64,000 nt of DNA, from positions 1 to 64,000 of the IMG/VR virus record IMGVR_UViG_3300013121_000020; one strand, written 5' to 3'. Below, piece after piece: positions 1-64,000 of the stretch. A program made the translations under genes and the position numbers. The notes under the pieces are model-generated. The model searched no databases, had not been told where the DNA came from, and saw only the letters and a list, made by a program, of their open reading frames with translations. Source of the DNA: a virus (Duplodnaviria > Caudoviricetes). Position 1 is the first letter of the stretch. Each line of letters begins with the position of its first letter.

Positions 1-121
1 ACCAGTTGAACCAGTTGAACCAGTTGAACCAGTTGAACCAGTTGAACCAGTTGAACCAGTTGAACCAGTTGAACCAGTTGAACCAGTTGAACCAGTTGAA
101 CCAGTTGAACCAGTTGAACCA
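1..121. repeat. Perfect 9-bp tandem repeat (ACCAGTTGA)n, about 13 copies, running off the window edge
   Basis: Directly visible; reads (PVE)n on + or (STG)n on -, coding status unknown. Confidence 0.95.
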
Positions 122-149
122 GATGAAGTGATGAAGTGATGAAGTGATG
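122..149. repeat. 8-bp tandem repeat (GATGAAGT) x3.5 abutting the 9-mer array
   Basis: gatgaagt gatgaagt gatgaagt gatg. Confidence 0.9.
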
Positions 150-204
150 CAGGACAGGGATTAACCCGGAAGCACCGACAGTGGTAGAATCGATAGCATG
201 TAAC

Positions 205-400
205 TCGAAGCTCCTGAGGAACATTAACCTGATAGAATGTTCCGGTTCCTGGGGACAGGAATGACGATGGCAGGAGAACGGAAGTAGGTTTCGACCAGCA
301 CATAAGGAACCCACCAGAGACTAGTTGCTGGAGCTTGCCTACGATCCTAGAGTCCCATTGCGATAACCCCCGCAATAGCGCGATTATACATCCTAGGAAA
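205..400. ncRNA. Candidate structured non-coding element (multi-hairpin)
   Basis: GC-richer than genome; stems ctcctg211-216/caggag271-276, ggaacatt218-225/aatgttcc236-243, ttcctg246-251/caggaa256-261, gtagg284-288/cctac338-342, ccagca295-300/tgctgg326-331, attgcg357-362/cgcaat371-376. Confidence 0.3.
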
Positions 401-479
401 TAGAAATTTAACCTTCTTTTTCCAGATTAGGATGGTGGGGACCTCGGTGTATATAATAACTGTTTGAAAAGGATTTAAA

Positions 480-1241
480 ATGATAAACAAGAACTGTCTT
501 AGTTACTGGTTTCCAAAACTACAATCAGCAAATTTGCCAGTACCAAAAACCGAAATAATAACAGTCCCAAATGGTAACATGATTATGCCACCAATCCTTG
601 ATGGTAAAGAATTTGTTGGAATGAATAAATTAATAGATGACATAAAAATTGCTATTGCTAATATTGGTACATTACCAGTGTTTTTAAGAACAGGGCAAGG
701 GAGTGGTAAACATCGATGGAAAAATTGTTGCTACCTTAATGATATAAACATGATTGGTCATCACATTTACAATTTAGTAGAATGGTCACACATGGTTAGT
801 TTTCTAGGATTACCGCACGATGTGTGGGCGGTACGTGAATTTTTACCAACTAAACCAATTGCTATTTTACCAAGATATGATGATATGCCTTTAATAACAG
901 AAGTGCGTGCTTTTATTTGCGATGGTAAAGTAATATGCTCACATGACTATTGGCCGTGCAAATCGATTATGAACGGATTGTCACTGCCTCCAAGTGTGAC
1001 AATTGCCAGCGTAAAAAAAGAATCAGAACGTCTTCACAAATTGGTTAGCACCACAATTGAGCAACGTGAAGAAGCTCATGTAGTTGCTAGAAAAGTAGCA
1101 AAAACATTTCACGATGATGGATATTGGTCTGTTGATTTACTATTAACAGATCGTGGATGGTACATTACTGATATGGCAAATGGCCATGAATCATTTCATG
1201 AACAAGGGTGCGGTCATGTTGTGACACAAACTAACGGATGA
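480..1241 (+). CDS. ATP-grasp fold protein, R2K/Cdc123-like clade
   Basis: WFPKL..LPVPKT, PVFLRTGQGSGKH, AVREFL, EVRAFI, WSVDLL..WYITDM pattern. Confidence 0.6.
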   Translation: MINKNCLSYWFPKLQSANLPVPKTEIITVPNGNMIMPPILDGKEFVGMNKLIDDIKIAIANIGTLPVFLRTGQGSGKHRWKNCCYLNDINMIGHHIYNLVEWSHMVSFLGLPHDVWAVREFLPTKPIAILPRYDDMPLITEVRAFICDGKVICSHDYWPCKSIMNGLSLPPSVTIASVKKESERLHKLVSTTIEQREEAHVVARKVAKTFHDDGYWSVDLLLTDRGWYITDMANGHESFHEQGCGHVVTQTNG

Positions 1242-1268
1242 AAAATATTCTAAAGGGGTATTCATCCA

Positions 1269-3275
1269 ATGGTTGATACTATCGATTGCAAATTGCCATA
1301 TTTGCCACGGACCGCAAACGATGGTGATGAAGTATGTGATAAATATGGCAATAGATGGCGATTTGATAGTGATAAAGACGGTTGGATATCATATGGTGTT
1401 ATTACACCACCACCAACCGTAACTGAATCAACTAATGGATTAGTAACACCAGCAGTTTTTTCTCAAATTCAGAGAGTTAAGCAATATTTTACAAACAACA
1501 ATCCACAACCACTTAAATTAGTTCCAGGCACTGACGCATATTGGTATTATTTTAAATCTAGTGATAAATTCATTAAATTTCGTCCGGAAGCGGAAGATGC
1601 GTTACGCATAGAAGTTGATACTGGCAGATTCTTTCAAGTAATAATGAAAGAAGTTTGTCAAGGTCCACGTGGTGCTACCGGTGCTAAGGGGAAAACAGGT
1701 CGTGCTGGACTGCCAGGACCGGCAGAATTATGCTATCAACCAATAATTGATAACAATCGTCTTGATTTTGCTATTTATACGCCTGCCCCATTGGTTGATA
1801 GAACTGACATAGTTCTTCCAAATAATCATGTTCCAGACATTTCTATTAGATTATATCGCGCAATTTTACCAACCGCAATTCAAAATGCGACTGGTAAATT
1901 GACTTTAAAGAAATTGCAACAACGTCAGAAAGATGTAGCAATTGCCTATGATCAATTACAACACTTAGCAATTTATTATCATTCACACGACGACATAATA
2001 TCAAAATTTCAATCAACTCGCGATTTATTACGATACTATAGTATTGGTGCGTCAAATAATGATATATTGAATGGTATACCTTTAAGTAGAGTTTTAGTTT
2101 TACCAACTGGTGCGTCTGTATCAGAGCAACCAAGCGTCACTATTTTAATAGATCCATTATCTGTATTACCAATTAGAATCACAAATTCAAATGATATTTT
2201 AATTGACGTAGAAAAAAGTGCATCTACAATCATATACAATCGAGACACAAATATAGTTTCTGGATCTTTGTTTTTACAAAGCGGTGTATGGGATGATTTG
2301 TGGTGTGTAAAATCACGCCAAAAAGGACCAGATGGTAAACCAGGGAGCGCTGGTGAATCAACTATCAAAATTGTTGAATGTCAACTTGATTCTACTAATA
2401 TTGTGGCAACATGTCCAATTGTGAATGTTCGTCTCGATTGTAATCAAAGTACCATTTTGACGATGTGCTCTGATGTTGTTTCAGATGTTTGTGTTCAAAA
2501 GGTTAGAATTCCTCAATCAACTTTACCGGTTTCTGATAAGTCTGCTTTAGATGCTGTGTTTGCGTCTGCACAAATGATTGTAGATGATTGTAAACGAATT
2601 TATAGATATAAAGTTGTTCTTGGTGATGATGAATTAGATGATTTAAATCTTCCTCATTGGGACCCACAGCCTGGGTGTTTAACTAAACGACATTATAATA
2701 GACACAATTTTGATTGGATGTCAAAGACTAATGTTGCCGCGTGTACAGATCCGCTTGCTAAATGGTATGATCCGAACATGATTCCGCGTTCTGGCGCATA
2801 TCCTCATCAAATTATAGTAGCCCCAAGCCCGCTTAAAGATGAGTGTTCACAGGACGATTTTTTCTATTGTCCAAACGTTCAAGGCGGAGGATGTGCTGAT
2901 ACAGAAGTAAGCGGGACACCAGCACCACCATCACCGCCTCCGCCACCACCTCCGCCGCCTCCGCCAGGAGTGTTGACCACAGACTTTACGTGGTCGCCAC
3001 TGCAACCAATTATTGGTCAATCTATTAAGTTTACTCAAACAACATCTGGAGGGCTTGAGCCGTATGCTCATAACTGGAACTTTGGAGATGGCAATTCAAG
3101 CATTACGGTAAACCCAACATATTCATATGCAGTTCCTGGTGTTTATACAGTAACATTAACAGTAACAGATAGTGAGGGAACTGTTGCGTCTAAATCGTAT
3201 GATATTACTGTTAGTGATGGAAATTTAATTCAGAAGCTTGATGTGAATAGAAAATCGCGTAGATGGCGTATTTAA
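1269..3275 (+). CDS. Putative virion structural/fibre protein with short collagen-like GXY runs, polyproline linker and C-terminal PKD domain
   Basis: GPRGATGAKGKTGRAGLPGP; SPPPPPPPPPPP; WNFGDG..NPTYSYAVPGVYTVTLTVTD. Confidence 0.7.
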   Translation: MVDTIDCKLPYLPRTANDGDEVCDKYGNRWRFDSDKDGWISYGVITPPPTVTESTNGLVTPAVFSQIQRVKQYFTNNNPQPLKLVPGTDAYWYYFKSSDKFIKFRPEAEDALRIEVDTGRFFQVIMKEVCQGPRGATGAKGKTGRAGLPGPAELCYQPIIDNNRLDFAIYTPAPLVDRTDIVLPNNHVPDISIRLYRAILPTAIQNATGKLTLKKLQQRQKDVAIAYDQLQHLAIYYHSHDDIISKFQSTRDLLRYYSIGASNNDILNGIPLSRVLVLPTGASVSEQPSVTILIDPLSVLPIRITNSNDILIDVEKSASTIIYNRDTNIVSGSLFLQSGVWDDLWCVKSRQKGPDGKPGSAGESTIKIVECQLDSTNIVATCPIVNVRLDCNQSTILTMCSDVVSDVCVQKVRIPQSTLPVSDKSALDAVFASAQMIVDDCKRIYRYKVVLGDDELDDLNLPHWDPQPGCLTKRHYNRHNFDWMSKTNVAACTDPLAKWYDPNMIPRSGAYPHQIIVAPSPLKDECSQDDFFYCPNVQGGGCADTEVSGTPAPPSPPPPPPPPPPPGVLTTDFTWSPLQPIIGQSIKFTQTTSGGLEPYAHNWNFGDGNSSITVNPTYSYAVPGVYTVTLTVTDSEGTVASKSYDITVSDGNLIQKLDVNRKSRRWRI

Positions 3276-3287
3276 AATTTTTTAGTT

Positions 3288-4721
3288 ATGAGTATGTATA
3301 TGCCATCAATTATAATATATTCAACGGATAATAAATATTTAGACAAAACAATTGATGAAATTTTAGACACAACTCCCAGCACGTTAATTGATGAGATTAT
3401 TGTTTGTGACGATGTGGGAAGTGGCTATGCTCGCAGTGGTGTGAAAACACAATTAACCAATCGCATTGGTAGAGCAAATGCGTGGAATTTAGCTGCGTTA
3501 ACTAGCGTTGGCGAGCATTTAATATTTATAAAAGATAAAACAAAACCAAGCATTAATTGGATATCTGGATTAGTTTCTGCTCTTAATGATCGACCACAGT
3601 CAATTGTTAGTCCTATCGTTCATACTCTTGATTTGAGTTTGTGGTCTTCAACACCATCTCGATGGAAAAGGTTTGGTTGGAGATGGGATTTAAATTTATA
3701 TGACAGAATATGTCCGGTTGGTAATGAGTCTCCAGCAATTTCATCGTATTGTATAGCTTGTACTAAATCGTGGTTTAATGAGATTGGTGGATTTGATAGT
3801 GGTATGAACAGTGGTGGTGGAGAAGATATTGAGTTGTCACTGCGATGTTGGTTGTTGGGTGGATCAGTTCACGTTTGTGACGATAGCATCATTTCTGTTG
3901 CGTTAGAATTAGATTATAATACAAATACGATAAATAATCTTGCTAGGATAGTTGAAGCGTGGATGCCAGAATATGCCACGAATTTTTATAATGCTCATAG
4001 AATTGATAAAACAAAAATTATTACTGGTAGATTAACCAATTTAATTAAAGCACAGGAGAAACAGCGAAGAGCATTTGAATGGTTTTTAAATACAAAACAA
4101 CCAGAATTGATTGGTGTTTATGGCTTAAAATCTGCAGCTACTAATAAGAATATTGCTGTTGTTGGGTGTGGACCATCATTAGACTATATTAATCATGCGA
4201 TGATTAATAGACATGATGTGATTATTGGTGTAGATTATGCTGGATTATTGTTTGATTGTGATTTTGTGATGACTGATACGTTGCATGTGGCGATTGAGCT
4301 TCAAAAGAAATATGATGAATCAAAGCTTGTTGTTCCAACGATGCTTTATAATAGGATTATTGGTGAAATTGTTCCGACGTCGGAATTGTTACCTTCTGCC
4401 AATCAATTTGAATATGCAAACAAGAATTCTGTGATTGTTTCAGTTGATCCGCCATTTTGTGATTTTGATAATATAGCATTGACAGCTATTCATTTTGCGT
4501 TATTTTTAAATCCGTCTAATGTAACCATTTATGGTTGTGATAATAAGATTGTTGATGGTAAGAGCCATACATCCAGAATCGAATATTATGATGGTGGTAA
4601 ATTGTGGCCGGATAATGATGGTACTCGTCGAAGATTTGCGTTGTACGAATATGGCATAGACCAACTTGGTAAGATTGCTGTTAATGTTGGTATACCATTA
4701 ATTAGAGTTAGTCATGCATGA
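3288..4721 (+). CDS. Two-domain glycosyltransferase-like protein: GT-A (polypeptide GalNAc-transferase/GT2-like) plus Maf/DUF115/CstII-like domain
   Basis: DEIIVCDD, IVSPIV, IGGFDSGM..GGEDIELSLRCWLLGG; C-terminal IAVVGCGPSL ... IYGCD. Confidence 0.7.
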   Translation: MSMYMPSIIIYSTDNKYLDKTIDEILDTTPSTLIDEIIVCDDVGSGYARSGVKTQLTNRIGRANAWNLAALTSVGEHLIFIKDKTKPSINWISGLVSALNDRPQSIVSPIVHTLDLSLWSSTPSRWKRFGWRWDLNLYDRICPVGNESPAISSYCIACTKSWFNEIGGFDSGMNSGGGEDIELSLRCWLLGGSVHVCDDSIISVALELDYNTNTINNLARIVEAWMPEYATNFYNAHRIDKTKIITGRLTNLIKAQEKQRRAFEWFLNTKQPELIGVYGLKSAATNKNIAVVGCGPSLDYINHAMINRHDVIIGVDYAGLLFDCDFVMTDTLHVAIELQKKYDESKLVVPTMLYNRIIGEIVPTSELLPSANQFEYANKNSVIVSVDPPFCDFDNIALTAIHFALFLNPSNVTIYGCDNKIVDGKSHTSRIEYYDGGKLWPDNDGTRRRFALYEYGIDQLGKIAVNVGIPLIRVSHA

Positions 4722-5022
4722 TTTGTACATCATAATAATCTTAGTTACTAATGTGGCTCATATAATATGTTTCATATATTTTTGTTATTTGAGCAGACGT
4801 GCAGTGATGTTGTTGGGGAGCATCAAAGATGGCTGGAGAAAAGAAATTCAATCAACCTCTTGGGTATCTAGCGCAGCTCAGAGTCCTGTTAAAGAATTCT
4901 CAGAAATTAAAACGACAGAGGTTAGAATCGCAGAGCTTCCTCCAGAAGTTATTGCCCCACACATTAAAAAACCACCAAAGTCAAGTGGATTCGGAGAGGT
5001 TGGTAGTAGTAACAGAGACTGA
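4714..5022 (+). CDS. Small membrane protein
   Basis: N-terminal hydrophobic helix; start overlaps upstream stop. Confidence 0.55.
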   Translation: MHDLYIIIILVTNVAHIICFIYFCYLSRRAVMLLGSIKDGWRKEIQSTSWVSSAAQSPVKEFSEIKTTEVRIAELPPEVIAPHIKKPPKSSGFGEVGSSNRD

Positions 5023-5203
5023 TAATATTAAAAATGTGGTAATTAGAAAAAGAGTTTTACCACATCCCCCACAACGCCGTCCGACACATGATCGTATATT
5101 GCCAGAGGCTACGTGTCAGGAAGTTATTTCGATAGTTGATGAAATTGAACAACATCCACAAGTATATAAACTTAGAGATATTTATTTAGGTAGGAGAGTG
5201 GCA

Positions 5204-6295
5204 ATGTCAAATATTGGTATTGATATTGGTACTAAAACAATTGTTGTTGCGTTTAAAGATGAAAACAATAAAACAAGTTATATTTCAGAAATTAATGGAT
5301 ATTGGCCATTTGAACGTGCTACGCCGTTCATAGAGAATATGTTGAATGATCCTAATAAACAACGTGCTGATGGTACAAAAAGACCGGCACGATGGTTTAA
5401 ATTGCCTGAAACTAATAGAATTATTGTTTTAGGGTATGACGCAGAAGAATTTGCATATGCTAAAAATGATACATTGCTGCGGCCAATGGCTGAGGGCGGA
5501 ATTAGCCACGATGAAGAAGCAATGACAGTGCTTTCTTCATTGGTCCAAGGTCTCATCAGTATGGTAGAAAATGATATTGGCGAATTTACAGATGAGGTTA
5601 AAATTTGCTATTGCACAACAGCACCAGCAATTAATAAGGATACTACTAATATAGATTATCATCAGCGTGTTATTAATATGATTTTAGATGGTTATGAGAC
5701 TAATTCTAAGAAAATTATAAACAATATTAAAGAATCGCACGCAATTGTTCTCAATATGAGTTCAGATGGTACTGGTATAGGAATAAGTTGGGGTGCTGGA
5801 ACAGTAACTGTTAGTTATATTAAATATGGCATGGAAATTTATTCATTTTCGTGGGTTGGGGCTGGTGATTGGATCGATGTTCAAGTGGCTATGCGTCATG
5901 GATATGATCCTGAGTCATTTAAAACTAGAAAGAAGACAGCAAAAGAAACGCCAACCACGGTTGCCCGTCGTAAAATGTCTGTTGACTTGACTCCAGGTTC
6001 TGAACCAACTGACAGAGTTGGTCTTGATATTGCACTTCACTATGATGTATTGATTAGTCAAGTTATTGACGGTATAGTTAGCGGGTTTGAAGTACACGAG
6101 GCTGAAGCTAGAATCGAAGAGGGTATAAATATTTATATGGCTGGTGGTACTAGTTCTCCAAAAGGGTTTACGCAACGTGTGCGTAAGAAACTTTCTGAAA
6201 AGAATTTGCCATTTACTGTTGGTGAGGTTAAACGATCATCAGAGCCTCTTTTCTGTGTTGCTGAAGGATGTTTGAGGGCGGCGGAGATGTTTTAA
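5204..6295 (+). CDS. Actin-fold ATPase (MreB/MamK/ParM-like)
   Basis: Phosphate-1 IGIDIGT, phosphate-2 ISWGAGT, AGDWID, adenosine YMAGGTS, PLFCVAEG; AGGAG RBS before ATG 5204 (ORF track extends to 4829). Confidence 0.8.
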   Translation: MSNIGIDIGTKTIVVAFKDENNKTSYISEINGYWPFERATPFIENMLNDPNKQRADGTKRPARWFKLPETNRIIVLGYDAEEFAYAKNDTLLRPMAEGGISHDEEAMTVLSSLVQGLISMVENDIGEFTDEVKICYCTTAPAINKDTTNIDYHQRVINMILDGYETNSKKIINNIKESHAIVLNMSSDGTGIGISWGAGTVTVSYIKYGMEIYSFSWVGAGDWIDVQVAMRHGYDPESFKTRKKTAKETPTTVARRKMSVDLTPGSEPTDRVGLDIALHYDVLISQVIDGIVSGFEVHEAEARIEEGINIYMAGGTSSPKGFTQRVRKKLSEKNLPFTVGEVKRSSEPLFCVAEGCLRAAEMF

Positions 6296-6298
6296 TCA

Positions 6299-6985
6299 AT
6301 GAGCGTTGATTTTAAGATCCATCATGTCCATAAGTCTGTTATTGCATTTTCTATAGATTTCGATTTTTATTTTTTGCGTGTTAATCCAGTACCACAAATT
6401 TTTGATATAAATTTAACACCACATACTATTGCCAATATTGATAGTTGGTTTCAAGCTAAGACACATCAGAGGTATTCATATCAAGGATTTCTTGATATGG
6501 CAGGTGCGTTTATGGATGGGTTGAAACACACTTATTCTGGTTACGATTTAGAACAAGTTTGTGAACGCGCTGCGACAGCTACTAAACATTTCATATTGAC
6601 AGAAAAACTTAGTGATTATATGAAGGCTTATTGGATAGAAGCAATAGACAGAGTGAAATTGGAAAGGATTTATGTTAAAATAATTAGAGATAAATTTGAA
6701 AAATTGCGTATAAAATTAGGTGATGATGAGTTGTTTAATAATTTATGTAGATTTTATAAAAATGCATATAATAATTACCCAAAACTTGCTCCAATTTTTG
6801 ATAAATTTATTAAACGTCTTAATCGTAGTTTGCAAGATCCACATTATCCAGAAACTGTTGATTTAGATAATAGCATGCACAAATTTGTATATATTATGAC
6901 TCTTGGTCATGGAAGTATACCAGAGTATAAGAATGTTTCTTTAGAAATTCAAAACAAGATGAAGCTATTGGATTCTGCTGTGTAA
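6299..6985 (+). CDS. Hypothetical protein
   Basis: 228-aa ORF in co-oriented operon. Confidence 0.6.
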   Translation: MSVDFKIHHVHKSVIAFSIDFDFYFLRVNPVPQIFDINLTPHTIANIDSWFQAKTHQRYSYQGFLDMAGAFMDGLKHTYSGYDLEQVCERAATATKHFILTEKLSDYMKAYWIEAIDRVKLERIYVKIIRDKFEKLRIKLGDDELFNNLCRFYKNAYNNYPKLAPIFDKFIKRLNRSLQDPHYPETVDLDNSMHKFVYIMTLGHGSIPEYKNVSLEIQNKMKLLDSAV

Positions 6986-7279
6986 ATGTGTTGTGTTATT
7001 ATGACATTTATGACTGTTACGTATGCTGTTGTTGATTGCTTAAAAGAGAAATTGCATACTAAATATTCTATTGTTGAATCTGTTGGTAATAATTTCTTCA
7101 CAATAATGAATGATAATATTCCGTTTATGTGTATGATATATAGGAAAGGTAATAACATGGTACTTTGGCGAGATGAAACACGAGAAAAAGCGTGTTTTGA
7201 TATTGCAAACCCACGGTTGATAGAATTGTTAATTGAACGTTTAGAAGGTTGGTCGAAGAAGGTTACGACTAATGATTGA
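6986..7279 (+). CDS. Hypothetical protein
   Basis: Tightly packed ORF. Confidence 0.5.
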   Translation: MCCVIMTFMTVTYAVVDCLKEKLHTKYSIVESVGNNFFTIMNDNIPFMCMIYRKGNNMVLWRDETREKACFDIANPRLIELLIERLEGWSKKVTTND

Positions 7280-7652
7280 TGATAAATTTATGGTTGCTTT
7301 TGCAGAAGAGGTTAAATTTCATCTTAATATGTTGAATGAGTCTAAATATAAATTATTTTTAAGACGGGAAAATTGTGACCCACGTCTTAAAAATATACAA
7401 TCGTTACCGATCCCTGGTATAATAGATAATATGTTATTGTTGGAGACAGAAATACCTCTTGATTATGAGATTTATGTTGAAATTAAGGGTTCAATAATTT
7501 ATATACAGAAATATATCAAATTTGATTTAAATGATCCAAATTCAATTGATGATATGAAATTGTTATTTAATGATTTATCAAAATTAAATGCTTTATATAG
7601 TACATGTCGAACTTTGTGTTGTAAAAACACTTATCGCGCATTGTTGGGTTGA
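7272..7652 (+). CDS. Hypothetical protein
   Basis: Overlapping operonic ORF. Confidence 0.5.
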   Translation: MIDDKFMVAFAEEVKFHLNMLNESKYKLFLRRENCDPRLKNIQSLPIPGIIDNMLLLETEIPLDYEIYVEIKGSIIYIQKYIKFDLNDPNSIDDMKLLFNDLSKLNALYSTCRTLCCKNTYRALLG

Positions 7653-7663
7653 GGAGTTTGTGT

Positions 7664-9103
7664 ATGATTAATGACGGTGTTGTGCCACAATATGATCCAT
7701 CCATGTATACTGGTCCATCTCATTTTGTGCATTTACATAATCATACACTTTTTAGTATGTTAGATGGTGTTGCGTCACCGGAACAATATGCTGAGCAATG
7801 CGCAAAACGTGGTTATCCGGCCATGAGTGCGACAGAACATGGTCATATGGCAAGTGTTCCAGATATGTATCTAGCTTTTAAGAAAGCAAAGGTGAAATAT
7901 ATTGCCGGTTGTGAAATATATTATAATGATTGGGAACCGAAGAGACATGAGCTTGAATCAAATGGGATTAAGGTTAGGTCTCCTGAATGGAGAAGGAACA
8001 ATCCAGAGCTTGCATATCGGATTGTTCGAAATAGACACTTAACTATTTTGTGTAAGAATCAAATTGGATTTCAGAATTTAGTAAAATTGACCACTCAAGC
8101 ATATGAGAGTGGTTTGTTTGGTGTATCACAGCGGCAATTTAATAGAATATGGTTTGAAAAATTATGTGAGTTTAAAGAAGGTTTGATTATATTGTCAGGA
8201 TGTCTCAATGGTCCAGTATGCCATGAACTTCGTTTTCGCCAGTTGAAAGATCGTGAAGGCAATGTAATAATGGAGCGTGATAAAAAACAATGTTTGATTG
8301 AGGCTGTTCGATATATTAAGAAATTCAAGTCAGTGTTTGGCGACGATTATTACATCGAATTGCAAATGCCCGGTGTTGAAGATGATGAATGGGTGTTTAG
8401 AACTTTAATTATGTTGGCTGACCAATATAAAATTAAGACTGTCTTAGCGAATGATTGTCATTATTTAAGACGTGATGACTTTCAAATTCAAAAAATTATG
8501 ATGGCTATTGCTCAAGAAACGACTGTTGATAGTCCAGATTTGTTTCACGTGAATTCAGATGAACAATATATGAAGACTCGTGCTGAATTATGGGCACGTT
8601 TTAAAAATTGTGGATATTCTAATGGTATTGATGATAGAAAATTTGAAGAAATGTGCGATAATTCATTGATGGTTGCAGAACGGTGTAAGTCGTTAGATTT
8701 TGATCCAGACCCTAAAATTCCACAAATTAAGAATGCTGATGAACAACTATGGGAGCTTGTAAATACTAGATTAAAAGAAACTAGACTTGGCCTTGATACT
8801 ACTAAGTATATTATAGATGGTCGTGCTGTGACATATGTTGAGCAGGCTAAAATTGAATTGAAACGATTCATTGATAAGGGTTTTGCTAGTTATTTTTTGA
8901 TTACTAGAGATCTTATTAATTATGGGCGTCAGCAGGGTTGGCCATTTTCTCCAAGAGGGTCAGCTGGCGGGTCGTTGGTTTGTTTTTTATTGGGTATCCA
9001 CGTTCTTAATCCAATGTTGTGGGGTTTGTCTTTTGATCGTTTTTTATCCCCATCTCGTGGTGGATATATGTTGAATTTGAATATGGGAGAGGAAAAGAAA
9101 TGA
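7664..9103 (+). CDS. dnaE: DNA polymerase III alpha, fragment 1: PHP domain plus start of palm (GS motif)
   Basis: FVHLHNHTLFSMLDG, ATEHGHM, GCEIY, HLTIL, LSGCLNG, NDCHY, GFASYFL, RGSAGGSLVCFLLGI, LSFDRFLSPSR, then stop; GAGGAG RBS before ATG 7664. Confidence 0.9.
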   Translation: MINDGVVPQYDPSMYTGPSHFVHLHNHTLFSMLDGVASPEQYAEQCAKRGYPAMSATEHGHMASVPDMYLAFKKAKVKYIAGCEIYYNDWEPKRHELESNGIKVRSPEWRRNNPELAYRIVRNRHLTILCKNQIGFQNLVKLTTQAYESGLFGVSQRQFNRIWFEKLCEFKEGLIILSGCLNGPVCHELRFRQLKDREGNVIMERDKKQCLIEAVRYIKKFKSVFGDDYYIELQMPGVEDDEWVFRTLIMLADQYKIKTVLANDCHYLRRDDFQIQKIMMAIAQETTVDSPDLFHVNSDEQYMKTRAELWARFKNCGYSNGIDDRKFEEMCDNSLMVAERCKSLDFDPDPKIPQIKNADEQLWELVNTRLKETRLGLDTTKYIIDGRAVTYVEQAKIELKRFIDKGFASYFLITRDLINYGRQQGWPFSPRGSAGGSLVCFLLGIHVLNPMLWGLSFDRFLSPSRGGYMLNLNMGEEKK

Positions 9104-9546
9104 AAATTGAATTATATGCTTCTGGAATTTCTAATAATGATGAAATTTCACCGTCGGCTGGGTGCGGTGTAGTGTTGTTTGCGATTGATGACTATAAACG
9201 AATACAATGTAGAGAAATGTCATTTGTTCTTGATAATAGCCCACAGTTGCTTGCTGATGTGCAAGCAACTCGTCTCGCTTTATCGTCAATTATTCCATCA
9301 ATGCGAAAACATTCATGTTTGTTATTCATAAATAATCAAAATGTTGCTGATTTTCTTACATCGTCAATAATTGTTAAAGAGATTGAAGATCAAATTTTTG
9401 AATTGAAGAGATGGTATGGATATTATAATGACATATCGATAAATTTATTGTCGACTACTAATCAACATTTTGAGTCGTCTAAAAATTTAGCGAAATTAGC
9501 GTTAGAATCACAAAAGCCTTTTGATTCTGGTACGTACGTTCTATAA
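9100..9546 (+). CDS. RNase H-like fold protein, probably catalytically degenerate
   Basis: IELYASG..AGCGVVL..LADVQATRLAL..LFINNQ..SKNLAKLAL follows the RNase HI layout with acidic residues replaced. Confidence 0.5.
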   Translation: MKIELYASGISNNDEISPSAGCGVVLFAIDDYKRIQCREMSFVLDNSPQLLADVQATRLALSSIIPSMRKHSCLLFINNQNVADFLTSSIIVKEIEDQIFELKRWYGYYNDISINLLSTTNQHFESSKNLAKLALESQKPFDSGTYVL

Positions 9547-9555
9547 GGAGATTAT

Positions 9556-9648
9556 ATGAATAAAGATGATTTATTTTCGTGGAAGGTTGGGTTTTTAGTG
9601 GTTGTGATAATTATTGCTGCGATTGGCTATTTACTGACAGGTAAGTAG
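9556..9648 (+). CDS. 30-aa single-pass membrane peptide (below ORF-track cutoff)
   Basis: AGGAG RBS; MNKDDLFSWKVGFLVVVIIIAAIGYLLTGK*. Confidence 0.55.
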   Translation: MNKDDLFSWKVGFLVVVIIIAAIGYLLTGK

Positions 9649-9690
9649 CCGCCACACGATAGAGTAAACTCTTCTATCGAGTGTCGCAAA

Positions 9691-10335
9691 ATGCTTGAAC
9701 AACAACTTCAGTCGTTGCGTGATGGTAAGTCTAAACGTGTTAAAGGTATTAATGTTAGACGTGATGGGTCACTATATATTATTGATGGTGACTCTCTAAC
9801 CATTGCTGAGGCTGTTGCACGACTAAACGAAACAGCTAAAGTCACAGGGATTGATTACGCATCGACTGCGTTTGTTGAAAAAACACCTGGAAACAATTCA
9901 CATACTTCTGGAATTGTTAAGATCCATCGTCTTAAGAGTAAAGCTGATCACACGGCTTTGGTGGAGGCGGTTAAAAGTCGCCGAAACTGTTTGTGGTATG
10001 GGAAGGTTGTGAGGGACGGTGGGCGTTGTTGGGTTCAGCCTCCACTAATTATTGATTTTGATAGTATCGATAGTGCAAAAACAACTGATGAGCCTGTTAT
10101 TGATGATAATGTGCTGTCTTGCCCGTTTTGTAATAAAGTAGTTTCGTCAACATCGGGCCGCACTTTACATGTTAAATATGAACACCCAGCGCGAATGGAT
10201 GAGTATGTTAAATTGATGTCGAAAAAGGCTTCTAGCGGTGATTCTTCTAGCGGCGATTCTTTACAATGCTCTGTGTGTGGAAAGAAGTGTTCTAGTACTT
10301 CTGGGTTTACTCTTCACATGAAGAAGCATTCATAA
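9691..10335 (+). CDS. Protein with two C2H2-type zinc fingers
   Basis: CPFCNKVVSSTSGRTLHVKYEH and CSVCGKKCSSTSGFTLHMKKH. Confidence 0.75.
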   Translation: MLEQQLQSLRDGKSKRVKGINVRRDGSLYIIDGDSLTIAEAVARLNETAKVTGIDYASTAFVEKTPGNNSHTSGIVKIHRLKSKADHTALVEAVKSRRNCLWYGKVVRDGGRCWVQPPLIIDFDSIDSAKTTDEPVIDDNVLSCPFCNKVVSSTSGRTLHVKYEHPARMDEYVKLMSKKASSGDSSSGDSLQCSVCGKKCSSTSGFTLHMKKHS

Positions 10336-10639
10336 TACTATTTGGATATTCTGCAAACCATGCTGATATAATATTTGCCCAATGTTCTAGTTTATGTTGT
10401 GGGATAATGTATGTTAATGGTATCCCATCAGCAATTAATCCTTGCTTTCCTAGTTCTAATGTGCATGCGTCATATATAACTGGTCCAGATGGGCTTTGCA
10501 GTGTTGATTTATCAATTGTCAGTATTCTACATTTTATGAATGGTGTTGGTGGTGCGACATCAATGAATTGAAGTACTACCCAAAATGGAACAAATACTTC
10601 TTCATTTATTTCGAAATGGTGCTCATTTGTCAAATTCAT
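10307..10639 (-). CDS. Hypothetical protein
   Basis: 110-aa ORF downstream of Rrf2 gene. Confidence 0.5.
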   Translation of the reverse strand: MNLTNEHHFEINEEVFVPFWVVLQFIDVAPPTPFIKCRILTIDKSTLQSPSGPVIYDACTLELGKQGLIADGIPLTYIIPQHKLEHWANIISAWFAEYPNSIMNASSCEE

Positions 10640-10979
10640 AGAAATCTTCTACATATAGCGATGAGATTGCTTTTTTCAGTTTATCACAAAATTTATATAG
10701 CAGCGCATCAGTTTTTGGCATGCCACATACATCAAGAACATCCGCAATTGTGATTTTATTAATTGGCCTTGATAAATTATATCCAGTTTCTGATGATGTT
10801 AATAATCCAATTTTAGTCATTCGTGGTAAGATTTTTTGAATATATGTTAACGATGGGTGTATTTTTCCATATTGTTGAATGATAGCAGAGATGCTTTTTG
10901 AATCATGTTTTTGTTTGTTGTTGTGAAACACTCTTAATATTTCTAGAGTATATTCTAATCCTTTCATTCCTTTGATCAT
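10623..10979 (-). CDS. Rrf2-family winged-helix transcriptional regulator
   Basis: EYTLEIL..SKSIS..SLTYIQKILPRMTKIGLLTS..GYNLSRPINKITIADVL. Confidence 0.75.
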   Translation of the reverse strand: MIKGMKGLEYTLEILRVFHNNKQKHDSKSISAIIQQYGKIHPSLTYIQKILPRMTKIGLLTSSETGYNLSRPINKITIADVLDVCGMPKTDALLYKFCDKLKKAISSLYVEDFYEFDK

Positions 10980-10992
10980 CAGACTCTCCGTG

Positions 10993-11421
10993 TTAGCGAA
11001 CTTTTTCTATTAATTTCATAACGTTTTTGTAAAGTTTTAATCCTTTCATTTCTTTTAATGAAAAGAATCCAAGAGCCGCAAATTCGTGGTTATTGTTGAA
11101 TTTTTGGCCAGCACGTGCGCGGCAGTGAACAAACGCGACTCCTTTTACAGATGGAAGCGTAAATGGTTTTCCAATTGCTGAACAACGTATGCCGGTTTCT
11201 TCTCTGACTTCACGCACAGCAGCTTTTTCTGCTGATTCGTTGTCTCTAATACCACCACCAGGAAAGCACCAAGTATTTGCTCGATCATCGGTCGCGCGGG
11301 CCAATCCTAATAACCATTTATTTCTGCATTGGACTACACCAACTGCGGCGGTAAAATCACCATCAAATTTCTCATTTAAAATGTGTTCTAAGATTAGTTC
11401 AAATTTCATTATTTTATCCAT
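10993..11421 (-). CDS. NUDIX hydrolase
   Basis: Nudix box PGGGIRDNESAEKAAVREVREETG; start probably 11421 or 11409 (track ORF starts at 11592). Confidence 0.85.
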   Translation of the reverse strand: MDKIMKFELILEHILNEKFDGDFTAAVGVVQCRNKWLLGLARATDDRANTWCFPGGGIRDNESAEKAAVREVREETGIRCSAIGKPFTLPSVKGVAFVHCRARAGQKFNNNHEFAALGFFSLKEMKGLKLYKNVMKLIEKVR

Positions 11422-11484
11422 GTGTTGACTGTTGTGTTTATTTTTTCTTTCACTTCTGTTGTAATACAATCGTTGATAGCTAAG

Positions 11485-11496
11485 CAAATATAAATA
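11485..11496 (+). promoter_or_regulatory. Candidate late promoter (CAAATATAAATA, containing the T4-type TATAAATA)
   Basis: About 23 nt upstream of ATG 11519; CAAATATA also precedes genes at 31531(-) and 60503(+). Confidence 0.35.
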
Positions 11497-11518
11497 GACA
11501 CACACAGGGTATATAACA

Positions 11519-12994
11519 ATGACATTATCACCATCGCTTGTTGATAAAATTAATGCTCGTTTTGTAAATGATGCTGATGTGGGAGAACTCATTTCTAAAG
11601 CACGCTCCGCAGCGCGTTTTGATAGTCAGCAAGAATTTGCTAATCATTTGTTCGAAGGCTCATTATTAAATGTGTCAGTTATCGGATCGAAGGCACTTTC
11701 GGTGCCGTGTGGTGAATATATGGTTTGGATGACCGATGCCGGACATACTGTTTTATTTCCAACCGGCAAGTCTTCTGATCGTGAAGTGTTTGAAAACAAT
11801 CGAGAACATTACGAAGTTCAAACTCGCGATTTGATGGCTAATTGGAATAAAATTGAAAGAGTGCTTGCAGAGGATTCATCTCAAGATGATTATTTTGAAA
11901 ATGAACAAGATGATGAACTTGAAGATGAAGATGATAATGAATTTGAAGACGGTGATCCAGATGAGGATAAAGCCAATGAATTTACATCTAAAATAGATGC
12001 ATCTACTGTCGATAGAACTCCGATCATGCGAGCAATGCAAGATCGCGGTTATACTGTGACCAGCCTAGCCGATGAGGTTGGTGTCGATCCACCAGCTATT
12101 AGTAGAATTTTGAGAACTCCGAAGGATGTCCAAGGAGATCCTGGCGGAAGAAATCCAAGTATGGGTTTAGCTTCTCAAATCTGCAATGCTTTACGCATTG
12201 ACCCCACATCAGCATTCCCAGATATATTCAGCGCTGATAAATATGAGGCAAGAAATAGTCCTGGCAATGTTGGATCTGGCGATCATGGCCACCATGGTAA
12301 GGGTGAAGTTTCTAAACTTAATGAATCAATTGAAATTATGGAAGCGGTAGAGAATTGTCGCGTTTTGTGTGAAATGGTTGATATTTCTAAAATGCCGTTC
12401 AATGTTTTTTGGGAAAATATTTTGTGGCCATCATTATCGTCTATTAATAAGAACACTAGTTTGAATGAGTTTATTGATAAATTGCGCCATCACAATATAT
12501 TAACCGAATGGTGGTTCACTGATAAGAATGCTAAGAATGCCAAAAATACCAAGAGTGCTGTTGCAGATTATCAGCAACGTGGGTTTGACAATTTTGCTGC
12601 TGATGCTGAACGCATTAAAAGTGCGGCAGATAAGATGAATAAAGCAATTATGCCATCAATTAAACAAGCGTTTAAAGATACTATGGATCAATTGAAGCAT
12701 AAATTGCAACAAGCTCAATTGGATGTTACAATAGCCAATCCAAAGTTGGCACCACATGCATGGGAAATTATTAATCGTTTTTATAAGACAGTTATGCAAG
12801 CTGGGCAGAATTATGCACCACAATGGAAATTAAGTGACAATAAGCAAACGCGATATGATGCGGCTTATCAAAAAGCACGTAGTGATTTTGAACAAACAAG
12901 AAGTCACGGGCAGGCACAGCCACAAGCTGTGAGTGCACCACAGCCAGCACAACAAACACCCGCAGCACAACCAGACGCAAACACTAACACTTAA
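11519..12994 (+). CDS. XRE-type HTH domain protein with acidic linker, possibly head-packaged
   Basis: MQDRGYTVTSLADEVGVDPPAISRIL...PSMGLASQICNALRID; several L-x-E motifs. Confidence 0.7.
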   Translation: MTLSPSLVDKINARFVNDADVGELISKARSAARFDSQQEFANHLFEGSLLNVSVIGSKALSVPCGEYMVWMTDAGHTVLFPTGKSSDREVFENNREHYEVQTRDLMANWNKIERVLAEDSSQDDYFENEQDDELEDEDDNEFEDGDPDEDKANEFTSKIDASTVDRTPIMRAMQDRGYTVTSLADEVGVDPPAISRILRTPKDVQGDPGGRNPSMGLASQICNALRIDPTSAFPDIFSADKYEARNSPGNVGSGDHGHHGKGEVSKLNESIEIMEAVENCRVLCEMVDISKMPFNVFWENILWPSLSSINKNTSLNEFIDKLRHHNILTEWWFTDKNAKNAKNTKSAVADYQQRGFDNFAADAERIKSAADKMNKAIMPSIKQAFKDTMDQLKHKLQQAQLDVTIANPKLAPHAWEIINRFYKTVMQAGQNYAPQWKLSDNKQTRYDAAYQKARSDFEQTRSHGQAQPQAVSAPQPAQQTPAAQPDANTNT

Positions 12995-13000
12995 AATAAT

Positions 13001-13375
13001 ATGAAATTGAATAGCATTAGATTATCTACTAGACGTTCTAATATTGTCCTTGAAATGGATGATATGGAGAAGCCGCTCACTTCTGTTGAAATTAAAAAAC
13101 AAGCGGAGGATTTAGTTGGAGACGAGAATAATATATCTAGCAATATGACAGATCAAATGAAAAAACAGCAAGAAATGGAAAAGCAGATGCAGACGCAAAA
13201 AGAGCGAATGCTGATGCCACAGATGAAGCAATTACAACAATCGATGCATAAATTAAATGTTGATGTTTTGCAAGGAAAGCAAGCCACTGAAACTGGCGAT
13301 GAAAAATTTGATTCTTTGGAAAAAGAAATGACAAACATCAACTCATTGATTGGAAATCTTCAAAAGCAGATTTAA
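13001..13375 (+). CDS. Coiled-coil hypothetical protein
   Basis: Q/M/K-rich heptads. Confidence 0.6.
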   Translation: MKLNSIRLSTRRSNIVLEMDDMEKPLTSVEIKKQAEDLVGDENNISSNMTDQMKKQQEMEKQMQTQKERMLMPQMKQLQQSMHKLNVDVLQGKQATETGDEKFDSLEKEMTNINSLIGNLQKQI

Positions 13376-13694
13376 ACTTTTTCCATTGTCCATTTCTATA
13401 AATTAAATAAATTTCACCACCAGTTTCTGGTCCTTTATATATTATTGCGTCTTGATTATATTGTAGGCCAATGTTTAACGCAGATTTCAAATCGATACTA
13501 TAAACTAATACTGCTGGTTCAAATACACCTTTCCATTTGCCAATGATTTTAACACCATAAATGCCACGTTTTGCTAGAGTTGATTTTAATTGAGATAAAC
13601 GAGCGGCATTTTGCGATGGTGTGTTACCATGGCGATAACTGGTTATTATCGCATATTGCTGATTTGGTATTCTGTTTATATCTATCAGTTTCAT
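13338..13694 (-). CDS. DUF3293-like protein
   Basis: YAIITSY..N..R...L..L..G.W..EPAVLV...GLQYNQDAIIY. Confidence 0.55.
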   Translation of the reverse strand: MKLIDINRIPNQQYAIITSYRHGNTPSQNAARLSQLKSTLAKRGIYGVKIIGKWKGVFEPAVLVYSIDLKSALNIGLQYNQDAIIYKGPETGGEIYLIYRNGQWKKFKSAFEDFQSMS

Positions 13695-13761
13695 ACTGTA
13701 TTTTTATGTTAACTATGTTATGTGTAGATGCCACATGCGATTGTTGGCTTTTTACCAATGG

Positions 13762-16725
13762 ATGATCAATATGAATATTGTTCCGTTTGATGAATCATTT
13801 ACACCAGAAACTGGTTATTATCGCATTCGAAAGAATAATGAAAGTTATGGGTTTATCGAGGGGGAGTTAGTATATGTATATGCTGGTGAATCAGCATACC
13901 ATGTGTTTTTTGGCAACAATGAACTAATATATTCATATAATGCGGAGTGTGATGAATTTAATGAACATTTTGAATTTGTTCCTGATGGGTTGATGATTAG
14001 ACAACAGCAAATCGCGAAGTTGATTGGTGAACTATCAACTATCGATTTTGATATGATTAATACCCAAAAGTCTATATCTGGGTTTGCACCGCATGTAGAA
14101 AATGGTGAACTTTCCACATCAACTGCTTTGGTTCCTGCTGGATCGTCTGTTGATGTTGTCAAAAAAGTGGTCGCTGATGTTCGCAATTCAACTTTGAAGT
14201 TAAAAAAGGATATGGAATCGAAAACCACGTTGCTTAAAGCGTGGGTTGGAGAACAAAGTCGGGCTTTAGAAGTAAAAGCCAAAGAGATGATGAGAGTTGT
14301 TAAAAAGATGGAGGAAGCGATTTGGACTATTAATTTATATCTTGGTAGAGATGAACAAATTCACATATTGCGTACTGGTAAACCAGCATCTGAAGATAAA
14401 AAGATTTCTATAAGACAAAGTGTTTGTTATATGGATGAAGAATGTGCAATAGATGCTGCTTATGGTGGGATTGATGTTACGACCATTGAAGAATTTGATA
14501 GATGGTTATTAGAAGATAGTAAAAATCTTAATCGTGTGTTGCCAGAAACAAAAGGAATTGTTGCATTACATATTAGACGTTCCGAGAAGAAATATAGCGA
14601 AAACCGCTTTGAGAATAGTCATGCCAATCACGCCAATTTATCCTGGACATATTTTCTTATAAGAAATGGTGAAAATTTATATAGAGTATATGTTGACATA
14701 AATACTGATAGTGTTTTATTTCCATTGAAGTCTGAATTTGATGATTTATTTACTGTTGTTGAAGAAGATTTAGATGATCCAACGCGTCCAGCTATTAAGC
14801 GGCCGTTGAAACCGGGTAGTGATAAATATATGGCCGCACTAAAACGTGCGGAAGCAAGTCGTCAATATTATTTTAGAATTATGTTGGTTTTGCAAGGATT
14901 GATGGATCGTACACCAATTTTTAGCCCAATGCCTATTGAGAGGATAAATTTATGCGATCCACGACATTGCGATCAATGGATCGATTTTATCTATGATGTT
15001 GACAACGTTGTTACTGATGGTAAGCCATTGTTCTATAAATGGCAAAATGATATTAATTCGCAATTGGATGTTGGTGTTCGTATTATTGGTGCCTTCGCTG
15101 GTGCTGGATTATATGGTGGAAAATACGAATCATGTAGAATATATCCAACTAGAGCTAGTTTGCCAAGTTCAGAGATGCTGCATATAATTGAAGACAAAGA
15201 AATTGACAATGGTAAAGAGAAATATATTTTCCGATATCATAGAAACGATTCGATTTATAGTCGGGAACGTGGGTATGTTGATTCAACGGTGCGTGCTCGA
15301 TGTTGGGTACTAAATTCTGATAGATTTATTCTAAATTTTGATGCTGCGACAATAGAGGATATGAGATATTATATTGATCATCGATTGAGCCGCGATGAAT
15401 ATCAGCATATGGTTCCGTTATTAAAGATCGCTATTGAACTTAAATTAAAGGAGGCATCAGAAGAAGCACCATTTCGACGTATGTTGGTAGGTCAAATTAT
15501 GCAAAGATGTGGGGTATCACAAACACAAGCAGAAGATAAAATCGATGAATTGATCAAATGGTGGAAATTTAAAAATCGCACACATCGAGCTTTGTTATCA
15601 GACGATGTTAAAGCAACATCTATGATAATTGATGAATTTAAATTCCGCCAAAAACAATCTGCTGTTCGTGAACAGATAAACAGCACCCAACTTCAAAACG
15701 CCATACTCGCTGTTGTTGGTGCACAAACGCCACCACCAGTTCTAATAGCTCATAAAAGTGATAATAAATATGTTGCATATGTGCCACATAACGACTCTAA
15801 TGTGTGGGTGATTGAACAAACATGGGTTCATAATCGTCAAACTGGCGATATCACTATGAAAGATTCGAAGGATTGGAAAGTTGTTGATAAACGTCATGAA
15901 CGATGGGAAATCATCTATAAACATGATAGATGGCATACGTGGGAGATTTTACCACGCATGTCGGAAATTTTAACAGATCCAGAAATCGCTCATGTTGTGG
16001 AATTAGGTATAGATCGCGTTCGTGATTATCAGGAACGCACCAAATTAAAACGTAATAATGATCGTATTAGATTTATACCTTTGTATGTTGTTCGCGATGG
16101 TTTTAATATTAATTTATGGTATTCAAGTAAGAAACCACATTTACCAGTAAGCAACATTATAACGAATAAGTACTCATATCCTGAGATTTCGCGTGTTTGT
16201 TTTAAATGGAAAAGAACTAAAGATGGTGTTTCACAACATTTAAGTGATATTCGTCAATATGGGCTTGGTGATATTATAGAACATTTGAATTTGTTGCAAC
16301 ATGATGAGTCGAAGTGTGTTATTAAAATGTGGGAAGAAAATGTTAATACTATTCGTTGTGAATATGATATTGTGAAAGACCATATTCAATTAATAGATGA
16401 GTTATCAGATCGATGTTATGATGTAATTACTGATCTTATTCAAACGGTGCGTTCTCAGAAAATAATTGATGCTCGTGTTAAATTTGACGCTGATTATGGT
16501 GATCCAGAATTGTGGGATGATTACTTTAAATCGTTGAAGATTGATAATCAATATTTGTTTAATAGTCATGCATTTAGAGGACTTTTATATCAGTTTGTAG
16601 AACGATCGATTGATATTGATGGATGGACAGTGCAACAAGTGTATGATAAAGCGTTAGAAATGAAGTTAATTAAAGAAATTGATAAAGATATACCAACCAA
16701 TTATGTCATTAAACTGAAACAATAG
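13762..16725 (+). CDS. Large (about 990-aa) hypothetical protein with N-terminal coiled coil
   Basis: Long ORF; YMDEEC..GG, IRNGENLYR, WWKFKN blocks; start uncertain (13720/13762/13771). Confidence 0.7.
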   Translation: MINMNIVPFDESFTPETGYYRIRKNNESYGFIEGELVYVYAGESAYHVFFGNNELIYSYNAECDEFNEHFEFVPDGLMIRQQQIAKLIGELSTIDFDMINTQKSISGFAPHVENGELSTSTALVPAGSSVDVVKKVVADVRNSTLKLKKDMESKTTLLKAWVGEQSRALEVKAKEMMRVVKKMEEAIWTINLYLGRDEQIHILRTGKPASEDKKISIRQSVCYMDEECAIDAAYGGIDVTTIEEFDRWLLEDSKNLNRVLPETKGIVALHIRRSEKKYSENRFENSHANHANLSWTYFLIRNGENLYRVYVDINTDSVLFPLKSEFDDLFTVVEEDLDDPTRPAIKRPLKPGSDKYMAALKRAEASRQYYFRIMLVLQGLMDRTPIFSPMPIERINLCDPRHCDQWIDFIYDVDNVVTDGKPLFYKWQNDINSQLDVGVRIIGAFAGAGLYGGKYESCRIYPTRASLPSSEMLHIIEDKEIDNGKEKYIFRYHRNDSIYSRERGYVDSTVRARCWVLNSDRFILNFDAATIEDMRYYIDHRLSRDEYQHMVPLLKIAIELKLKEASEEAPFRRMLVGQIMQRCGVSQTQAEDKIDELIKWWKFKNRTHRALLSDDVKATSMIIDEFKFRQKQSAVREQINSTQLQNAILAVVGAQTPPPVLIAHKSDNKYVAYVPHNDSNVWVIEQTWVHNRQTGDITMKDSKDWKVVDKRHERWEIIYKHDRWHTWEILPRMSEILTDPEIAHVVELGIDRVRDYQERTKLKRNNDRIRFIPLYVVRDGFNINLWYSSKKPHLPVSNIITNKYSYPEISRVCFKWKRTKDGVSQHLSDIRQYGLGDIIEHLNLLQHDESKCVIKMWEENVNTIRCEYDIVKDHIQLIDELSDRCYDVITDLIQTVRSQKIIDARVKFDADYGDPELWDDYFKSLKIDNQYLFNSHAFRGLLYQFVERSIDIDGWTVQQVYDKALEMKLIKEIDKDIPTNYVIKLKQ

Positions 16726-16770
16726 TTTGATGTGTTTTTATGATAATAGCTAATCAAAAGAGGATATATT

Positions 16771-17985
16771 ATGCGTGAAATAGATAATGTTAACGATTTT
16801 AAGTTTGATTATAAAATCGTTAAACTTAGCGATATACAACTCGATGTTGCTATGGACCTATCGCAGCAAGAATGTGCGATAATGGGTATGTCTCCTAGTG
16901 TGATGCCAGTTCACGGCGGAAGACGTGTTAAACGCATTTTGATTGATGGCGAACCATTATATCCAACTGGCCGATTTTGGGCTAGCTTGTATGCCAAATT
17001 TGGCTTAAATAATGCGTTTTTTAAGTTTTTTGATCATGTTGAAGTTCTTACACGCATTAACGAACGTGAAGCGAATGATAAGATCAGAATTACAATTGAA
17101 CGCAATGTCAATACTGGCAATAGTAGATTGTTGGCTGCAACTGGTGTGAACAAACCGGTGGTCGTGTATGATGATTTGTTGGATATAATTGGATCGCTTG
17201 AGTCGGACAACAAATCATTGCGATATCATGATGGTATATTTGTAAGCACGCATACACCACGTATTGGCCAAAACAATTTTAAGATTGCTGGAGACGATTT
17301 TTCCAATCAATATAAATTGCATTGCCCAGTTGACGGATTTGGCAACCCGTCAATTTATTTGTCGTTGTTGCGATGGATATGTTCTAATGGTGCTGTTGGT
17401 TTTGCGAATGCATTTAAAACAACACTTATGTTGGGAAGTGGTGGGGATAGCACTAGATTTGCGCTTAAACGTGCGCTTGATTCTTTTGCGAATGATGAAG
17501 GTTATGCAATGATGCGTTCTCGATTTGAGGCAGCAACTCGTTCGTGGGCGTCGATTCGGGAACACAATGATTTATATCGAACATTGCTTAACCTTCAAAG
17601 AGATCCTGTTTTATATGATAGCATTAAGAATTGGGATAAAACAACCAATGAGGAAGCTAGTGTTAGCGTGGCTAACTCATTATTAAAAGCGTTTGGGAGA
17701 ATGGCTGGCAATCCGTTTGAAACTCATAAAATTGATCCTAATATGATGAGCGATAAAAAGCGTAGAGTATTGCCAGTTCAATGTAAAGTATATGACATGA
17801 TAAATTTCGCCACCGAACTTGCAACTCATCATGTTAGTGAGTCTGGGGCGCGTTCTCTTCAAGCTTGGGTTGGTCACATGATATCTAATGATTACGATCT
17901 TGAAGATTCCGCCGATGAATTTAGTAGTTGGCGTGATGTTTTCTTGTCGAAACTGTCACACGACAAGGAAACTGTTACCTCGTGA
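16771..17985 (+). CDS. DUF932-like protein
   Basis: LLRWICSNGAV motif; GAGG RBS. Confidence 0.5.
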   Translation: MREIDNVNDFKFDYKIVKLSDIQLDVAMDLSQQECAIMGMSPSVMPVHGGRRVKRILIDGEPLYPTGRFWASLYAKFGLNNAFFKFFDHVEVLTRINEREANDKIRITIERNVNTGNSRLLAATGVNKPVVVYDDLLDIIGSLESDNKSLRYHDGIFVSTHTPRIGQNNFKIAGDDFSNQYKLHCPVDGFGNPSIYLSLLRWICSNGAVGFANAFKTTLMLGSGGDSTRFALKRALDSFANDEGYAMMRSRFEAATRSWASIREHNDLYRTLLNLQRDPVLYDSIKNWDKTTNEEASVSVANSLLKAFGRMAGNPFETHKIDPNMMSDKKRRVLPVQCKVYDMINFATELATHHVSESGARSLQAWVGHMISNDYDLEDSADEFSSWRDVFLSKLSHDKETVTS

Positions 17986-18494
17986 CGTTTGTGAGAACAA
18001 ATATGCAAGATTTGATGGTGCTTAGTCCGTCCCAAAGAACGATTTATACAATGCTTGTTGAGGGAAAGTCTCATGCCAGCATAAATCGTGCTCTTGGGTT
18101 GCGCCCTGGTATATTGAATGCACAAATTACGCGCATTCGTAAATATATGCCGATACCCGGCGATGATGACTATGGAAGACAAGCAAATCCCGCCCATGTT
18201 TCACCATCTGATTTAAAACCAGTTGGTGATACATCTCGTCCTGTTGGGACTGGTGCGTCTTCAAATGAGCAAATTGTTCGAGAGCTTAGTGGGCAGGCAC
18301 TAACCGCAGATCAATTGGTTGAATTGTCAAAGAAAGTTGGCGGTAATGTTGCTCGTGATATACACCCAATGATCTTGTTGGGTATTACAATCCAATTTGT
18401 TAGAATGTGTGGTGGGCGAATGATCGCCCACCAAGTTATTGAGGATGTGTATGACGCTCTTAAATCTTTTGTTAATGACGGTTCCGTGCAATAA
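17982..18494 (+). CDS. HTH (LuxR/sigma-4-like) protein
   Basis: LSPSQRTIYTMLVEGKSHASINRALGL..QITRIRK. Confidence 0.5.
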   Translation: MTFVRTNMQDLMVLSPSQRTIYTMLVEGKSHASINRALGLRPGILNAQITRIRKYMPIPGDDDYGRQANPAHVSPSDLKPVGDTSRPVGTGASSNEQIVRELSGQALTADQLVELSKKVGGNVARDIHPMILLGITIQFVRMCGGRMIAHQVIEDVYDALKSFVNDGSVQ

Positions 18495-18501
18495 CAAAAG
18501 A

Positions 18502-19080
18502 TTACTTGTTGGTTGGTGTTCCAGCAGAAATTCCAAGGCTGGCGGCTTCGGATGCCACAACCTCAAACTCTAACATCCCAGAGATGGTTTTGACTCCTTC
18601 GCCCATATCAGCATCCGCAGTGACGTTGATTTGTGCGCTGCCGAGTTTTCCAGACGTAACGAACGTGGCGGACAGACCATCTGCCGCTACGTTTAATGTC
18701 CCCAAAGTCTGGTCTGATAGATCCCATGTTGGAGTCCCATCAACTGGTGCTGGGTTTCCAGCAGCAGTAACTGGCTTGATATCCAACACTACTTGTTGGA
18801 TGTCTGTTAATACTAGTCTCATGTTGCCTCCGTTTGCGTGAAGAGAAAACGTTGCCGTAGATTTTTGTGGAAGTTGCCTTGTTGAGATTGGCCCTATGTT
18901 AAATGTTAATTTGCGTTTTAGTTCTAATTTTGCATAATAAGTATAAACCCATAACCACCATCTATGTCGTTTATACCATATTTTATTAACTACATATCGT
19001 CTCTTTAAATAATGTCTAATTAATTCATTCAAAGAAGTAAAACTATCAGATTCAATTATTACAAAGTGTTGTTTTGTCAT
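18502..19080 (-). CDS. Ig-like domain protein (alternative start at 18822 with GGAGG RBS)
   Basis: Beta-rich GNPAPVDGTPTW.SD...GLSATFV..G.AQINVTAD. Confidence 0.55.
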   Translation of the reverse strand: MTKQHFVIIESDSFTSLNELIRHYLKRRYVVNKIWYKRHRWWLWVYTYYAKLELKRKLTFNIGPISTRQLPQKSTATFSLHANGGNMRLVLTDIQQVVLDIKPVTAAGNPAPVDGTPTWDLSDQTLGTLNVAADGLSATFVTSGKLGSAQINVTADADMGEGVKTISGMLEFEVVASEAASLGISAGTPTNK

Positions 19081-19124
19081 GTGAGTTACTCGTGTGTCTT
19101 TTAATGATTTTTATGTGAGAACAT

Positions 19125-21188
19125 ATGGAACGCGATATTAGTTGGGATACTGTAGTGAACGCTGCAATCCATAATTTGACAACTCGTGGTCTTGGACATG
19201 AATATCATGAAAGATTAAAGTTTGAGATTTCTGAAGTGGAAAAGCAAGGTGCTGAAACAATATGGATTAATAGATATCGCGATAATAAGAAATTTGTATC
19301 AAATCCAAATAATTTGGTATTGCCGTGGGTTCTTGGGATGGTAGATGACGACCCGCTTGCAGTTAGAAAGACGCCAATTTTAAATGTGGTGCGTGCTTCG
19401 AAAATTGCAGCATTTAAAAACGCTCATGGAGTAATTCCACACGATTTTATCAAAGATTCTGACAGTCCTGATATTGATATAGATTGTCTTCCAGCGGCTC
19501 GCGATCCGCTAAAACAATACGCCATAGCTCAATATGGTAGTGATTTTAATGATGGTTATGGGTCAGTATGCTCGGTTGGTACATGGCAGACGTATAAACT
19601 AAAACAAGCGTTAGTTGATGCAGCAATAGCTCTTGGATTTATTTCTGGCTATCGTGGGAAGGGTGGTAAAGGGAAAAAAGCATCAGACGATGAAATCCCA
19701 TCATATTCAACCAAATTAATGAATCGATATGAATTTGAACAGACATATAATGCAAAACTCCCAGACGATGTTGATGAGCTAAGAGATAATGGGAGGGCTG
19801 TGTGTAAAGGCAAGATTATTGTGAATGGAGAAGAAAAAGATTGTGGGAACATGCACGCTGGAATTGTGTGTGAGAAATGTGGATCAACTGAAACCGATGT
19901 ACCAACAATTGCTCAATTGATCAAGGAACATCCAATTCTGCAAGAATTACAATTGAAATTTCCAGCTGGTCAGCTTGCGAATGGTACAAACCATCCATCA
20001 TTAATAGACGCTGCGGTTGCTCTGATCGGCCGCGTTCGTAATATGGGAATGCACGCTGGAGCCATCATTATTACCGATAGGCCATTATATGGAAATGTGC
20101 CGTTAGCAAAGTCTGGAAGAACTGGTTATTGGATTAGTATGTGGACAGAAGGACGTAATACTCAACTATCTAAATTTGGATATATTAAATGGGATTGGTT
20201 GGGTCTCAAAACTCTTGAATATATCTTTAGATGTTGTAAGTTAATTGAAGAGAATCGGGGTATTTCGTTTGGTATAAATATGAGTGGGTGGGATGATATA
20301 AATCCATTAGAACGTCGTGCTGGTCACTACTTTGATGGTGAAGGGAACAAACATTTTATTAATTTAGATGACCCACACGCTATTAGACTTGCTAATGAAC
20401 AAAAAACAGACGGTGTGTTTCAATTTGATACGGAGCTAGCAAAATCAATTCTTGCAAATGGTGTGCGATGTTTTGAAGATTTATTGTTTTTTAATGCGAT
20501 GGGCCACCCTGGACCAATGCAATCAATTCCAGAAGCGGTTAAGAATCGCGATGACAAACATGAAACTTGGAAACGAAGATTGCATGATATTCATCCAATT
20601 CTTCTTGAAATTTTACAAAGCACTTACGGTGTTATTTGTTGGCAAGAGCAGCTGGCAGCTATTTGGCAACGTTTAGGAGGGTTCACGTCACCTGAAGCGC
20701 AAGAAGCTCGTAAAGCGGTGGCGAAAAAGTGGGTGCATAAATTAAAACCGATTGGTGATAAATGGATTGATGGTGCCACAAAAACAATTGGTAAAGCAAA
20801 TGCTGAAACGCTTTGGGAAAAGATGGTAACATTTGGTAGGTATGCATTTAACAAATGCCTAGATAAGGACACAGTTTTACGTGATTGTGTTACAGGTGAA
20901 GAATTATCGATTGAACAATGGTCTAAATTAGAACATAAACCAGTTATGCTGTCAGTTGTCGATGGTGTGACAGTTGAGGATGAATGCATAGCAATTCATG
21001 ATACTGGTTTGCAAGAAATATTTGAAATTACATTTGATAACGGTCAAACAGAGCGAGTCACAATTTTTCATAAGTTTTTGTGTTCTGATGGTCAATATCA
21101 CGAAGTGCGAGAAATTATTGATAAAGGATTGGATGTTGTCGAAGTTTTGCCTGTTGAAACAATAAAACGAGAGGGCGAAAGTGATTAG
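19125..21188 (+). CDS. dnaE: DNA polymerase III alpha, fragment 2: catalytic palm/thumb/fingers, ending in a split-intein N-half
   Basis: SPDIDIDC, GMHAGAIII, KWDWLGLKTL, GVFQFDT, HPGPMQ, TYGVICWQEQL, FGRYAFNK|CLDKDT. Confidence 0.92.
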   Translation: MERDISWDTVVNAAIHNLTTRGLGHEYHERLKFEISEVEKQGAETIWINRYRDNKKFVSNPNNLVLPWVLGMVDDDPLAVRKTPILNVVRASKIAAFKNAHGVIPHDFIKDSDSPDIDIDCLPAARDPLKQYAIAQYGSDFNDGYGSVCSVGTWQTYKLKQALVDAAIALGFISGYRGKGGKGKKASDDEIPSYSTKLMNRYEFEQTYNAKLPDDVDELRDNGRAVCKGKIIVNGEEKDCGNMHAGIVCEKCGSTETDVPTIAQLIKEHPILQELQLKFPAGQLANGTNHPSLIDAAVALIGRVRNMGMHAGAIIITDRPLYGNVPLAKSGRTGYWISMWTEGRNTQLSKFGYIKWDWLGLKTLEYIFRCCKLIEENRGISFGINMSGWDDINPLERRAGHYFDGEGNKHFINLDDPHAIRLANEQKTDGVFQFDTELAKSILANGVRCFEDLLFFNAMGHPGPMQSIPEAVKNRDDKHETWKRRLHDIHPILLEILQSTYGVICWQEQLAAIWQRLGGFTSPEAQEARKAVAKKWVHKLKPIGDKWIDGATKTIGKANAETLWEKMVTFGRYAFNKCLDKDTVLRDCVTGEELSIEQWSKLEHKPVMLSVVDGVTVEDECIAIHDTGLQEIFEITFDNGQTERVTIFHKFLCSDGQYHEVREIIDKGLDVVEVLPVETIKREGESD
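20856..21185 (+). other. Split intein, N-terminal half (IntN, 110 aa)
   Basis: Begins with Cys1 (CLDKDT); HDTGLQEIFEITFDNG; block B RVTIFHKFL (TxxH); acidic C-terminal part; no endonuclease domain; resembles the cyanobacterial DnaE IntN layout. Confidence 0.9.
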
Positions 21189-21432
21189 TGAACAAGACCT
21201 TGAACGGCTGAAAGAACATTTGGTTGGGACTGGCCGCACACTTAATCAGGCATTGGAGTGTTTAGAAATTGAGTGCGATTTAAGCGATATCGAAGATCAG
21301 TTGCTTGATGTGTCGCTAGAATTGTGTCCAGCGTGCGGCTGGTGGGTTGAGTCTAGTGAGATGGAAGAACAAGATGTAGATGTTTACGTCTGTTCTGAGT
21401 GTTTTGATGGAGATGATGAAGACGATGAGTGA
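21181..21432 (+). CDS. Small acidic zinc-ribbon protein
   Basis: CPACGWW...CSEC; D/E-rich. Confidence 0.6.
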   Translation: MISEQDLERLKEHLVGTGRTLNQALECLEIECDLSDIEDQLLDVSLELCPACGWWVESSEMEEQDVDVYVCSECFDGDDEDDE

Positions 21433-21688
21433 GAAAAGAACTGTCACTATTTAAAAGTTGCTAAAATAATGCAATCAATTGATCTATGTGGTGGGTTTCT
21501 TGATCGTGAACAAACAATTCCATGTCCGCGCACAGAATGGAGTAAGATTGGCGAGACACACAAGCAGTATATTGGTGAAATGATTATTGAATCGTGGTAT
21601 TATTGGAGATGTAAAACGTGTGGGAAAATTAAAGGCACTAAATTTAGTGAGCGAGAACGATGAGTGATAAAAGAACTGTCACGATCTA
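21422..21688 (+). repeat. 32-bp direct repeat (21422-21453 and 21657-21688, 3 mismatches) flanking ORF 21469-21663
   Basis: acgatgagtgaKaaaagaactgtcacKatYta. Confidence 0.8.
21469..21663 (+). CDS. Small hypothetical protein (Cys motif)
   Basis: 64-aa ORF, WRCKTCG. Confidence 0.5.
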   Translation: MQSIDLCGGFLDREQTIPCPRTEWSKIGETHKQYIGEMIIESWYYWRCKTCGKIKGTKFSERER

Positions 21689-22115
21689 CGGTCGAAGCAA
21701 TGGTTTTGTTTGTGTTGATGGTGATGTTGTTGGGTGTGACGAATACGAAGCATTTGACAAGATAAAGTTCATTGAATTTCCAAACGGGCTGGCGTTTAAA
21801 GTTGAACGACCTTACGGTACATGGAGAGTTGTTCAAGTGCAGATTGGCGGCAGCACATATGATGGCACCATTATTACAAAGGCAATTGATGATTGTTCGG
21901 AGAGAATCACTGTTGAAGGCGAGTTTGATTATATCAATGTGTGGGACAATCTTCCACCAACCGACCATGAGATGCGGTTAATAATAGGTCATGATTTTGC
22001 TGATTGGGGTGCGTTTAATCGTAATCATCAACTGAATCGCGATGATCTATATACAATTATTAGAATTATTCGGGAGACGAAGTTAAGGCAAAAAGGTCAA
22101 CGTGTCGAGAGTTAA
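21660..22115 (+). CDS. Hypothetical protein
   Basis: ATGA overlap; 151 aa. Confidence 0.55.
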   Translation: MSDKRTVTIYGRSNGFVCVDGDVVGCDEYEAFDKIKFIEFPNGLAFKVERPYGTWRVVQVQIGGSTYDGTIITKAIDDCSERITVEGEFDYINVWDNLPPTDHEMRLIIGHDFADWGAFNRNHQLNRDDLYTIIRIIRETKLRQKGQRVES

Positions 22116-22118
22116 ACG

Positions 22119-22343
22119 ATGCAAGGTATGAAAGCATATTTACTGTCCGTTCATATTCAATATCAGGATAGTAAAGAGAATTTTGAGCGTTTTTACTATA
22201 CGCTTTTTGAAGCTGTTAAGGACGCATCAAAATATCTTGCAGATTTAAGTATGATAGTTCGTGTTGTATTATATGAAATCGAGATTGGTAAGTGCATTTC
22301 CACCATGTATTCAGGAGATTCGGTTGAAATCGTTGGAGAATAA
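22119..22343 (+). CDS. Hypothetical protein
   Basis: Packed small ORF. Confidence 0.45.
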   Translation: MQGMKAYLLSVHIQYQDSKENFERFYYTLFEAVKDASKYLADLSMIVRVVLYEIEIGKCISTMYSGDSVEIVGE

Positions 22344-22577
22344 GTGATGGCTCGTATGAAGTGGAAGCGAAATAGTAAGAATAATGATCAACATAGCGAA
22401 TGTGGCCGTTTTATTATTCGTGCTTTTTGTGTGAACCCCAAATGGTGGGGTTATTGGGGGCTTACTGTGGTTCAAACAGGTCAAGAATTTCCGTGCAGGA
22501 CTGAGAAGTCCGCCAAAGTTGCTGCAAAAAATATATCTGCGACGATGGCGACTTCGCCGCTGGAGCAAACGCTGTGA
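22344..22577 (+). CDS. Hypothetical protein
   Basis: GGAG RBS, packed small ORF. Confidence 0.45.
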   Translation: MMARMKWKRNSKNNDQHSECGRFIIRAFCVNPKWWGYWGLTVVQTGQEFPCRTEKSAKVAAKNISATMATSPLEQTL

Positions 22578-23332
22578 CAGATGATATTATAGCCGGGCTT
22601 CGCACTACTATCAACAACGACGCTGAATATCTTAGACCAGTAATTGATCGCATGATTGAATTGGCTGATACGTTTAGCGATGCTGAACGGAATATGGTAT
22701 TACGTCAATCTGAGATGTTGCGATGGATGATGTTGAATGTCGAACGAGTAGACTCGGCTAGCGCACTGCGGATGTGGTGTGAATTTCCTAATCATGATGC
22801 GATGCGATTGGTGAGTTCGCCAAGCCCGCTCCGCACTGACGATATTTATAAGTTGATTGATGAGTTGTTTCCAGATACTGAAGTTGGATGGCGGTCTGGT
22901 GGTTATGTTATTCCTGTAACTTTTGTGGCGTGGGTTGGAGGGAACTGTACTAATTGTTCTGGTAGAGGATTGGTTGAAGATATCGATTCCTATCGATCTA
23001 CATGTCGCTGTTCTGAATGTGACGGCTCTGGTTGGATCAATGCTATAGGTCCACGTGCGGTACTTACTGCACCAATCAGGCGATTAATGTTGAAAGATGT
23101 TGGTTCCTTGGTGCGACATGATGGTTTGTACGAGCCATTTTTACCACGAGGTTTTCGCACCAAGGCCCCATGTGGAATCGATGAGGCAATAAGGGTTCGC
23201 GGTGAATTTTTGGCATATCAGACTGCCGAAGCCGCTCGCACAGCCGTGGAGACCGCAACGTTAAATTGGGCGAGATTTAAGGTTGGAATGCAACATGATA
23301 TTGAAGGCCGACCCGCGTGTGGAGGGAAGTGA
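22574..23332 (+). CDS. Hypothetical protein with DnaJ-like CxxCxGxG pair; possibly divergent TIGR02996-like N-terminus
   Basis: CTNCSGRG...CSECDGSG. Confidence 0.55.
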   Translation: MTDDIIAGLRTTINNDAEYLRPVIDRMIELADTFSDAERNMVLRQSEMLRWMMLNVERVDSASALRMWCEFPNHDAMRLVSSPSPLRTDDIYKLIDELFPDTEVGWRSGGYVIPVTFVAWVGGNCTNCSGRGLVEDIDSYRSTCRCSECDGSGWINAIGPRAVLTAPIRRLMLKDVGSLVRHDGLYEPFLPRGFRTKAPCGIDEAIRVRGEFLAYQTAEAARTAVETATLNWARFKVGMQHDIEGRPACGGK

Positions 23333-23333
23333 G

Positions 23334-23579
23334 ATGGCCGAACCGTTATATAGTGTTGGAACGTGGGACGCAGAACTGCAAGAGTACACGGAGCAGATTG
23401 GGCTAACTGTTCCAAGCCAGAACGTTCCGCTTGGCGGCGTGCTGGCTGTATTGAGGCAACTCCGAGCAATAGGCTACTCATGTCATTATCGCCGGGATGC
23501 GAGCGGATCGCACAACGACAATGATTATGCGGTTCTTGTAGAGCGAACCGATGGCAAGCCACTCGATGGGAAGCGTTGA
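23334..23579 (+). CDS. Hypothetical protein
   Basis: GGAGG RBS before ATG 23334. Confidence 0.55.
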   Translation: MAEPLYSVGTWDAELQEYTEQIGLTVPSQNVPLGGVLAVLRQLRAIGYSCHYRRDASGSHNDNDYAVLVERTDGKPLDGKR

Positions 23580-23875
23580 TGTCTGATTTCTATCAATCGC
23601 ACCTTGATGAGTTCGCCGATGATGCAGCGGCGCGGTTGTTGTTTGGTGAGTACCTTGCCGAACGCGGTGACTCGGATGCGGCTGGATATTTATGGATGGC
23701 GAAGCGGGCGAAGCGGCCTCTTTATAATATGTGGTTTTTCGACGACGACTCGATCCCATCGGCAGTCGGTTTGAGTATGCGTGATGCTTTTGATGGGCAG
23801 TCTGAGGCGATGTACCCCACCTGCCGTGCCGCAGAACTCGCGTTGTGTCGGGCGGTGAGCGGGACGCAGGAATGA
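23576..23875 (+). CDS. TIGR02996 (repeat-companion) domain-like protein
   Basis: FYQSHLDEFADDAAARLLFGEYLAERGD resembles the P.DD..RL.YADWL.E.GD pattern. Confidence 0.6.
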   Translation: MMSDFYQSHLDEFADDAAARLLFGEYLAERGDSDAAGYLWMAKRAKRPLYNMWFFDDDSIPSAVGLSMRDAFDGQSEAMYPTCRAAELALCRAVSGTQE

Positions 23876-23922
23876 AGCGGTAAAATGAGTGAAATGAGAC
23901 AACCTTTAGCAGTGAGATTTAG

Positions 23923-24483
23923 ATGCATGATCCTATGACTGTGGTGTTCACTATTCCGAACCCGTTTGCCAGTCGTTATACTTGGGCCAAAACGTGGTGG
24001 AAGCGACCATCACTTATTACAATTTGGCACGTTGACCCGGAGCGTGATGGCAATGACGACTCATGTGGTCGTGATTACCAGTTCAAGAAACTGACACCGC
24101 AAGAGAAAGCTATCGCTGACGCGATATGGGACGGCGAAACGATCTTCGATAACCGCCCACACTACCCTAATTCGCCTGAACACAGGTGGTTCAAGACACT
24201 CAAGCGGGCGTGGCTTGAACATCGCCAACAACACACATTTTGGCGTGTGGCTCCGCGATGGCATATATGGCATTGGCGTATACAGATTCACCCGCTTGAG
24301 TCGCTGCGTCGGCGGTTATTGACGCGGTGTGAGTCGTGTGGCAAGCGGCTTGGTACATCGCCAGCAATTGCCGTTGGTTGGGATTCGCCGCCACGTCGAT
24401 GGTTTGAATTGTTTCGTGGACAGCGCGGGCTGATGCACGAAGAATGTGCGAGAGAGCAAACACAAGCCGGTAAACAAACCTGA
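23923..24483 (+). CDS. Trp-rich hypothetical protein
   Basis: ITIWHVDPERDG.DDSCG; PRWHIWHWRIQIHP; CESCG. Confidence 0.6.
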   Translation: MHDPMTVVFTIPNPFASRYTWAKTWWKRPSLITIWHVDPERDGNDDSCGRDYQFKKLTPQEKAIADAIWDGETIFDNRPHYPNSPEHRWFKTLKRAWLEHRQQHTFWRVAPRWHIWHWRIQIHPLESLRRRLLTRCESCGKRLGTSPAIAVGWDSPPRRWFELFRGQRGLMHEECAREQTQAGKQT

Positions 24484-24499
24484 TAAAAGGAGAATTTTG

Positions 24500-24781
24500 A
24501 TGTTGTATTTGAAAGCTGGAAATCTGCATTTGGTGATTTTGGAAACACCAAACCTAGACTCTATCAAAGCCGGTCGGCCAGCAAAGACACCCGATGGAGA
24601 AGTCTTGATTGCATGGACTCCTGATCCTGTATGGCTTGCAGATAAGATTATCGATACTGGTGGTGACGTAATGAAAATCGCCAAATTGATAGACGAGGCG
24701 GCAAAGCGACCACAAAAGCCGGTGGATAGGCCAAAGCACCCAGAGCATACGGTGCGTTTTGAAGAGGAAAAAGATGCTTAA
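24500..24781 (+). CDS. Hypothetical protein
   Basis: AAGGAG RBS before ATG 24500. Confidence 0.55.
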   Translation: MLYLKAGNLHLVILETPNLDSIKAGRPAKTPDGEVLIAWTPDPVWLADKIIDTGGDVMKIAKLIDEAAKRPQKPVDRPKHPEHTVRFEEEKDA

Positions 24782-24845
24782 GCGACTACGCAATAATTTG
24801 TTGTATTTTTAATGCTGACCACTATCGCACGTTGTGAGTTAATGA

Positions 24846-24956
24846 ATGAAAATTATAGCTTGTCGTTCGCTTGGTGTTCGTCAAACTTATTCTCCAGAGA
24901 TGAAATCAAGCCAGCACAATTATATAACTGCACAATCGTCAGCTGTTCATCGTAAT
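24846..24956 (+). other. Split intein, C-terminal half (IntC, 37 aa)
   Basis: MKIIACRSLGVRQTYSPEMKSSQHNYITAQSSAVHRN; terminal Asn followed by Ser+1; basic. Confidence 0.88.
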
Positions 24957-26060
24957 TCACATGGTGTTAGTTATTGTCTTGTTGCTCATCGCTGTTTGTG
25001 GTTAAAAGCTCATTTTGCTCCAGAATGGTGGGCGTCTGTGATGAGCGATTGCCATCCGGACAAACTTGTTAGATATATGGGTGTAGCACGTTCTGAGGAG
25101 TGGATTCCAACTGATATTACATATTCTGGAAAGCGTGTAGATGATAAAACAACTGGTGTGAAATTTGGCCCAACTAATATTGAAAACTTAACTGTCGATT
25201 TTACAGTTACTGGTAATGTGGTTAATCAAGGATTGATTGGTATAAAGGGGATTGGTGATAAAGCTGCTGCTATATTCCAAGGAAAGGGTAAGTATCGTAA
25301 TATAGATGAATTTGTTCAATCAGCTGAAGGGAGGCAATCAAAGACGGTAATTGAACGGTTTATTAAACTTGGGGCGTTTCGCCATATTCATCCAAATTCT
25401 AAAGCGTTATGGGAGTGGTATCAGTATAAGTATTGTAAGTCTGGACAAAAAATGACGAAATTGAGAAATGATATTCGTAGTAAGTTATTAGAACGTGAAG
25501 AATGGACACCACAGAAAATTAAGGATGAAATTGCACGAAAAATTGCTGCATATAAGGATAAATTTCCAAAACGAAATAAAATCCCATCATCGATAACGAA
25601 TTGGAAACCAAAGCCAGAAGATAGTCGAGAACGTGTAATGGCTTTGTATGAAGATGATTTTACGATTGAAGAAAAATTAGAGTTTCAAAAACAATTTTTA
25701 GGTTATTGGATAGATTCACCACTTGATGTATATCAATGTTCTGGGCGATGTACTATTGCAAACGCAAAAGACACTGCCAAGCATGGTAATGGTGATGTTG
25801 TTATTGAGGGTATTATTGTTGATGTTGAAGAGGGAATGACAAAAAACAATAAACCATATTTGAAAATATTTATAACAGATGGTATTCAGAGAGCATTGAT
25901 ATTTGTTTGGTCTAATGAGTTAAGATTTCAAGATTTCTCTGTTATTCAACCCGGTGTTGGTGTGTCGATGGTTGTTGATTATGATGATAAACGCGGTACA
26001 TTTAGTTTAGGTCGTAATGAATCGGTTCAAAAACTTATGTTGCGTTCGGAGATGTCATAA
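24846..26060 (+). CDS. dnaE: DNA polymerase III alpha, fragment 3: split-intein C-half, then fingers end, HhH and OB-fold
   Basis: AVHRN|SHGVSYCLVAHRCLWLKAHFAPEWWASVM; GLIGIKGIGDKAA; QKQFLGYWI; OB-fold EGIIVDV..TKNNKPYLKIFITDG. Confidence 0.9.
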   Translation: MKIIACRSLGVRQTYSPEMKSSQHNYITAQSSAVHRNSHGVSYCLVAHRCLWLKAHFAPEWWASVMSDCHPDKLVRYMGVARSEEWIPTDITYSGKRVDDKTTGVKFGPTNIENLTVDFTVTGNVVNQGLIGIKGIGDKAAAIFQGKGKYRNIDEFVQSAEGRQSKTVIERFIKLGAFRHIHPNSKALWEWYQYKYCKSGQKMTKLRNDIRSKLLEREEWTPQKIKDEIARKIAAYKDKFPKRNKIPSSITNWKPKPEDSRERVMALYEDDFTIEEKLEFQKQFLGYWIDSPLDVYQCSGRCTIANAKDTAKHGNGDVVIEGIIVDVEEGMTKNNKPYLKIFITDGIQRALIFVWSNELRFQDFSVIQPGVGVSMVVDYDDKRGTFSLGRNESVQKLMLRSEMS

Positions 26061-26617
26061 TGCAATTAAAAGAACGCGATGGAATTGCGTGCGATCAATG
26101 TGGAACTTCTTATCGTCATGATTTTGTATATTATTCATTTGACTTTCGCCAAGTCGATGTTATTGGAAATCGCAAACCATCTCTTGATTCAATATTCCAT
26201 CAGCCAATAATAGCGTCAATTGATGTGTGTTCGACATGTTTTAATAAAATTTCTAATGATGTTATAGATAATTATAATAAAATTTTGTCGCCGATACGAC
26301 GTACTAGAGTTGAAACAACGTGTGAATTGTCTGGGTTAGTTATGGCTGGTAATTATGCATATTACCATATAAATGTTACCGAAGTTGTTGTGCGTGTTTC
26401 TGACCAATTTTATATGTGTATTAAATGTAAGAATAAGATAGTTGATGTTAAAAAACAATGCTCGAAATGTGATGGTATAGAATTTAGTCGACCAATGAGT
26501 ACAAAGATGACAGATCGATTTGTTGAGATAAATGTTTGTGTAGATGTATATAAAAAGATGCTAGAGACTGCCACCAGAGCGAAGCAGATAGCTAACACAT
26601 GGTCAACAAAATCATAA
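26060..26617 (+). CDS. Cys-rich (zinc-binding) hypothetical protein
   Basis: CDQC, CSTC, CIKC..CSKC. Confidence 0.65.
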   Translation: MQLKERDGIACDQCGTSYRHDFVYYSFDFRQVDVIGNRKPSLDSIFHQPIIASIDVCSTCFNKISNDVIDNYNKILSPIRRTRVETTCELSGLVMAGNYAYYHINVTEVVVRVSDQFYMCIKCKNKIVDVKKQCSKCDGIEFSRPMSTKMTDRFVEINVCVDVYKKMLETATRAKQIANTWSTKS

Positions 26618-26626
26618 GGTAAACAA

Positions 26627-27145
26627 GTGAGTTATAATCCATATTTATTGGTGCCATTGTTAATAGATGGCGTATCAATAGATGGTAGACCAATAGAATT
26701 TGATTCTGCGGTTGCTGATTATAATACAATGAAAAATGCGTTTGGAGAGTATGTTAAACCATCAAAAGTTGTCAGCGTATGTCCAGGTTGCGGCCACGGT
26801 TTAGTTATTGATGTTAAACTTTCAGATCCGCCATTTAGTCCAGTAAAATATTCATGTCAGAGATGCAAACCAACGCCTCCAGCGTTAGTTGATCCATTTA
26901 TGAATCCATTAGTTTCTGGACGTGCACAAATTACTGATCTTGATCCGTTATCTCATAATTTAAATAAACCATTAAATGATAGTGATTCGTTGGTTGGTGA
27001 ACGATTTAAAATTCCAATTAATGATGATTTAGTTTTGGATACTCCAAATAGTATATTACGGTCATTACCGTTAGAAGCGGCTGATGATATTAGTGAAGAA
27101 GTTGAGTTTGATGATAGTGACATGCTGGATATAAACGATGAATAA
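26627..27145 (+). CDS. Zinc-ribbon hypothetical protein
   Basis: CPGCG...CQRC; acidic tail. Confidence 0.6.
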   Translation: MSYNPYLLVPLLIDGVSIDGRPIEFDSAVADYNTMKNAFGEYVKPSKVVSVCPGCGHGLVIDVKLSDPPFSPVKYSCQRCKPTPPALVDPFMNPLVSGRAQITDLDPLSHNLNKPLNDSDSLVGERFKIPINDDLVLDTPNSILRSLPLEAADDISEEVEFDDSDMLDINDE

Positions 27146-28082
27146 TGTCATTTTTGGATCTGGTATTGTCGGCCTTGCAGCAAAATTGATACTTGGTCCA
27201 ACATGGAAATTGGTACCATTCTATAGATCGCGATTTTTTACGTTTAATCCAGCATTAGATGATAATTTTATTATTAGAGATGAACAAACTGATGAATTTA
27301 TAAAGGATGTTACTTCAACAACTCAAGTGTCATTATATCGTAGAGCTTGGAGTGTTGGTGGGCAGTTAGTGTCGTCGTGGGATAAAGGTTTGTGTACGAA
27401 TTGGGCTGCGAAAATTTTTGGGCTTAAAATTCCTCCACAAACAGAACCATATTTTTCAAATCGGATGGATGTGTTCGTTTATAATGTGCGTGTTAATGAA
27501 TTATATAAAAATTTAATGGCAATGAATTTGAATGAACTTCAAACTGAATCGAAAAATGGATTAGTTACAGAAATTGGTGATCATTATTTTATTCGAAATG
27601 GAATAAGAGAAGATTTTGATAATGCTGTTAGCACAATTCCACTTGATGCTATGAATAAATTAATGAATGTAAAAATGGAATTACCATCAAAAGATATTCA
27701 TTATTATCATATTCAAACTAATAGTTTAGATTTTGAGGGTCATAATCAAGTTTTGGTAGTTGATCCAATGTTTAGTTTTTATAAGGCATCCAATATTGCT
27801 CCGCAACGTTTTTTATTTTATTGTCATGATGAAATCCAAAATCCTGGAATTTATTTTATGTCAATTATGCGATCATTTGATATTTTAGATGGTACTTCTG
27901 TTAAATCTGGCTTAACGATGGGACCACCTCCAAATTTAGAATGGTACGAGAATAAAGGTATCTATTGTGTGGGTAGTTACGCACAATGGGATTGGTGTAT
28001 GGATGTCGGTAGTTGCATACTTCGATTACAGAGATATGCTCAACGTGGGTTTAAGCCTTTTAAGAAGGAATTAATTGCATGA
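27138..28082 (+). CDS. FAD-dependent oxidoreductase-like protein (UDP-galactopyranose mutase/HemY-like fold)
   Basis: N-terminal FGSGIVG dinucleotide motif; VSTIPLD; GIYCVGSYAQW. Confidence 0.55.
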   Translation: MNNVIFGSGIVGLAAKLILGPTWKLVPFYRSRFFTFNPALDDNFIIRDEQTDEFIKDVTSTTQVSLYRRAWSVGGQLVSSWDKGLCTNWAAKIFGLKIPPQTEPYFSNRMDVFVYNVRVNELYKNLMAMNLNELQTESKNGLVTEIGDHYFIRNGIREDFDNAVSTIPLDAMNKLMNVKMELPSKDIHYYHIQTNSLDFEGHNQVLVVDPMFSFYKASNIAPQRFLFYCHDEIQNPGIYFMSIMRSFDILDGTSVKSGLTMGPPPNLEWYENKGIYCVGSYAQWDWCMDVGSCILRLQRYAQRGFKPFKKELIA

Positions 28083-28813
28083 TGGTTATTATTCCTGCCA
28101 GATTACAATCAGCACGTCTTCCTCGTAAATTGTTATTAAACGCCACTGGACACCCATTGATTTGGCACACTATTCAACGTGCTTTAAGTGCAGTACATCC
28201 TGAACAAATTGTTGTATTAGCTGATGATAAGAAGATTGTAGATGCGATTGAGTCGTATAATATGGGTATTCGCACAGTTCTTACTGGTCCAGCACATTCT
28301 GGAACCGATAGAATTGTGAATTATATAAATAAAGATTGCTCTCATATGAGTAATGATGATGTTATAGTTAATTTGCAGGGTGATGAACCAGAATTGCCTG
28401 GTGATTGTATCTCTTATGTTGCTGAATTAATTCGTTGCAATGTTTCAAAATATCAAATTGCTAGTTTGATGAATGTTGCTGACCCAAACGAAGCTATGTC
28501 TCCGAATATTGTTAAAGTGGTGGTTGATAAATTAAAATGTGCTATGTATTTTAGCCGATGTCCAATTCCATATGGCGGTCCGTGGCATAAACATATTGGA
28601 GTGTATGCCTATACAGTTGAATTTTTAAGGCATTTATCTACCATGCCGGTTTCGGCTTATATTAATGAAAGATTAGAGCAATTACAATGGCTTGAAAATG
28701 GCTATAAAATCATAATGGGAGCGACTAGTTCTCAACCAGCCGGAATTGACACACACTCTGAATATGCTGAATTTGTAAGGAGATATATTCAAAATCAGCG
28801 ATGGCTAAAATAG
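28079..28813 (+). CDS. kdsB: 3-deoxy-manno-octulosonate cytidylyltransferase (CMP-Kdo synthetase)
   Basis: IIPARLQSARLPRK, SGTDRI, VNLQGDEP, VKVV, YFSRCPIP, KHIGVYAY, ERLEQLQWLENG, GIDT. Confidence 0.9.
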   Translation: MMVIIPARLQSARLPRKLLLNATGHPLIWHTIQRALSAVHPEQIVVLADDKKIVDAIESYNMGIRTVLTGPAHSGTDRIVNYINKDCSHMSNDDVIVNLQGDEPELPGDCISYVAELIRCNVSKYQIASLMNVADPNEAMSPNIVKVVVDKLKCAMYFSRCPIPYGGPWHKHIGVYAYTVEFLRHLSTMPVSAYINERLEQLQWLENGYKIIMGATSSQPAGIDTHSEYAEFVRRYIQNQRWLK

Positions 28814-28821
28814 AGTAAAGA

Positions 28822-29535
28822 ATGATGTCAGAACTTGATGATTTTGATTGGATGAATCATAAGGGTCCAGATCCATCTGTTCGCATAATTAAACCAATTC
28901 CACCAAGCATTATTGGTGCCAATGCTGAAACGCCATATGAACGCAGAATGAGGATGTTAGTTCAATTATCTCAAACTTGTTTAGCATGTTCGATGTGTGA
29001 ACTTGGTTTAAAAATCGCTTATAAAGGGAATCTTGGGCGTGATCCGCACTTGCTTAGTAATTTAAATCCTAAACGATTTATGATTGTTGATCAAAATCCT
29101 GGATGGGCTGAACTTGAAAAACATGAACCATTCATAAACTTTGGCGATATGTTTAATTCTGAAATTGGCTTGTATGGTTTAACACGTAATGATTTTTATA
29201 TTTGTAATATGGTGCGGTGTTTTAGTGATACGCGGCCAACCGCACAACATATAGAACAATGTTCACCATTTTTTCAAATTGAGATTAACATTATTAAACC
29301 AAGATTGGTTATTGCACTTGGGGCTGCTGTGTTTGAACAATTATGTCCTGGTGTGACGTTTTTGGACTCATTGAAAAAGATTACTAAAAGTAATAAATTT
29401 AATATTAATGTGTTTGCAATTTATCACCCGTCTATGTTGAATTTGCAAGACGCAAACCAAGTTGCGTCGTTTAAAGATCAAATTAAAGTTATGTGTGCAT
29501 TAGTTAAAGCAATGATTAAACGCAATTCAGATTAA
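28822..29535 (+). CDS. Uracil-DNA glycosylase, family 4-like (Fe-S)
   Basis: CLACSMC, MIVDQNPG, ICNMVRC, IKPRLVIALG, YHPS. Confidence 0.8.
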   Translation: MMSELDDFDWMNHKGPDPSVRIIKPIPPSIIGANAETPYERRMRMLVQLSQTCLACSMCELGLKIAYKGNLGRDPHLLSNLNPKRFMIVDQNPGWAELEKHEPFINFGDMFNSEIGLYGLTRNDFYICNMVRCFSDTRPTAQHIEQCSPFFQIEINIIKPRLVIALGAAVFEQLCPGVTFLDSLKKITKSNKFNINVFAIYHPSMLNLQDANQVASFKDQIKVMCALVKAMIKRNSD

Positions 29536-29939
29536 CTATTATATGGAAGAAAAACATAATGTGGAGTGCCGTGTTGTTTAACCCTTGATATTATATAGGG
29601 GTTTCCTTTTTCTGCTAGCATATTCTTCATTCTTAGAGTAAATGCAGATGCGCTGGTGATTACGTCTGAAACTATTGCCATTATGGAACTAACTGGTAGG
29701 CCAGTTTCTCCAGCGCTTACAAGAGTGTCGTACGCTTTATTCATAGCTGTAGTTAATTTGGTGTTTGCTTCTTGTGCAGCTTTATCGCGTTCGATTTTAA
29801 CTCTTTGGGTTTCGCGTGCTATGTTGATTGCTTGATCCAGTTCTGCTTTTGCAGATCCTGTTAGTTCGGCAACAGAATTTGCAATAATGTCATCGACACT
29901 GGTTCCAAGATCAACATCTATTATTGTAATTTTAGTCAT
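29532..29939 (-). CDS. Hypothetical protein
   Basis: 135-aa helical ORF. Confidence 0.6.
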   Translation of the reverse strand: MTKITIIDVDLGTSVDDIIANSVAELTGSAKAELDQAINIARETQRVKIERDKAAQEANTKLTTAMNKAYDTLVSAGETGLPVSSIMAIVSDVITSASAFTLRMKNMLAEKGNPYIISRVKQHGTPHYVFLPYNS

Positions 29940-29957
29940 TTTGTCTCGGAGGATGAT

Positions 29958-30737
29958 ATGTTACAATGTGTTTTTTGCGATGCGACTGTTAATTTAAATA
30001 CTCAATTAACTGTTACGCTTGATGATGGATCTAAGATCAGTGTGTTAATATGTGACGCTCACGCCGATGACGCAACAGTTAAAACAGCAAAAGCTGCTTA
30101 TATTGTTAAACAAGATAAAATTAAAGTTGTTATTGAGCAAGCTAGAGCACTTGGATTAAATGTCACTGGTATGGAACAACATGGCCGCATTTTAGTTCCA
30201 ACTGTCACTGTTGCTGCAAAATCGCCACCACCAATTGAACAATCAATTGAGCCAGTTGAATTGAGTGGAGAGCAGGTTATCAATACTGAAATGCTAGATA
30301 GACGAAGCATGCAGTCGGTTGGTGGTGCAACAACAGATTTTGGACATGTTGCAAGTCATTCAAGTTATGATTTTAATGATTTGCAATCTAAATTGCCTGA
30401 TGAAGCACGAAAAGGGAAAGCTAAGATGGCGATGGTTGAGGCAAGAGAAGGGATGCCGATTGCTATTCCAGAAACTCGTGTAGATGGAACTGGCACTACA
30501 AGAATTAGAGTATTGAAAAAAGAGGATGATACTAAATTACAACAGCGTTTTAAGAAAATGGCCGACGATTCTATGAGAGATAAAACTCCAAATTTTGCTC
30601 GTGCTGGTTATCAAAACACGCAGGCGGTATGCCCGATTTGTCAAGGATCGTGTGCTATTCGACAGAATGTTGGTGGCGCAATGAAAGAAGTGACATGTCC
30701 TAAATGTGGTGGTGCTGGTTTGATTTCTATTTCATAG
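29958..30737 (+). CDS. Zinc-binding protein with DnaJ-like Cys repeat
   Basis: CVFC..CDAH; CPICQG..CPKCGGAG; GGAGG RBS. Confidence 0.65.
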   Translation: MLQCVFCDATVNLNTQLTVTLDDGSKISVLICDAHADDATVKTAKAAYIVKQDKIKVVIEQARALGLNVTGMEQHGRILVPTVTVAAKSPPPIEQSIEPVELSGEQVINTEMLDRRSMQSVGGATTDFGHVASHSSYDFNDLQSKLPDEARKGKAKMAMVEAREGMPIAIPETRVDGTGTTRIRVLKKEDDTKLQQRFKKMADDSMRDKTPNFARAGYQNTQAVCPICQGSCAIRQNVGGAMKEVTCPKCGGAGLISIS

Positions 30738-30938
30738 TTGTTCTGGTGTTGTTGGCATTCCAAAAAATTGTCTATGTCTTGGTTTTGTTGGTACTCCAGT
30801 TGCTTGTGTTACGGCTGAGTCTGTAGATGATATATTATCAGCTGGTGGTTGATCTAATTGTGGTGCTAATGGTTCTGTAGCTAATGCCTCATGTGTTTTT
30901 GCAGACATTAGGCTTTCATGTATCCATCGCAATTTCAT
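30732..30938 (-). CDS. Small hypothetical protein (MKL..IHE N-terminus)
   Basis: 68-aa ORF coupled to upstream gene. Confidence 0.5.
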   Translation of the reverse strand: MKLRWIHESLMSAKTHEALATEPLAPQLDQPPADNISSTDSAVTQATGVPTKPRHRQFFGMPTTPEQL

Positions 30939-31531
30939 TAATTGCCCTCGCCATCTTCGGGATCTGTTTCTGAATCGTAACCGTCTTGTGGTAGTGGCGG
31001 TTGTTTCATAGGTGTACGTGCCGGGCTTCCGTCACCATGAGTTGGCTTTTCTATGTTTCGTTTATTTAGACGACGATTTTCCATTTTGAAATCTAGCGGT
31101 TGGTCTGGTTGGCTTAAATTTTTAATTTCGTCTAATGATGGGTTAAATCCACTATCGCGTTCAGACCAGTCTGCTTGTTCAGCGCGTAGTTCATCAATGA
31201 TTGTTGGTATGAATTTCAATGCTTTTTGTCGTTCTGCTGCTGGAACTGCTGTCGAGATCATTTCTCGTTCCATTGCTGGAATGAACGTATGATCGTCTAA
31301 ATATTTATAATTGTGTACTTTTCGAAATGCTTGACATACTGCATCGGAATGCAATAATTCTGCGGCTTTTACCATAAACATGTCGTCAATTTGCTCGTGT
31401 AAATATTCTACACCGCGTTCTGCTTCTAATGATTTATCTGCTGTATGAAAATCTAAACCAAGTTTATGATCTTGGTGTAGCATCGATTTGATGGATTCAA
31501 CTAAACGTTGTTCTGTCTTTGTCAAGGCCAT
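30938..31531 (-). CDS. Hypothetical protein, possibly head-associated
   Basis: GGAGAG RBS; RLVES motif; upstream CAAATATA. Confidence 0.6.
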   Translation of the reverse strand: MALTKTEQRLVESIKSMLHQDHKLGLDFHTADKSLEAERGVEYLHEQIDDMFMVKAAELLHSDAVCQAFRKVHNYKYLDDHTFIPAMEREMISTAVPAAERQKALKFIPTIIDELRAEQADWSERDSGFNPSLDEIKNLSQPDQPLDFKMENRRLNKRNIEKPTHGDGSPARTPMKQPPLPQDGYDSETDPEDGEGN

Positions 31532-31575
31532 TGTAATCTCTCCAAGTCTATTTCTATATTTGACGGTGAATTATA

Positions 31576-31878
31576 ATGAGTAGATTTGAGAAAATTCGGT
31601 TCCAGCAACTAGATCAGGTGCAGATACGTACAACAACAAATGTTAAGTACTTATCTGCACCACCAGGAACAAAGTTAACCCCGAAGGGGGTGTGGTCAGT
31701 AGCTGCTGCGGTTGAAAATGATTTGATTTTGGTAAAACACACTATAATTATTCGGATTCCAGCTACAGATGTGTTAAAAGTTGTTGATTATAACTTGAAC
31801 GAAATTACACAAATTCTTGGTGGATTATTAGATCATGGCGAAAGAAAAAGAGACACCGAAGAAAAAAACAGTTCCTAA
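31576..31878 (+). CDS. Hypothetical protein
   Basis: 100-aa ORF preceding recA. Confidence 0.55.
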   Translation: MSRFEKIRFQQLDQVQIRTTTNVKYLSAPPGTKLTPKGVWSVAAAVENDLILVKHTIIIRIPATDVLKVVDYNLNEITQILGGLLDHGERKRDTEEKNSS

Positions 31879-32971
31879 GACAATTGAAGAACTTACTAAA
31901 GGCATTCAGAAAATTTATGGCGCAGGTGCAATCATGCAAGGACGCAACACGATTGTTCCTGTAGATGTTTTTCCAACTGGTGTTGCTACGATTGATCGTG
32001 CGCTTGGGTGTGGTGGCATACCACAAGGTCGCATAATTGAGTTATTTGGTATGGAATCGTCTGGAAAGACGACAACATGTTTAAAATTTATAGCAGCATG
32101 TCAAGATCATTTTTTCGCTAAAAAGAATAGAAATGGTGTTGCGGCATTCGTAGATGCTGAACACGCATTTGATCCGGTGTGGGCAACAAAATGTGGTGTT
32201 GATGTTGATAAATTATTATTTTCGCAACCTAACTCTGGTGAAGAAGCACTCGATATTGTGCTGCAACTAGCTGAATCAAGTTTAATTGATTTAGTAGTTG
32301 TGGATTCTGTCGCTAATTTGGTTCCCATGAAAGAACTTGATGGTGAGATGGGTGAATCTAGCATTGGCGCACAAGCTAGACTGATGTCCCATGGTCTTAG
32401 AAAGATTAGTGCAAAATTAAATGTTAGTAAGACAACAGTTATATTTATTAATCAAGTGCGTCAGAAAATTGGTATTATGTTCGGATCGCCAGATACGACT
32501 CCTGGTGGATTGGCGTTGAGGTTTTATTCATCTGTGCGTGGAGAGATTAGAAAAGGTCAGCAGCTTAAAGATGGGGATGCGACTGTTGGATTTAGACCAA
32601 CCATTAAGTTTATTAAGAACAAATGTGCTCCACCATTTACTACAGCAGAATTCGATATTTGTGTTGGTCACCCAAAGCGCCCCGTTTGTGGTGTAGACCC
32701 AATTGCTAGTTTGATTGAAGTTGGGAGCGATCTTGGTATTATTGAAAAGTCTTCGAGCTATTTTGTGTTCGAGGATGGCCATAAAGTTAATGGTTTGGTC
32801 GCTGCGATGGGGTATCTACGCAGTAATGCTGAAGCTCAAGCGACATTGAGAGAGAAAATTTACAATATACTTCTAGAAAGGGTTCATTCTGTTGAGCCTA
32901 TAGAAGACGCTGAAGACAGCGATAACGATCTATCCGACGATATTTTGGATGGTATATGTGATGACGACTAA
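31835..32971 (+). CDS. recA: Recombinase RecA (UvsX role)
   Basis: GRIIELFGMESSGKTT, FVDAEHAFDP, SQPNSGEEAL, VVVDSVA, QARLMS, FINQVRQKIG, TPGGLALRFYSS, KNK. Confidence 0.96.
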   Translation: MAKEKETPKKKTVPKTIEELTKGIQKIYGAGAIMQGRNTIVPVDVFPTGVATIDRALGCGGIPQGRIIELFGMESSGKTTTCLKFIAACQDHFFAKKNRNGVAAFVDAEHAFDPVWATKCGVDVDKLLFSQPNSGEEALDIVLQLAESSLIDLVVVDSVANLVPMKELDGEMGESSIGAQARLMSHGLRKISAKLNVSKTTVIFINQVRQKIGIMFGSPDTTPGGLALRFYSSVRGEIRKGQQLKDGDATVGFRPTIKFIKNKCAPPFTTAEFDICVGHPKRPVCGVDPIASLIEVGSDLGIIEKSSSYFVFEDGHKVNGLVAAMGYLRSNAEAQATLREKIYNILLERVHSVEPIEDAEDSDNDLSDDILDGICDDD

Positions 32972-33293
32972 ACCTTTATATGGTCTTGGTGATGTGGTGT
33001 ATCTTAAGGAGTCTGCCGCGCTTGGTTTTATTGAAGCTGTTAGGATAGGTGGTGTGCATCTTGGTAAAGACGGTTGGGTGTATTCAATAAGTACGAGCAT
33101 GGTGCCACCATCTCCTGGTATGTTTCTTGATCGCAGGAGTTTAGTTGGAACTCAGATTTTATTATATACTGAAGATGAGTTAGTTACTGTTTGCGATGCA
33201 TATGTTCTTGCCGAAGCGAACGCTAAAATTCAGTATGAACGAATTAAAGCACAAAGGCAAGCTTTGTGTCCTGATAATCCAACAGCGAGTTAA
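32961..33293 (+). CDS. Hypothetical protein
   Basis: LYGLGDVVYL motif; operonic. Confidence 0.55.
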   Translation: MTTKPLYGLGDVVYLKESAALGFIEAVRIGGVHLGKDGWVYSISTSMVPPSPGMFLDRRSLVGTQILLYTEDELVTVCDAYVLAEANAKIQYERIKAQRQALCPDNPTAS

Positions 33294-33295
33294 TA

Positions 33296-34630
33296 GTGAG
33301 CACATTAGACAGACTTGAAGAATTGACAGATGTTGAAGCGAAGACGCCATTTGGTCCATATCAAGAAGAAGCTATTATATCATTATTTTTTGACCATCCA
33401 GAATTTGCCACATCTTCTGCTCGTTTTATAGCTCCCACACATTTTAGTCGTTTAGAATGTAGATGGGTTATGGCTGAAATTCTCAATTCATTTGAGAAAT
33501 TTAATGTTATTCCCACACGCAAATGGCTAAGAGATTATATGGAGCAAATTGTCACAGAAGATGACAATTATGCTGAAATTTTTCGTCTGATTGATAGAAA
33601 ATCAGAACCACGTGAAACGCCGCTTATTAAGGACACTCTGCTTAAATGGACCAAAGAGCGAGCATATGGGCTTTTATATTCAGATGAAGCTGTAGAAGCA
33701 TATCATCGTGGTGATTTTGCTTATCTTGAGAATATTATACAAGAAGCGAACCGAATCGCGGATGTTGGAACTACTGGGTTGTGGTTTTTTAAGGATATGG
33801 AGACTTTATTTAATCCAGATGTAATTCGCCATCAGACAACAGGTTTTCCAAGGCTTGATAAATTATTGAATAATGGCGGACCATCGCGGAAAGAGGTAGT
33901 ATGTTGGTTAGCTGGGACGAATGTTGGTAAGTCTATTATGTTGTGTAATAATGCAATTTCTTCCTTAAAGGGAGAAAATCAGGACGGTACAGTTGGTCAG
34001 GATGTGTTGTTAGTGACTTTTGAACTTGATACTATTAAAACAGCTATGCGTTGCTTGGCAGCTGCGACTGGAATTAGAACTGATCAGATTGTTGAAAAGC
34101 AAGAATATATTCGACGCACTATTGATGTAATGAGAAATACATATAAGAAAAGATTTTTAATCCATGAGATGCCGCCAGATGAATGTTCTGTTAATCATAT
34201 TTATGCATTGATAGATAATTTGAAACGTATAGAGGGTTGGAAACCAGATGTTATAATTCTTGATTATATGGATTTGATGGTTAGCCGAAATCCAGCATAT
34301 AATAAAGATGATTATACTAGACAGAAACATGTCGCGAATGAGATTCGTGGGTTAGCGAAAAATGAACAGGCACTTGTGTTTACCGCAACACAAACAAATC
34401 GTAGTGGAGCCAGTGGTGAAGAAATTGTCGATCTGACGAAAGCTGCAGAGAGTTTTGGAAAACAATTTTCTCTTGATTATGTGATAAGCCTTAATCAAAG
34501 TCACACTGATCGATCACAGTCACCACCACGTATTCGCTTGTTTATTGCTAAAAATAGAAATGGTCCGAAGCATGAAACATTAACATGTACGATTAATTAT
34601 GACACAATGGTTGTGAAAGAATTGATTTAA
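33296..34630 (+). CDS. Replicative helicase, DnaB/T4 gp41-like
   Basis: TTGFPRLD, Walker A AGTNVGKS, IILDYMDL, TATQTNR, AESF, IAKNRNG. Confidence 0.9.
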   Translation: MSTLDRLEELTDVEAKTPFGPYQEEAIISLFFDHPEFATSSARFIAPTHFSRLECRWVMAEILNSFEKFNVIPTRKWLRDYMEQIVTEDDNYAEIFRLIDRKSEPRETPLIKDTLLKWTKERAYGLLYSDEAVEAYHRGDFAYLENIIQEANRIADVGTTGLWFFKDMETLFNPDVIRHQTTGFPRLDKLLNNGGPSRKEVVCWLAGTNVGKSIMLCNNAISSLKGENQDGTVGQDVLLVTFELDTIKTAMRCLAAATGIRTDQIVEKQEYIRRTIDVMRNTYKKRFLIHEMPPDECSVNHIYALIDNLKRIEGWKPDVIILDYMDLMVSRNPAYNKDDYTRQKHVANEIRGLAKNEQALVFTATQTNRSGASGEEIVDLTKAAESFGKQFSLDYVISLNQSHTDRSQSPPRIRLFIAKNRNGPKHETLTCTINYDTMVVKELI

Positions 34631-34683
34631 CGACCACGCATCGGTTTTAGTACTTAGATAACACCATTTTAACGGAGACAATC

Positions 34684-35115
34684 ATGGCAATGCCTAAGAG
34701 TCAAAAATTGTTGCGAGACGAAGCTGCTAAATCTAAGCATGATGTTGCAGATACTATTCCGATTCCGGTGCTGGCGTCTGGTGAACCGCTAAAAATTAAA
34801 GAAATTAAATGCTGCAACGATTTTGTGGCCATATTACAATTTCGTATGCAGTCAAGTTTGGAATTGGGTGATACTGGTTATAAACAAGAAGGAATGGTTG
34901 TTGGTGTTGGTCCTGGATTACCAACGGCATCTGGAGCCAGATGCCCTTCGCAATTGTCGATTGGCGATGTTGTGACATTTTTCGGAAATCCAACATTGAC
35001 TTTAGAACCAAGAAATGGGTTATATAGTGGTCGCAAAATTGTAATTATACCAGAACGATCGTTTATTTGCCATTTGCCAAAAATTCCATATGAAGTGTGT
35101 GATGAAAATAAGTGA
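34684..35115 (+). CDS. groES: Co-chaperonin GroES/Cpn10-like (gp31 role)
   Basis: DFVAI..KQEGMVVGVGPG...LSIGDVVTF..IIPERSFIC. Confidence 0.7.
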   Translation: MAMPKSQKLLRDEAAKSKHDVADTIPIPVLASGEPLKIKEIKCCNDFVAILQFRMQSSLELGDTGYKQEGMVVGVGPGLPTASGARCPSQLSIGDVVTFFGNPTLTLEPRNGLYSGRKIVIIPERSFICHLPKIPYEVCDENK

Positions 35116-35126
35116 ACGGAGTTGCA

Positions 35127-35591
35127 ATGTCTAATTTTATAGCTGTATGTCATGATTGCGAACGAAAAGCCAATAGAAAGGCTAAGCGTTGCAAGAGTGA
35201 ATTGACAATTAAAGAAATTGAAGAACTAATTCTTTTTGAAACAGAACATTCGATTACCGCTACGGAAGATGAAATTCGAGAAGCGTTGACATGCCCACGT
35301 TGTGGTGGGGTCAATTGTGAAAAGACTTTTCTTGGTTATAATGTGACTGGCTATGTTCGTGGTAATGGATATTTAGATCGTGCTGGTGCTACCCGCGATA
35401 TGCATATGTTTCATCTTACTCAGGATGATCCATATGCTCAATATCGTGTCCCTGGCGAAGTTGAAGAAATGAAGACGAAAATTAAGAAAGCTGGTCAGCA
35501 TAACCCAAAACGTAAGCATTATGATGTTAAAACAAGAAAATCAATGGAAAAAGCTGTAAAGAAAGTTGCTTCTACTCCTCCAATATCTTAA
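35127..35591 (+). CDS. FmdB-like zinc-ribbon protein
   Basis: CHDC...CPRCGG. Confidence 0.55.
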   Translation: MSNFIAVCHDCERKANRKAKRCKSELTIKEIEELILFETEHSITATEDEIREALTCPRCGGVNCEKTFLGYNVTGYVRGNGYLDRAGATRDMHMFHLTQDDPYAQYRVPGEVEEMKTKIKKAGQHNPKRKHYDVKTRKSMEKAVKKVASTPPIS

Positions 35592-35615
35592 TTGTGTTCA
35601 TTTTGTATTTTGGTG

Positions 35616-36845
35616 ATGATGCGTGATCTTTTCATATACACTTTATTTGATAAACAAGGAAGACCCAGATGTACTGGCGTTAAAGTTGGCAATGATATTA
35701 AAATATACGAATTGTTTAGACCGGGTGATAGGAAAACTATTGCGACAATTAATAAGCATCGAAAATTGATTCGTGCGTTAATAATTAATGCAAATCAAAA
35801 ATGTCGAGTTATTATTTCAGATTTTAAAAGTCACATTTCAGCATTTGATCTACCATTAGAATTACAACAATATAATATATATGATCTTCATTTGCCAGAT
35901 TTTTCATGCTCTGATTCGGTGCATAAAGATATTGAAATTGTGAAAAAAGTCTTGTATAAAATGAGTAATAGTCGTATCAGTGAGTATCAAAAGATATATG
36001 CTAATGCTGCAGTTGTGTACCAAGATCTTCAAAATCGCGGTCTAAAAAATAATTATAATGATGTTTTTCCAATTTGGTCACAGAAGACTTTTTCCGGTCG
36101 TTCAAAAACTACAGGGTTTAATATTCAGGGATATACAGAACCATTTCAAATTTTACCACCAAATGTTGATGATAAATCGGTACTAATTCATTTTGATTGG
36201 ATTTGTGCTGATATACGTGTTGCATCATTATTATCTGGTGACGTTGAATTACAGAATTCGTTTGTCAGTTCTGATCCATATACTTACATGATGAAGATTA
36301 TTAATAGTAATTCTACACAACAAATCACACGTGACGAATGTAAGATATTCTTATTAAAAGCTATTAATTCGATGGAATTTGACAACATCGCGTTGACGAG
36401 TATTTATCCTACACTTGGTGATTGGATAATCAAAAGTGGTGTTACAATCGATCAAGTTGGTGGTTATTTAGAAACAATTTTAGGTCGAAGATTTAGGATG
36501 GCGCATGTTAAATCTGCTAAAAATGGTAGATTGGCTGTTTTGAATGGTGCTATGCAAGGATCTGTTGCCAATGGAATGCAAAATGTTGTTCGACGTGTCT
36601 GGGAAAAATTGCGTAACAGGATTGTTGCTGAAATTCATGACTCACTTATAGTATCCTCAGCACCAACAAACCAGGAAATTAAATCAACCATTGATACTGT
36701 AACCAAAATAATGTTATATCCTTTTGATGGATTATTGCCTAGCAACCCATCGTTTCCATTGAAAGTAAGTATTGGTAAAAAATGGCGTAAATGGAAATTG
36801 TTTGCAATATATCGCCACAGTGGAGTAGAATATGTCAAAGTCTGA
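35616..36845 (+). CDS. Minimal, divergent family-A DNA polymerase (polymerase domain only)
   Basis: TFSGRS..FNIQG, motif A FDWICADIRV..LSGD, motif B RDECK, GYLETILGRR, LNGAMQGSVA, motif C EIHDSL. Confidence 0.8.
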   Translation: MMRDLFIYTLFDKQGRPRCTGVKVGNDIKIYELFRPGDRKTIATINKHRKLIRALIINANQKCRVIISDFKSHISAFDLPLELQQYNIYDLHLPDFSCSDSVHKDIEIVKKVLYKMSNSRISEYQKIYANAAVVYQDLQNRGLKNNYNDVFPIWSQKTFSGRSKTTGFNIQGYTEPFQILPPNVDDKSVLIHFDWICADIRVASLLSGDVELQNSFVSSDPYTYMMKIINSNSTQQITRDECKIFLLKAINSMEFDNIALTSIYPTLGDWIIKSGVTIDQVGGYLETILGRRFRMAHVKSAKNGRLAVLNGAMQGSVANGMQNVVRRVWEKLRNRIVAEIHDSLIVSSAPTNQEIKSTIDTVTKIMLYPFDGLLPSNPSFPLKVSIGKKWRKWKLFAIYRHSGVEYVKV

Positions 36846-37092
36846 AAAATTGAAGAAGCAGGCGATGATTCGCCATAATAAAAAATTGAAGCGTGTTAAA
36901 CGCAAAAAATCTGTTGTTAAAAAGAAGACTAATGTTAAAGTAAGTAATGGCGTGGTGCAAGCGAGTGCGTTCAATAAGTCTGCGTGGCGTGACAATTGTA
37001 GTGCGCAGAAAGAGCACACGAAAGTATTTCAAAAAAGGATTGCTGGATTTGATAGATCGATTTGGCAACCGCCAGAAAGTATTGGAAATTGA
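36832..37092 (+). CDS. Small basic protein
   Basis: K/R-rich; GGAG RBS. Confidence 0.55.
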   Translation: MSKSEKLKKQAMIRHNKKLKRVKRKKSVVKKKTNVKVSNGVVQASAFNKSAWRDNCSAQKEHTKVFQKRIAGFDRSIWQPPESIGN

Positions 37093-37095
37093 TTG

Positions 37096-37647
37096 ATGAT
37101 TAAAATTCCACATGGTAAAGACCGGAATCTACCGGTTTGGATTCAAGAAAATATTCCAGCAGATCTGGTATCGTCTACTTTATTTCGATTTAAAGTGAAA
37201 TTGCAGGCTATAGATAGTGTTGATCCAGATACTAAAAAACCGAAGCGAAAGGAAATAGAAGTAGACCTTATCCCAGACTTGGATCTGGATTATGATATAT
37301 TAGAGTCGCAGATGTCAGCTATTCCGGCCCAATATGCTTTTTGGGCTGCTGTTTACTCTGAGGTCCGCCTTGGCGTGGCGGTCGCTGAGAGGAAACTGAA
37401 AGCGCGGAAGGCTGAAGTTACCAAGGCAATTCAAAAAGAAGCCGCAGAGGAAGGAGTACGACTTAACGCTGATACTATTAAAATTATTGTTGAGGCAGAT
37501 GTTAGGCTTAATGAGGCTGAATTGAATTACCAACATGCTCAAATGCAAGCTGGAAAGTTGTATAACATGTTGGAAGCGTTGAAGATGAAGTCAGAACTAG
37601 CACGGTCTCTGCTGGGCTTGAAAAAGCAAGAACGAGACAATAGTTGA
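37096..37647 (+). CDS. UvsY-like recombination mediator / coiled-coil protein
   Basis: Helical QYAFW...LEALKMKS pattern; position next to SSB. Confidence 0.5.
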   Translation: MIKIPHGKDRNLPVWIQENIPADLVSSTLFRFKVKLQAIDSVDPDTKKPKRKEIEVDLIPDLDLDYDILESQMSAIPAQYAFWAAVYSEVRLGVAVAERKLKARKAEVTKAIQKEAAEEGVRLNADTIKIIVEADVRLNEAELNYQHAQMQAGKLYNMLEALKMKSELARSLLGLKKQERDNS

Positions 37648-37680
37648 TGTTGAATTAACTCACAAAATCGAGGTTTCATC

Positions 37681-38793
37681 ATGGCGTACGATGTGGCAGC
37701 CATTCGTAAGAAGATTAAAGATTCAATGTCTGGGAAATTCAATGACCCAGATGAATTTCGGCCAGAAAAGGCAAAATCCACCACAGAACCAACTAAGTAT
37801 CGTTTTTTCATTCTTCCGCCTCTAATTGAAGGCGAAAAATTGAAGAATGGAACAGTCACGCGCGGAATGGATTCTCAGTTTTTTGTCGCACACGGTAACC
37901 ATTGGGTCAATGACAAACCATATCCATGTCCGCGCATCGGTTCAAGTGAACGATGCCCGATATGCGATTTTGGGTTTGAGTTACTAAAAGATGATAAAAT
38001 TAAGAATGATGACGCCAAGCGACAAGCAGTCATCAAACAGTGGATGCCGACGCAGTATTATATGATGAATATCTTTTTTCCGAATGTTAAGGAGAACCCG
38101 GAAGATTTACGCAATCGAGTGATGTTTTATAATGCTCCAAAGACTGTTATCGATGTGTGTACAGCGTGCCTAATGCGTGATGACGCTGGCGATCCTGAGT
38201 CGCCAGAGGCTTTTGGTGTCTTTTTTGATGAGAATAACGCATTCCTGTTTGAACTTCAAGTGTTGAAACAGGGGCGTAATAACTCATACAAGACTTCCAA
38301 ATTTTTGTCGTCACCTAGAGCGATTGTTAGGAATCCAGACAATAGTGCTAATCCAAAGGCCATTGCTGCGGCGTTAGCGCTCCGCCACGATCTGTATTCG
38401 AAGATTGAGACTCCGAATATGGATAAGATCAAGAAGATCTTTGAAGTTATGCAAAATGGTGATGATAGTCCAAGTGATGGTGGTTTTGACGATGATGAAA
38501 ACAAGCCCAAAGTGGCCAGCTTTGTGAAACCACCAGCTGGTAAAGTTGATCCTGGTAAGGGTATTGTCACCAGCCCAGCAGTGATGAAGGCACAGAAAAA
38601 GCAGGTAGTTGTTGAAGACGATGCTGATGTTGATGCTGCGGATCTGGTTCAGACAGCACCAGCACCTGCGCCGAAGGCTAAAGCTCAGGTTGCACCAAAG
38701 GCAACTGAACCATTGGCGGCAGAAGCACCAATAGATGATGTCGATATGTCTGAAATCGATAGTTTGCTTGGTCAGTTAGAAGACAGTGATTGA
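37681..38793 (+). CDS. Single-stranded DNA-binding protein, T4 gp32-like
   Basis: RFFILPP, H..CP..CPIC zinc site, FFD, NSYKTSKF, acidic C-terminal tail. Confidence 0.8.
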   Translation: MAYDVAAIRKKIKDSMSGKFNDPDEFRPEKAKSTTEPTKYRFFILPPLIEGEKLKNGTVTRGMDSQFFVAHGNHWVNDKPYPCPRIGSSERCPICDFGFELLKDDKIKNDDAKRQAVIKQWMPTQYYMMNIFFPNVKENPEDLRNRVMFYNAPKTVIDVCTACLMRDDAGDPESPEAFGVFFDENNAFLFELQVLKQGRNNSYKTSKFLSSPRAIVRNPDNSANPKAIAAALALRHDLYSKIETPNMDKIKKIFEVMQNGDDSPSDGGFDDDENKPKVASFVKPPAGKVDPGKGIVTSPAVMKAQKKQVVVEDDADVDAADLVQTAPAPAPKAKAQVAPKATEPLAAEAPIDDVDMSEIDSLLGQLEDSD

Positions 38794-38801
38794 TGTTGTT
38801 A

Positions 38802-38846
38802 ATGGTATGTGCCGGGAATAAAATTAATATTCCCGGCACATACCAT
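38802..38846. terminator. 19-bp perfect stem-loop after SSB (no U-tract; terminator or processing site)
   Basis: atggtatgtgccgggaata-aaattaa-tattcccggcacataccat. Confidence 0.6.
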
Positions 38847-38858
38847 ATGTGAGGTAAT

Positions 38859-39719
38859 ATGCGACCAGCACTTTTAATCGACGCTAGAAACGCACTATAT
38901 CGTTCAATTTATGCCGTGCGTGCGGATCACCGGCCAGGACCAAAATATCACTATTTTACAATTTTTCTACGTCAATTATCGAAATGGATTCGTACACTTG
39001 ACCCATCAAGCATACATGTTTTTTGGGATGCACCACGTGAAACAACGTGGCGTAGAATGATTTTGCCAACATATAAAGATCGTTCTAGTAGTAATTTTGT
39101 TGAAGGAATTGCTGAAGATTTGGCGATGACTACGAATGTTGCGAAAATGTTTTTCCCTCATATGGGTGTTAGACAATATGAAAGAAAACAAATGGAAGCT
39201 GATGATCTAATTTATACTGCTGTGTCTATTCTTCATCCACAGCGTTCTATAATTGTGTCGACAGACAGTGATATGATGCAAATTCCATATCGTTTTAACA
39301 GTTGTAGTGTCTTTGATCCGACTGAGATGCAAATGGTGCCGGTACCAACTGTAAATCCGGTTTATCTTAAGTCGTTGGTTGGTGATAATGCTGATTCTAT
39401 AAAAGGATATTATGGAATAGGCCCGAAAAAAGGTCAAGCTTTGCTTGAAGATCAAAATGGATTACATGAATTTTTAAAAACAAAAGGTGCAAAAACATTT
39501 CACTTGAATATGTTGTTGATCGATCTTTCTTTGTGTCCGCGTCTCCTATCTAATACGATATATATGCATAAGAAATTGGTTCAACCTATTTCATTTTCTG
39601 TTGATGAGATTAATAAATTGACTATGACTCATAAAGTTAATGGTATTCCACAAGAATTTTCTGATTTAATATTTCCATTTCGTGATATAGCTACACAAAA
39701 TTGTGAACTATCCGTGTAA
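38859..39719 (+). CDS. 5'-3' exonuclease / flap endonuclease (T4 RNase H-like)
   Basis: LLIDARN, VFWDA, WRR..PTYKDR, MEADDLI, VSTDSD, LVGDNADSIKGYYGIGPK. Confidence 0.9.
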   Translation: MRPALLIDARNALYRSIYAVRADHRPGPKYHYFTIFLRQLSKWIRTLDPSSIHVFWDAPRETTWRRMILPTYKDRSSSNFVEGIAEDLAMTTNVAKMFFPHMGVRQYERKQMEADDLIYTAVSILHPQRSIIVSTDSDMMQIPYRFNSCSVFDPTEMQMVPVPTVNPVYLKSLVGDNADSIKGYYGIGPKKGQALLEDQNGLHEFLKTKGAKTFHLNMLLIDLSLCPRLLSNTIYMHKKLVQPISFSVDEINKLTMTHKVNGIPQEFSDLIFPFRDIATQNCELSV

Positions 39720-39755
39720 AGATGAAATATTTGGTTTCACAAACGGGAGCGTAAA

Positions 39756-40040
39756 ATGGCAATTGGTATTCATATTGCACGTGTTGCTTTTCTACCGATT
39801 AACAAATTAACTGGCAGTGTTGTTAATAAAAATGATCAAGCTACGACTATCAATGATGTATTACAGACAGAGCACCGACATGTAATCATTCCTGATACTA
39901 CAAATGCCCCCAATTCTGTTGGGTATCCGACTGTTGATGCGTATCTTAAATTGGAGGCTGCGTCTGACTATGTGGTGTATCATATGGATCAAAACATGAT
40001 CGTTACTTATGATCAAGGCGCTGTTAATGCAGCGACGTAA
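39756..40040 (+). CDS. Hypothetical protein
   Basis: GGGAG RBS; 94 aa. Confidence 0.6.
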   Translation: MAIGIHIARVAFLPINKLTGSVVNKNDQATTINDVLQTEHRHVIIPDTTNAPNSVGYPTVDAYLKLEAASDYVVYHMDQNMIVTYDQGAVNAAT

Positions 40041-40042
40041 AA

Positions 40043-40735
40043 ATGGGACAACGCATACGACTGTATTTTGCGCCGGGTTTCGACCATTCTCTGGCACCTA
40101 TTCCGGCACAGAAACTTCGAGATTGGTGGGACGACAATTCAAAGACGGCTAATCATGCCAAACATTGTTTGCCGCTTCAAATGGCAAACAGTCTTGGTTA
40201 TTATATCCTATCACCTGGAACATTTATCGTACGTTGGAATGGTGACATTCATTCTAACGCACAAATTGAACATATTGATAAATCATCTCATTATGAAGTA
40301 GACAATCACGCAGCGTTTGGGTCTTTTACAGTTCAAGCTAAATTTATACCAGTTACTGATGATCCAGGCGATTTTGTGATTATTAAAGGAATCGCAAATG
40401 AGCGAAATGTACCATACACTTGCATGGAGGCCGCTATTGAATCGTGGTGGAGCGTAGCAAATTTTGGTTTGGTTTTTCTATTGAACCAGCCAGGAGAATT
40501 TCTAATCCCAATGGGTAAACCAATTGCTCAGATGTTTATGTATCATGGTGCTGCTGGGGCTGCTGGGCTAGAACTTATTGATGGGCATCCTCCTGGTCAT
40601 GCTGAGTGGCTGGCGAGGCGATCAAGACCAGATTATCACAAAGATCTTGATTATTTTAAAGGTGCAACAGCTTCTGGACAGCAAATAAATACACACATTT
40701 CTAATTGGACACACGCTGAGAAATTTTACAAATGA
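40043..40735 (+). CDS. DUF6065-like protein
   Basis: RDWWD..HAKHCLPLQMANSLGY; GKPIAQ. Confidence 0.6.
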   Translation: MGQRIRLYFAPGFDHSLAPIPAQKLRDWWDDNSKTANHAKHCLPLQMANSLGYYILSPGTFIVRWNGDIHSNAQIEHIDKSSHYEVDNHAAFGSFTVQAKFIPVTDDPGDFVIIKGIANERNVPYTCMEAAIESWWSVANFGLVFLLNQPGEFLIPMGKPIAQMFMYHGAAGAAGLELIDGHPPGHAEWLARRSRPDYHKDLDYFKGATASGQQINTHISNWTHAEKFYK

Positions 40736-41487
40736 ATAACATACTAGATAAATGGGTTAATGATTATTACTTATTAGACAACACTGTTGAAAATATTCGT
40801 CAAACTATAATTGCAAAACCATCTGTGAAATATATTGTGCTTGATGACTTCTTTAAAATTGAAATGCTTGATCGTTTAATTGAACATCACCATACTTTGA
40901 AGTTTAGTGAGGAGATGGATAGGAGAGCACATAAAACTGGTGAATGGTTACCATATGATGGGGCTGTAGTGTTTGTTAAACCTGGGATTCATTTCGGTTC
41001 TGAATTATTCTTCGATGATGAATGGCACAGATATTTGGCATATTTATGTCATTGTAACTTGAAATTTCCATCGACCACAGAAATAAAACTTCGCTGGCAC
41101 AGACCAGATGCTGATGGGTTTTGGATTCATACAGATAGTACGATTAGAACTTTGGTTGCTATTTGCTATTTTAATAAAGAATGGAGAGTTGATGATGGTG
41201 GATTGTTGCAATTGTGGAGAGTTGATGAATCAACTGTAGATTCTGTACCATATGTTGACAATCCAACAGGTAGATTAGATATTCTTACTAAGTATCAGCG
41301 TATTAGAACATCCACTCCGGGTGGTGGTTTTAAAAATTGTAAACCACATGATATGGTATTAATCGATCAAATTGTGCCAACATATAATCGTTTGTTTTTG
41401 TGTAATTATCAAAATGACCCTGCATATCATAGCGTTACACCAAGCAATGGTAGAGAACGAACTGGTTTCGTACAGTGGCTTGCATAA
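40732..41487 (+). CDS. 2OG-Fe(II) oxygenase (prolyl-hydroxylase-like)
   Basis: HxD (IHTD), YFNKEW..GGLL, PTYNRL, YHSV, R.G. Confidence 0.85.
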   Translation: MNNILDKWVNDYYLLDNTVENIRQTIIAKPSVKYIVLDDFFKIEMLDRLIEHHHTLKFSEEMDRRAHKTGEWLPYDGAVVFVKPGIHFGSELFFDDEWHRYLAYLCHCNLKFPSTTEIKLRWHRPDADGFWIHTDSTIRTLVAICYFNKEWRVDDGGLLQLWRVDESTVDSVPYVDNPTGRLDILTKYQRIRTSTPGGGFKNCKPHDMVLIDQIVPTYNRLFLCNYQNDPAYHSVTPSNGRERTGFVQWLA

Positions 41488-41501
41488 ATGTTGGAGACGG
41501 G

Positions 41502-41735
41502 ATGGAAAATCATCATGAAGTTGCTATGAAGCTATGTGCGTTTTGTGAAGCGATGGAAAATGAAAATATTACGAGTCGAGAGTTAGCTGACGCATTGGAA
41601 AATGTAGTGGTTGATAATGCTGATTTTGTGCTTAATAATTTTGGGATGCGGCTTAATTTAGAAATAGCCATTAATGCGATAAATATCATTCAAAATCGGT
41701 TGACGTTAAAGTTAAATGATGAGAGTAACAAATAA
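41502..41735 (+). CDS. Hypothetical protein
   Basis: GGAG RBS. Confidence 0.5.
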   Translation: MENHHEVAMKLCAFCEAMENENITSRELADALENVVVDNADFVLNNFGMRLNLEIAINAINIIQNRLTLKLNDESNK

Positions 41736-42517
41736 TGGCACGTAAAGATAAATGTTTTGTATGTCAACTACAGACAAAATGCAAGGGTTGTACATGTGGT
41801 GCATATTTTTGCAACGACCATATTGCTGAAGATAAACACGATCATTCTGGCATACTAGTCATTAAAGCAAAACAATCAAAAATTGGGCGATCAAATGTGC
41901 GTCGTGCAAAAGGCCATGAGAGGACTGTTGCAAAATTTCTAACTGATTGGAGTGGGAGAGAATTTAGACGCCGTCGTGTAGAAGGACGCGATGTAACTGT
42001 TATCGAGCGTGAGAGTACCGCCGATGTTATTCCAGTAAAAGGCGATATCTATTGTTCGATTGAAGCAAAATGTGGCGAGGTTCAAACTTTTGGCAATTTG
42101 ATGGCGAATCCAAAGACTTGTAAGTTTACTGAATGGTGGCATCAGGCTAATTATGACGTGCAATTGGTGTCTAATATTTTTAATCGTCAGTTTTATCCAA
42201 TGATGTTTTTTCGTCCATATCTCAACCAAAATTGGGTTGCTATTTCAGAAAAATTGTTTACGAATCGTATTTTACGTCCTAAAATAAATTGTGAACCATT
42301 AATGATTAAGAATGCTGAAGAAGGTTGTGTTTGGTTTCCGCATTTCTTATTTGACGCATATAAATTAACTGGCGAGATTTCGTTTAATGTGGTCAGAACT
42401 AAAGAAAAGAAGAATTTTAAATTTGTGCCGTTAATTTTAGATTCTGTGGTTATGTGTAGATGGTGTGATTTTGCTGCTGGTGTTGATCCGCAATCGTTTT
42501 TTATATCACATAGTTGA
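41735..42517 (+). CDS. PD-(D/E)xK nuclease, Holliday-junction-resolvase-like, with N-terminal zinc finger
   Basis: RAKGHERTVA, ADVIP, SIEAK, WWHQA. Confidence 0.7.
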   Translation: MARKDKCFVCQLQTKCKGCTCGAYFCNDHIAEDKHDHSGILVIKAKQSKIGRSNVRRAKGHERTVAKFLTDWSGREFRRRRVEGRDVTVIERESTADVIPVKGDIYCSIEAKCGEVQTFGNLMANPKTCKFTEWWHQANYDVQLVSNIFNRQFYPMMFFRPYLNQNWVAISEKLFTNRILRPKINCEPLMIKNAEEGCVWFPHFLFDAYKLTGEISFNVVRTKEKKNFKFVPLILDSVVMCRWCDFAAGVDPQSFFISHS

Positions 42518-42541
42518 ACAAACTTATCTATGGAGGCTTTT

Positions 42542-42694
42542 ATGAGATGTGGGAGTTGCGGAAAACCAACAGCGATAATAGTGCATCGGCCATCGCCACT
42601 TACTCAACAACAGCCAATTAATGTGCGTCCTAAACGATCGAATGTGCGAACAATAAAATCTAAAGTAAGCAATATTGATAAACATAGAATATAG
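42542..42694 (+). CDS. 50-aa basic peptide (below ORF-track cutoff)
   Basis: GGAGG RBS; MRCGSCGKP...DKHRI*. Confidence 0.5.
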   Translation: MRCGSCGKPTAIIVHRPSPLTQQQPINVRPKRSNVRTIKSKVSNIDKHRI

Positions 42695-42703
42695 GGGATA
42701 ATT

Positions 42704-42958
42704 ATGGGATGCTGTGGTGGTAATACTCGTCCACAAACGGTAAGAAAACAAGTTATTGAGACAACGATTCCATCTCCTCAAGTTGTTCAAAAAAAGATTA
42801 GCCGTTCGCAATCATCGACTCCTGTTAGTATTCAACGTCAGTATGTTGTGCCGCGTCAACAATGCGCCAAATGTGGTTATCCAACTATGGCGGTAACTAT
42901 TGCGGGGCGTGAACGTTTTCAATGCAGTAATGCTAATTGTAGGATAGTAATACAATGA
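42704..42958 (+). CDS. Small Cys-rich protein
   Basis: MGCCGG; CAKC..CSNANC. Confidence 0.6.
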   Translation: MGCCGGNTRPQTVRKQVIETTIPSPQVVQKKISRSQSSTPVSIQRQYVVPRQQCAKCGYPTMAVTIAGRERFQCSNANCRIVIQ

Positions 42959-43389
42959 TTGATATTATTGAGTTGATGTTGTTAGTGATTGTGACGGAAG
43001 CGACGACTGAAATTATAGTTGACTCGAAGATTTTTAGCGAAATAAGATTTCGCATACGTAAGAAAGCTTTTCCTGAGCAACCGGGATCATCGAATCCAAT
43101 ATTTGTGTTTGTTGCTGAGCTAATTAGTTGTGGATATTGTACTAGTGTGTGGGTTGCAATGTGGTGGAGTTTATTTGCACCATCGTTTTTTAAATTTGGA
43201 TTTATCATTAATTGGGTTATTATGGGAATGGTGATTCATCGCTTGTCTAATTGGTTACATGTTGTTTATTCGCTAGTTAAGAAGGGACGCATTAAGACGT
43301 ACGATATTGAACTGAAATTGATTCATACTAATGAGGCATATGATGGAAGCGTTGGATACAGCGTTAGCGCGGGAGAAAACCAAAATTGA
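42955..43389 (+). CDS. DUF1360-like membrane protein
   Basis: ELISCGYCTSVW; transmembrane helices. Confidence 0.65.
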   Translation: MIDIIELMLLVIVTEATTEIIVDSKIFSEIRFRIRKKAFPEQPGSSNPIFVFVAELISCGYCTSVWVAMWWSLFAPSFFKFGFIINWVIMGMVIHRLSNWLHVVYSLVKKGRIKTYDIELKLIHTNEAYDGSVGYSVSAGENQN

Positions 43390-43849
43390 TCCACGTCAGG
43401 CTTTAGCACCAGCTGAAGTTCGCACTCTTGATGATATAAAACGATTGGTTTCTGAGTTTGATCCATCACGTAATCCACCACCAATTAATGTGCCACTTGC
43501 TGCAAATATGGTTGTTCGAGAAGACAATCGTGAAGTTATGTATAGAGCAGAAACAATAACACGCTCAAAGAGTCGTCGAGACATTTTGATAGAAGGATTA
43601 ACAATTGTTAAAAATCGAATTGATTCAAGTCATGTACAAGATATAGCGGAGCCAATTGAAGTAAATGGTATTCGCATGAAACCAGCGTGCATAGGGAATG
43701 GTGTGCATGGAAAAAACTGGGTTGATCCGTTAATTAAACAGTGGCTTGGCGGATTCAGAGATGGGATTATAATTTGTTGGGATTTGAATGATGGGTATAT
43801 TTATCGTTATGATATATTTACTCATAAACTAACACGAATTAGTAAATAA
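43340..43849 (+). CDS. Hypothetical protein
   Basis: About 170-aa ORF. Confidence 0.55.
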   Translation: MMEALDTALAREKTKIDPRQALAPAEVRTLDDIKRLVSEFDPSRNPPPINVPLAANMVVREDNREVMYRAETITRSKSRRDILIEGLTIVKNRIDSSHVQDIAEPIEVNGIRMKPACIGNGVHGKNWVDPLIKQWLGGFRDGIIICWDLNDGYIYRYDIFTHKLTRISK

Positions 43850-43864
43850 TATTGGAGAATCATC

Positions 43865-44176
43865 ATTCGTTCCGATTTACCACCACTGGCACAATATCGT
43901 AGTCTGAGCGAGTATAAACCAAGCTATGGTGATTATGTCGTTTGGTCTGGGTGGCTTACTACATGGCATGGAATTGTTTCTAATTTTGATGTAGAGACGA
44001 ATGAATTATTAATTATTTTTGCGGGGATTCCGTTTGTTCTGTTCACGCTTGAAGAAGATGAACAGAAAAAGGAAACTAAGAAAATATCGTTGTCTAAGAT
44101 TCGCACGGCACCACATGGCACATGGGCGGTTTTACAACATGACTACACGCGCAACGCGAATGTCTGGTACATCTAA
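43865..44176 (+). CDS. Unannotated about 103-aa protein with probable ATT/ATC start
   Basis: Open frame filling the gap: IRSDLPPLAQYRSLSEYKPSYGDYVVWSGW...NVWYI*; GGAGA 6 nt before ATT; stop overlaps next ATG (44160). Confidence 0.55.
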   Translation: MRSDLPPLAQYRSLSEYKPSYGDYVVWSGWLTTWHGIVSNFDVETNELLIIFAGIPFVLFTLEEDEQKKETKKISLSKIRTAPHGTWAVLQHDYTRNANVWYI

Positions 44177-44750
44177 ACTTCCAGCAATTCTAAAATATCC
44201 AATTCTACATAACTTCTCTGATGTTAATAAATTTCTTAACAATCATTTATGTTATATACTACGAAGATATGAAAATGATGGCATTGCGGTTATAATTGTA
44301 CGAAACCCAGCAAATGATGATGTGACAATTTTGTTTGGTGACTGGGCTGGTAATTCTGTTGATTTATCGGCTGTTGGTGATAACAAATATAAAGATGCTG
44401 CATTATCATTCATAGATAGTGACATGTCATTATTTTTGAAGGTAATGCGATTGATAAAACTTGATCAAGCACAATTTTTCTTTTCGTTTGGACCTGATGG
44501 GTTAATACTTACCGATATTCAAATTTCTATTAATAAATTGGTTGGTCCTGGGATGGTGCGTGATATTTTTGGTTCTAATTATAGAGTGCCAGAGATAGTA
44601 AAAATTGAAGTAATTGATGAGCGTGCAAGTGAGTATATTAGTAAAGGTTTGGGATCTTATGAGGGTGATTTAATAATTAAACCAAGTAAATTTCTCACAT
44701 TTTCAGATAAATCAATGACTCTGCCACTATATGTAGAAGTGAAAAGATAA
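44160..44750 (+). CDS. Hypothetical protein
   Basis: Likely start MSGTSKLP at 44160. Confidence 0.6.
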   Translation: MSGTSKLPAILKYPILHNFSDVNKFLNNHLCYILRRYENDGIAVIIVRNPANDDVTILFGDWAGNSVDLSAVGDNKYKDAALSFIDSDMSLFLKVMRLIKLDQAQFFFSFGPDGLILTDIQISINKLVGPGMVRDIFGSNYRVPEIVKIEVIDERASEYISKGLGSYEGDLIIKPSKFLTFSDKSMTLPLYVEVKR

Positions 44751-44771
44751 AATTAAAATTGGAGGTTACCC

Positions 44772-46712
44772 ATTCCTGAATATATTAATCCGAACAACTA
44801 TGTTGTGCATCTCACTGGCCCAAATGGTGAGACCATACAAGTTCGTGGTCGTCAAAGAATTGTTCTTCCAGAATTTTTTGATAGATATGTTGGACGTGGA
44901 TTTATAAAACCAGTTACTCAAACAATAATAAAAGAGCCACAACATAAACCTATTCAAGCGAGAATTCAAGTCAATCGTAGCGTAGTAAAAAGACCAAACC
45001 CAGCACCGCCGCCAATAGATTCTAAGGTAATTGAACGTAGAGTTAGACGTGATGAGTTGGTGAAGATGCGAAAATTAGCGGCGGCTGTTCGTGTTAATAA
45101 TCAAAAACGAATAAATTCGAAAATAGTAAGCAAGCCAACAGTTATTGGTAAATCTGTCAGTGTCGATCCTAATGAATTGTTACGCAACAATCTTACTCAG
45201 AACAACTATCCTATTAGCAACAATATTGGTGTTGGTATATTGTCTTATAATCGTGGGCATTGTTTGCGTCGGCTTATTGAATCAATTTCAAAAACAACTG
45301 ATTTGCGACGAACTACCATATTTGTTAGCGATGATGCCAGCGACGATCCAGATACTTGTAATTATTTGAACGAACTTTCATCAAATCACAATTTTGTGGT
45401 TATTAGAAATAATACTAGACTTGGTGTGGCTGGTAATAGCAATAGATTGCTTAGATGCTTATCTAGATTCGCGTATGGGATTTTATTGAACGACGACGTT
45501 GAAATTTTAAATCATGGTTGGGAATATTTATATCCAGAAGTTATGCAACGTTTTGGGTTTCACCATCTTTTATATCAACAGTCTGGTGTGTATGGTTCTG
45601 ACAATGGTGAAATAATCACTAGAAATGATGGTGAATTGAGTCTTAAGAAGATGAATGATAAGCCACACGGTGCTGTGTTAGCTTTTTCAAATCAGATGTT
45701 ACAGACTGTGGGGTATTTTGATGAGTCATATGGTCTTTATGGGATGGAGCATGTTGATTGGTCGCAGAGAGTGTCTGAGCTTGGATTGCAGGAAGCTGGT
45801 TTCTTCGATGTCCAAGGCTCTGATCGGTTTTTTATGCTTCACGCCGATTTGAGTGCCGTCCTTGACAGAGGAAAGCATCTTACGGCCGCACGGAAGTTGT
45901 TTGCGGCTCGAACACCACGATATGTTGCTCCATCTGGTTCGAGTCAATTACCAGAAGTTAGCTATGTTATTCCATTTCGCAATTTTGAAAGATCTGATTC
46001 GATTCGCGCAGTTGTCAATAATATTCGTGCACAACGATATCCAATAATTAATATTATTATAGTAGAACAAGATGCTGAAACCAGAATTGATTTAGCTGGA
46101 TTTAACCCAGTTACATATTTATTAGCACGAGAAACCGACAATCTGCTATTTAATAAATCGAAAGCATTTAATTTAGCTGTTGCGAATGTTAGTACAGAGT
46201 GTGTAATATTACATGATGCAGATATGTTGGCTCAAGGACATTATACGGCCGCTGTTATGAACATATTGCGTGATTATGATTCGTGTCATTTAGGCAGAAC
46301 AGTCATATATACTGGCCAACCGGCGATGGAACAAATAAATCTGATTGGAACAGTTGATGAGAATGCGAAATGTGAGAGAGTAGTTGGTTATTATGAAGGC
46401 GGATCTATAGCATGTAGGGTCAAATCATATTGGAAAATTGGCGGATTTAATGAGGATTTTTGGGGCTATGGTTGTGAAGATTGCGATTTTTATGCTAGAT
46501 TGTCTGGTGGGTCCAATTGGAAAGAAGATAGAGTTTTCGATTTCTTACATTTATGGCATTCAAGAGTACCTGGGTGGCATTCACATCATGAAACAAATAG
46601 GCAAATTGAAGCCGCGTTGAAAATCAAACCGATTCCGGTTCGTATACAATTACAACATTCTCAGTTAGATAAACTTGGCTACAAGCAATATATTGTTGAG
46701 GCTATGAAATGA
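44772..46712 (+). CDS. Tandem GT2 (GT-A) glycosyltransferase with basic N-terminal region; probable ATT start at 44772
   Basis: ILSYNR..VSDDAS..LLNDDV..GYFDESYGLYGMEHVD; second domain IPFR..VEQD..FNKSKAFN..LHDAD..GGFNEDFWGYGCED. Confidence 0.85.
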   Translation: MPEYINPNNYVVHLTGPNGETIQVRGRQRIVLPEFFDRYVGRGFIKPVTQTIIKEPQHKPIQARIQVNRSVVKRPNPAPPPIDSKVIERRVRRDELVKMRKLAAAVRVNNQKRINSKIVSKPTVIGKSVSVDPNELLRNNLTQNNYPISNNIGVGILSYNRGHCLRRLIESISKTTDLRRTTIFVSDDASDDPDTCNYLNELSSNHNFVVIRNNTRLGVAGNSNRLLRCLSRFAYGILLNDDVEILNHGWEYLYPEVMQRFGFHHLLYQQSGVYGSDNGEIITRNDGELSLKKMNDKPHGAVLAFSNQMLQTVGYFDESYGLYGMEHVDWSQRVSELGLQEAGFFDVQGSDRFFMLHADLSAVLDRGKHLTAARKLFAARTPRYVAPSGSSQLPEVSYVIPFRNFERSDSIRAVVNNIRAQRYPIINIIIVEQDAETRIDLAGFNPVTYLLARETDNLLFNKSKAFNLAVANVSTECVILHDADMLAQGHYTAAVMNILRDYDSCHLGRTVIYTGQPAMEQINLIGTVDENAKCERVVGYYEGGSIACRVKSYWKIGGFNEDFWGYGCEDCDFYARLSGGSNWKEDRVFDFLHLWHSRVPGWHSHHETNRQIEAALKIKPIPVRIQLQHSQLDKLGYKQYIVEAMK

Positions 46713-46969
46713 CAATAAATGATGTTGTGATGTTTGCAGAAACTGTTGATTGTGATGCTGGTAAATTTTGTTTTGAGCATGGCATCGCTGGAATTGTGCA
46801 GGATATTGTGAATGACATGATTATGATAGATGCTGGTTTTGGATATATAATTTATGCATCGCGGAATGATGTTGTATTAGCTCCTGCTGGGACAATTGCA
46901 AAACTTGATAGATATGGTAATTTTCCAGATATGAATTTAGTTCCAATCGATGATGATGTAGTGGGGTAA
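46709..46969 (+). CDS. Hypothetical protein
   Basis: ATGA overlap. Confidence 0.5.
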   Translation: MTINDVVMFAETVDCDAGKFCFEHGIAGIVQDIVNDMIMIDAGFGYIIYASRNDVVLAPAGTIAKLDRYGNFPDMNLVPIDDDVVG

Positions 46970-46972
46970 AAT

Positions 46973-47920
46973 ATGAGAGTGTTATTTTGTCATAGGCCGG
47001 GTGGTGCTTTCGGATATATTACCGATGGTATGATCAATGCGTTTAGAGATCGTGGGCATAGTGTAGCTCGTTGGGATGGTAAAGAAGAATCGTGGTTTGA
47101 TTTTGCTCCAGATCTTTATTGTGGATCATCTGGGCATAGACAACCTATCCCATTAAGACGTAAATGTAAAATTGCACTTCATGTTAACCCATATGGTCCA
47201 GTTAATATTAATGGTATTAATGAGTCAAATGAAAGTATTAGGTGGACATTAAATCAAAAACCAGATGTTGTTTTTGGGTATGGTCATGAAGAAGACCGAA
47301 TTTTATGGAGCTATTGGACGAAACAACATGGGATTAGATGGGTCCCAATGCCAACCGCTGGTGATAAAACAATTTTTAAAGTTTTGCCAGATATTAAGAA
47401 AGAATTTGATATAGTATATCTTGGTGGTAAATGGGCATATAAAGGAATTACTATAGACGCCTATTTAATGCCAATATTGCAAGAACATAAATTGTCGTAT
47501 AAACTTCATGGGTGGGGTGAATGGCCGCAAAATATGTGCTCAGGAATCTTGCCGGATGATATGGCGTGCCGTTTTCTTAATTCTGGTAAGATTGGGCCTT
47601 GTATTTCTGAACAACACACACATTCGTATGGTATAGACATCCCTGAACGAGCGTTTAAAGTGGCGTTATGTGGATCGTTAATTATACATGATCCGGTAAT
47701 CGCTGTGCGACGAATGATACCATCAGCTTTGGTCGCAAGTAGCCCAACACAATTTAAAGATTATTGTCATCATTTTTCTGAAAACGATAAAGAGCGCATT
47801 GATATTGTTGCTAAGCAACGTCAAGAAGTGTTGTCTGGTCATACATATCATCATCGGATTTCGTTGTTATTGAAACAACTAGGTTTTGATGATGAAGCAC
47901 ACCATATGATATCGGAGTAA
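46973..47920 (+). CDS. CgeB-like (GT-B, Glyco_trans_1_2) glycosyltransferase
   Basis: DIVYLG, ERAFKVALCG, VLSGHTYHHRI. Confidence 0.75.
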   Translation: MRVLFCHRPGGAFGYITDGMINAFRDRGHSVARWDGKEESWFDFAPDLYCGSSGHRQPIPLRRKCKIALHVNPYGPVNINGINESNESIRWTLNQKPDVVFGYGHEEDRILWSYWTKQHGIRWVPMPTAGDKTIFKVLPDIKKEFDIVYLGGKWAYKGITIDAYLMPILQEHKLSYKLHGWGEWPQNMCSGILPDDMACRFLNSGKIGPCISEQHTHSYGIDIPERAFKVALCGSLIIHDPVIAVRRMIPSALVASSPTQFKDYCHHFSENDKERIDIVAKQRQEVLSGHTYHHRISLLLKQLGFDDEAHHMISE

Positions 47921-47922
47921 TT

Positions 47923-48507
47923 ATGTTATCGTTTTCAAAAAACAGATTAATAGATATAATCTTGAAGAATGGTATTGTTTATGCCAAACCCGGTCAGCAA
48001 TTTACTCTTGCAAGCGGGGTAAAATCATCGTTTTATATCGATTTCAGTCGTGTTATGATGTTACCATTTGGGGCTGTTGCGGTTGTTGACGCATTGCTTG
48101 ATCACATGAAATCGATATATTCTTCTCAAGAACATGGTGGATTACCTTTTGATATTATCGGTGGCCCATCCAGTGGTGCCGATTCAATAATTGGAGCGAT
48201 ACTTCCAAGACTGGTTCCTGAAATTAATGGGTTTACTATTCGTAAAGAACCAAAAAGTCATGGTCCTGATGCTGGTAAAATGTATGATGGTTATATTCAT
48301 CATTCAGCCCGTGCACTCGTGATTGAAGATGTTACGACATCTGGGCAATCAGTATTAAAAGCCGTTAAAGAAATAGAGAAGCAAGGTGCCACAGTCACAA
48401 GGATTATAAGTTTATTAGATCGTCAAAATGGTGCTAGTGAACTTTTGAAAGATTATTCGTTCACGTCTATAGTGCGTTTAGATGAACTTAATATCAAGCA
48501 AGTGTAA
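47923..48507 (+). CDS. pyrE: Orotate phosphoribosyltransferase
   Basis: FTLASGVKSSFYID, RKEPKSHG, PRPP loop VIEDVTTSGQS, LLDR. Confidence 0.88.
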   Translation: MLSFSKNRLIDIILKNGIVYAKPGQQFTLASGVKSSFYIDFSRVMMLPFGAVAVVDALLDHMKSIYSSQEHGGLPFDIIGGPSSGADSIIGAILPRLVPEINGFTIRKEPKSHGPDAGKMYDGYIHHSARALVIEDVTTSGQSVLKAVKEIEKQGATVTRIISLLDRQNGASELLKDYSFTSIVRLDELNIKQV

Positions 48508-48524
48508 ATGTTTTGAGAGTATTA

Positions 48525-49169
48525 ATGGCTCTGGCCACTGATAAATTAATATTTTTGCATATTCCAAAAACTGGCGGAGTGTTTTTCCGTCATGCGCTTA
48601 AAGTATGCAAAATTGCACATGAAGAAATCGGTGCACAACACGATCATTTTCCAGAAATAACACGTTTGAAACCGGCAGAATTTTTTCAGAAACGAAAGAT
48701 TATTTCTTTTGTACGCCACCCATTAACGTGGTATCAATCGCGGTGGGCATTTAGAATTAAACATGGTTGGCGTGCTCAACATCCACTAGATTTTAATTGT
48801 GCATCTAATGATTTTGCTACTTTTGTTGATAATGTGCTGAAATATCAGCCAAATGGTTGGTTTTCGTGGGAATGTCGCATGTTTTTGAGCCAAGCCCCAC
48901 GTCTTGATTTTGTTGGGCGAATCGAAAGGTTGGTTGATGACACAATTTCTGCTCTTACGATGGCTGGAGAGAAATTTAGTGAAAAGGCAATCAGAGCTAT
49001 TCCACGCATTAATGATTCTGATTTAGATTCAAAACCATCACAATATTGGGCACGATATGATGATATTCTTGCCAGAAGAGTTATTGCGGTTGAGCGCGAA
49101 GTGATTGCTAAGTATTATTCGGATTTTCCTTTTGATCCCAAAAGCCTATGCGGTCCATGTCCATATTGA
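48525..49169 (+). CDS. Sulfotransferase family protein
   Basis: PAPS motifs FLHIPKTGG and FVRHPLTWYQS; FVGRIE. Confidence 0.8.
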   Translation: MALATDKLIFLHIPKTGGVFFRHALKVCKIAHEEIGAQHDHFPEITRLKPAEFFQKRKIISFVRHPLTWYQSRWAFRIKHGWRAQHPLDFNCASNDFATFVDNVLKYQPNGWFSWECRMFLSQAPRLDFVGRIERLVDDTISALTMAGEKFSEKAIRAIPRINDSDLDSKPSQYWARYDDILARRVIAVEREVIAKYYSDFPFDPKSLCGPCPY

Positions 49170-49884
49170 TATTTCTCTTTTTCCATTCTTTATATCCATC
49201 AACACAATCGTCGTTTAGATGAAGTACTTCAACATCTGTAACGATACCGACAAATCGCTGTTGCTTTGTTGCTGACTTACATAATTCACCATCATCATTG
49301 CCATATAATTGATTTTGAACATATCCACCAACACTTTCAAAAAACTGGCGATCAATAAGGAACAATGGTCCTGCTGTATGTCGATTGTAGTAAACATTTG
49401 ATAAGGTGAAATGTGATGCTGATGTGGTTCTGTGCATGATCATTTTATTGTTTGATAATTGTTGTTGAAAATTTTCTCCAATTTTATTCATAATAACTGG
49501 TGCAAGTATTCCAAGTTTATGTTCGATACGAATTCTATAAGCGGCAAGTTGAAGTTTGATAAGCCAATCTGGTTCAACTAATAAATCTGGATCGATTGAG
49601 ATAAAATGATCGCTACGTGAGTTTTTCATGATTTGTGGGTACCATTTCATAAAGGCACGACCTTTACCAAGGTTTTGATGATTTTTATAGATAGTTATAT
49701 GGTTGTTAGAGAAAAGTGAAGTTTCGAATAGTTTGTCTAAGCCACCATGTGAATTGTCGCAGATATATATATGATATGGTTCATTAGTATTAATAAGTAT
49801 CGATTCAATGCATCGTCGTAAATCGTTAGGTCGAAAATATGTAACCATTATTAATGGTGTTGTATCGTGATGTGGAATTAGCAT
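49108..49884 (-). CDS. GT2 glycosyltransferase
   Basis: MVTYFR, ICDNS, NLGKG, SIDPD, GGY..LYGNDD. Confidence 0.8.
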   Translation of the reverse strand: MLIPHHDTTPLIMVTYFRPNDLRRCIESILINTNEPYHIYICDNSHGGLDKLFETSLFSNNHITIYKNHQNLGKGRAFMKWYPQIMKNSRSDHFISIDPDLLVEPDWLIKLQLAAYRIRIEHKLGILAPVIMNKIGENFQQQLSNNKMIMHRTTSASHFTLSNVYYNRHTAGPLFLIDRQFFESVGGYVQNQLYGNDDGELCKSATKQQRFVGIVTDVEVLHLNDDCVDGYKEWKKRNINMDMDRIGFWDQKENPNNT

Positions 49885-49921
49885 GTGTTTGTTTTGTGGT
49901 GGATATTGGTTGAGGTTATAT

Positions 49922-50419
49922 ATGATCGAGCTTGTAGCTGATATTTGGAATTTTCATGCCGACGGTAAATGGATAGTAATTACTACTAATATTGGGTGGA
50001 AGAAAGATGGAATGAACCCTATGGGTGCTGGTATTGCTAAACACGCAGCTAGTATGTTTCCAGAACTTCCTAGTTGGTATGGTGCTAGATGTAAGAAGTA
50101 TGGAAAGGACACCGCTGTTTGTTTTTATGAACCGGCTCGATTTATCCTTTTTCCAACGAAACCTTTAAATTATTATCAACCATGGTTGTCGTGGCAGAGC
50201 ATGTCTAGCATTGAATTGATCAATCGATCTGCTATTCAATTGCAGAAATTGGGTGAAATAATGTATGAACGTAATATGACTAATGAAAAAATTGCATTGC
50301 CGTTAGTTGGATGCGAAAATGGACGATTAAATCGTTGTGATGTTATTCCTATATTGCACAAAAACTTGGATGATCGTTTTGTGTTGGTGGAACGTCAGTT
50401 GAATTTGGAGACCATGTGA
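49922..50419 (+). CDS. Macro domain (ADP-ribose-binding/processing) protein
   Basis: IVITTN..MGAGIA..FP, FPTK, LPLVGCENG. Confidence 0.75.
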   Translation: MIELVADIWNFHADGKWIVITTNIGWKKDGMNPMGAGIAKHAASMFPELPSWYGARCKKYGKDTAVCFYEPARFILFPTKPLNYYQPWLSWQSMSSIELINRSAIQLQKLGEIMYERNMTNEKIALPLVGCENGRLNRCDVIPILHKNLDDRFVLVERQLNLETM

Positions 50420-50868
50420 ATAGTACATTATATTTAGATATTGATGGTGTTTTGAATACACATGAATGTTTTCGTAACGGCTATTGTGGTATTCATCGTG
50501 ATAAAATTGAATTAGTTAACTGGATAGTCGATAATGCTAAGTGTAATGTTGTAATTATTTCTGCGTGGCGGTATCTTGTATTGGCTGGATCTATGACGCT
50601 TAAAGGGTTTTCAAATCTTCTATTTACTCATGGTGCTGATGATTGGGCTGAGTTGATACGAGTGCTTCCATTCGATATTGGAAATGGGTCAGATCGAGGA
50701 CAATTAGTTGCTAATGATATTGCAAATAATCATGTGACTAATTATATTATTCTTGATGATCTTGATTTAGCATATACATCAAGAGGATTGAATTGTGTGA
50801 TTGTTGATGGGAGAATTGGACTTACACCATCATTGGCTCAAACAGTTTTGTCTTGTTTGACAATTTGA
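50416..50868 (+). CDS. HAD-superfamily protein (Swiss-Army-Knife RNA-repair HAD-like)
   Basis: YLDIDGVLN, IISAWR, YIILDD, GLT. Confidence 0.75.
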   Translation: MNSTLYLDIDGVLNTHECFRNGYCGIHRDKIELVNWIVDNAKCNVVIISAWRYLVLAGSMTLKGFSNLLFTHGADDWAELIRVLPFDIGNGSDRGQLVANDIANNHVTNYIILDDLDLAYTSRGLNCVIVDGRIGLTPSLAQTVLSCLTI

Positions 50869-50894
50869 AATTCTTAGTAAATATGTTGCAGGTT

Positions 50895-50931
50895 AGTGGT
50901 GTTCCGCTATGGGATAGCGGTACTATTTTTG
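50895..50931 (+). terminator. Putative Rho-independent terminator
   Basis: ccgctat-ggg-atagcgg stem followed by tactattttt. Confidence 0.45.
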
Positions 50932-50953
50932 TGGTTGCTTGGAGGTCCAAGTT

Positions 50954-52042
50954 ATGTTAGGTCGTATTCATGGTTCTGTTGAACATTTCTACATTCCTCA
51001 TCTCATTTATTTGAATGAAAAAGTTAGGATCGAATCTAAACAACGCACTTCAACAAGATTATATGGTTTATATAAATTAGATTGGGAGTCAGTAGATTCG
51101 TTTAAGAAGAATTATTGGAAAAAGAAATTTCCAAAGAGTCTTGAAGATCAATTTGCTACACTTCCAGAACGATATGACAATATAATTAAAAAGATGTTGT
51201 TTGCTCTTCCTTACGACGCTAAAAGCGAAATCGAACATTTTACGCAGATATATTACACCGAACGACATCGAGTTCGACATTTCGATACTATGATTCGTGA
51301 TGTGTGTTTAGAAGTGTCGGAAGCTGCTATTGGCTGTGCTTTTAAGCTTTTAAGTGATTATATTTATGATAATAAGACGTGGTTCCGTGACAATCATGAG
51401 ATTGATAAACGTTTAGCTTGTCATCTTATGATGTATAAATTTTGGCGAGAAATTATTGGTCGTGGTTGTGTTTGGGAGTATGCTGAGATGGATAAATTAG
51501 AAAAACGAATTGATGTTTTTGAAAAGACGAAGCTTTACCGCGATGTTTTTGATAAAACAAAGATGTATCGTACATGCTTGAATGAAATTCGTCGGTGGGA
51601 AGAGGATCAAGAAAAATTTTATGATTTTGTGAATACTATATGCGATTTTGTGTGTGATACTATAGAGGTACGAGAAGAAAAGGTTGAAGTTAAATCGTGT
51701 GGTGTTCGACATGAGTTTGGCCATAGACCAGTTATATTAGAGACTGTTCGTCTTCATATCGTTTTTAATAATCAATCTATTGTTGATGTGAGTTTCGACC
51801 AAAATGGCAAGATTAATTGTCGTGATGAGGCGGTTCAAATTGTTATCAATGATAAATGGATTCAATCTATTAAGATAGATCAAACACGATCGATGATATC
51901 TAATCAACATATGGAACTGATTTTGTGTGGTGGTGAATTCCCAAATGGTGCTGTTGGAGTTGTCAATTATACAGCGATGCCGTCAATGATAGAGCCACAG
52001 CCTAAATTAATTAGTGAATGTGATGAGACCCATTCGCCGTAA
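50954..52042 (+). CDS. Hypothetical protein
   Basis: GGAGG RBS; about 360-aa ORF. Confidence 0.6.
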   Translation: MLGRIHGSVEHFYIPHLIYLNEKVRIESKQRTSTRLYGLYKLDWESVDSFKKNYWKKKFPKSLEDQFATLPERYDNIIKKMLFALPYDAKSEIEHFTQIYYTERHRVRHFDTMIRDVCLEVSEAAIGCAFKLLSDYIYDNKTWFRDNHEIDKRLACHLMMYKFWREIIGRGCVWEYAEMDKLEKRIDVFEKTKLYRDVFDKTKMYRTCLNEIRRWEEDQEKFYDFVNTICDFVCDTIEVREEKVEVKSCGVRHEFGHRPVILETVRLHIVFNNQSIVDVSFDQNGKINCRDEAVQIVINDKWIQSIKIDQTRSMISNQHMELILCGGEFPNGAVGVVNYTAMPSMIEPQPKLISECDETHSP

Positions 52043-52231
52043 TTGTTCTAGTTGACCTTGATCCAGACGTTGTTTTTCTAGTGTCATTTGTGCGCCTGGT
52101 GCTATTGATACTTGAGACGCAGTTGACGCGGTAATTCCAGAATTAGCATTGGCGTCTGCTAATGCTATTTCATTAACGAGCACTGGTACAATCTGTCGTG
52201 AGATGTTTGTGATTGTTGTGAGCGCTGCCAT
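52007..52231 (-). CDS. Small hypothetical protein, likely structural
   Basis: GGAGG RBS before MAALTTITN. Confidence 0.6.
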   Translation of the reverse strand: MAALTTITNISRQIVPVLVNEIALADANANSGITASTASQVSIAPGAQMTLEKQRLDQGQLEQLRRMGLITFTN

Positions 52232-52273
52232 GGTATCCTCCATATTATACACTAGTTTTGACTGGATTATTGT

Positions 52274-53161
52274 ATGCCAGATTTTTCAATAGTGTCTGTT
52301 GTGTCACGACCTGAAGTTTTTGAAACATGTTTATTGAAGTCTATAAATGAGAATAGACGACACCACAATATTGAAATTATCCCAATAATGAATGAGGATA
52401 ATCGATATTCAGCTAGTAACGCACTTAATATTGGCTTAGATGTTGCTAGATCTAATATTGTCATATTTGTTCATCAAGATGTAAAACTTTTATATCGATG
52501 GTTTGACCAACTATCGTTATTGATTAAGGAAATACCCAATGATTGGAGTGTTATTGGACCAGCCGGGATAGCTTTGAAATATTCTAGAGCTGATATTGGT
52601 AAATGGGGTGGTGCATTAAATGTGAACACAGTCGCTGTTGGATCTGTTTGGGATACTGATGATAGTTTAGGTAATATACCATATTGGGATGGTATTAAAG
52701 AGCCAATTCCGATACATTGTGCCGATGAATGCGTGATTGTGTTGAATAAGAAGACTGGACTTCGTTTTGACTCTATGTTTACTGGATTTCATTTTTATGG
52801 TGTTGATTTATGCTTACAGGCTCGTGCTGCTGCTTATTCTGTCTATGGTGCTCATTTACCTATAATTCATTATGGTAAATATTCCGCTAGTTTTAGCGGT
52901 GATAAAAAATATTGGGTTTATCTTCGTTTTCTCTATAATAAGTGGCGTCTACGATTTCCAGAAGTTCTTGGTACCCATTTTCATTGGAATAGTGCAAAAA
53001 TTATGTCTGTGCGTGGTTTTGATGAAATTCCAGAATTGACTAGTTATATAAATGTTTCACTTGATAGTAATGACGGTTTAAAAATTTATTTAAAAGCGAT
53101 GGGAATTAATAAAGTGAAATTGAAAACCGATAAGCAACATGGATTATTGGAGATATCTTGA
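52274..53161 (+). CDS. GT-A glycosyltransferase (Glyco_tranf_2_5-like)
   Basis: ALNIGL, FVHQDV, ADEC, FDSMFTGFHFYGVDLCL. Confidence 0.8.
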   Translation: MPDFSIVSVVSRPEVFETCLLKSINENRRHHNIEIIPIMNEDNRYSASNALNIGLDVARSNIVIFVHQDVKLLYRWFDQLSLLIKEIPNDWSVIGPAGIALKYSRADIGKWGGALNVNTVAVGSVWDTDDSLGNIPYWDGIKEPIPIHCADECVIVLNKKTGLRFDSMFTGFHFYGVDLCLQARAAAYSVYGAHLPIIHYGKYSASFSGDKKYWVYLRFLYNKWRLRFPEVLGTHFHWNSAKIMSVRGFDEIPELTSYINVSLDSNDGLKIYLKAMGINKVKLKTDKQHGLLEIS

Positions 53162-53973
53162 TACATTGTATTCAATTGTGTCACCCGCAATCGGTTGATT
53201 TATTGCCAAAATCTGTATTTGATCAAGAATATGCTAAATGTACTAGAATATCATGCGGCACGAGCAGTATGAATAATGTTGACATATCAGAGGTTGATTT
53301 CTTTCCAACTTATGCATCTTGGAATTCAGCGTTGTTTGAGACTAGTGTGATTTTAACTGTGTGGGAACATGCTGATGAATTGATCGGTGATAATGATGTT
53401 GCAATTATTCATTCTGATATTACTTTACATTTTCAAGTGTCGGAAACATGGCAAAAGATTTGTGGATGGTTGCGTGAAAATGAGAAACGTTCTGTTGGGT
53501 TAACTGCACCATCTTCGTTTGCGCATGCATGGGACGATTGGTTGATCCCAAATGAAGTTCAATTTATTCCAAAATTTGATCCATATAAATTACATTCTTT
53601 TGACTATGGAATTAAAGTTTGGGATTTTGTAAAACTTTATGATTATGATACTTATGTGTGGGCAATGGATGTACAACCACGTTTAATTTATTCACATCAA
53701 TTTGCATGCACTCGTAAAACATTTGATTATTTAGGTGGGAAATTGTATGAAGTCGCACATCGTTTACGATTGCGTGATGTTGGTTTTTGGACGCCTCATA
53801 TGTTTGAGAGGCTTATAGCGTTGTACTTGGCTAGATATGGTGGCGATCCAATTTTATCAACGTGCTTTTGGCATGTATCATCTAGTGGTGTATTTGGACC
53901 TGGAGAATTGAGCTTGTATGGTCCACGACCTAGAAAGTATTATAAATTGAGAACACGTTGGAATCAACAATAG
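53158..53973 (+). CDS. Hypothetical protein, possibly glycan-related
   Basis: IIHSD, FERLIALY; located in glycan cluster. Confidence 0.55.
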   Translation: MIHCIQLCHPQSVDLLPKSVFDQEYAKCTRISCGTSSMNNVDISEVDFFPTYASWNSALFETSVILTVWEHADELIGDNDVAIIHSDITLHFQVSETWQKICGWLRENEKRSVGLTAPSSFAHAWDDWLIPNEVQFIPKFDPYKLHSFDYGIKVWDFVKLYDYDTYVWAMDVQPRLIYSHQFACTRKTFDYLGGKLYEVAHRLRLRDVGFWTPHMFERLIALYLARYGGDPILSTCFWHVSSSGVFGPGELSLYGPRPRKYYKLRTRWNQQ

Positions 53974-53974
53974 A

Positions 53975-54283
53975 TTATGGTATGCAACCAACCATCAGTG
54001 CTAAAAATGCAGCTTCAACTTCTTCATAGAAGTTTTGGTCTATGTCGTCAATGCTTTTTATTCCGATATTTATATTAAGTGGTATTGTGATTGTGATTGT
54101 TTTTCGCACCCAATCAAATATGCATGGGTCTAGTCTAACATCACTACCCCATTTATCGTCGATGTCTTTGCCGTGTTTACGTTTAACAACGGCATATATA
54201 AATGCATCAAAATGTTCAATTTGTGGTGGGATAGCCTGAAGAAATGTGGTGGTCACCCTTCTGGTGACTTTAATTTCGTTCAT
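53975..54283 (-). CDS. Hypothetical protein
   Basis: 102-aa ORF. Confidence 0.45.
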   Translation of the reverse strand: MNEIKVTRRVTTTFLQAIPPQIEHFDAFIYAVVKRKHGKDIDDKWGSDVRLDPCIFDWVRKTITITIPLNINIGIKSIDDIDQNFYEEVEAAFLALMVGCIP

Positions 54284-54328
54284 GCAATATGTACGGATGT
54301 GTAATCGATTTGGTTTTAGAGTGTTGAA

Positions 54329-54511
54329 GTGATGGATGAAAAATTGCCATTATATATTGATGACATTATTTTTGAAGCAGCACAAGAATCATTGAAATTG
54401 ATTAGTTCATGTTGTGATGTACGTGGAAAAACATGCAACAGTGATATATGGCAAGGCAATTTACGCCAATTCGTGGCGGTATTGTTGAAAAAATTGGAGG
54501 ATTCTAAATAA
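54329..54511 (+). CDS. Small hypothetical protein
   Basis: Coupled to next gene. Confidence 0.4.
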   Translation: MMDEKLPLYIDDIIFEAAQESLKLISSCCDVRGKTCNSDIWQGNLRQFVAVLLKKLEDSK

Positions 54512-54975
54512 TGTTTTATCCAAACGATGCTTTTATTGCATACCTTAATAGCGGCAATGTTTCTTATGAATATTTTGGTCCGGATGCAATTCCAATTGTT
54601 GTCGCTGACTTTGTTGTTAATGGCGTAAGTTTTGAAGCAATCTATCGTGATTCACACGACGTGTGGGAGATTTCTGATGTTGATGGTATGATAGCTGTTG
54701 CTGATCGTGGTCATAAATTTTATGAATACGCAGAACGTACTGTTGAGAAATTCAAGGATAAAATGCTTTCTGGTCCATCTGCGCAAGTTAGACGAGGGCG
54801 ATTAGTTAAAGCTATGACAAAAAGAATTATAAAGGATATGGACGAGGAGACTGTTAATAATATGCGATCATCGATTGACATGTTTCTTACACAATTTCGT
54901 TCTCTTAATCTGGCGTTTAAGCGTGATTTAAACATCGAAATACCACATGGAATTATATCGAAGTCATTTTCATAA
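54511..54975 (+). CDS. Hypothetical protein, paralog A
   Basis: Paralogous to 54992-55465. Confidence 0.65.
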   Translation: MFYPNDAFIAYLNSGNVSYEYFGPDAIPIVVADFVVNGVSFEAIYRDSHDVWEISDVDGMIAVADRGHKFYEYAERTVEKFKDKMLSGPSAQVRRGRLVKAMTKRIIKDMDEETVNNMRSSIDMFLTQFRSLNLAFKRDLNIEIPHGIISKSFS

Positions 54976-54991
54976 ATTGTAGAGATATATT

Positions 54992-55465
54992 GTGATTATT
55001 TTTATTCCAGAAGATGCTTTTGCTGCTTCTTTTGACGAAAATGGGAACGTCAGGGTTGAATTTGCAAATCCAACCGCAATCCCAACTGTCGTAGCTGAGT
55101 TTATAGTAAATGATGAATATTTTAAAGCTGTTTATCATGATTTATACGACATATGGGAAATTTTCGGTAATTGCGATAAATGGATAGTTGCTGATCATAG
55201 TCATAAATTTTATGAATATGCAGAACGTACTGTTGGAAAATGCAAGGATAAACTTCTTTCGGGTCCATGTCCTAGGTCTATTCAGAATAGATTGACCAAT
55301 TTGATGGTTAAAGAAATGCTAATTGAAATTGATACAGATATCCTCACACAGTTTAGTGCTGTTCCTCGGAAATTGAAACCTAGATGGACAATAGATGATA
55401 GTAGTTTGATTGTTAAATCGCGTCTATTTAACACATCTGCATCGGATGCCACAGCAACGTATTGA
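54992..55465 (+). CDS. Hypothetical protein, paralog B
   Basis: Shares AIP.VVA.F.VN and HKFYEYAERTV.K.KDK.LSGP with paralog A. Confidence 0.65.
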   Translation: MIIFIPEDAFAASFDENGNVRVEFANPTAIPTVVAEFIVNDEYFKAVYHDLYDIWEIFGNCDKWIVADHSHKFYEYAERTVGKCKDKLLSGPCPRSIQNRLTNLMVKEMLIEIDTDILTQFSAVPRKLKPRWTIDDSSLIVKSRLFNTSASDATATY

Positions 55466-55489
55466 GAACAAATAACTTAAGGACCAACC

Positions 55490-57646
55490 ATGAAAGATGC
55501 CAAAACCATCCTAAACTACCTTCGTAAAAACATATCATTCAGCGATGCAGTACAATCGCTTTCTATCGGCGAAACCTGTCTTTTAATTGATAAAGCCGAT
55601 TCGCTTTATTATCGCCCAGGTTTGACGTCGCCACTTTCCGATGCAGAGTATGATACACTTCGTGAACATTTAAAAATGTTAAATCCAACTGATTTTAGAC
55701 TTACTCGTGTCGGTGCACCATATAACCCAGCAGAAATTAGCACCAAAGTCAAGCATTTAATTCCAATGGGATCGCTTGACAACACTGATGATGGTATTTT
55801 AGGTTATGAGCCGTGGGTTGAGTGGGTCAAGGATAAACTTCGCGGCTTCTTTACTGATTCGACATTTGATAATTTGGTAATATTTGCATCGCTTAAAGTT
55901 GATGGTGGCAGTATTTGTGCCACATATAAGAATGGCGTTTTGATGCGTGTTGCTACACGTGGAAATGGTGAGTATGGCGAAGATATCACCGCCAATGCCG
56001 CCAATTTTCAAGGTTTACCAACTGTTCTTTCTAAACCCATTGATGCTGAAATTCGCGGTGAAGCAGTTCTTTATAAGCAAGATTTTTTGACGATTTGCCA
56101 GGATATTCCAGAAGAGGAGCGTAGTAATCCACGTAACGTTGGTAATGGTATTTTGGGTCGGCATGACGGCAAGGATTCGGAGCATATCCGATTTCTTGCG
56201 TTTAATCTTTACCTTGGTGAATCGTCACTTAACTACAACACCGAGGAAGAAAAATTTGCTGTTTTGAAGGAATTAGGTTTTACGCCTATTCCACATAAAG
56301 TCTGTAACACAATGTCGGAATTTCAGACATTTTATAACAATATCGCGGATGGTCGTGATAAATTACCATTTGAAATTGATGGTATTGTAGTGGTTGTGAA
56401 TGATTTGAAGTTGCAATCGCCGTTTGTTAATAGTGACCCTAAAAGTGTTATGCGACCAAAGTATGCTCGTGCGGTGAAGTTTCCGCATAAATCTAACACC
56501 ACGATTCTTGAGGGGTTGGATATTACAGTTGGTCACACACGAGCTATTATTCCTACTGCGAAATTGAAATCGGTACGAGTTGGTGGTGTTAATGTTGACT
56601 CAGCATTGTTGAACAACTACGATGAAATTAAGAGACTTGATCTTGCGATTGGTGATGAAGTCGAAGTAATTTTAGCGGGTGATATAATTCCGAAGGTGAT
56701 CCGCAAAGTCAAGAGTGTAGCAGGAGCTAGAACACTCATCGCAGAACCAACAAACTGCCCAGCTTGTGGAACTGCTACTACACGACTTTGTCGCGGAAAA
56801 GCTGGGGCTGTCACATACTGTTCAAATGTTCGTTGTTCTGCCGCAGTTTTCGCTAAGTTGGATCATTGGATTGGCACTAGCAAAAAGGGGGTAGGTATCC
56901 TTGATATTGGCGATGTGATGATTAAGGCGTTATGGCAAAAGGGATTGCTAACTGATCCCGCTGATCTTTATACTTTGACTGTGGATAGTATCAAGGATGT
57001 GGTTTTGGAAAATGGTGGGAAAATTGGTCAATCGCGGGCTACCAAAATTATTGCTAATATAAATGCAAAACGCCATTTGCCATTGCACGTGTTTTTAGGA
57101 TCGTTGGGAATTGAACTTCTTGGTCGTCGAAGAGTTCAACTTATTCGTGATGCTGCCAATAATCAATTAGATACTTTAGATGATTGGTTGGATTTACAGA
57201 AATTACGAACAATTCAAGTCCCTGGTTTTGGTGATGTGATTAGAGACTCGGTTGTTGCTGGTATTGAGGAGAATTTACCACTTATAAAGAAATTTTTAAC
57301 AAACGGAGTAACTGTTGGTGCTCCAATAGCTGAATTGAATGCTGTTGGCGTGGTTGATAAAGGACAACCAGTAGAAGATAAATCAAAACCATTTGCTGGT
57401 TTGTCGTTTTGTTTCACCGGCACACGTTCAAATATTGATGATGTAGAACGTCTTGGTGGTACTATTAAGAGCGGTGTGTCCAAAGGGTTGTCAGTGTTAG
57501 TTCAACTGGATGCGCTTAGCACTAGTAATAAAACAAAGAAGGCTGATGAATATGGAACATTGATTGTTTCGCTTGATTATCTTCAACGTGCGATTCGCGG
57601 TGAGGTTGATCTTGTTGCTGATGTTCGACAGCGATCTATGAAATGA
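55490..57646 (+). CDS. ligA: NAD-dependent DNA ligase
   Basis: SDAEYD, MGSL, KVDG, TRGNGEYGEDIT, EIRGE, NPRN, EIDGIV, AGDIIPKV, C4 zinc finger, BRCT (FCFTG). Confidence 0.95.
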   Translation: MKDAKTILNYLRKNISFSDAVQSLSIGETCLLIDKADSLYYRPGLTSPLSDAEYDTLREHLKMLNPTDFRLTRVGAPYNPAEISTKVKHLIPMGSLDNTDDGILGYEPWVEWVKDKLRGFFTDSTFDNLVIFASLKVDGGSICATYKNGVLMRVATRGNGEYGEDITANAANFQGLPTVLSKPIDAEIRGEAVLYKQDFLTICQDIPEEERSNPRNVGNGILGRHDGKDSEHIRFLAFNLYLGESSLNYNTEEEKFAVLKELGFTPIPHKVCNTMSEFQTFYNNIADGRDKLPFEIDGIVVVVNDLKLQSPFVNSDPKSVMRPKYARAVKFPHKSNTTILEGLDITVGHTRAIIPTAKLKSVRVGGVNVDSALLNNYDEIKRLDLAIGDEVEVILAGDIIPKVIRKVKSVAGARTLIAEPTNCPACGTATTRLCRGKAGAVTYCSNVRCSAAVFAKLDHWIGTSKKGVGILDIGDVMIKALWQKGLLTDPADLYTLTVDSIKDVVLENGGKIGQSRATKIIANINAKRHLPLHVFLGSLGIELLGRRRVQLIRDAANNQLDTLDDWLDLQKLRTIQVPGFGDVIRDSVVAGIEENLPLIKKFLTNGVTVGAPIAELNAVGVVDKGQPVEDKSKPFAGLSFCFTGTRSNIDDVERLGGTIKSGVSKGLSVLVQLDALSTSNKTKKADEYGTLIVSLDYLQRAIRGEVDLVADVRQRSMK

Positions 57647-58350
57647 TAATTCCGACTGAAATTGGCTTGAGAATATGTAATGATTCTGGAGATGAGCAAT
57701 TATGTACATTTGTTGCTCATCTCCCATTTTTAACAATTCCAAATATTGGTCACAAAATAATAATTAAACCAGATGAACAATTTGGCATTACTGTATGTAA
57801 TATATGTCATTTCGTTCCAACATCTGCTAGCGATGTCGCCAATTTATTAGTTATGACTATTCCGATTCAAATTAAAGAATATGATACAATGTTGAGGATT
57901 TTGGATTGGTTTAAGGCATTGTATAAAGTTGAGAATGTTTGTTCTAATGAACCAACAAGACTATATTACAGATTTTATAGAAATCTAATTGGTGTTCTTG
58001 GGCTGGCTCGTGATCCATGTCCTAAAATTGGTTATAATCCATCTGAAATAAAAGTGTTCGCAGAATCGTGTCGATCTGTTATACTTGCAGAGTTGCAATT
58101 AAGTGATGAGGAATTGGTTGTTACTATTCCAACGTATAATCGTGTTATTGAGGAATTACATAGGATGATACTAGAATATAAATATGATCATCCTGATGGT
58201 GTTAGCATGCTTGATATTGTTAAGAAATTTGAAAGTTTTATTAATCCTGGGCGAACTGTGCAGTGGAATGCATCAATACAAAAATGCATTTCATCTGCTC
58301 AATTTGTTTTTAAGAAACTAACGACCGTTGAACTTCCAAGAAATAATTAA
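57643..58350 (+). CDS. Hypothetical protein
   Basis: ATGA overlap; 235 aa. Confidence 0.6.
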   Translation: MIIPTEIGLRICNDSGDEQLCTFVAHLPFLTIPNIGHKIIIKPDEQFGITVCNICHFVPTSASDVANLLVMTIPIQIKEYDTMLRILDWFKALYKVENVCSNEPTRLYYRFYRNLIGVLGLARDPCPKIGYNPSEIKVFAESCRSVILAELQLSDEELVVTIPTYNRVIEELHRMILEYKYDHPDGVSMLDIVKKFESFINPGRTVQWNASIQKCISSAQFVFKKLTTVELPRNN

Positions 58351-58880
58351 AATCGTTGAATTGTTCTAATATCAGGAATATCTTGTTTAGCTGCTTTAGC
58401 AATTGCTGGGCCGCTTGCTGCGATTGTTTTTAACATATCTTTCAATTTGCTTTGTGTTATTTTACCAACATTTGATAATGTAGCAACATATCCTGCTGGT
58501 CCTAAAGCTAGTTTGTATTTGTCGCGAACCGCTTTGCTTTGTGCTAAGTTTTGTAATGGTGTTCCTTTTACATTTTTTGGTTCAATGTCGTAAATTGATG
58601 CTGCGACAACTGGAGAAGATAAGTTTTTGAGAGATTCCCATTTCTCTGCTCGTTTCATGGTCTCTTTGTCATTAGCAGCAATGGCTTGTTGAATTATTGA
58701 GTCAATTACCCAACGTGTGCGTTCCCATCCTCTAGCTGATGGTGATTTTAGAAATTCATCTATTGCCGAACGTTCATCATTATTTTCACTTATATCTTGT
58801 ATATATTGGATTAAATCGCCCATTGCGGTTGCGGCGTTTCTGATAACCGCTTTTGTTTCTGAGATCATGCAAATTCTCAT
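58347..58880 (-). CDS. Hypothetical protein
   Basis: 177-aa ORF. Confidence 0.55.
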
Positions 58881-58933
58881 ATTGTTATGTTTTTCTGGTT
58901 ATGTATATAACATACATTTTATGGGAGATAATA

Positions 58934-59920
58934 ATGAGTATGCAGAAAGTTGCGCTGTTGTCTGGAATTAATGGACAAGATGGTTCATATTTAGCAGAGT
59001 TTTTGCTGTCAAAAGGATATGAAGTGCATGGTATAGTACGTCGTTGTAGCAATCAGAATCTTGAACGATTAGAACCAATTATCAATTTGATTACATTACA
59101 TAGTGCTGATTTGATGGACCAAGGTTCATTACAACGAATTGTTAATAATATTCGTCCAGATGAAGTTTATAATTTAGCGGCGCAATCATTTGTGGCTGCG
59201 AGTTGGGAACAACCAGTCATAACATCTGAAATTACAGCGCTTGGTGCGACACGACTTTTAGAAGTTATTAAACATACTATATATGAACATGGTAAGAATA
59301 TTAAATTTTATCAAGCATCGTCGTCAGAGATGTTTGGTAAAGTTCAAGAAATTCCACAGACTGAACGAACTCCATTTTATCCACGAAGTCCTTATGGAGT
59401 TTCTAAAGTCTATGCACATTGGATTACTATTAATTATCGCGAAAGTTATAATATGTTCGCAACAAACGGAATTTTATTTAATCATGAATCACCACGTCGC
59501 GGAATGGAATTTGTTACTAGAAAAATTACAAATTCAGTTGCACGCATTAAATTGGGTTTACAGGATAAATTGTTTCTTGGTAATTTATCAGCGAAACGTG
59601 ATTGGGGGTTTGCTGGCGATTATGTTAGGGCTATGTGGTTGATGCTCCAACAAGATGAACCTGGAGATTATGTAATAGCGACTGGAGAAACTCACAGTGT
59701 GCAAGAATTTGTAGAGGCGGCGTTTGGATACGTTGATCTTGATTGGACTAAATATGTAGAAATTGATAATAAATTAATACGCCCGGCTGAGGTGAATATA
59801 TTGTGTGGGGATGCGTCATTGGCGAAGAAGAAACTTGGTTGGGTGCCAGAAGTTTCATTCCACGATCTTGTGAAAATGATGGTTAATGCAGATTTAGTTA
59901 TTGAATCTAACAATCGATAA
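58934..59920 (+). CDS. gmd: GDP-mannose 4,6-dehydratase
   Basis: [62 protein letters not shown]. Confidence 0.96.
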
Positions 59921-59993
59921 GTGGAGTCAAATTTATTTATGACGGCTTCATGCAAAATTAATCTAACTTTGTGATAACAAAATTTAGGAGGGT

Positions 59994-60395
59994 ATGATGG
60001 CCGCTCAACCAGCCAACACCGACATCAAGGTCTATCGTTCGTTACGCAGTTTTCGTCAAACACTCAGAAATGAGAGTGTGGCTGCTCTGATCAAGCGGTT
60101 ACGCCCGCTCGTTATGAGCGTTCCAGCTGAGGAAGATTTGGTGGGTGTCCTCACACGAGACACCTCCACAAAGGACTTTAGTCCATATATGGGCGAAGCT
60201 CGTCACGATGCTGGTCGTGGTTTCCCAATTGTTGTTGGTCTTAAAGCTCAGGTTAGCTTTGCAAATGCGCAAGCTAACTTACCAACCATTGATTTCGCAT
60301 TCCAGATTGGTCAAGACAAATTCTTGGCTAATACTGCAGCTGGTCTTACCGCTGATCTACATGATGATGCGAGAGATTTGGCTGCTGATCTATAA
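59994..60395 (+). CDS. Hypothetical protein, likely highly expressed/structural
   Basis: AGGAGG RBS; followed by long hairpin. Confidence 0.65.
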   Translation: MMAAQPANTDIKVYRSLRSFRQTLRNESVAALIKRLRPLVMSVPAEEDLVGVLTRDTSTKDFSPYMGEARHDAGRGFPIVVGLKAQVSFANAQANLPTIDFAFQIGQDKFLANTAAGLTADLHDDARDLAADL

Positions 60396-60413
60396 TATCA
60401 GCAACTTGAAATT

Positions 60414-60450
60414 CATAGCAGGCCAGGGAGAGTCTCCCTGGCCTGCTATG
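60414..60450. terminator. 17-bp perfect GC-rich stem-loop (no U-tract)
   Basis: catagcaggccagggag-agt-ctccctggcctgctatg. Confidence 0.6.
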
Positions 60451-60502
60451 TAAACATGTTAATATCAAATATATAATGAAGATATCATAATGGAGTTAAC
60501 TG

Positions 60503-61045
60503 GTGCCAGCCACAGTTATTATTAACAGACGGACTGGCACAGGAACATTAACTGATATTACGAATATAAATACAGTTGCAAACGCTGATGATACACACCA
60601 AACAGTAGCACTTGGAAGTTCAAATCCAGTAATGATACCACAAACTGGTGTTCATTACAGTTTCTGGGTATCAACACGATTAAATTGTACTGTAGCACCA
60701 TCTGGTACAATTAACAATATTCGATGGTATATGGATAGCGGCAATTCGCTTGGTTCTGGAATCACATGTAAGGCGCAAGATGCAGCACATTATGTTCAAG
60801 CAACTGGGACAGTTGGTGTTACGGGAACACAATTAACAACAGACAATCATGACGGGTTAACTGGCGCACCAGTTAACGCTTTTTCATTTACATCTGGATC
60901 ACCAAAATCTGTTCCTGGGTCAATTAGTGGCCCAGCAACAGGGAATTTTGGTAATTTCATGGTTTATCAGTTTGAAGTTGATGCTAATGCTGTGCCGGGA
61001 GTGTCTGGTACTGAAACGATCACGTGGGTATATGATGAAACGTAA
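60503..61045 (+). CDS. Putative virion structural protein (Thr/Gly-rich beta protein)
   Basis: GGAG RBS, GTG start; C-terminal TWVYDET. Confidence 0.6.
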   Translation: MPATVIINRRTGTGTLTDITNINTVANADDTHQTVALGSSNPVMIPQTGVHYSFWVSTRLNCTVAPSGTINNIRWYMDSGNSLGSGITCKAQDAAHYVQATGTVGVTGTQLTTDNHDGLTGAPVNAFSFTSGSPKSVPGSISGPATGNFGNFMVYQFEVDANAVPGVSGTETITWVYDET

Positions 61046-61056
61046 TGGAGGATAAC

Positions 61057-61593
61057 ATGGCACGATTTATTCCGTTTACCGTTTATGTAAGTGTTGTTCC
61101 AAGACAAGGTTATGGTAAACGTTTTGAACAAATTCGCGATATTCAAAAATTGTCTATATTAATATATGATGAAATATTATCAATCTCTGGTATACAAGTA
61201 GCACTCCCTGGTGGTGGACAATCATCACAATTGTCAGATATTAACCGTCGAGGTGGTCTTGGCGGATATGCTAATGGTACTGCAGTTAAATTGCAGATGG
61301 GAGAATCGCCAGCACAATTGGCATTAACTGGATTTTATGAAGTTAATGAAGCTAATTCACAACCGTGGAACGATTATCAACTAATATCTGGAGGTGAAAC
61401 ATTAACTGGTCCGGGACCACATCCGTGCGATGCGGTTCCGATAACTTCTTTTAATACGAATGTAAAATCTCTAAAAAATAGTTTCGAGTCAGCGATTACC
61501 GCAGCATTGCCAGCATCAATTGTGTGGAAAATTTTTAGAATTGATTTTGGTGGTGCTATATATGGTGATAGAGGCTTTCATTTTCCTAGATGA
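61057..61593 (+). CDS. Hypothetical protein, likely structural
   Basis: GGAGG RBS. Confidence 0.6.
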   Translation: MARFIPFTVYVSVVPRQGYGKRFEQIRDIQKLSILIYDEILSISGIQVALPGGGQSSQLSDINRRGGLGGYANGTAVKLQMGESPAQLALTGFYEVNEANSQPWNDYQLISGGETLTGPGPHPCDAVPITSFNTNVKSLKNSFESAITAALPASIVWKIFRIDFGGAIYGDRGFHFPR

Positions 61594-63001
61594 TCAATTC
61601 AAGTTTTAAATGCCCTGCATCCCACATTCGCCGATAGCCGTTGTTAAACATGTTTTGTGCTTCGGTTAACAACGGATCGAAGGTTGCAAGAGTGTTGCCT
61701 AATTTATGTTTTTGACATTGTTGTCTTGATATAGTTTTTAATCCTTTACAATAAAAATATCCTGGTCTGGTTATTTTTCTTTCTATAAATCCGATAGCTC
61801 GATATCCAGTTGCATTTGTGTATCTTAGGTCAGCATATGTTATGATTTTTGATGGGTTGATAGTCTTAATAAAATGATTAAATAATTTTGACACTCCACC
61901 ACGCACGTTATAACCAATTTTAGTTGCCATACGTATTAGTTCATAACCTTCTTTATGCGGATTCCATGACGCTGCCATAACAATTTCATCATTGTCCATT
62001 AAACAAACGTTATACTTCGCATGGCGACCACTTTGCAGATGGTTGTGTTCATAAAAGGTAAATGGGCATATATCAGTTTGTATTTTAAAGGAACGTGCGT
62101 GTAATCTTTTTGATTTATGTTGGCGATTTTTGATTATTGATTCTACGATTTTAGTTTTATATACCCATTCATGTTCATAGAATTGTAAAAGTTGTATACC
62201 AACTTTTTGTGATAAAATCCATTTTGTTTGATGATACAGTCGCTCTTGAGTTGTCTCTATTCTATTAAATGAATGCCAAAACATACCATGGTATTCCACA
62301 CCTAATTTTAATTCTTTATCATAAACATCAATTTCGAATGGTGGTATGATGTTTCTAGAATTGATTATTGGATTATTAAATAGAGTTGATATATCATTGT
62401 GACCTTGTGATAAATTGCAATATGGACAGCCTGAGCCTCTAATATGGTTACTTGGTGTTTGTTGAAATATTTTATTGCACGTGTTGCATATAATATCAAT
62501 ATCTTTGAAATACGATGCATATACTACTTTTGAATAATTGAATCTATTATTGTGGCGATTTTTTGCTTTTTCAATAAATGAGATTGTTATTTCTTGCAGC
62601 TTGTTTTGCCAATGATTTTTTAAGCATTGTGATAATTTTTTCTTCCTTGATATTGTCATCGACTTTTTTATTCCTTTAATAATTAGTTCTCTGTTTTTAC
62701 GCCAGTTCAATTTTGATGATTCTGATAATTGTTGTTTTCTCTGTGATTGAATGATTTTCATTTTTTCGCTTTGTGCCTGTCGATGTTCATTGTTTGCCCA
62801 GTATGTTGATGAATATGATGAGATATATGATGATCTTTTTCTCATTCCTTCAGATATTGAACTGCGATTTATTTTGTGTTTCTTTATCCAATATCGAACA
62901 CTTGCTGGTTTTATACCTTCACGATTTGCTAATTCTCTAATTGAGCAAATCTCCAATTGGGTGATTAACCAGTCTCGATTATGGAAATCGCTAATGGCCA
63001 T
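61586..63001 (-). CDS. Free-standing homing-endonuclease-like protein (Hef-like PD-(D/E)xK) with HTH, NUMOD-like basic repeats and zinc ribbon
   Basis: YSKVVY..CNTC..F.QTPSNH..GCPYC; EIDVY..GVEYHGMFWHS; ELIRMA..RGGVSKL..TYADLR; RMWDAG. Confidence 0.75.
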   Translation of the reverse strand: MAISDFHNRDWLITQLEICSIRELANREGIKPASVRYWIKKHKINRSSISEGMRKRSSYISSYSSTYWANNEHRQAQSEKMKIIQSQRKQQLSESSKLNWRKNRELIIKGIKKSMTISRKKKLSQCLKNHWQNKLQEITISFIEKAKNRHNNRFNYSKVVYASYFKDIDIICNTCNKIFQQTPSNHIRGSGCPYCNLSQGHNDISTLFNNPIINSRNIIPPFEIDVYDKELKLGVEYHGMFWHSFNRIETTQERLYHQTKWILSQKVGIQLLQFYEHEWVYKTKIVESIIKNRQHKSKRLHARSFKIQTDICPFTFYEHNHLQSGRHAKYNVCLMDNDEIVMAASWNPHKEGYELIRMATKIGYNVRGGVSKLFNHFIKTINPSKIITYADLRYTNATGYRAIGFIERKITRPGYFYCKGLKTISRQQCQKHKLGNTLATFDPLLTEAQNMFNNGYRRMWDAGHLKLELII

Positions 63002-63776
63002 ACTATCTCCTGCTGATTTACCTTCTATAATGAAGGTTCGCTCAGAACCAATGAAAAAATACGTGTTAAGTAAGCTTGGCTATCCGAACGTCGATGTAGA
63101 GATATCTGAAGATCAATGGGAGGTGATATGGAAAGTGGCTGGTGACTTTATTGCCCACTATTTTCCACGCGAGCAAAAACTTGCTGTTTTTTATACGTCA
63201 CCTTTAAAACCAACGTATCCATTTCCAAAAGATGCCTATTGGATTCAATCAGTAAATTGGGACCCAGTCACTTCAAGAATAGACGACGTGTTCGGCGCGG
63301 AAAGTTTTTTGTTTAACGTTGGGAATATTAGTGGAATCCAAAATATTTTACTTGACTATCATTTGTTGGCGGCATATCGAAAATTTTCACAAAAAATTCT
63401 TGGTACTGAAGGTCATTGGGAAGTTATTAATGAAGGAACCAGTACTGTTGAAGGTGATTCACTAAGTTCAAAAGATCAATTAATAAGATTATATCCAACA
63501 CCAAAAGGTGCATTTCCAGTAGTTGTGTTATATATTCCGGTGGTTAATTATTTTAGAAGTCCACAAGCGCGCCAACTTGCATACGATTTGATGCTAGCGG
63601 AAGCTAGAATTGCTGTTGGCAGTGCCAGAAGCAAAATTTCTGGTATGCCGACACCAGATGGCGGCGGTATTAATTATGATGGAAGTGATCTTGTTCAGAT
63701 GGGTGAACAGGCTAAAGAGAAAATTATAGAAACCGCAATGAATCTTGGTGAACCGTTAATGGTACACATGTGGTAA
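62994..63776 (+). CDS. Neck protein, T4 gp13-like
   Basis: KKYVLSKLGYPNVDVEISEDQ; RLYPTP; RSKISGMPTPDGG.NYDG. Confidence 0.75.
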   Translation: MAILSPADLPSIMKVRSEPMKKYVLSKLGYPNVDVEISEDQWEVIWKVAGDFIAHYFPREQKLAVFYTSPLKPTYPFPKDAYWIQSVNWDPVTSRIDDVFGAESFLFNVGNISGIQNILLDYHLLAAYRKFSQKILGTEGHWEVINEGTSTVEGDSLSSKDQLIRLYPTPKGAFPVVVLYIPVVNYFRSPQARQLAYDLMLAEARIAVGSARSKISGMPTPDGGGINYDGSDLVQMGEQAKEKIIETAMNLGEPLMVHMW

Positions 63777-63780
63777 TGAT

Positions 63781-64000
63781 ATGAAATTGAATATGATACA
63801 TGGTGGCGTACTAAACGAAAATTTTTATATATATGATAATCGCTCGCCAGACGAAGATCCAACAATTTATAGTATAGGTGACACAGAACTGCCCGGAGGT
63901 GGTGGCGACTTAGCAACCATGATGGTTGGAGACAGAGAATTACCGCTAATACGCTTTAATCAAGACCTATTCGATTATAGTGAAGATGCTGTTTATGAAG
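63781..64000 (+). CDS. Partial CDS running off window (MKLNMIH..VLNE)
   Basis: Open from ATG 63781 to end of window. Confidence 0.55.
   Translation, partial: MKLNMIHGGVLNENFYIYDNRSPDEDPTIYSIGDTELPGGGGDLATMMVGDRELPLIRFNQDLFDYSEDAVYE

Follow-up and report, generated by a model that had tools for sequence, protein, structure and literature searches.

A putative naturally split mini-intein at the FNK|SH site of a phage DnaE polymerase encoded in three pieces

How does a phage obtain a complete polymerase from a gene that is broken into three? The bacterial-type DNA polymerase DnaE (Pol III α) is present as three gene products in an uncultured phage with a 354-kb genome, estimated to be 98% complete, and the window analysed here, a stretch of 64,000 nucleotides from this genome, contains all three on the plus strand. 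The first fragment (7649–9103, 484 aa) comprises, by Pfam, the PHP domain and the first part of the palm (PHP, E = 1e-34; positions 16–98 of DNA_pol3_alpha, E = 1e-20); it carries no intein half and lies outside the intein as context, and its joint with the second fragment, which begins at 19125, is a split without an intein. The second fragment, the N-extein (19125–20855, 577 aa), supplies the remaining palm and the fingers, ends in FGRYAFNK and matches Pfam DNA_pol3_finger (E = 1e-28) and DNA_pol3_alpha (E = 6e-16) as well as NCBIfam DnaE models (E = 4e-54). The third, the C-extein (24957–26060, 367 aa), holds the end of the fingers, the HhH and the OB region and is matched by Pfam HHH_6 (E = 6e-10) and also by NCBIfam DnaE models. 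No family-B polymerase was found in this genome, and PolA is represented by a weak and partial match only; DnaE is therefore probably the phage replicase, which must be made whole. A tblastn search of a phage collection gave a best identity below 28%, and no cultured relative was found.

The junction between the second and third fragments is occupied by two intein halves. The first of the two ORFs (19125–21188, plus strand) encodes 687 aa, with residues 1–577 forming the extein and residues 578–687 forming IntN (20856–21185, 110 aa, stop codon at 21186–21188), and the second (24846–26060, plus strand) encodes 404 aa, with residues 1–37 forming IntC (24846–24956); both are intact and free of frameshifts. 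IntN opens with Cys1 in CLDKDTVL, contains block B as TIFH (T69-x-x-H72) and has an acidic C-terminal tail. IntC contains block F as TYSPEM…HNY, including the block F His, and block G as AVHRN, in which Asn37 is terminal and is followed directly by Ser+1 (codon 24957–24959), where the C-extein begins with SHGVSY (downstream sequence SHGVSYCLVAHR). A sequence-only reading had already placed both halves here, with Cys1, TIFH and the acidic tail in one and HRN followed by Ser in the other, and the translation agrees with it in coordinates and residues; the complementary charge that it proposed is likewise borne out, IntN having a net charge of −16 (family mean −13) and IntC one of +4 (family mean +2.7). 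IntN matches the solved Npu and Ssp DnaE inteins by phmmer with E values of 7e-8 to 1e-4 and about 38% identity over 63 aa, the Npu IntC chains are the sole PDB matches of the IntC profile (E = 0.08), and the alignments of the NCBIfam models for the N and C parts of split cyanobacterial DnaE run through both intein halves. The split itself consists of a stop after IntN and a separate ATG for IntC 3,657 nt downstream, and it falls at the endonuclease-insertion loop, matching both the end of Npu IntN and the short N–C linker of P0144, a contiguous relative described below.

The integration point is defined by the host protein. In about 15 intein-less homologues the sequence FGRYAFN(K/R)|SH(A/G)VSY runs uninterrupted, which fixes the splice site at FNK|SH, and removal of the intein joins phage YAFNK to SHGVSY, rebuilding the conserved host sequence seen as FGRYAFNK-SHAVSY in intein-less relatives, as had been claimed from the sequence alone. 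C1, L2, T69, H72, C76 and D78 are invariant in 26 cluster representatives of IntN, with the invariant Cys1-Leu2 pair opening a block A motif of CL(D/G/S)KDT. The IntC family logo shows G10, E18, M19, H24, N25, Y26, H35 and N37 as invariant, and Asn37|Ser38 is present in 48 of 48 IntC-family sequences. Judged by the agreement among the intein-less homologues, about 57 IntC and 26 IntN, the FNK|SH intein pattern is not due to chance. The pair thus carries Cys1, block B, Asn37|Ser+1, homology to known inteins and a host sequence that is restored on removal, as expected of class 1, and lacks the two helper residues, Asp and His.

These helpers, an Asp in block F and a penultimate His, are the canonical ones of class 1 inteins (PMC7765530); they are usual rather than universal, and their absence from the phage intein was counted against splicing. 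In the profile alignment Ser16 of IntC falls on the block F Asp of Npu, and alignment with contiguous same-site mini-inteins shows His35 to stand one residue ahead of where the penultimate His is canonically found, so that both substitutions named in the sequence-only reading hold. The IntC family has His at −2 and Lys, Arg or Ala at −1, and the block F Ser and the shifted His are common to about 57 relatives, the cluster representatives carrying the same IntC. In the jumbo-phage branch the fourth position of block F is taken by Ser, with Asn, Cys or Ala as rare alternatives; a nearly invariant Pro-Glu-Met comes next, and His stands two residues before the terminal Asn. The absence of a penultimate His is less of an oddity than had been supposed, being shared with the Npu IntC chains and with Chloroflexota relatives that end in VSAN. 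The branch with TY-S-P-E-M and V-H-x-N may tentatively be read as a distinct class 1 catalytic variant, in which a Glu two residues beyond where Asp usually stands and a His moved by one residue would act as the helpers, although we consider this doubtful; if true, it could provide Ser+1 split inteins free of cross-reaction with Npu or gp41-1.

Taken together, the sequence evidence makes it likely that the two halves form a functional, naturally split class 1 mini-intein that rejoins two of the three DnaE gene products; the intein is real and probably active. In the proposed mechanism, the acidic IntN of the 687-aa protein and the basic IntC of the 404-aa protein would associate into one HINT domain, Cys1 would carry out an N–S acyl shift aided by Thr69 and His72 of block B, and the N-extein would be transferred to the hydroxyl of Ser+1. 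Cyclization of Asn37 would then release the intein, and an O–N shift would form the Lys–Ser peptide bond, by which FNKSH, a conserved motif in the fingers, would be rebuilt.

The strongest competitor of splicing is that the intein halves merely tether the two polymerase chains, or merely cleave, leaving a non-covalent enzyme without the new peptide bond. The missing block F Asp and penultimate His would suit such a reading, as would the fact that DnaE already tolerates an intein-less split between its first and second fragments. We nevertheless regard it as unlikely, since dozens of clusters whose identity elsewhere is no more than 40–70% have all kept, without exception, Cys1, Thr69, His72, the block F His, Asn37 and Ser+1, residues that a dimerization module alone would not need, and since the active site would probably be disturbed if an intein domain stayed within the FNKSH finger motif. 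Splicing might also follow a non-canonical route, with a class-3-like nucleophile in block F or with roles of Glu18 and His35 unseen in class 1 inteins, as the fourth residue of block F, which is Ser in 46 of 48 sequences and Cys in one homologue, and the invariance of Glu18 and His35 in the core family might suggest. Cys1 is invariant, however, whereas class 3 inteins have no N-terminal nucleophile (PMC7765530), and in the wider family two relatives (L019 and L021) have Asn in place of Ser16 and Cys or Gly in place of Glu18, so that neither residue can be an obligate nucleophile; such chemistry is highly improbable.

It is just as improbable that dnaE is decaying and non-functional or that the locus is a product of misassembly. 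The lost endonuclease (see below), the GC-rich and foreign-looking DNA of the gap and a gene in three pieces might all be taken as signs of decay, but the ORFs are intact and without frameshifts, the same two-ORF arrangement was found again on independent contigs, and the nearly complete genome yielded no further replicative polymerase. Trans-splicing of the second and third DnaE products thus remains the preferred reading.

By sequence, the phage intein is one of a large clade whose members occupy the FNK|SH site of DnaE. A related intein occupies this site in 81 of the 150 nearest protein clusters, mostly in split form, and more than 80 contiguous DnaE inteins at FNK|SH with Ser+1 were found in GTDB genomes. 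The site is standard in many bacteria, and this phage is not alone in having its intein split: dozens of jumbo-phage clusters share the split, which fits the arrangement of genes described by Dassa et al. (2009; PMC2677866); both intein type and layout have been known since 2009, are common in metagenomes and are not singular. In the IntN tree the cyanobacterial DnaE inteins form a clade apart from the phage clade, within which the contiguous forms P0144, P0121, P0212, P0218 and P0219 fall; with the different insertion point, this makes the suggested independence of the phage split from the cyanobacterial one plausible. P0144 is a natural contiguous mini-intein of 140 aa at the same site and in the same phage DnaE family, with YSPEM and IHAN|SH motifs; the contig encoding it was not found among viral or metagenome contigs. 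In the AlphaFold model of the whole 1092-aa P0144 protein the intein segment is β-rich, with a pLDDT of about 60 that is too low for side-chain geometry, and its best PDB intein match is, at this pLDDT, Npu DnaE (4kl5; Foldseek E = 1e-5, TM 0.63). A search of the phage genome for further inteins with Pfam Intein_splicing gave none at E ≤ 1, the model being too weak even for the DnaE intein. A literature search, which did not cover the junctions of the DnaE-1, -2 and -3 loci of Dassa and coworkers, found no description of the intein of this phage and no report combining FNKSH with an intein.

The gap between the halves (21189–24845, plus strand) measures 3,657 nt and contains ten small same-strand ORFs of 64–252 aa, with a GC content of 46–53% at 22.6–24.8 kb compared with 34–39% in the flanks. 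None of the ten has a functional Pfam, PHROG or NCBIfam match, and no homologues of them were found near dnaE in relatives. Four relatives (L004, L009, L017 and L021) instead carry between the halves a single ORF of 445–572 aa that overlaps both and matches PHROG homing-endonuclease families (E = 5e-84 and 5e-79), with a weak Vsr match; in L019 the endonuclease between the halves is broken. No homologue of this endonuclease was found within 21189–24845 by ORF, Pfam/PHROG/NCBIfam and tblastn checks, and a paralogue is present elsewhere in the window (61586–63001). The sole tblastn match, at 21043–21210, is weak (E = 0.003) and was rejected as an endonuclease remnant, being conserved IntN DNA read in another frame; the zinc-ribbon ORF of 83 aa that comes after it gave no convincing alignment to the endonucleases of relatives. 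The inserts of the contiguous inteins of about 400 aa have no similarity to the Vsr-like endonuclease. These observations suggest a fractured-gene history, in which the intein would have been split by a free-standing homing endonuclease that is retained between the halves in related phages, and which in the 354-kb phage would have been lost, with about 3.7 kb of small genes in its place.

The main value of the locus is that it may offer a clean natural case of a late-stage fractured gene, in which the splitting endonuclease is gone, the gap is now full of unrelated genes, some of them compositionally foreign, and the two halves of an essential polymerase appear to be moving toward full unlinking as in cyanobacteria. 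For protein engineering, the family comprises dozens of natural Cys1/Ser+1 split-intein pairs with unusual blocks F and G, which might turn out to be orthogonal to the tools now in use. Fast split inteins with Ser+1 are already available, however, and the phage intein is not cysteine-free: inteins without cysteine need Ser1 as well as Ser or Thr at +1 (PMC12707363), whereas here position 1 is an invariant Cys and the halves contain further cysteines, so that the suggested use in Cys-free ligation was mistaken.

Among known systems, the cyanobacterial DnaE split inteins of Ssp and Npu (PDB entries 1zd7, 2keq and 4kl5) are the nearest solved relatives, with the same host protein and finger-domain motif, an acidic IntN, a basic IntC and block F HN(F/Y). 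Their IntC ends in IASN (Npu) or IAAN (Ssp), and the penultimate His is thus absent from them as it is from the phage intein. They differ in retaining the block F Asp, in having their halves at distant loci and in forming a separate clade in the IntN tree. Their site also lies four residues upstream (FAEY|CL as against GRYAFNK|CL), as the sequence-only reading had it, and they use Cys+1 rather than Ser+1, in agreement with Dassa et al. (2009; PMC2677866). By integration point and +1 residue, the phage intein is not an allele of the cyanobacterial one.

The contiguous FNK|SH DnaE inteins of bacteria (Deinococcus spp., Gemmatimonas, Saccharibacteria, Chloroflexota and others) share the identical insertion point and Ser+1, in a finger domain described as an intein hot spot by Novikova et al. 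(2016; PMC4760082). Unlike the phage intein, they are unsplit, mostly measure about 425 aa including an endonuclease domain, and carry the canonical TYDLxV and VVHN in 76 of 79 distinct tails; they are less similar to the phage IntN than the split forms are.

The split inteins gp41-1, NrdJ-1 and IMPDH-1, which are characterized and fast, resemble the phage intein in coming from fractured genes of phage type and in combining Cys1 with Ser+1. Unlike it, they retain the Asp of block F and a penultimate His; they reside in other host proteins, and a PDB search with the phage IntN gave no detectable sequence match to them. These three derive from the work of Dassa et al. (2009; PMC2677866), who described fractured-gene split inteins in environmental (GOS) phage-like DNA, among them three DnaE loci (DnaE-1, -2 and -3), with a Vsr-like free-standing endonuclease at DnaE-2, and proposed that the endonuclease is later lost and the halves then drift apart. 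The present locus resembles these fractured genes in its DnaE host, its non-cyanobacterial integration point and its split at the endonuclease-insertion loop, as well as in the Vsr-like or homing-endonuclease ORF that overlaps the downstream start in its relatives. It differs from them in having ten unrelated small ORFs instead of an endonuclease between the halves, and in this loss and in the separation of the halves it shows what their model predicts.

The split intein of the window is real: the observation of the sequence-only reading that intein halves lie in two ORFs is confirmed by the translations, by the junction alleles and by homology to the Npu and Ssp inteins. The source record comprises 354,091 bp (CheckV completeness estimate of 98%), and the window is its first 64 kb. 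The ORF at 19125–21188 (+ strand, 687 residues) encodes the Pol III α palm and finger (Pfam E values of 6e-16 and 1e-28); its N-extein terminates in ...FGRYAFNK and is followed by the 110-residue N-terminal intein half, IntN (20856–21185), which opens with CLDKDTVL, includes TIFH and has an acidic tail. The ORF at 24846–26060, on the same strand after a spacing of 3,657 nt, encodes 404 residues and extends into the HhH region; its first 37 residues are the C-terminal half, IntC, ending in AVHRN, after which the extein reads SHGVSYCLVAHR....

Both halves are covered in alignments to the NCBIfam models of cyanobacterial split DnaE N and C proteins. Among solved structures, IntN comes closest to the Npu and Ssp DnaE inteins (E values of 7e-8 to 1e-4; about 38% identity over 63 residues), whereas DnaB inteins are far weaker matches (E 0.06), and a six-sequence IntC profile matched only Npu IntC chains (E 0.08), with Ser16 of IntC aligned to the block F Asp of Npu. 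The proposed charge complementarity of the halves is borne out by net charges of −16 for IntN (family mean −13) and +4 for IntC (family mean +2.7).

The claimed junction, FNK|SH with a restored FNKSH motif, also holds. A search with the C-fragment gave 93 cluster representatives, about 57 of which begin with the same IntC (35–37 residues), while about 15 longer ones are uninterrupted at the junction (...FGRYAFN(K/R)|SH(A/G)VSY...). Of some 25 related phage loci in IMG/VR, six carry a split intein at exactly this point and about 18 are continuous there. Excision of Cys1 to Asn37 therefore restores the host motif exactly.

Across the family, Cys1, Leu2, Thr69, His72, Cys76 and Asp78 of IntN are invariant, as are Gly10, Glu18, Met19, His24-Asn25-Tyr26, His35, Asn37 and Ser+1 on the IntC side; of 48 sequences, 46 have Ser16 and 45 have Pro17, and position 36 is occupied by Lys, Arg or Ala. 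Helper residues usual in inteins include the block F Asp and a penultimate His (PMC7765530). When aligned with contiguous mini-inteins from this site, IntC has Ser where the block F Asp stands, as in the Npu profile alignment, and its His one residue ahead of the canonical penultimate position; this upholds the reported Asp-to-Ser replacement and non-His penultimate residue. Two distant members (L019 and L021) have YNICM or YNLGM in block F and PIH(K/A)N in block G, and thus Ser16 and Glu18 are not universal even in the wider group.

A library-wide phmmer search with IntN found P0144, a 1092-residue phage DnaE with a contiguous 140-residue mini-intein at the FNK|SH site that carries YSPEM and IHAN|SH. 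In its AlphaFold model (mean pLDDT 79), the exteins match Pol III α structures (Foldseek), and the β-rich insert at residues 571–710, with a confidence of only about 60, has the Npu DnaE intein 4kl5 as its best intein match (E 1e-5, TM 0.63), followed by other DnaE, DnaB and RecA inteins. Four further proteins (P0121, P0212, P0218 and P0219) have contiguous inteins of about 390–400 residues at this site. They share a conserved insert of about 250 residues (for example ...SRW(V/L)YSRG..(I/L)CE(L/F)A...) that had no match in Pfam and does not resemble the Vsr-like endonuclease; this insert may represent an endonuclease domain not yet described.

When the best 150 cluster representatives were classified by the residues preceding Cys1, 81 clusters, with host DnaE proteins very varied in length, had the site ...Y(A/G)FN(K/R)|, and nearly all of these are split, since IntN forms the C-terminus of the protein. 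Ten clusters had FNKSH|, two residues further downstream, and three, with lower scores, had the cyanobacterial-type ...FAEY|. An exact-pattern scan for FNK-CLxGDT in one genome per GTDB species gave at least 120 loci (about 17 estimated by chance); in at least 83 the ORF continues through a contiguous intein to the end ...VVHN|SH, with a canonical TYDLxV block F, and the hosts include cultured Deinococcus species, Gemmatimonas, Saccharibacteria, Chloroflexota and a Pleurocapsa. Similarity to the phage type is seen in two mini-inteins of Chloroflexota (TYNLTM...HNYLL...VSAN|SH). Novikova et al. 2016 (PMC4760082) described a finger-domain hot spot with several PolIII α insertion points, the cyanobacterial one being split. 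Given this hot spot and the site counts, the FNK|SH site and Ser+1 are ordinary, and the phage branch is set apart by its motifs in blocks F and G. The split intein is a further member of an already known kind and no isolated discovery, with 81 of the 150 clusters sharing the site; the earlier interpretation stands as to a real split intein, the site and Ser+1, but not as to cysteine-free ligation, for which it is unsuited because cysteine-less inteins require Ser1 (PMC12707363) whereas Cys1 is invariant here.

The same finger region holds other inteins. Related split and contiguous inteins follow FNKSH or FNxAH, two residues downstream (P0146, P0159, P0174, P0176, P0183, P0184, P0192 and P0195), so that related inteins use three adjacent points (Y|, K| and H|) of one motif. 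At the start of P0121 (residues 1–50) stands the IntC half of another split intein (...IIVHN|CIPDY), and in P0108 and P0109 the FNK site is preceded by a contiguous intein of LAGLIDADG type.

DnaE is encoded in three genes. Fragment 1 (7649–9103; PHP domain and palm start) precedes fragment 2 (19125–21188) by 10 kb, and neither it nor the joint between them (7649–9103/19125–19500) has an intein; intein-less split Pol III α is known from jumbo phages (Iyer et al. 2021, PMC7824862). Fragment 2 also contains a Cys-rich CxxxxxxxxxxxC...CxxC insertion (19800–19900; residues ~225–255 of P0001), likely a zinc ribbon. Besides DnaE, the 354,091-bp genome has only a weak partial PolA match, and a search of it for a family-B polymerase found none. 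With DnaE in pieces, it follows that either the split intein is functional or, at a minimum, its halves associate. True splicing is favoured by the fact that every nucleophile is invariant, and the split intein is very probably active.

In a FastTree tree of the IntN region, the phage inteins, split and contiguous, group apart from the cyanobacterial ones, a grouping compatible with a split that arose separately from the cyanobacterial one and is common to a whole phage family; the proposed independence is plausible, and the split is not particular to this phage. In four split relatives (L004, L009, L017 and L021) the gap is 1.3–1.6 kb and holds one same-strand ORF of 445–572 residues that overlaps the end of IntN and the start of IntC and matches PHROG homing or HNH endonuclease families (E 5e-84 and 5e-79), with a weak Vsr match (E 0.02). 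That of L021 has a Mom-like C-terminal domain, and in L019 the endonuclease ORF is broken.

Comparison with the relatives' endonuclease revealed neither an endonuclease nor a credible remnant in the window gap, which holds ten small ORFs to which family searches assigned no function and which were not found near dnaE of relatives. Within it, a 2.2 kb block (22600–24800) with a GC content of 46–53%, against 34–39% in flanking phage genes, has the appearance of foreign DNA of recent acquisition; none of the five ORFs in it had a family match. Elsewhere in the window, a free-standing homing-endonuclease-family paralogue of 471 residues (61586–63001, − strand; PHROG 3339 and 559, E ~1e-71), with unrelated genes on either side, shares 35–38% identity with the endonuclease between the intein halves of related phages.

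Dassa et al. 2009 (PMC2677866) found split inteins at new integration points in three DnaE loci from GOS data, one with a Vsr-like endonuclease, and proposed that endonuclease loss leaves the halves uncoupled. The split relatives, with the endonuclease ORF between the halves, have the fractured-gene layout of that study. The dnaE of the window corresponds to the later stage, in which the endonuclease has gone from between the intein halves and small ORFs occupy the gap.
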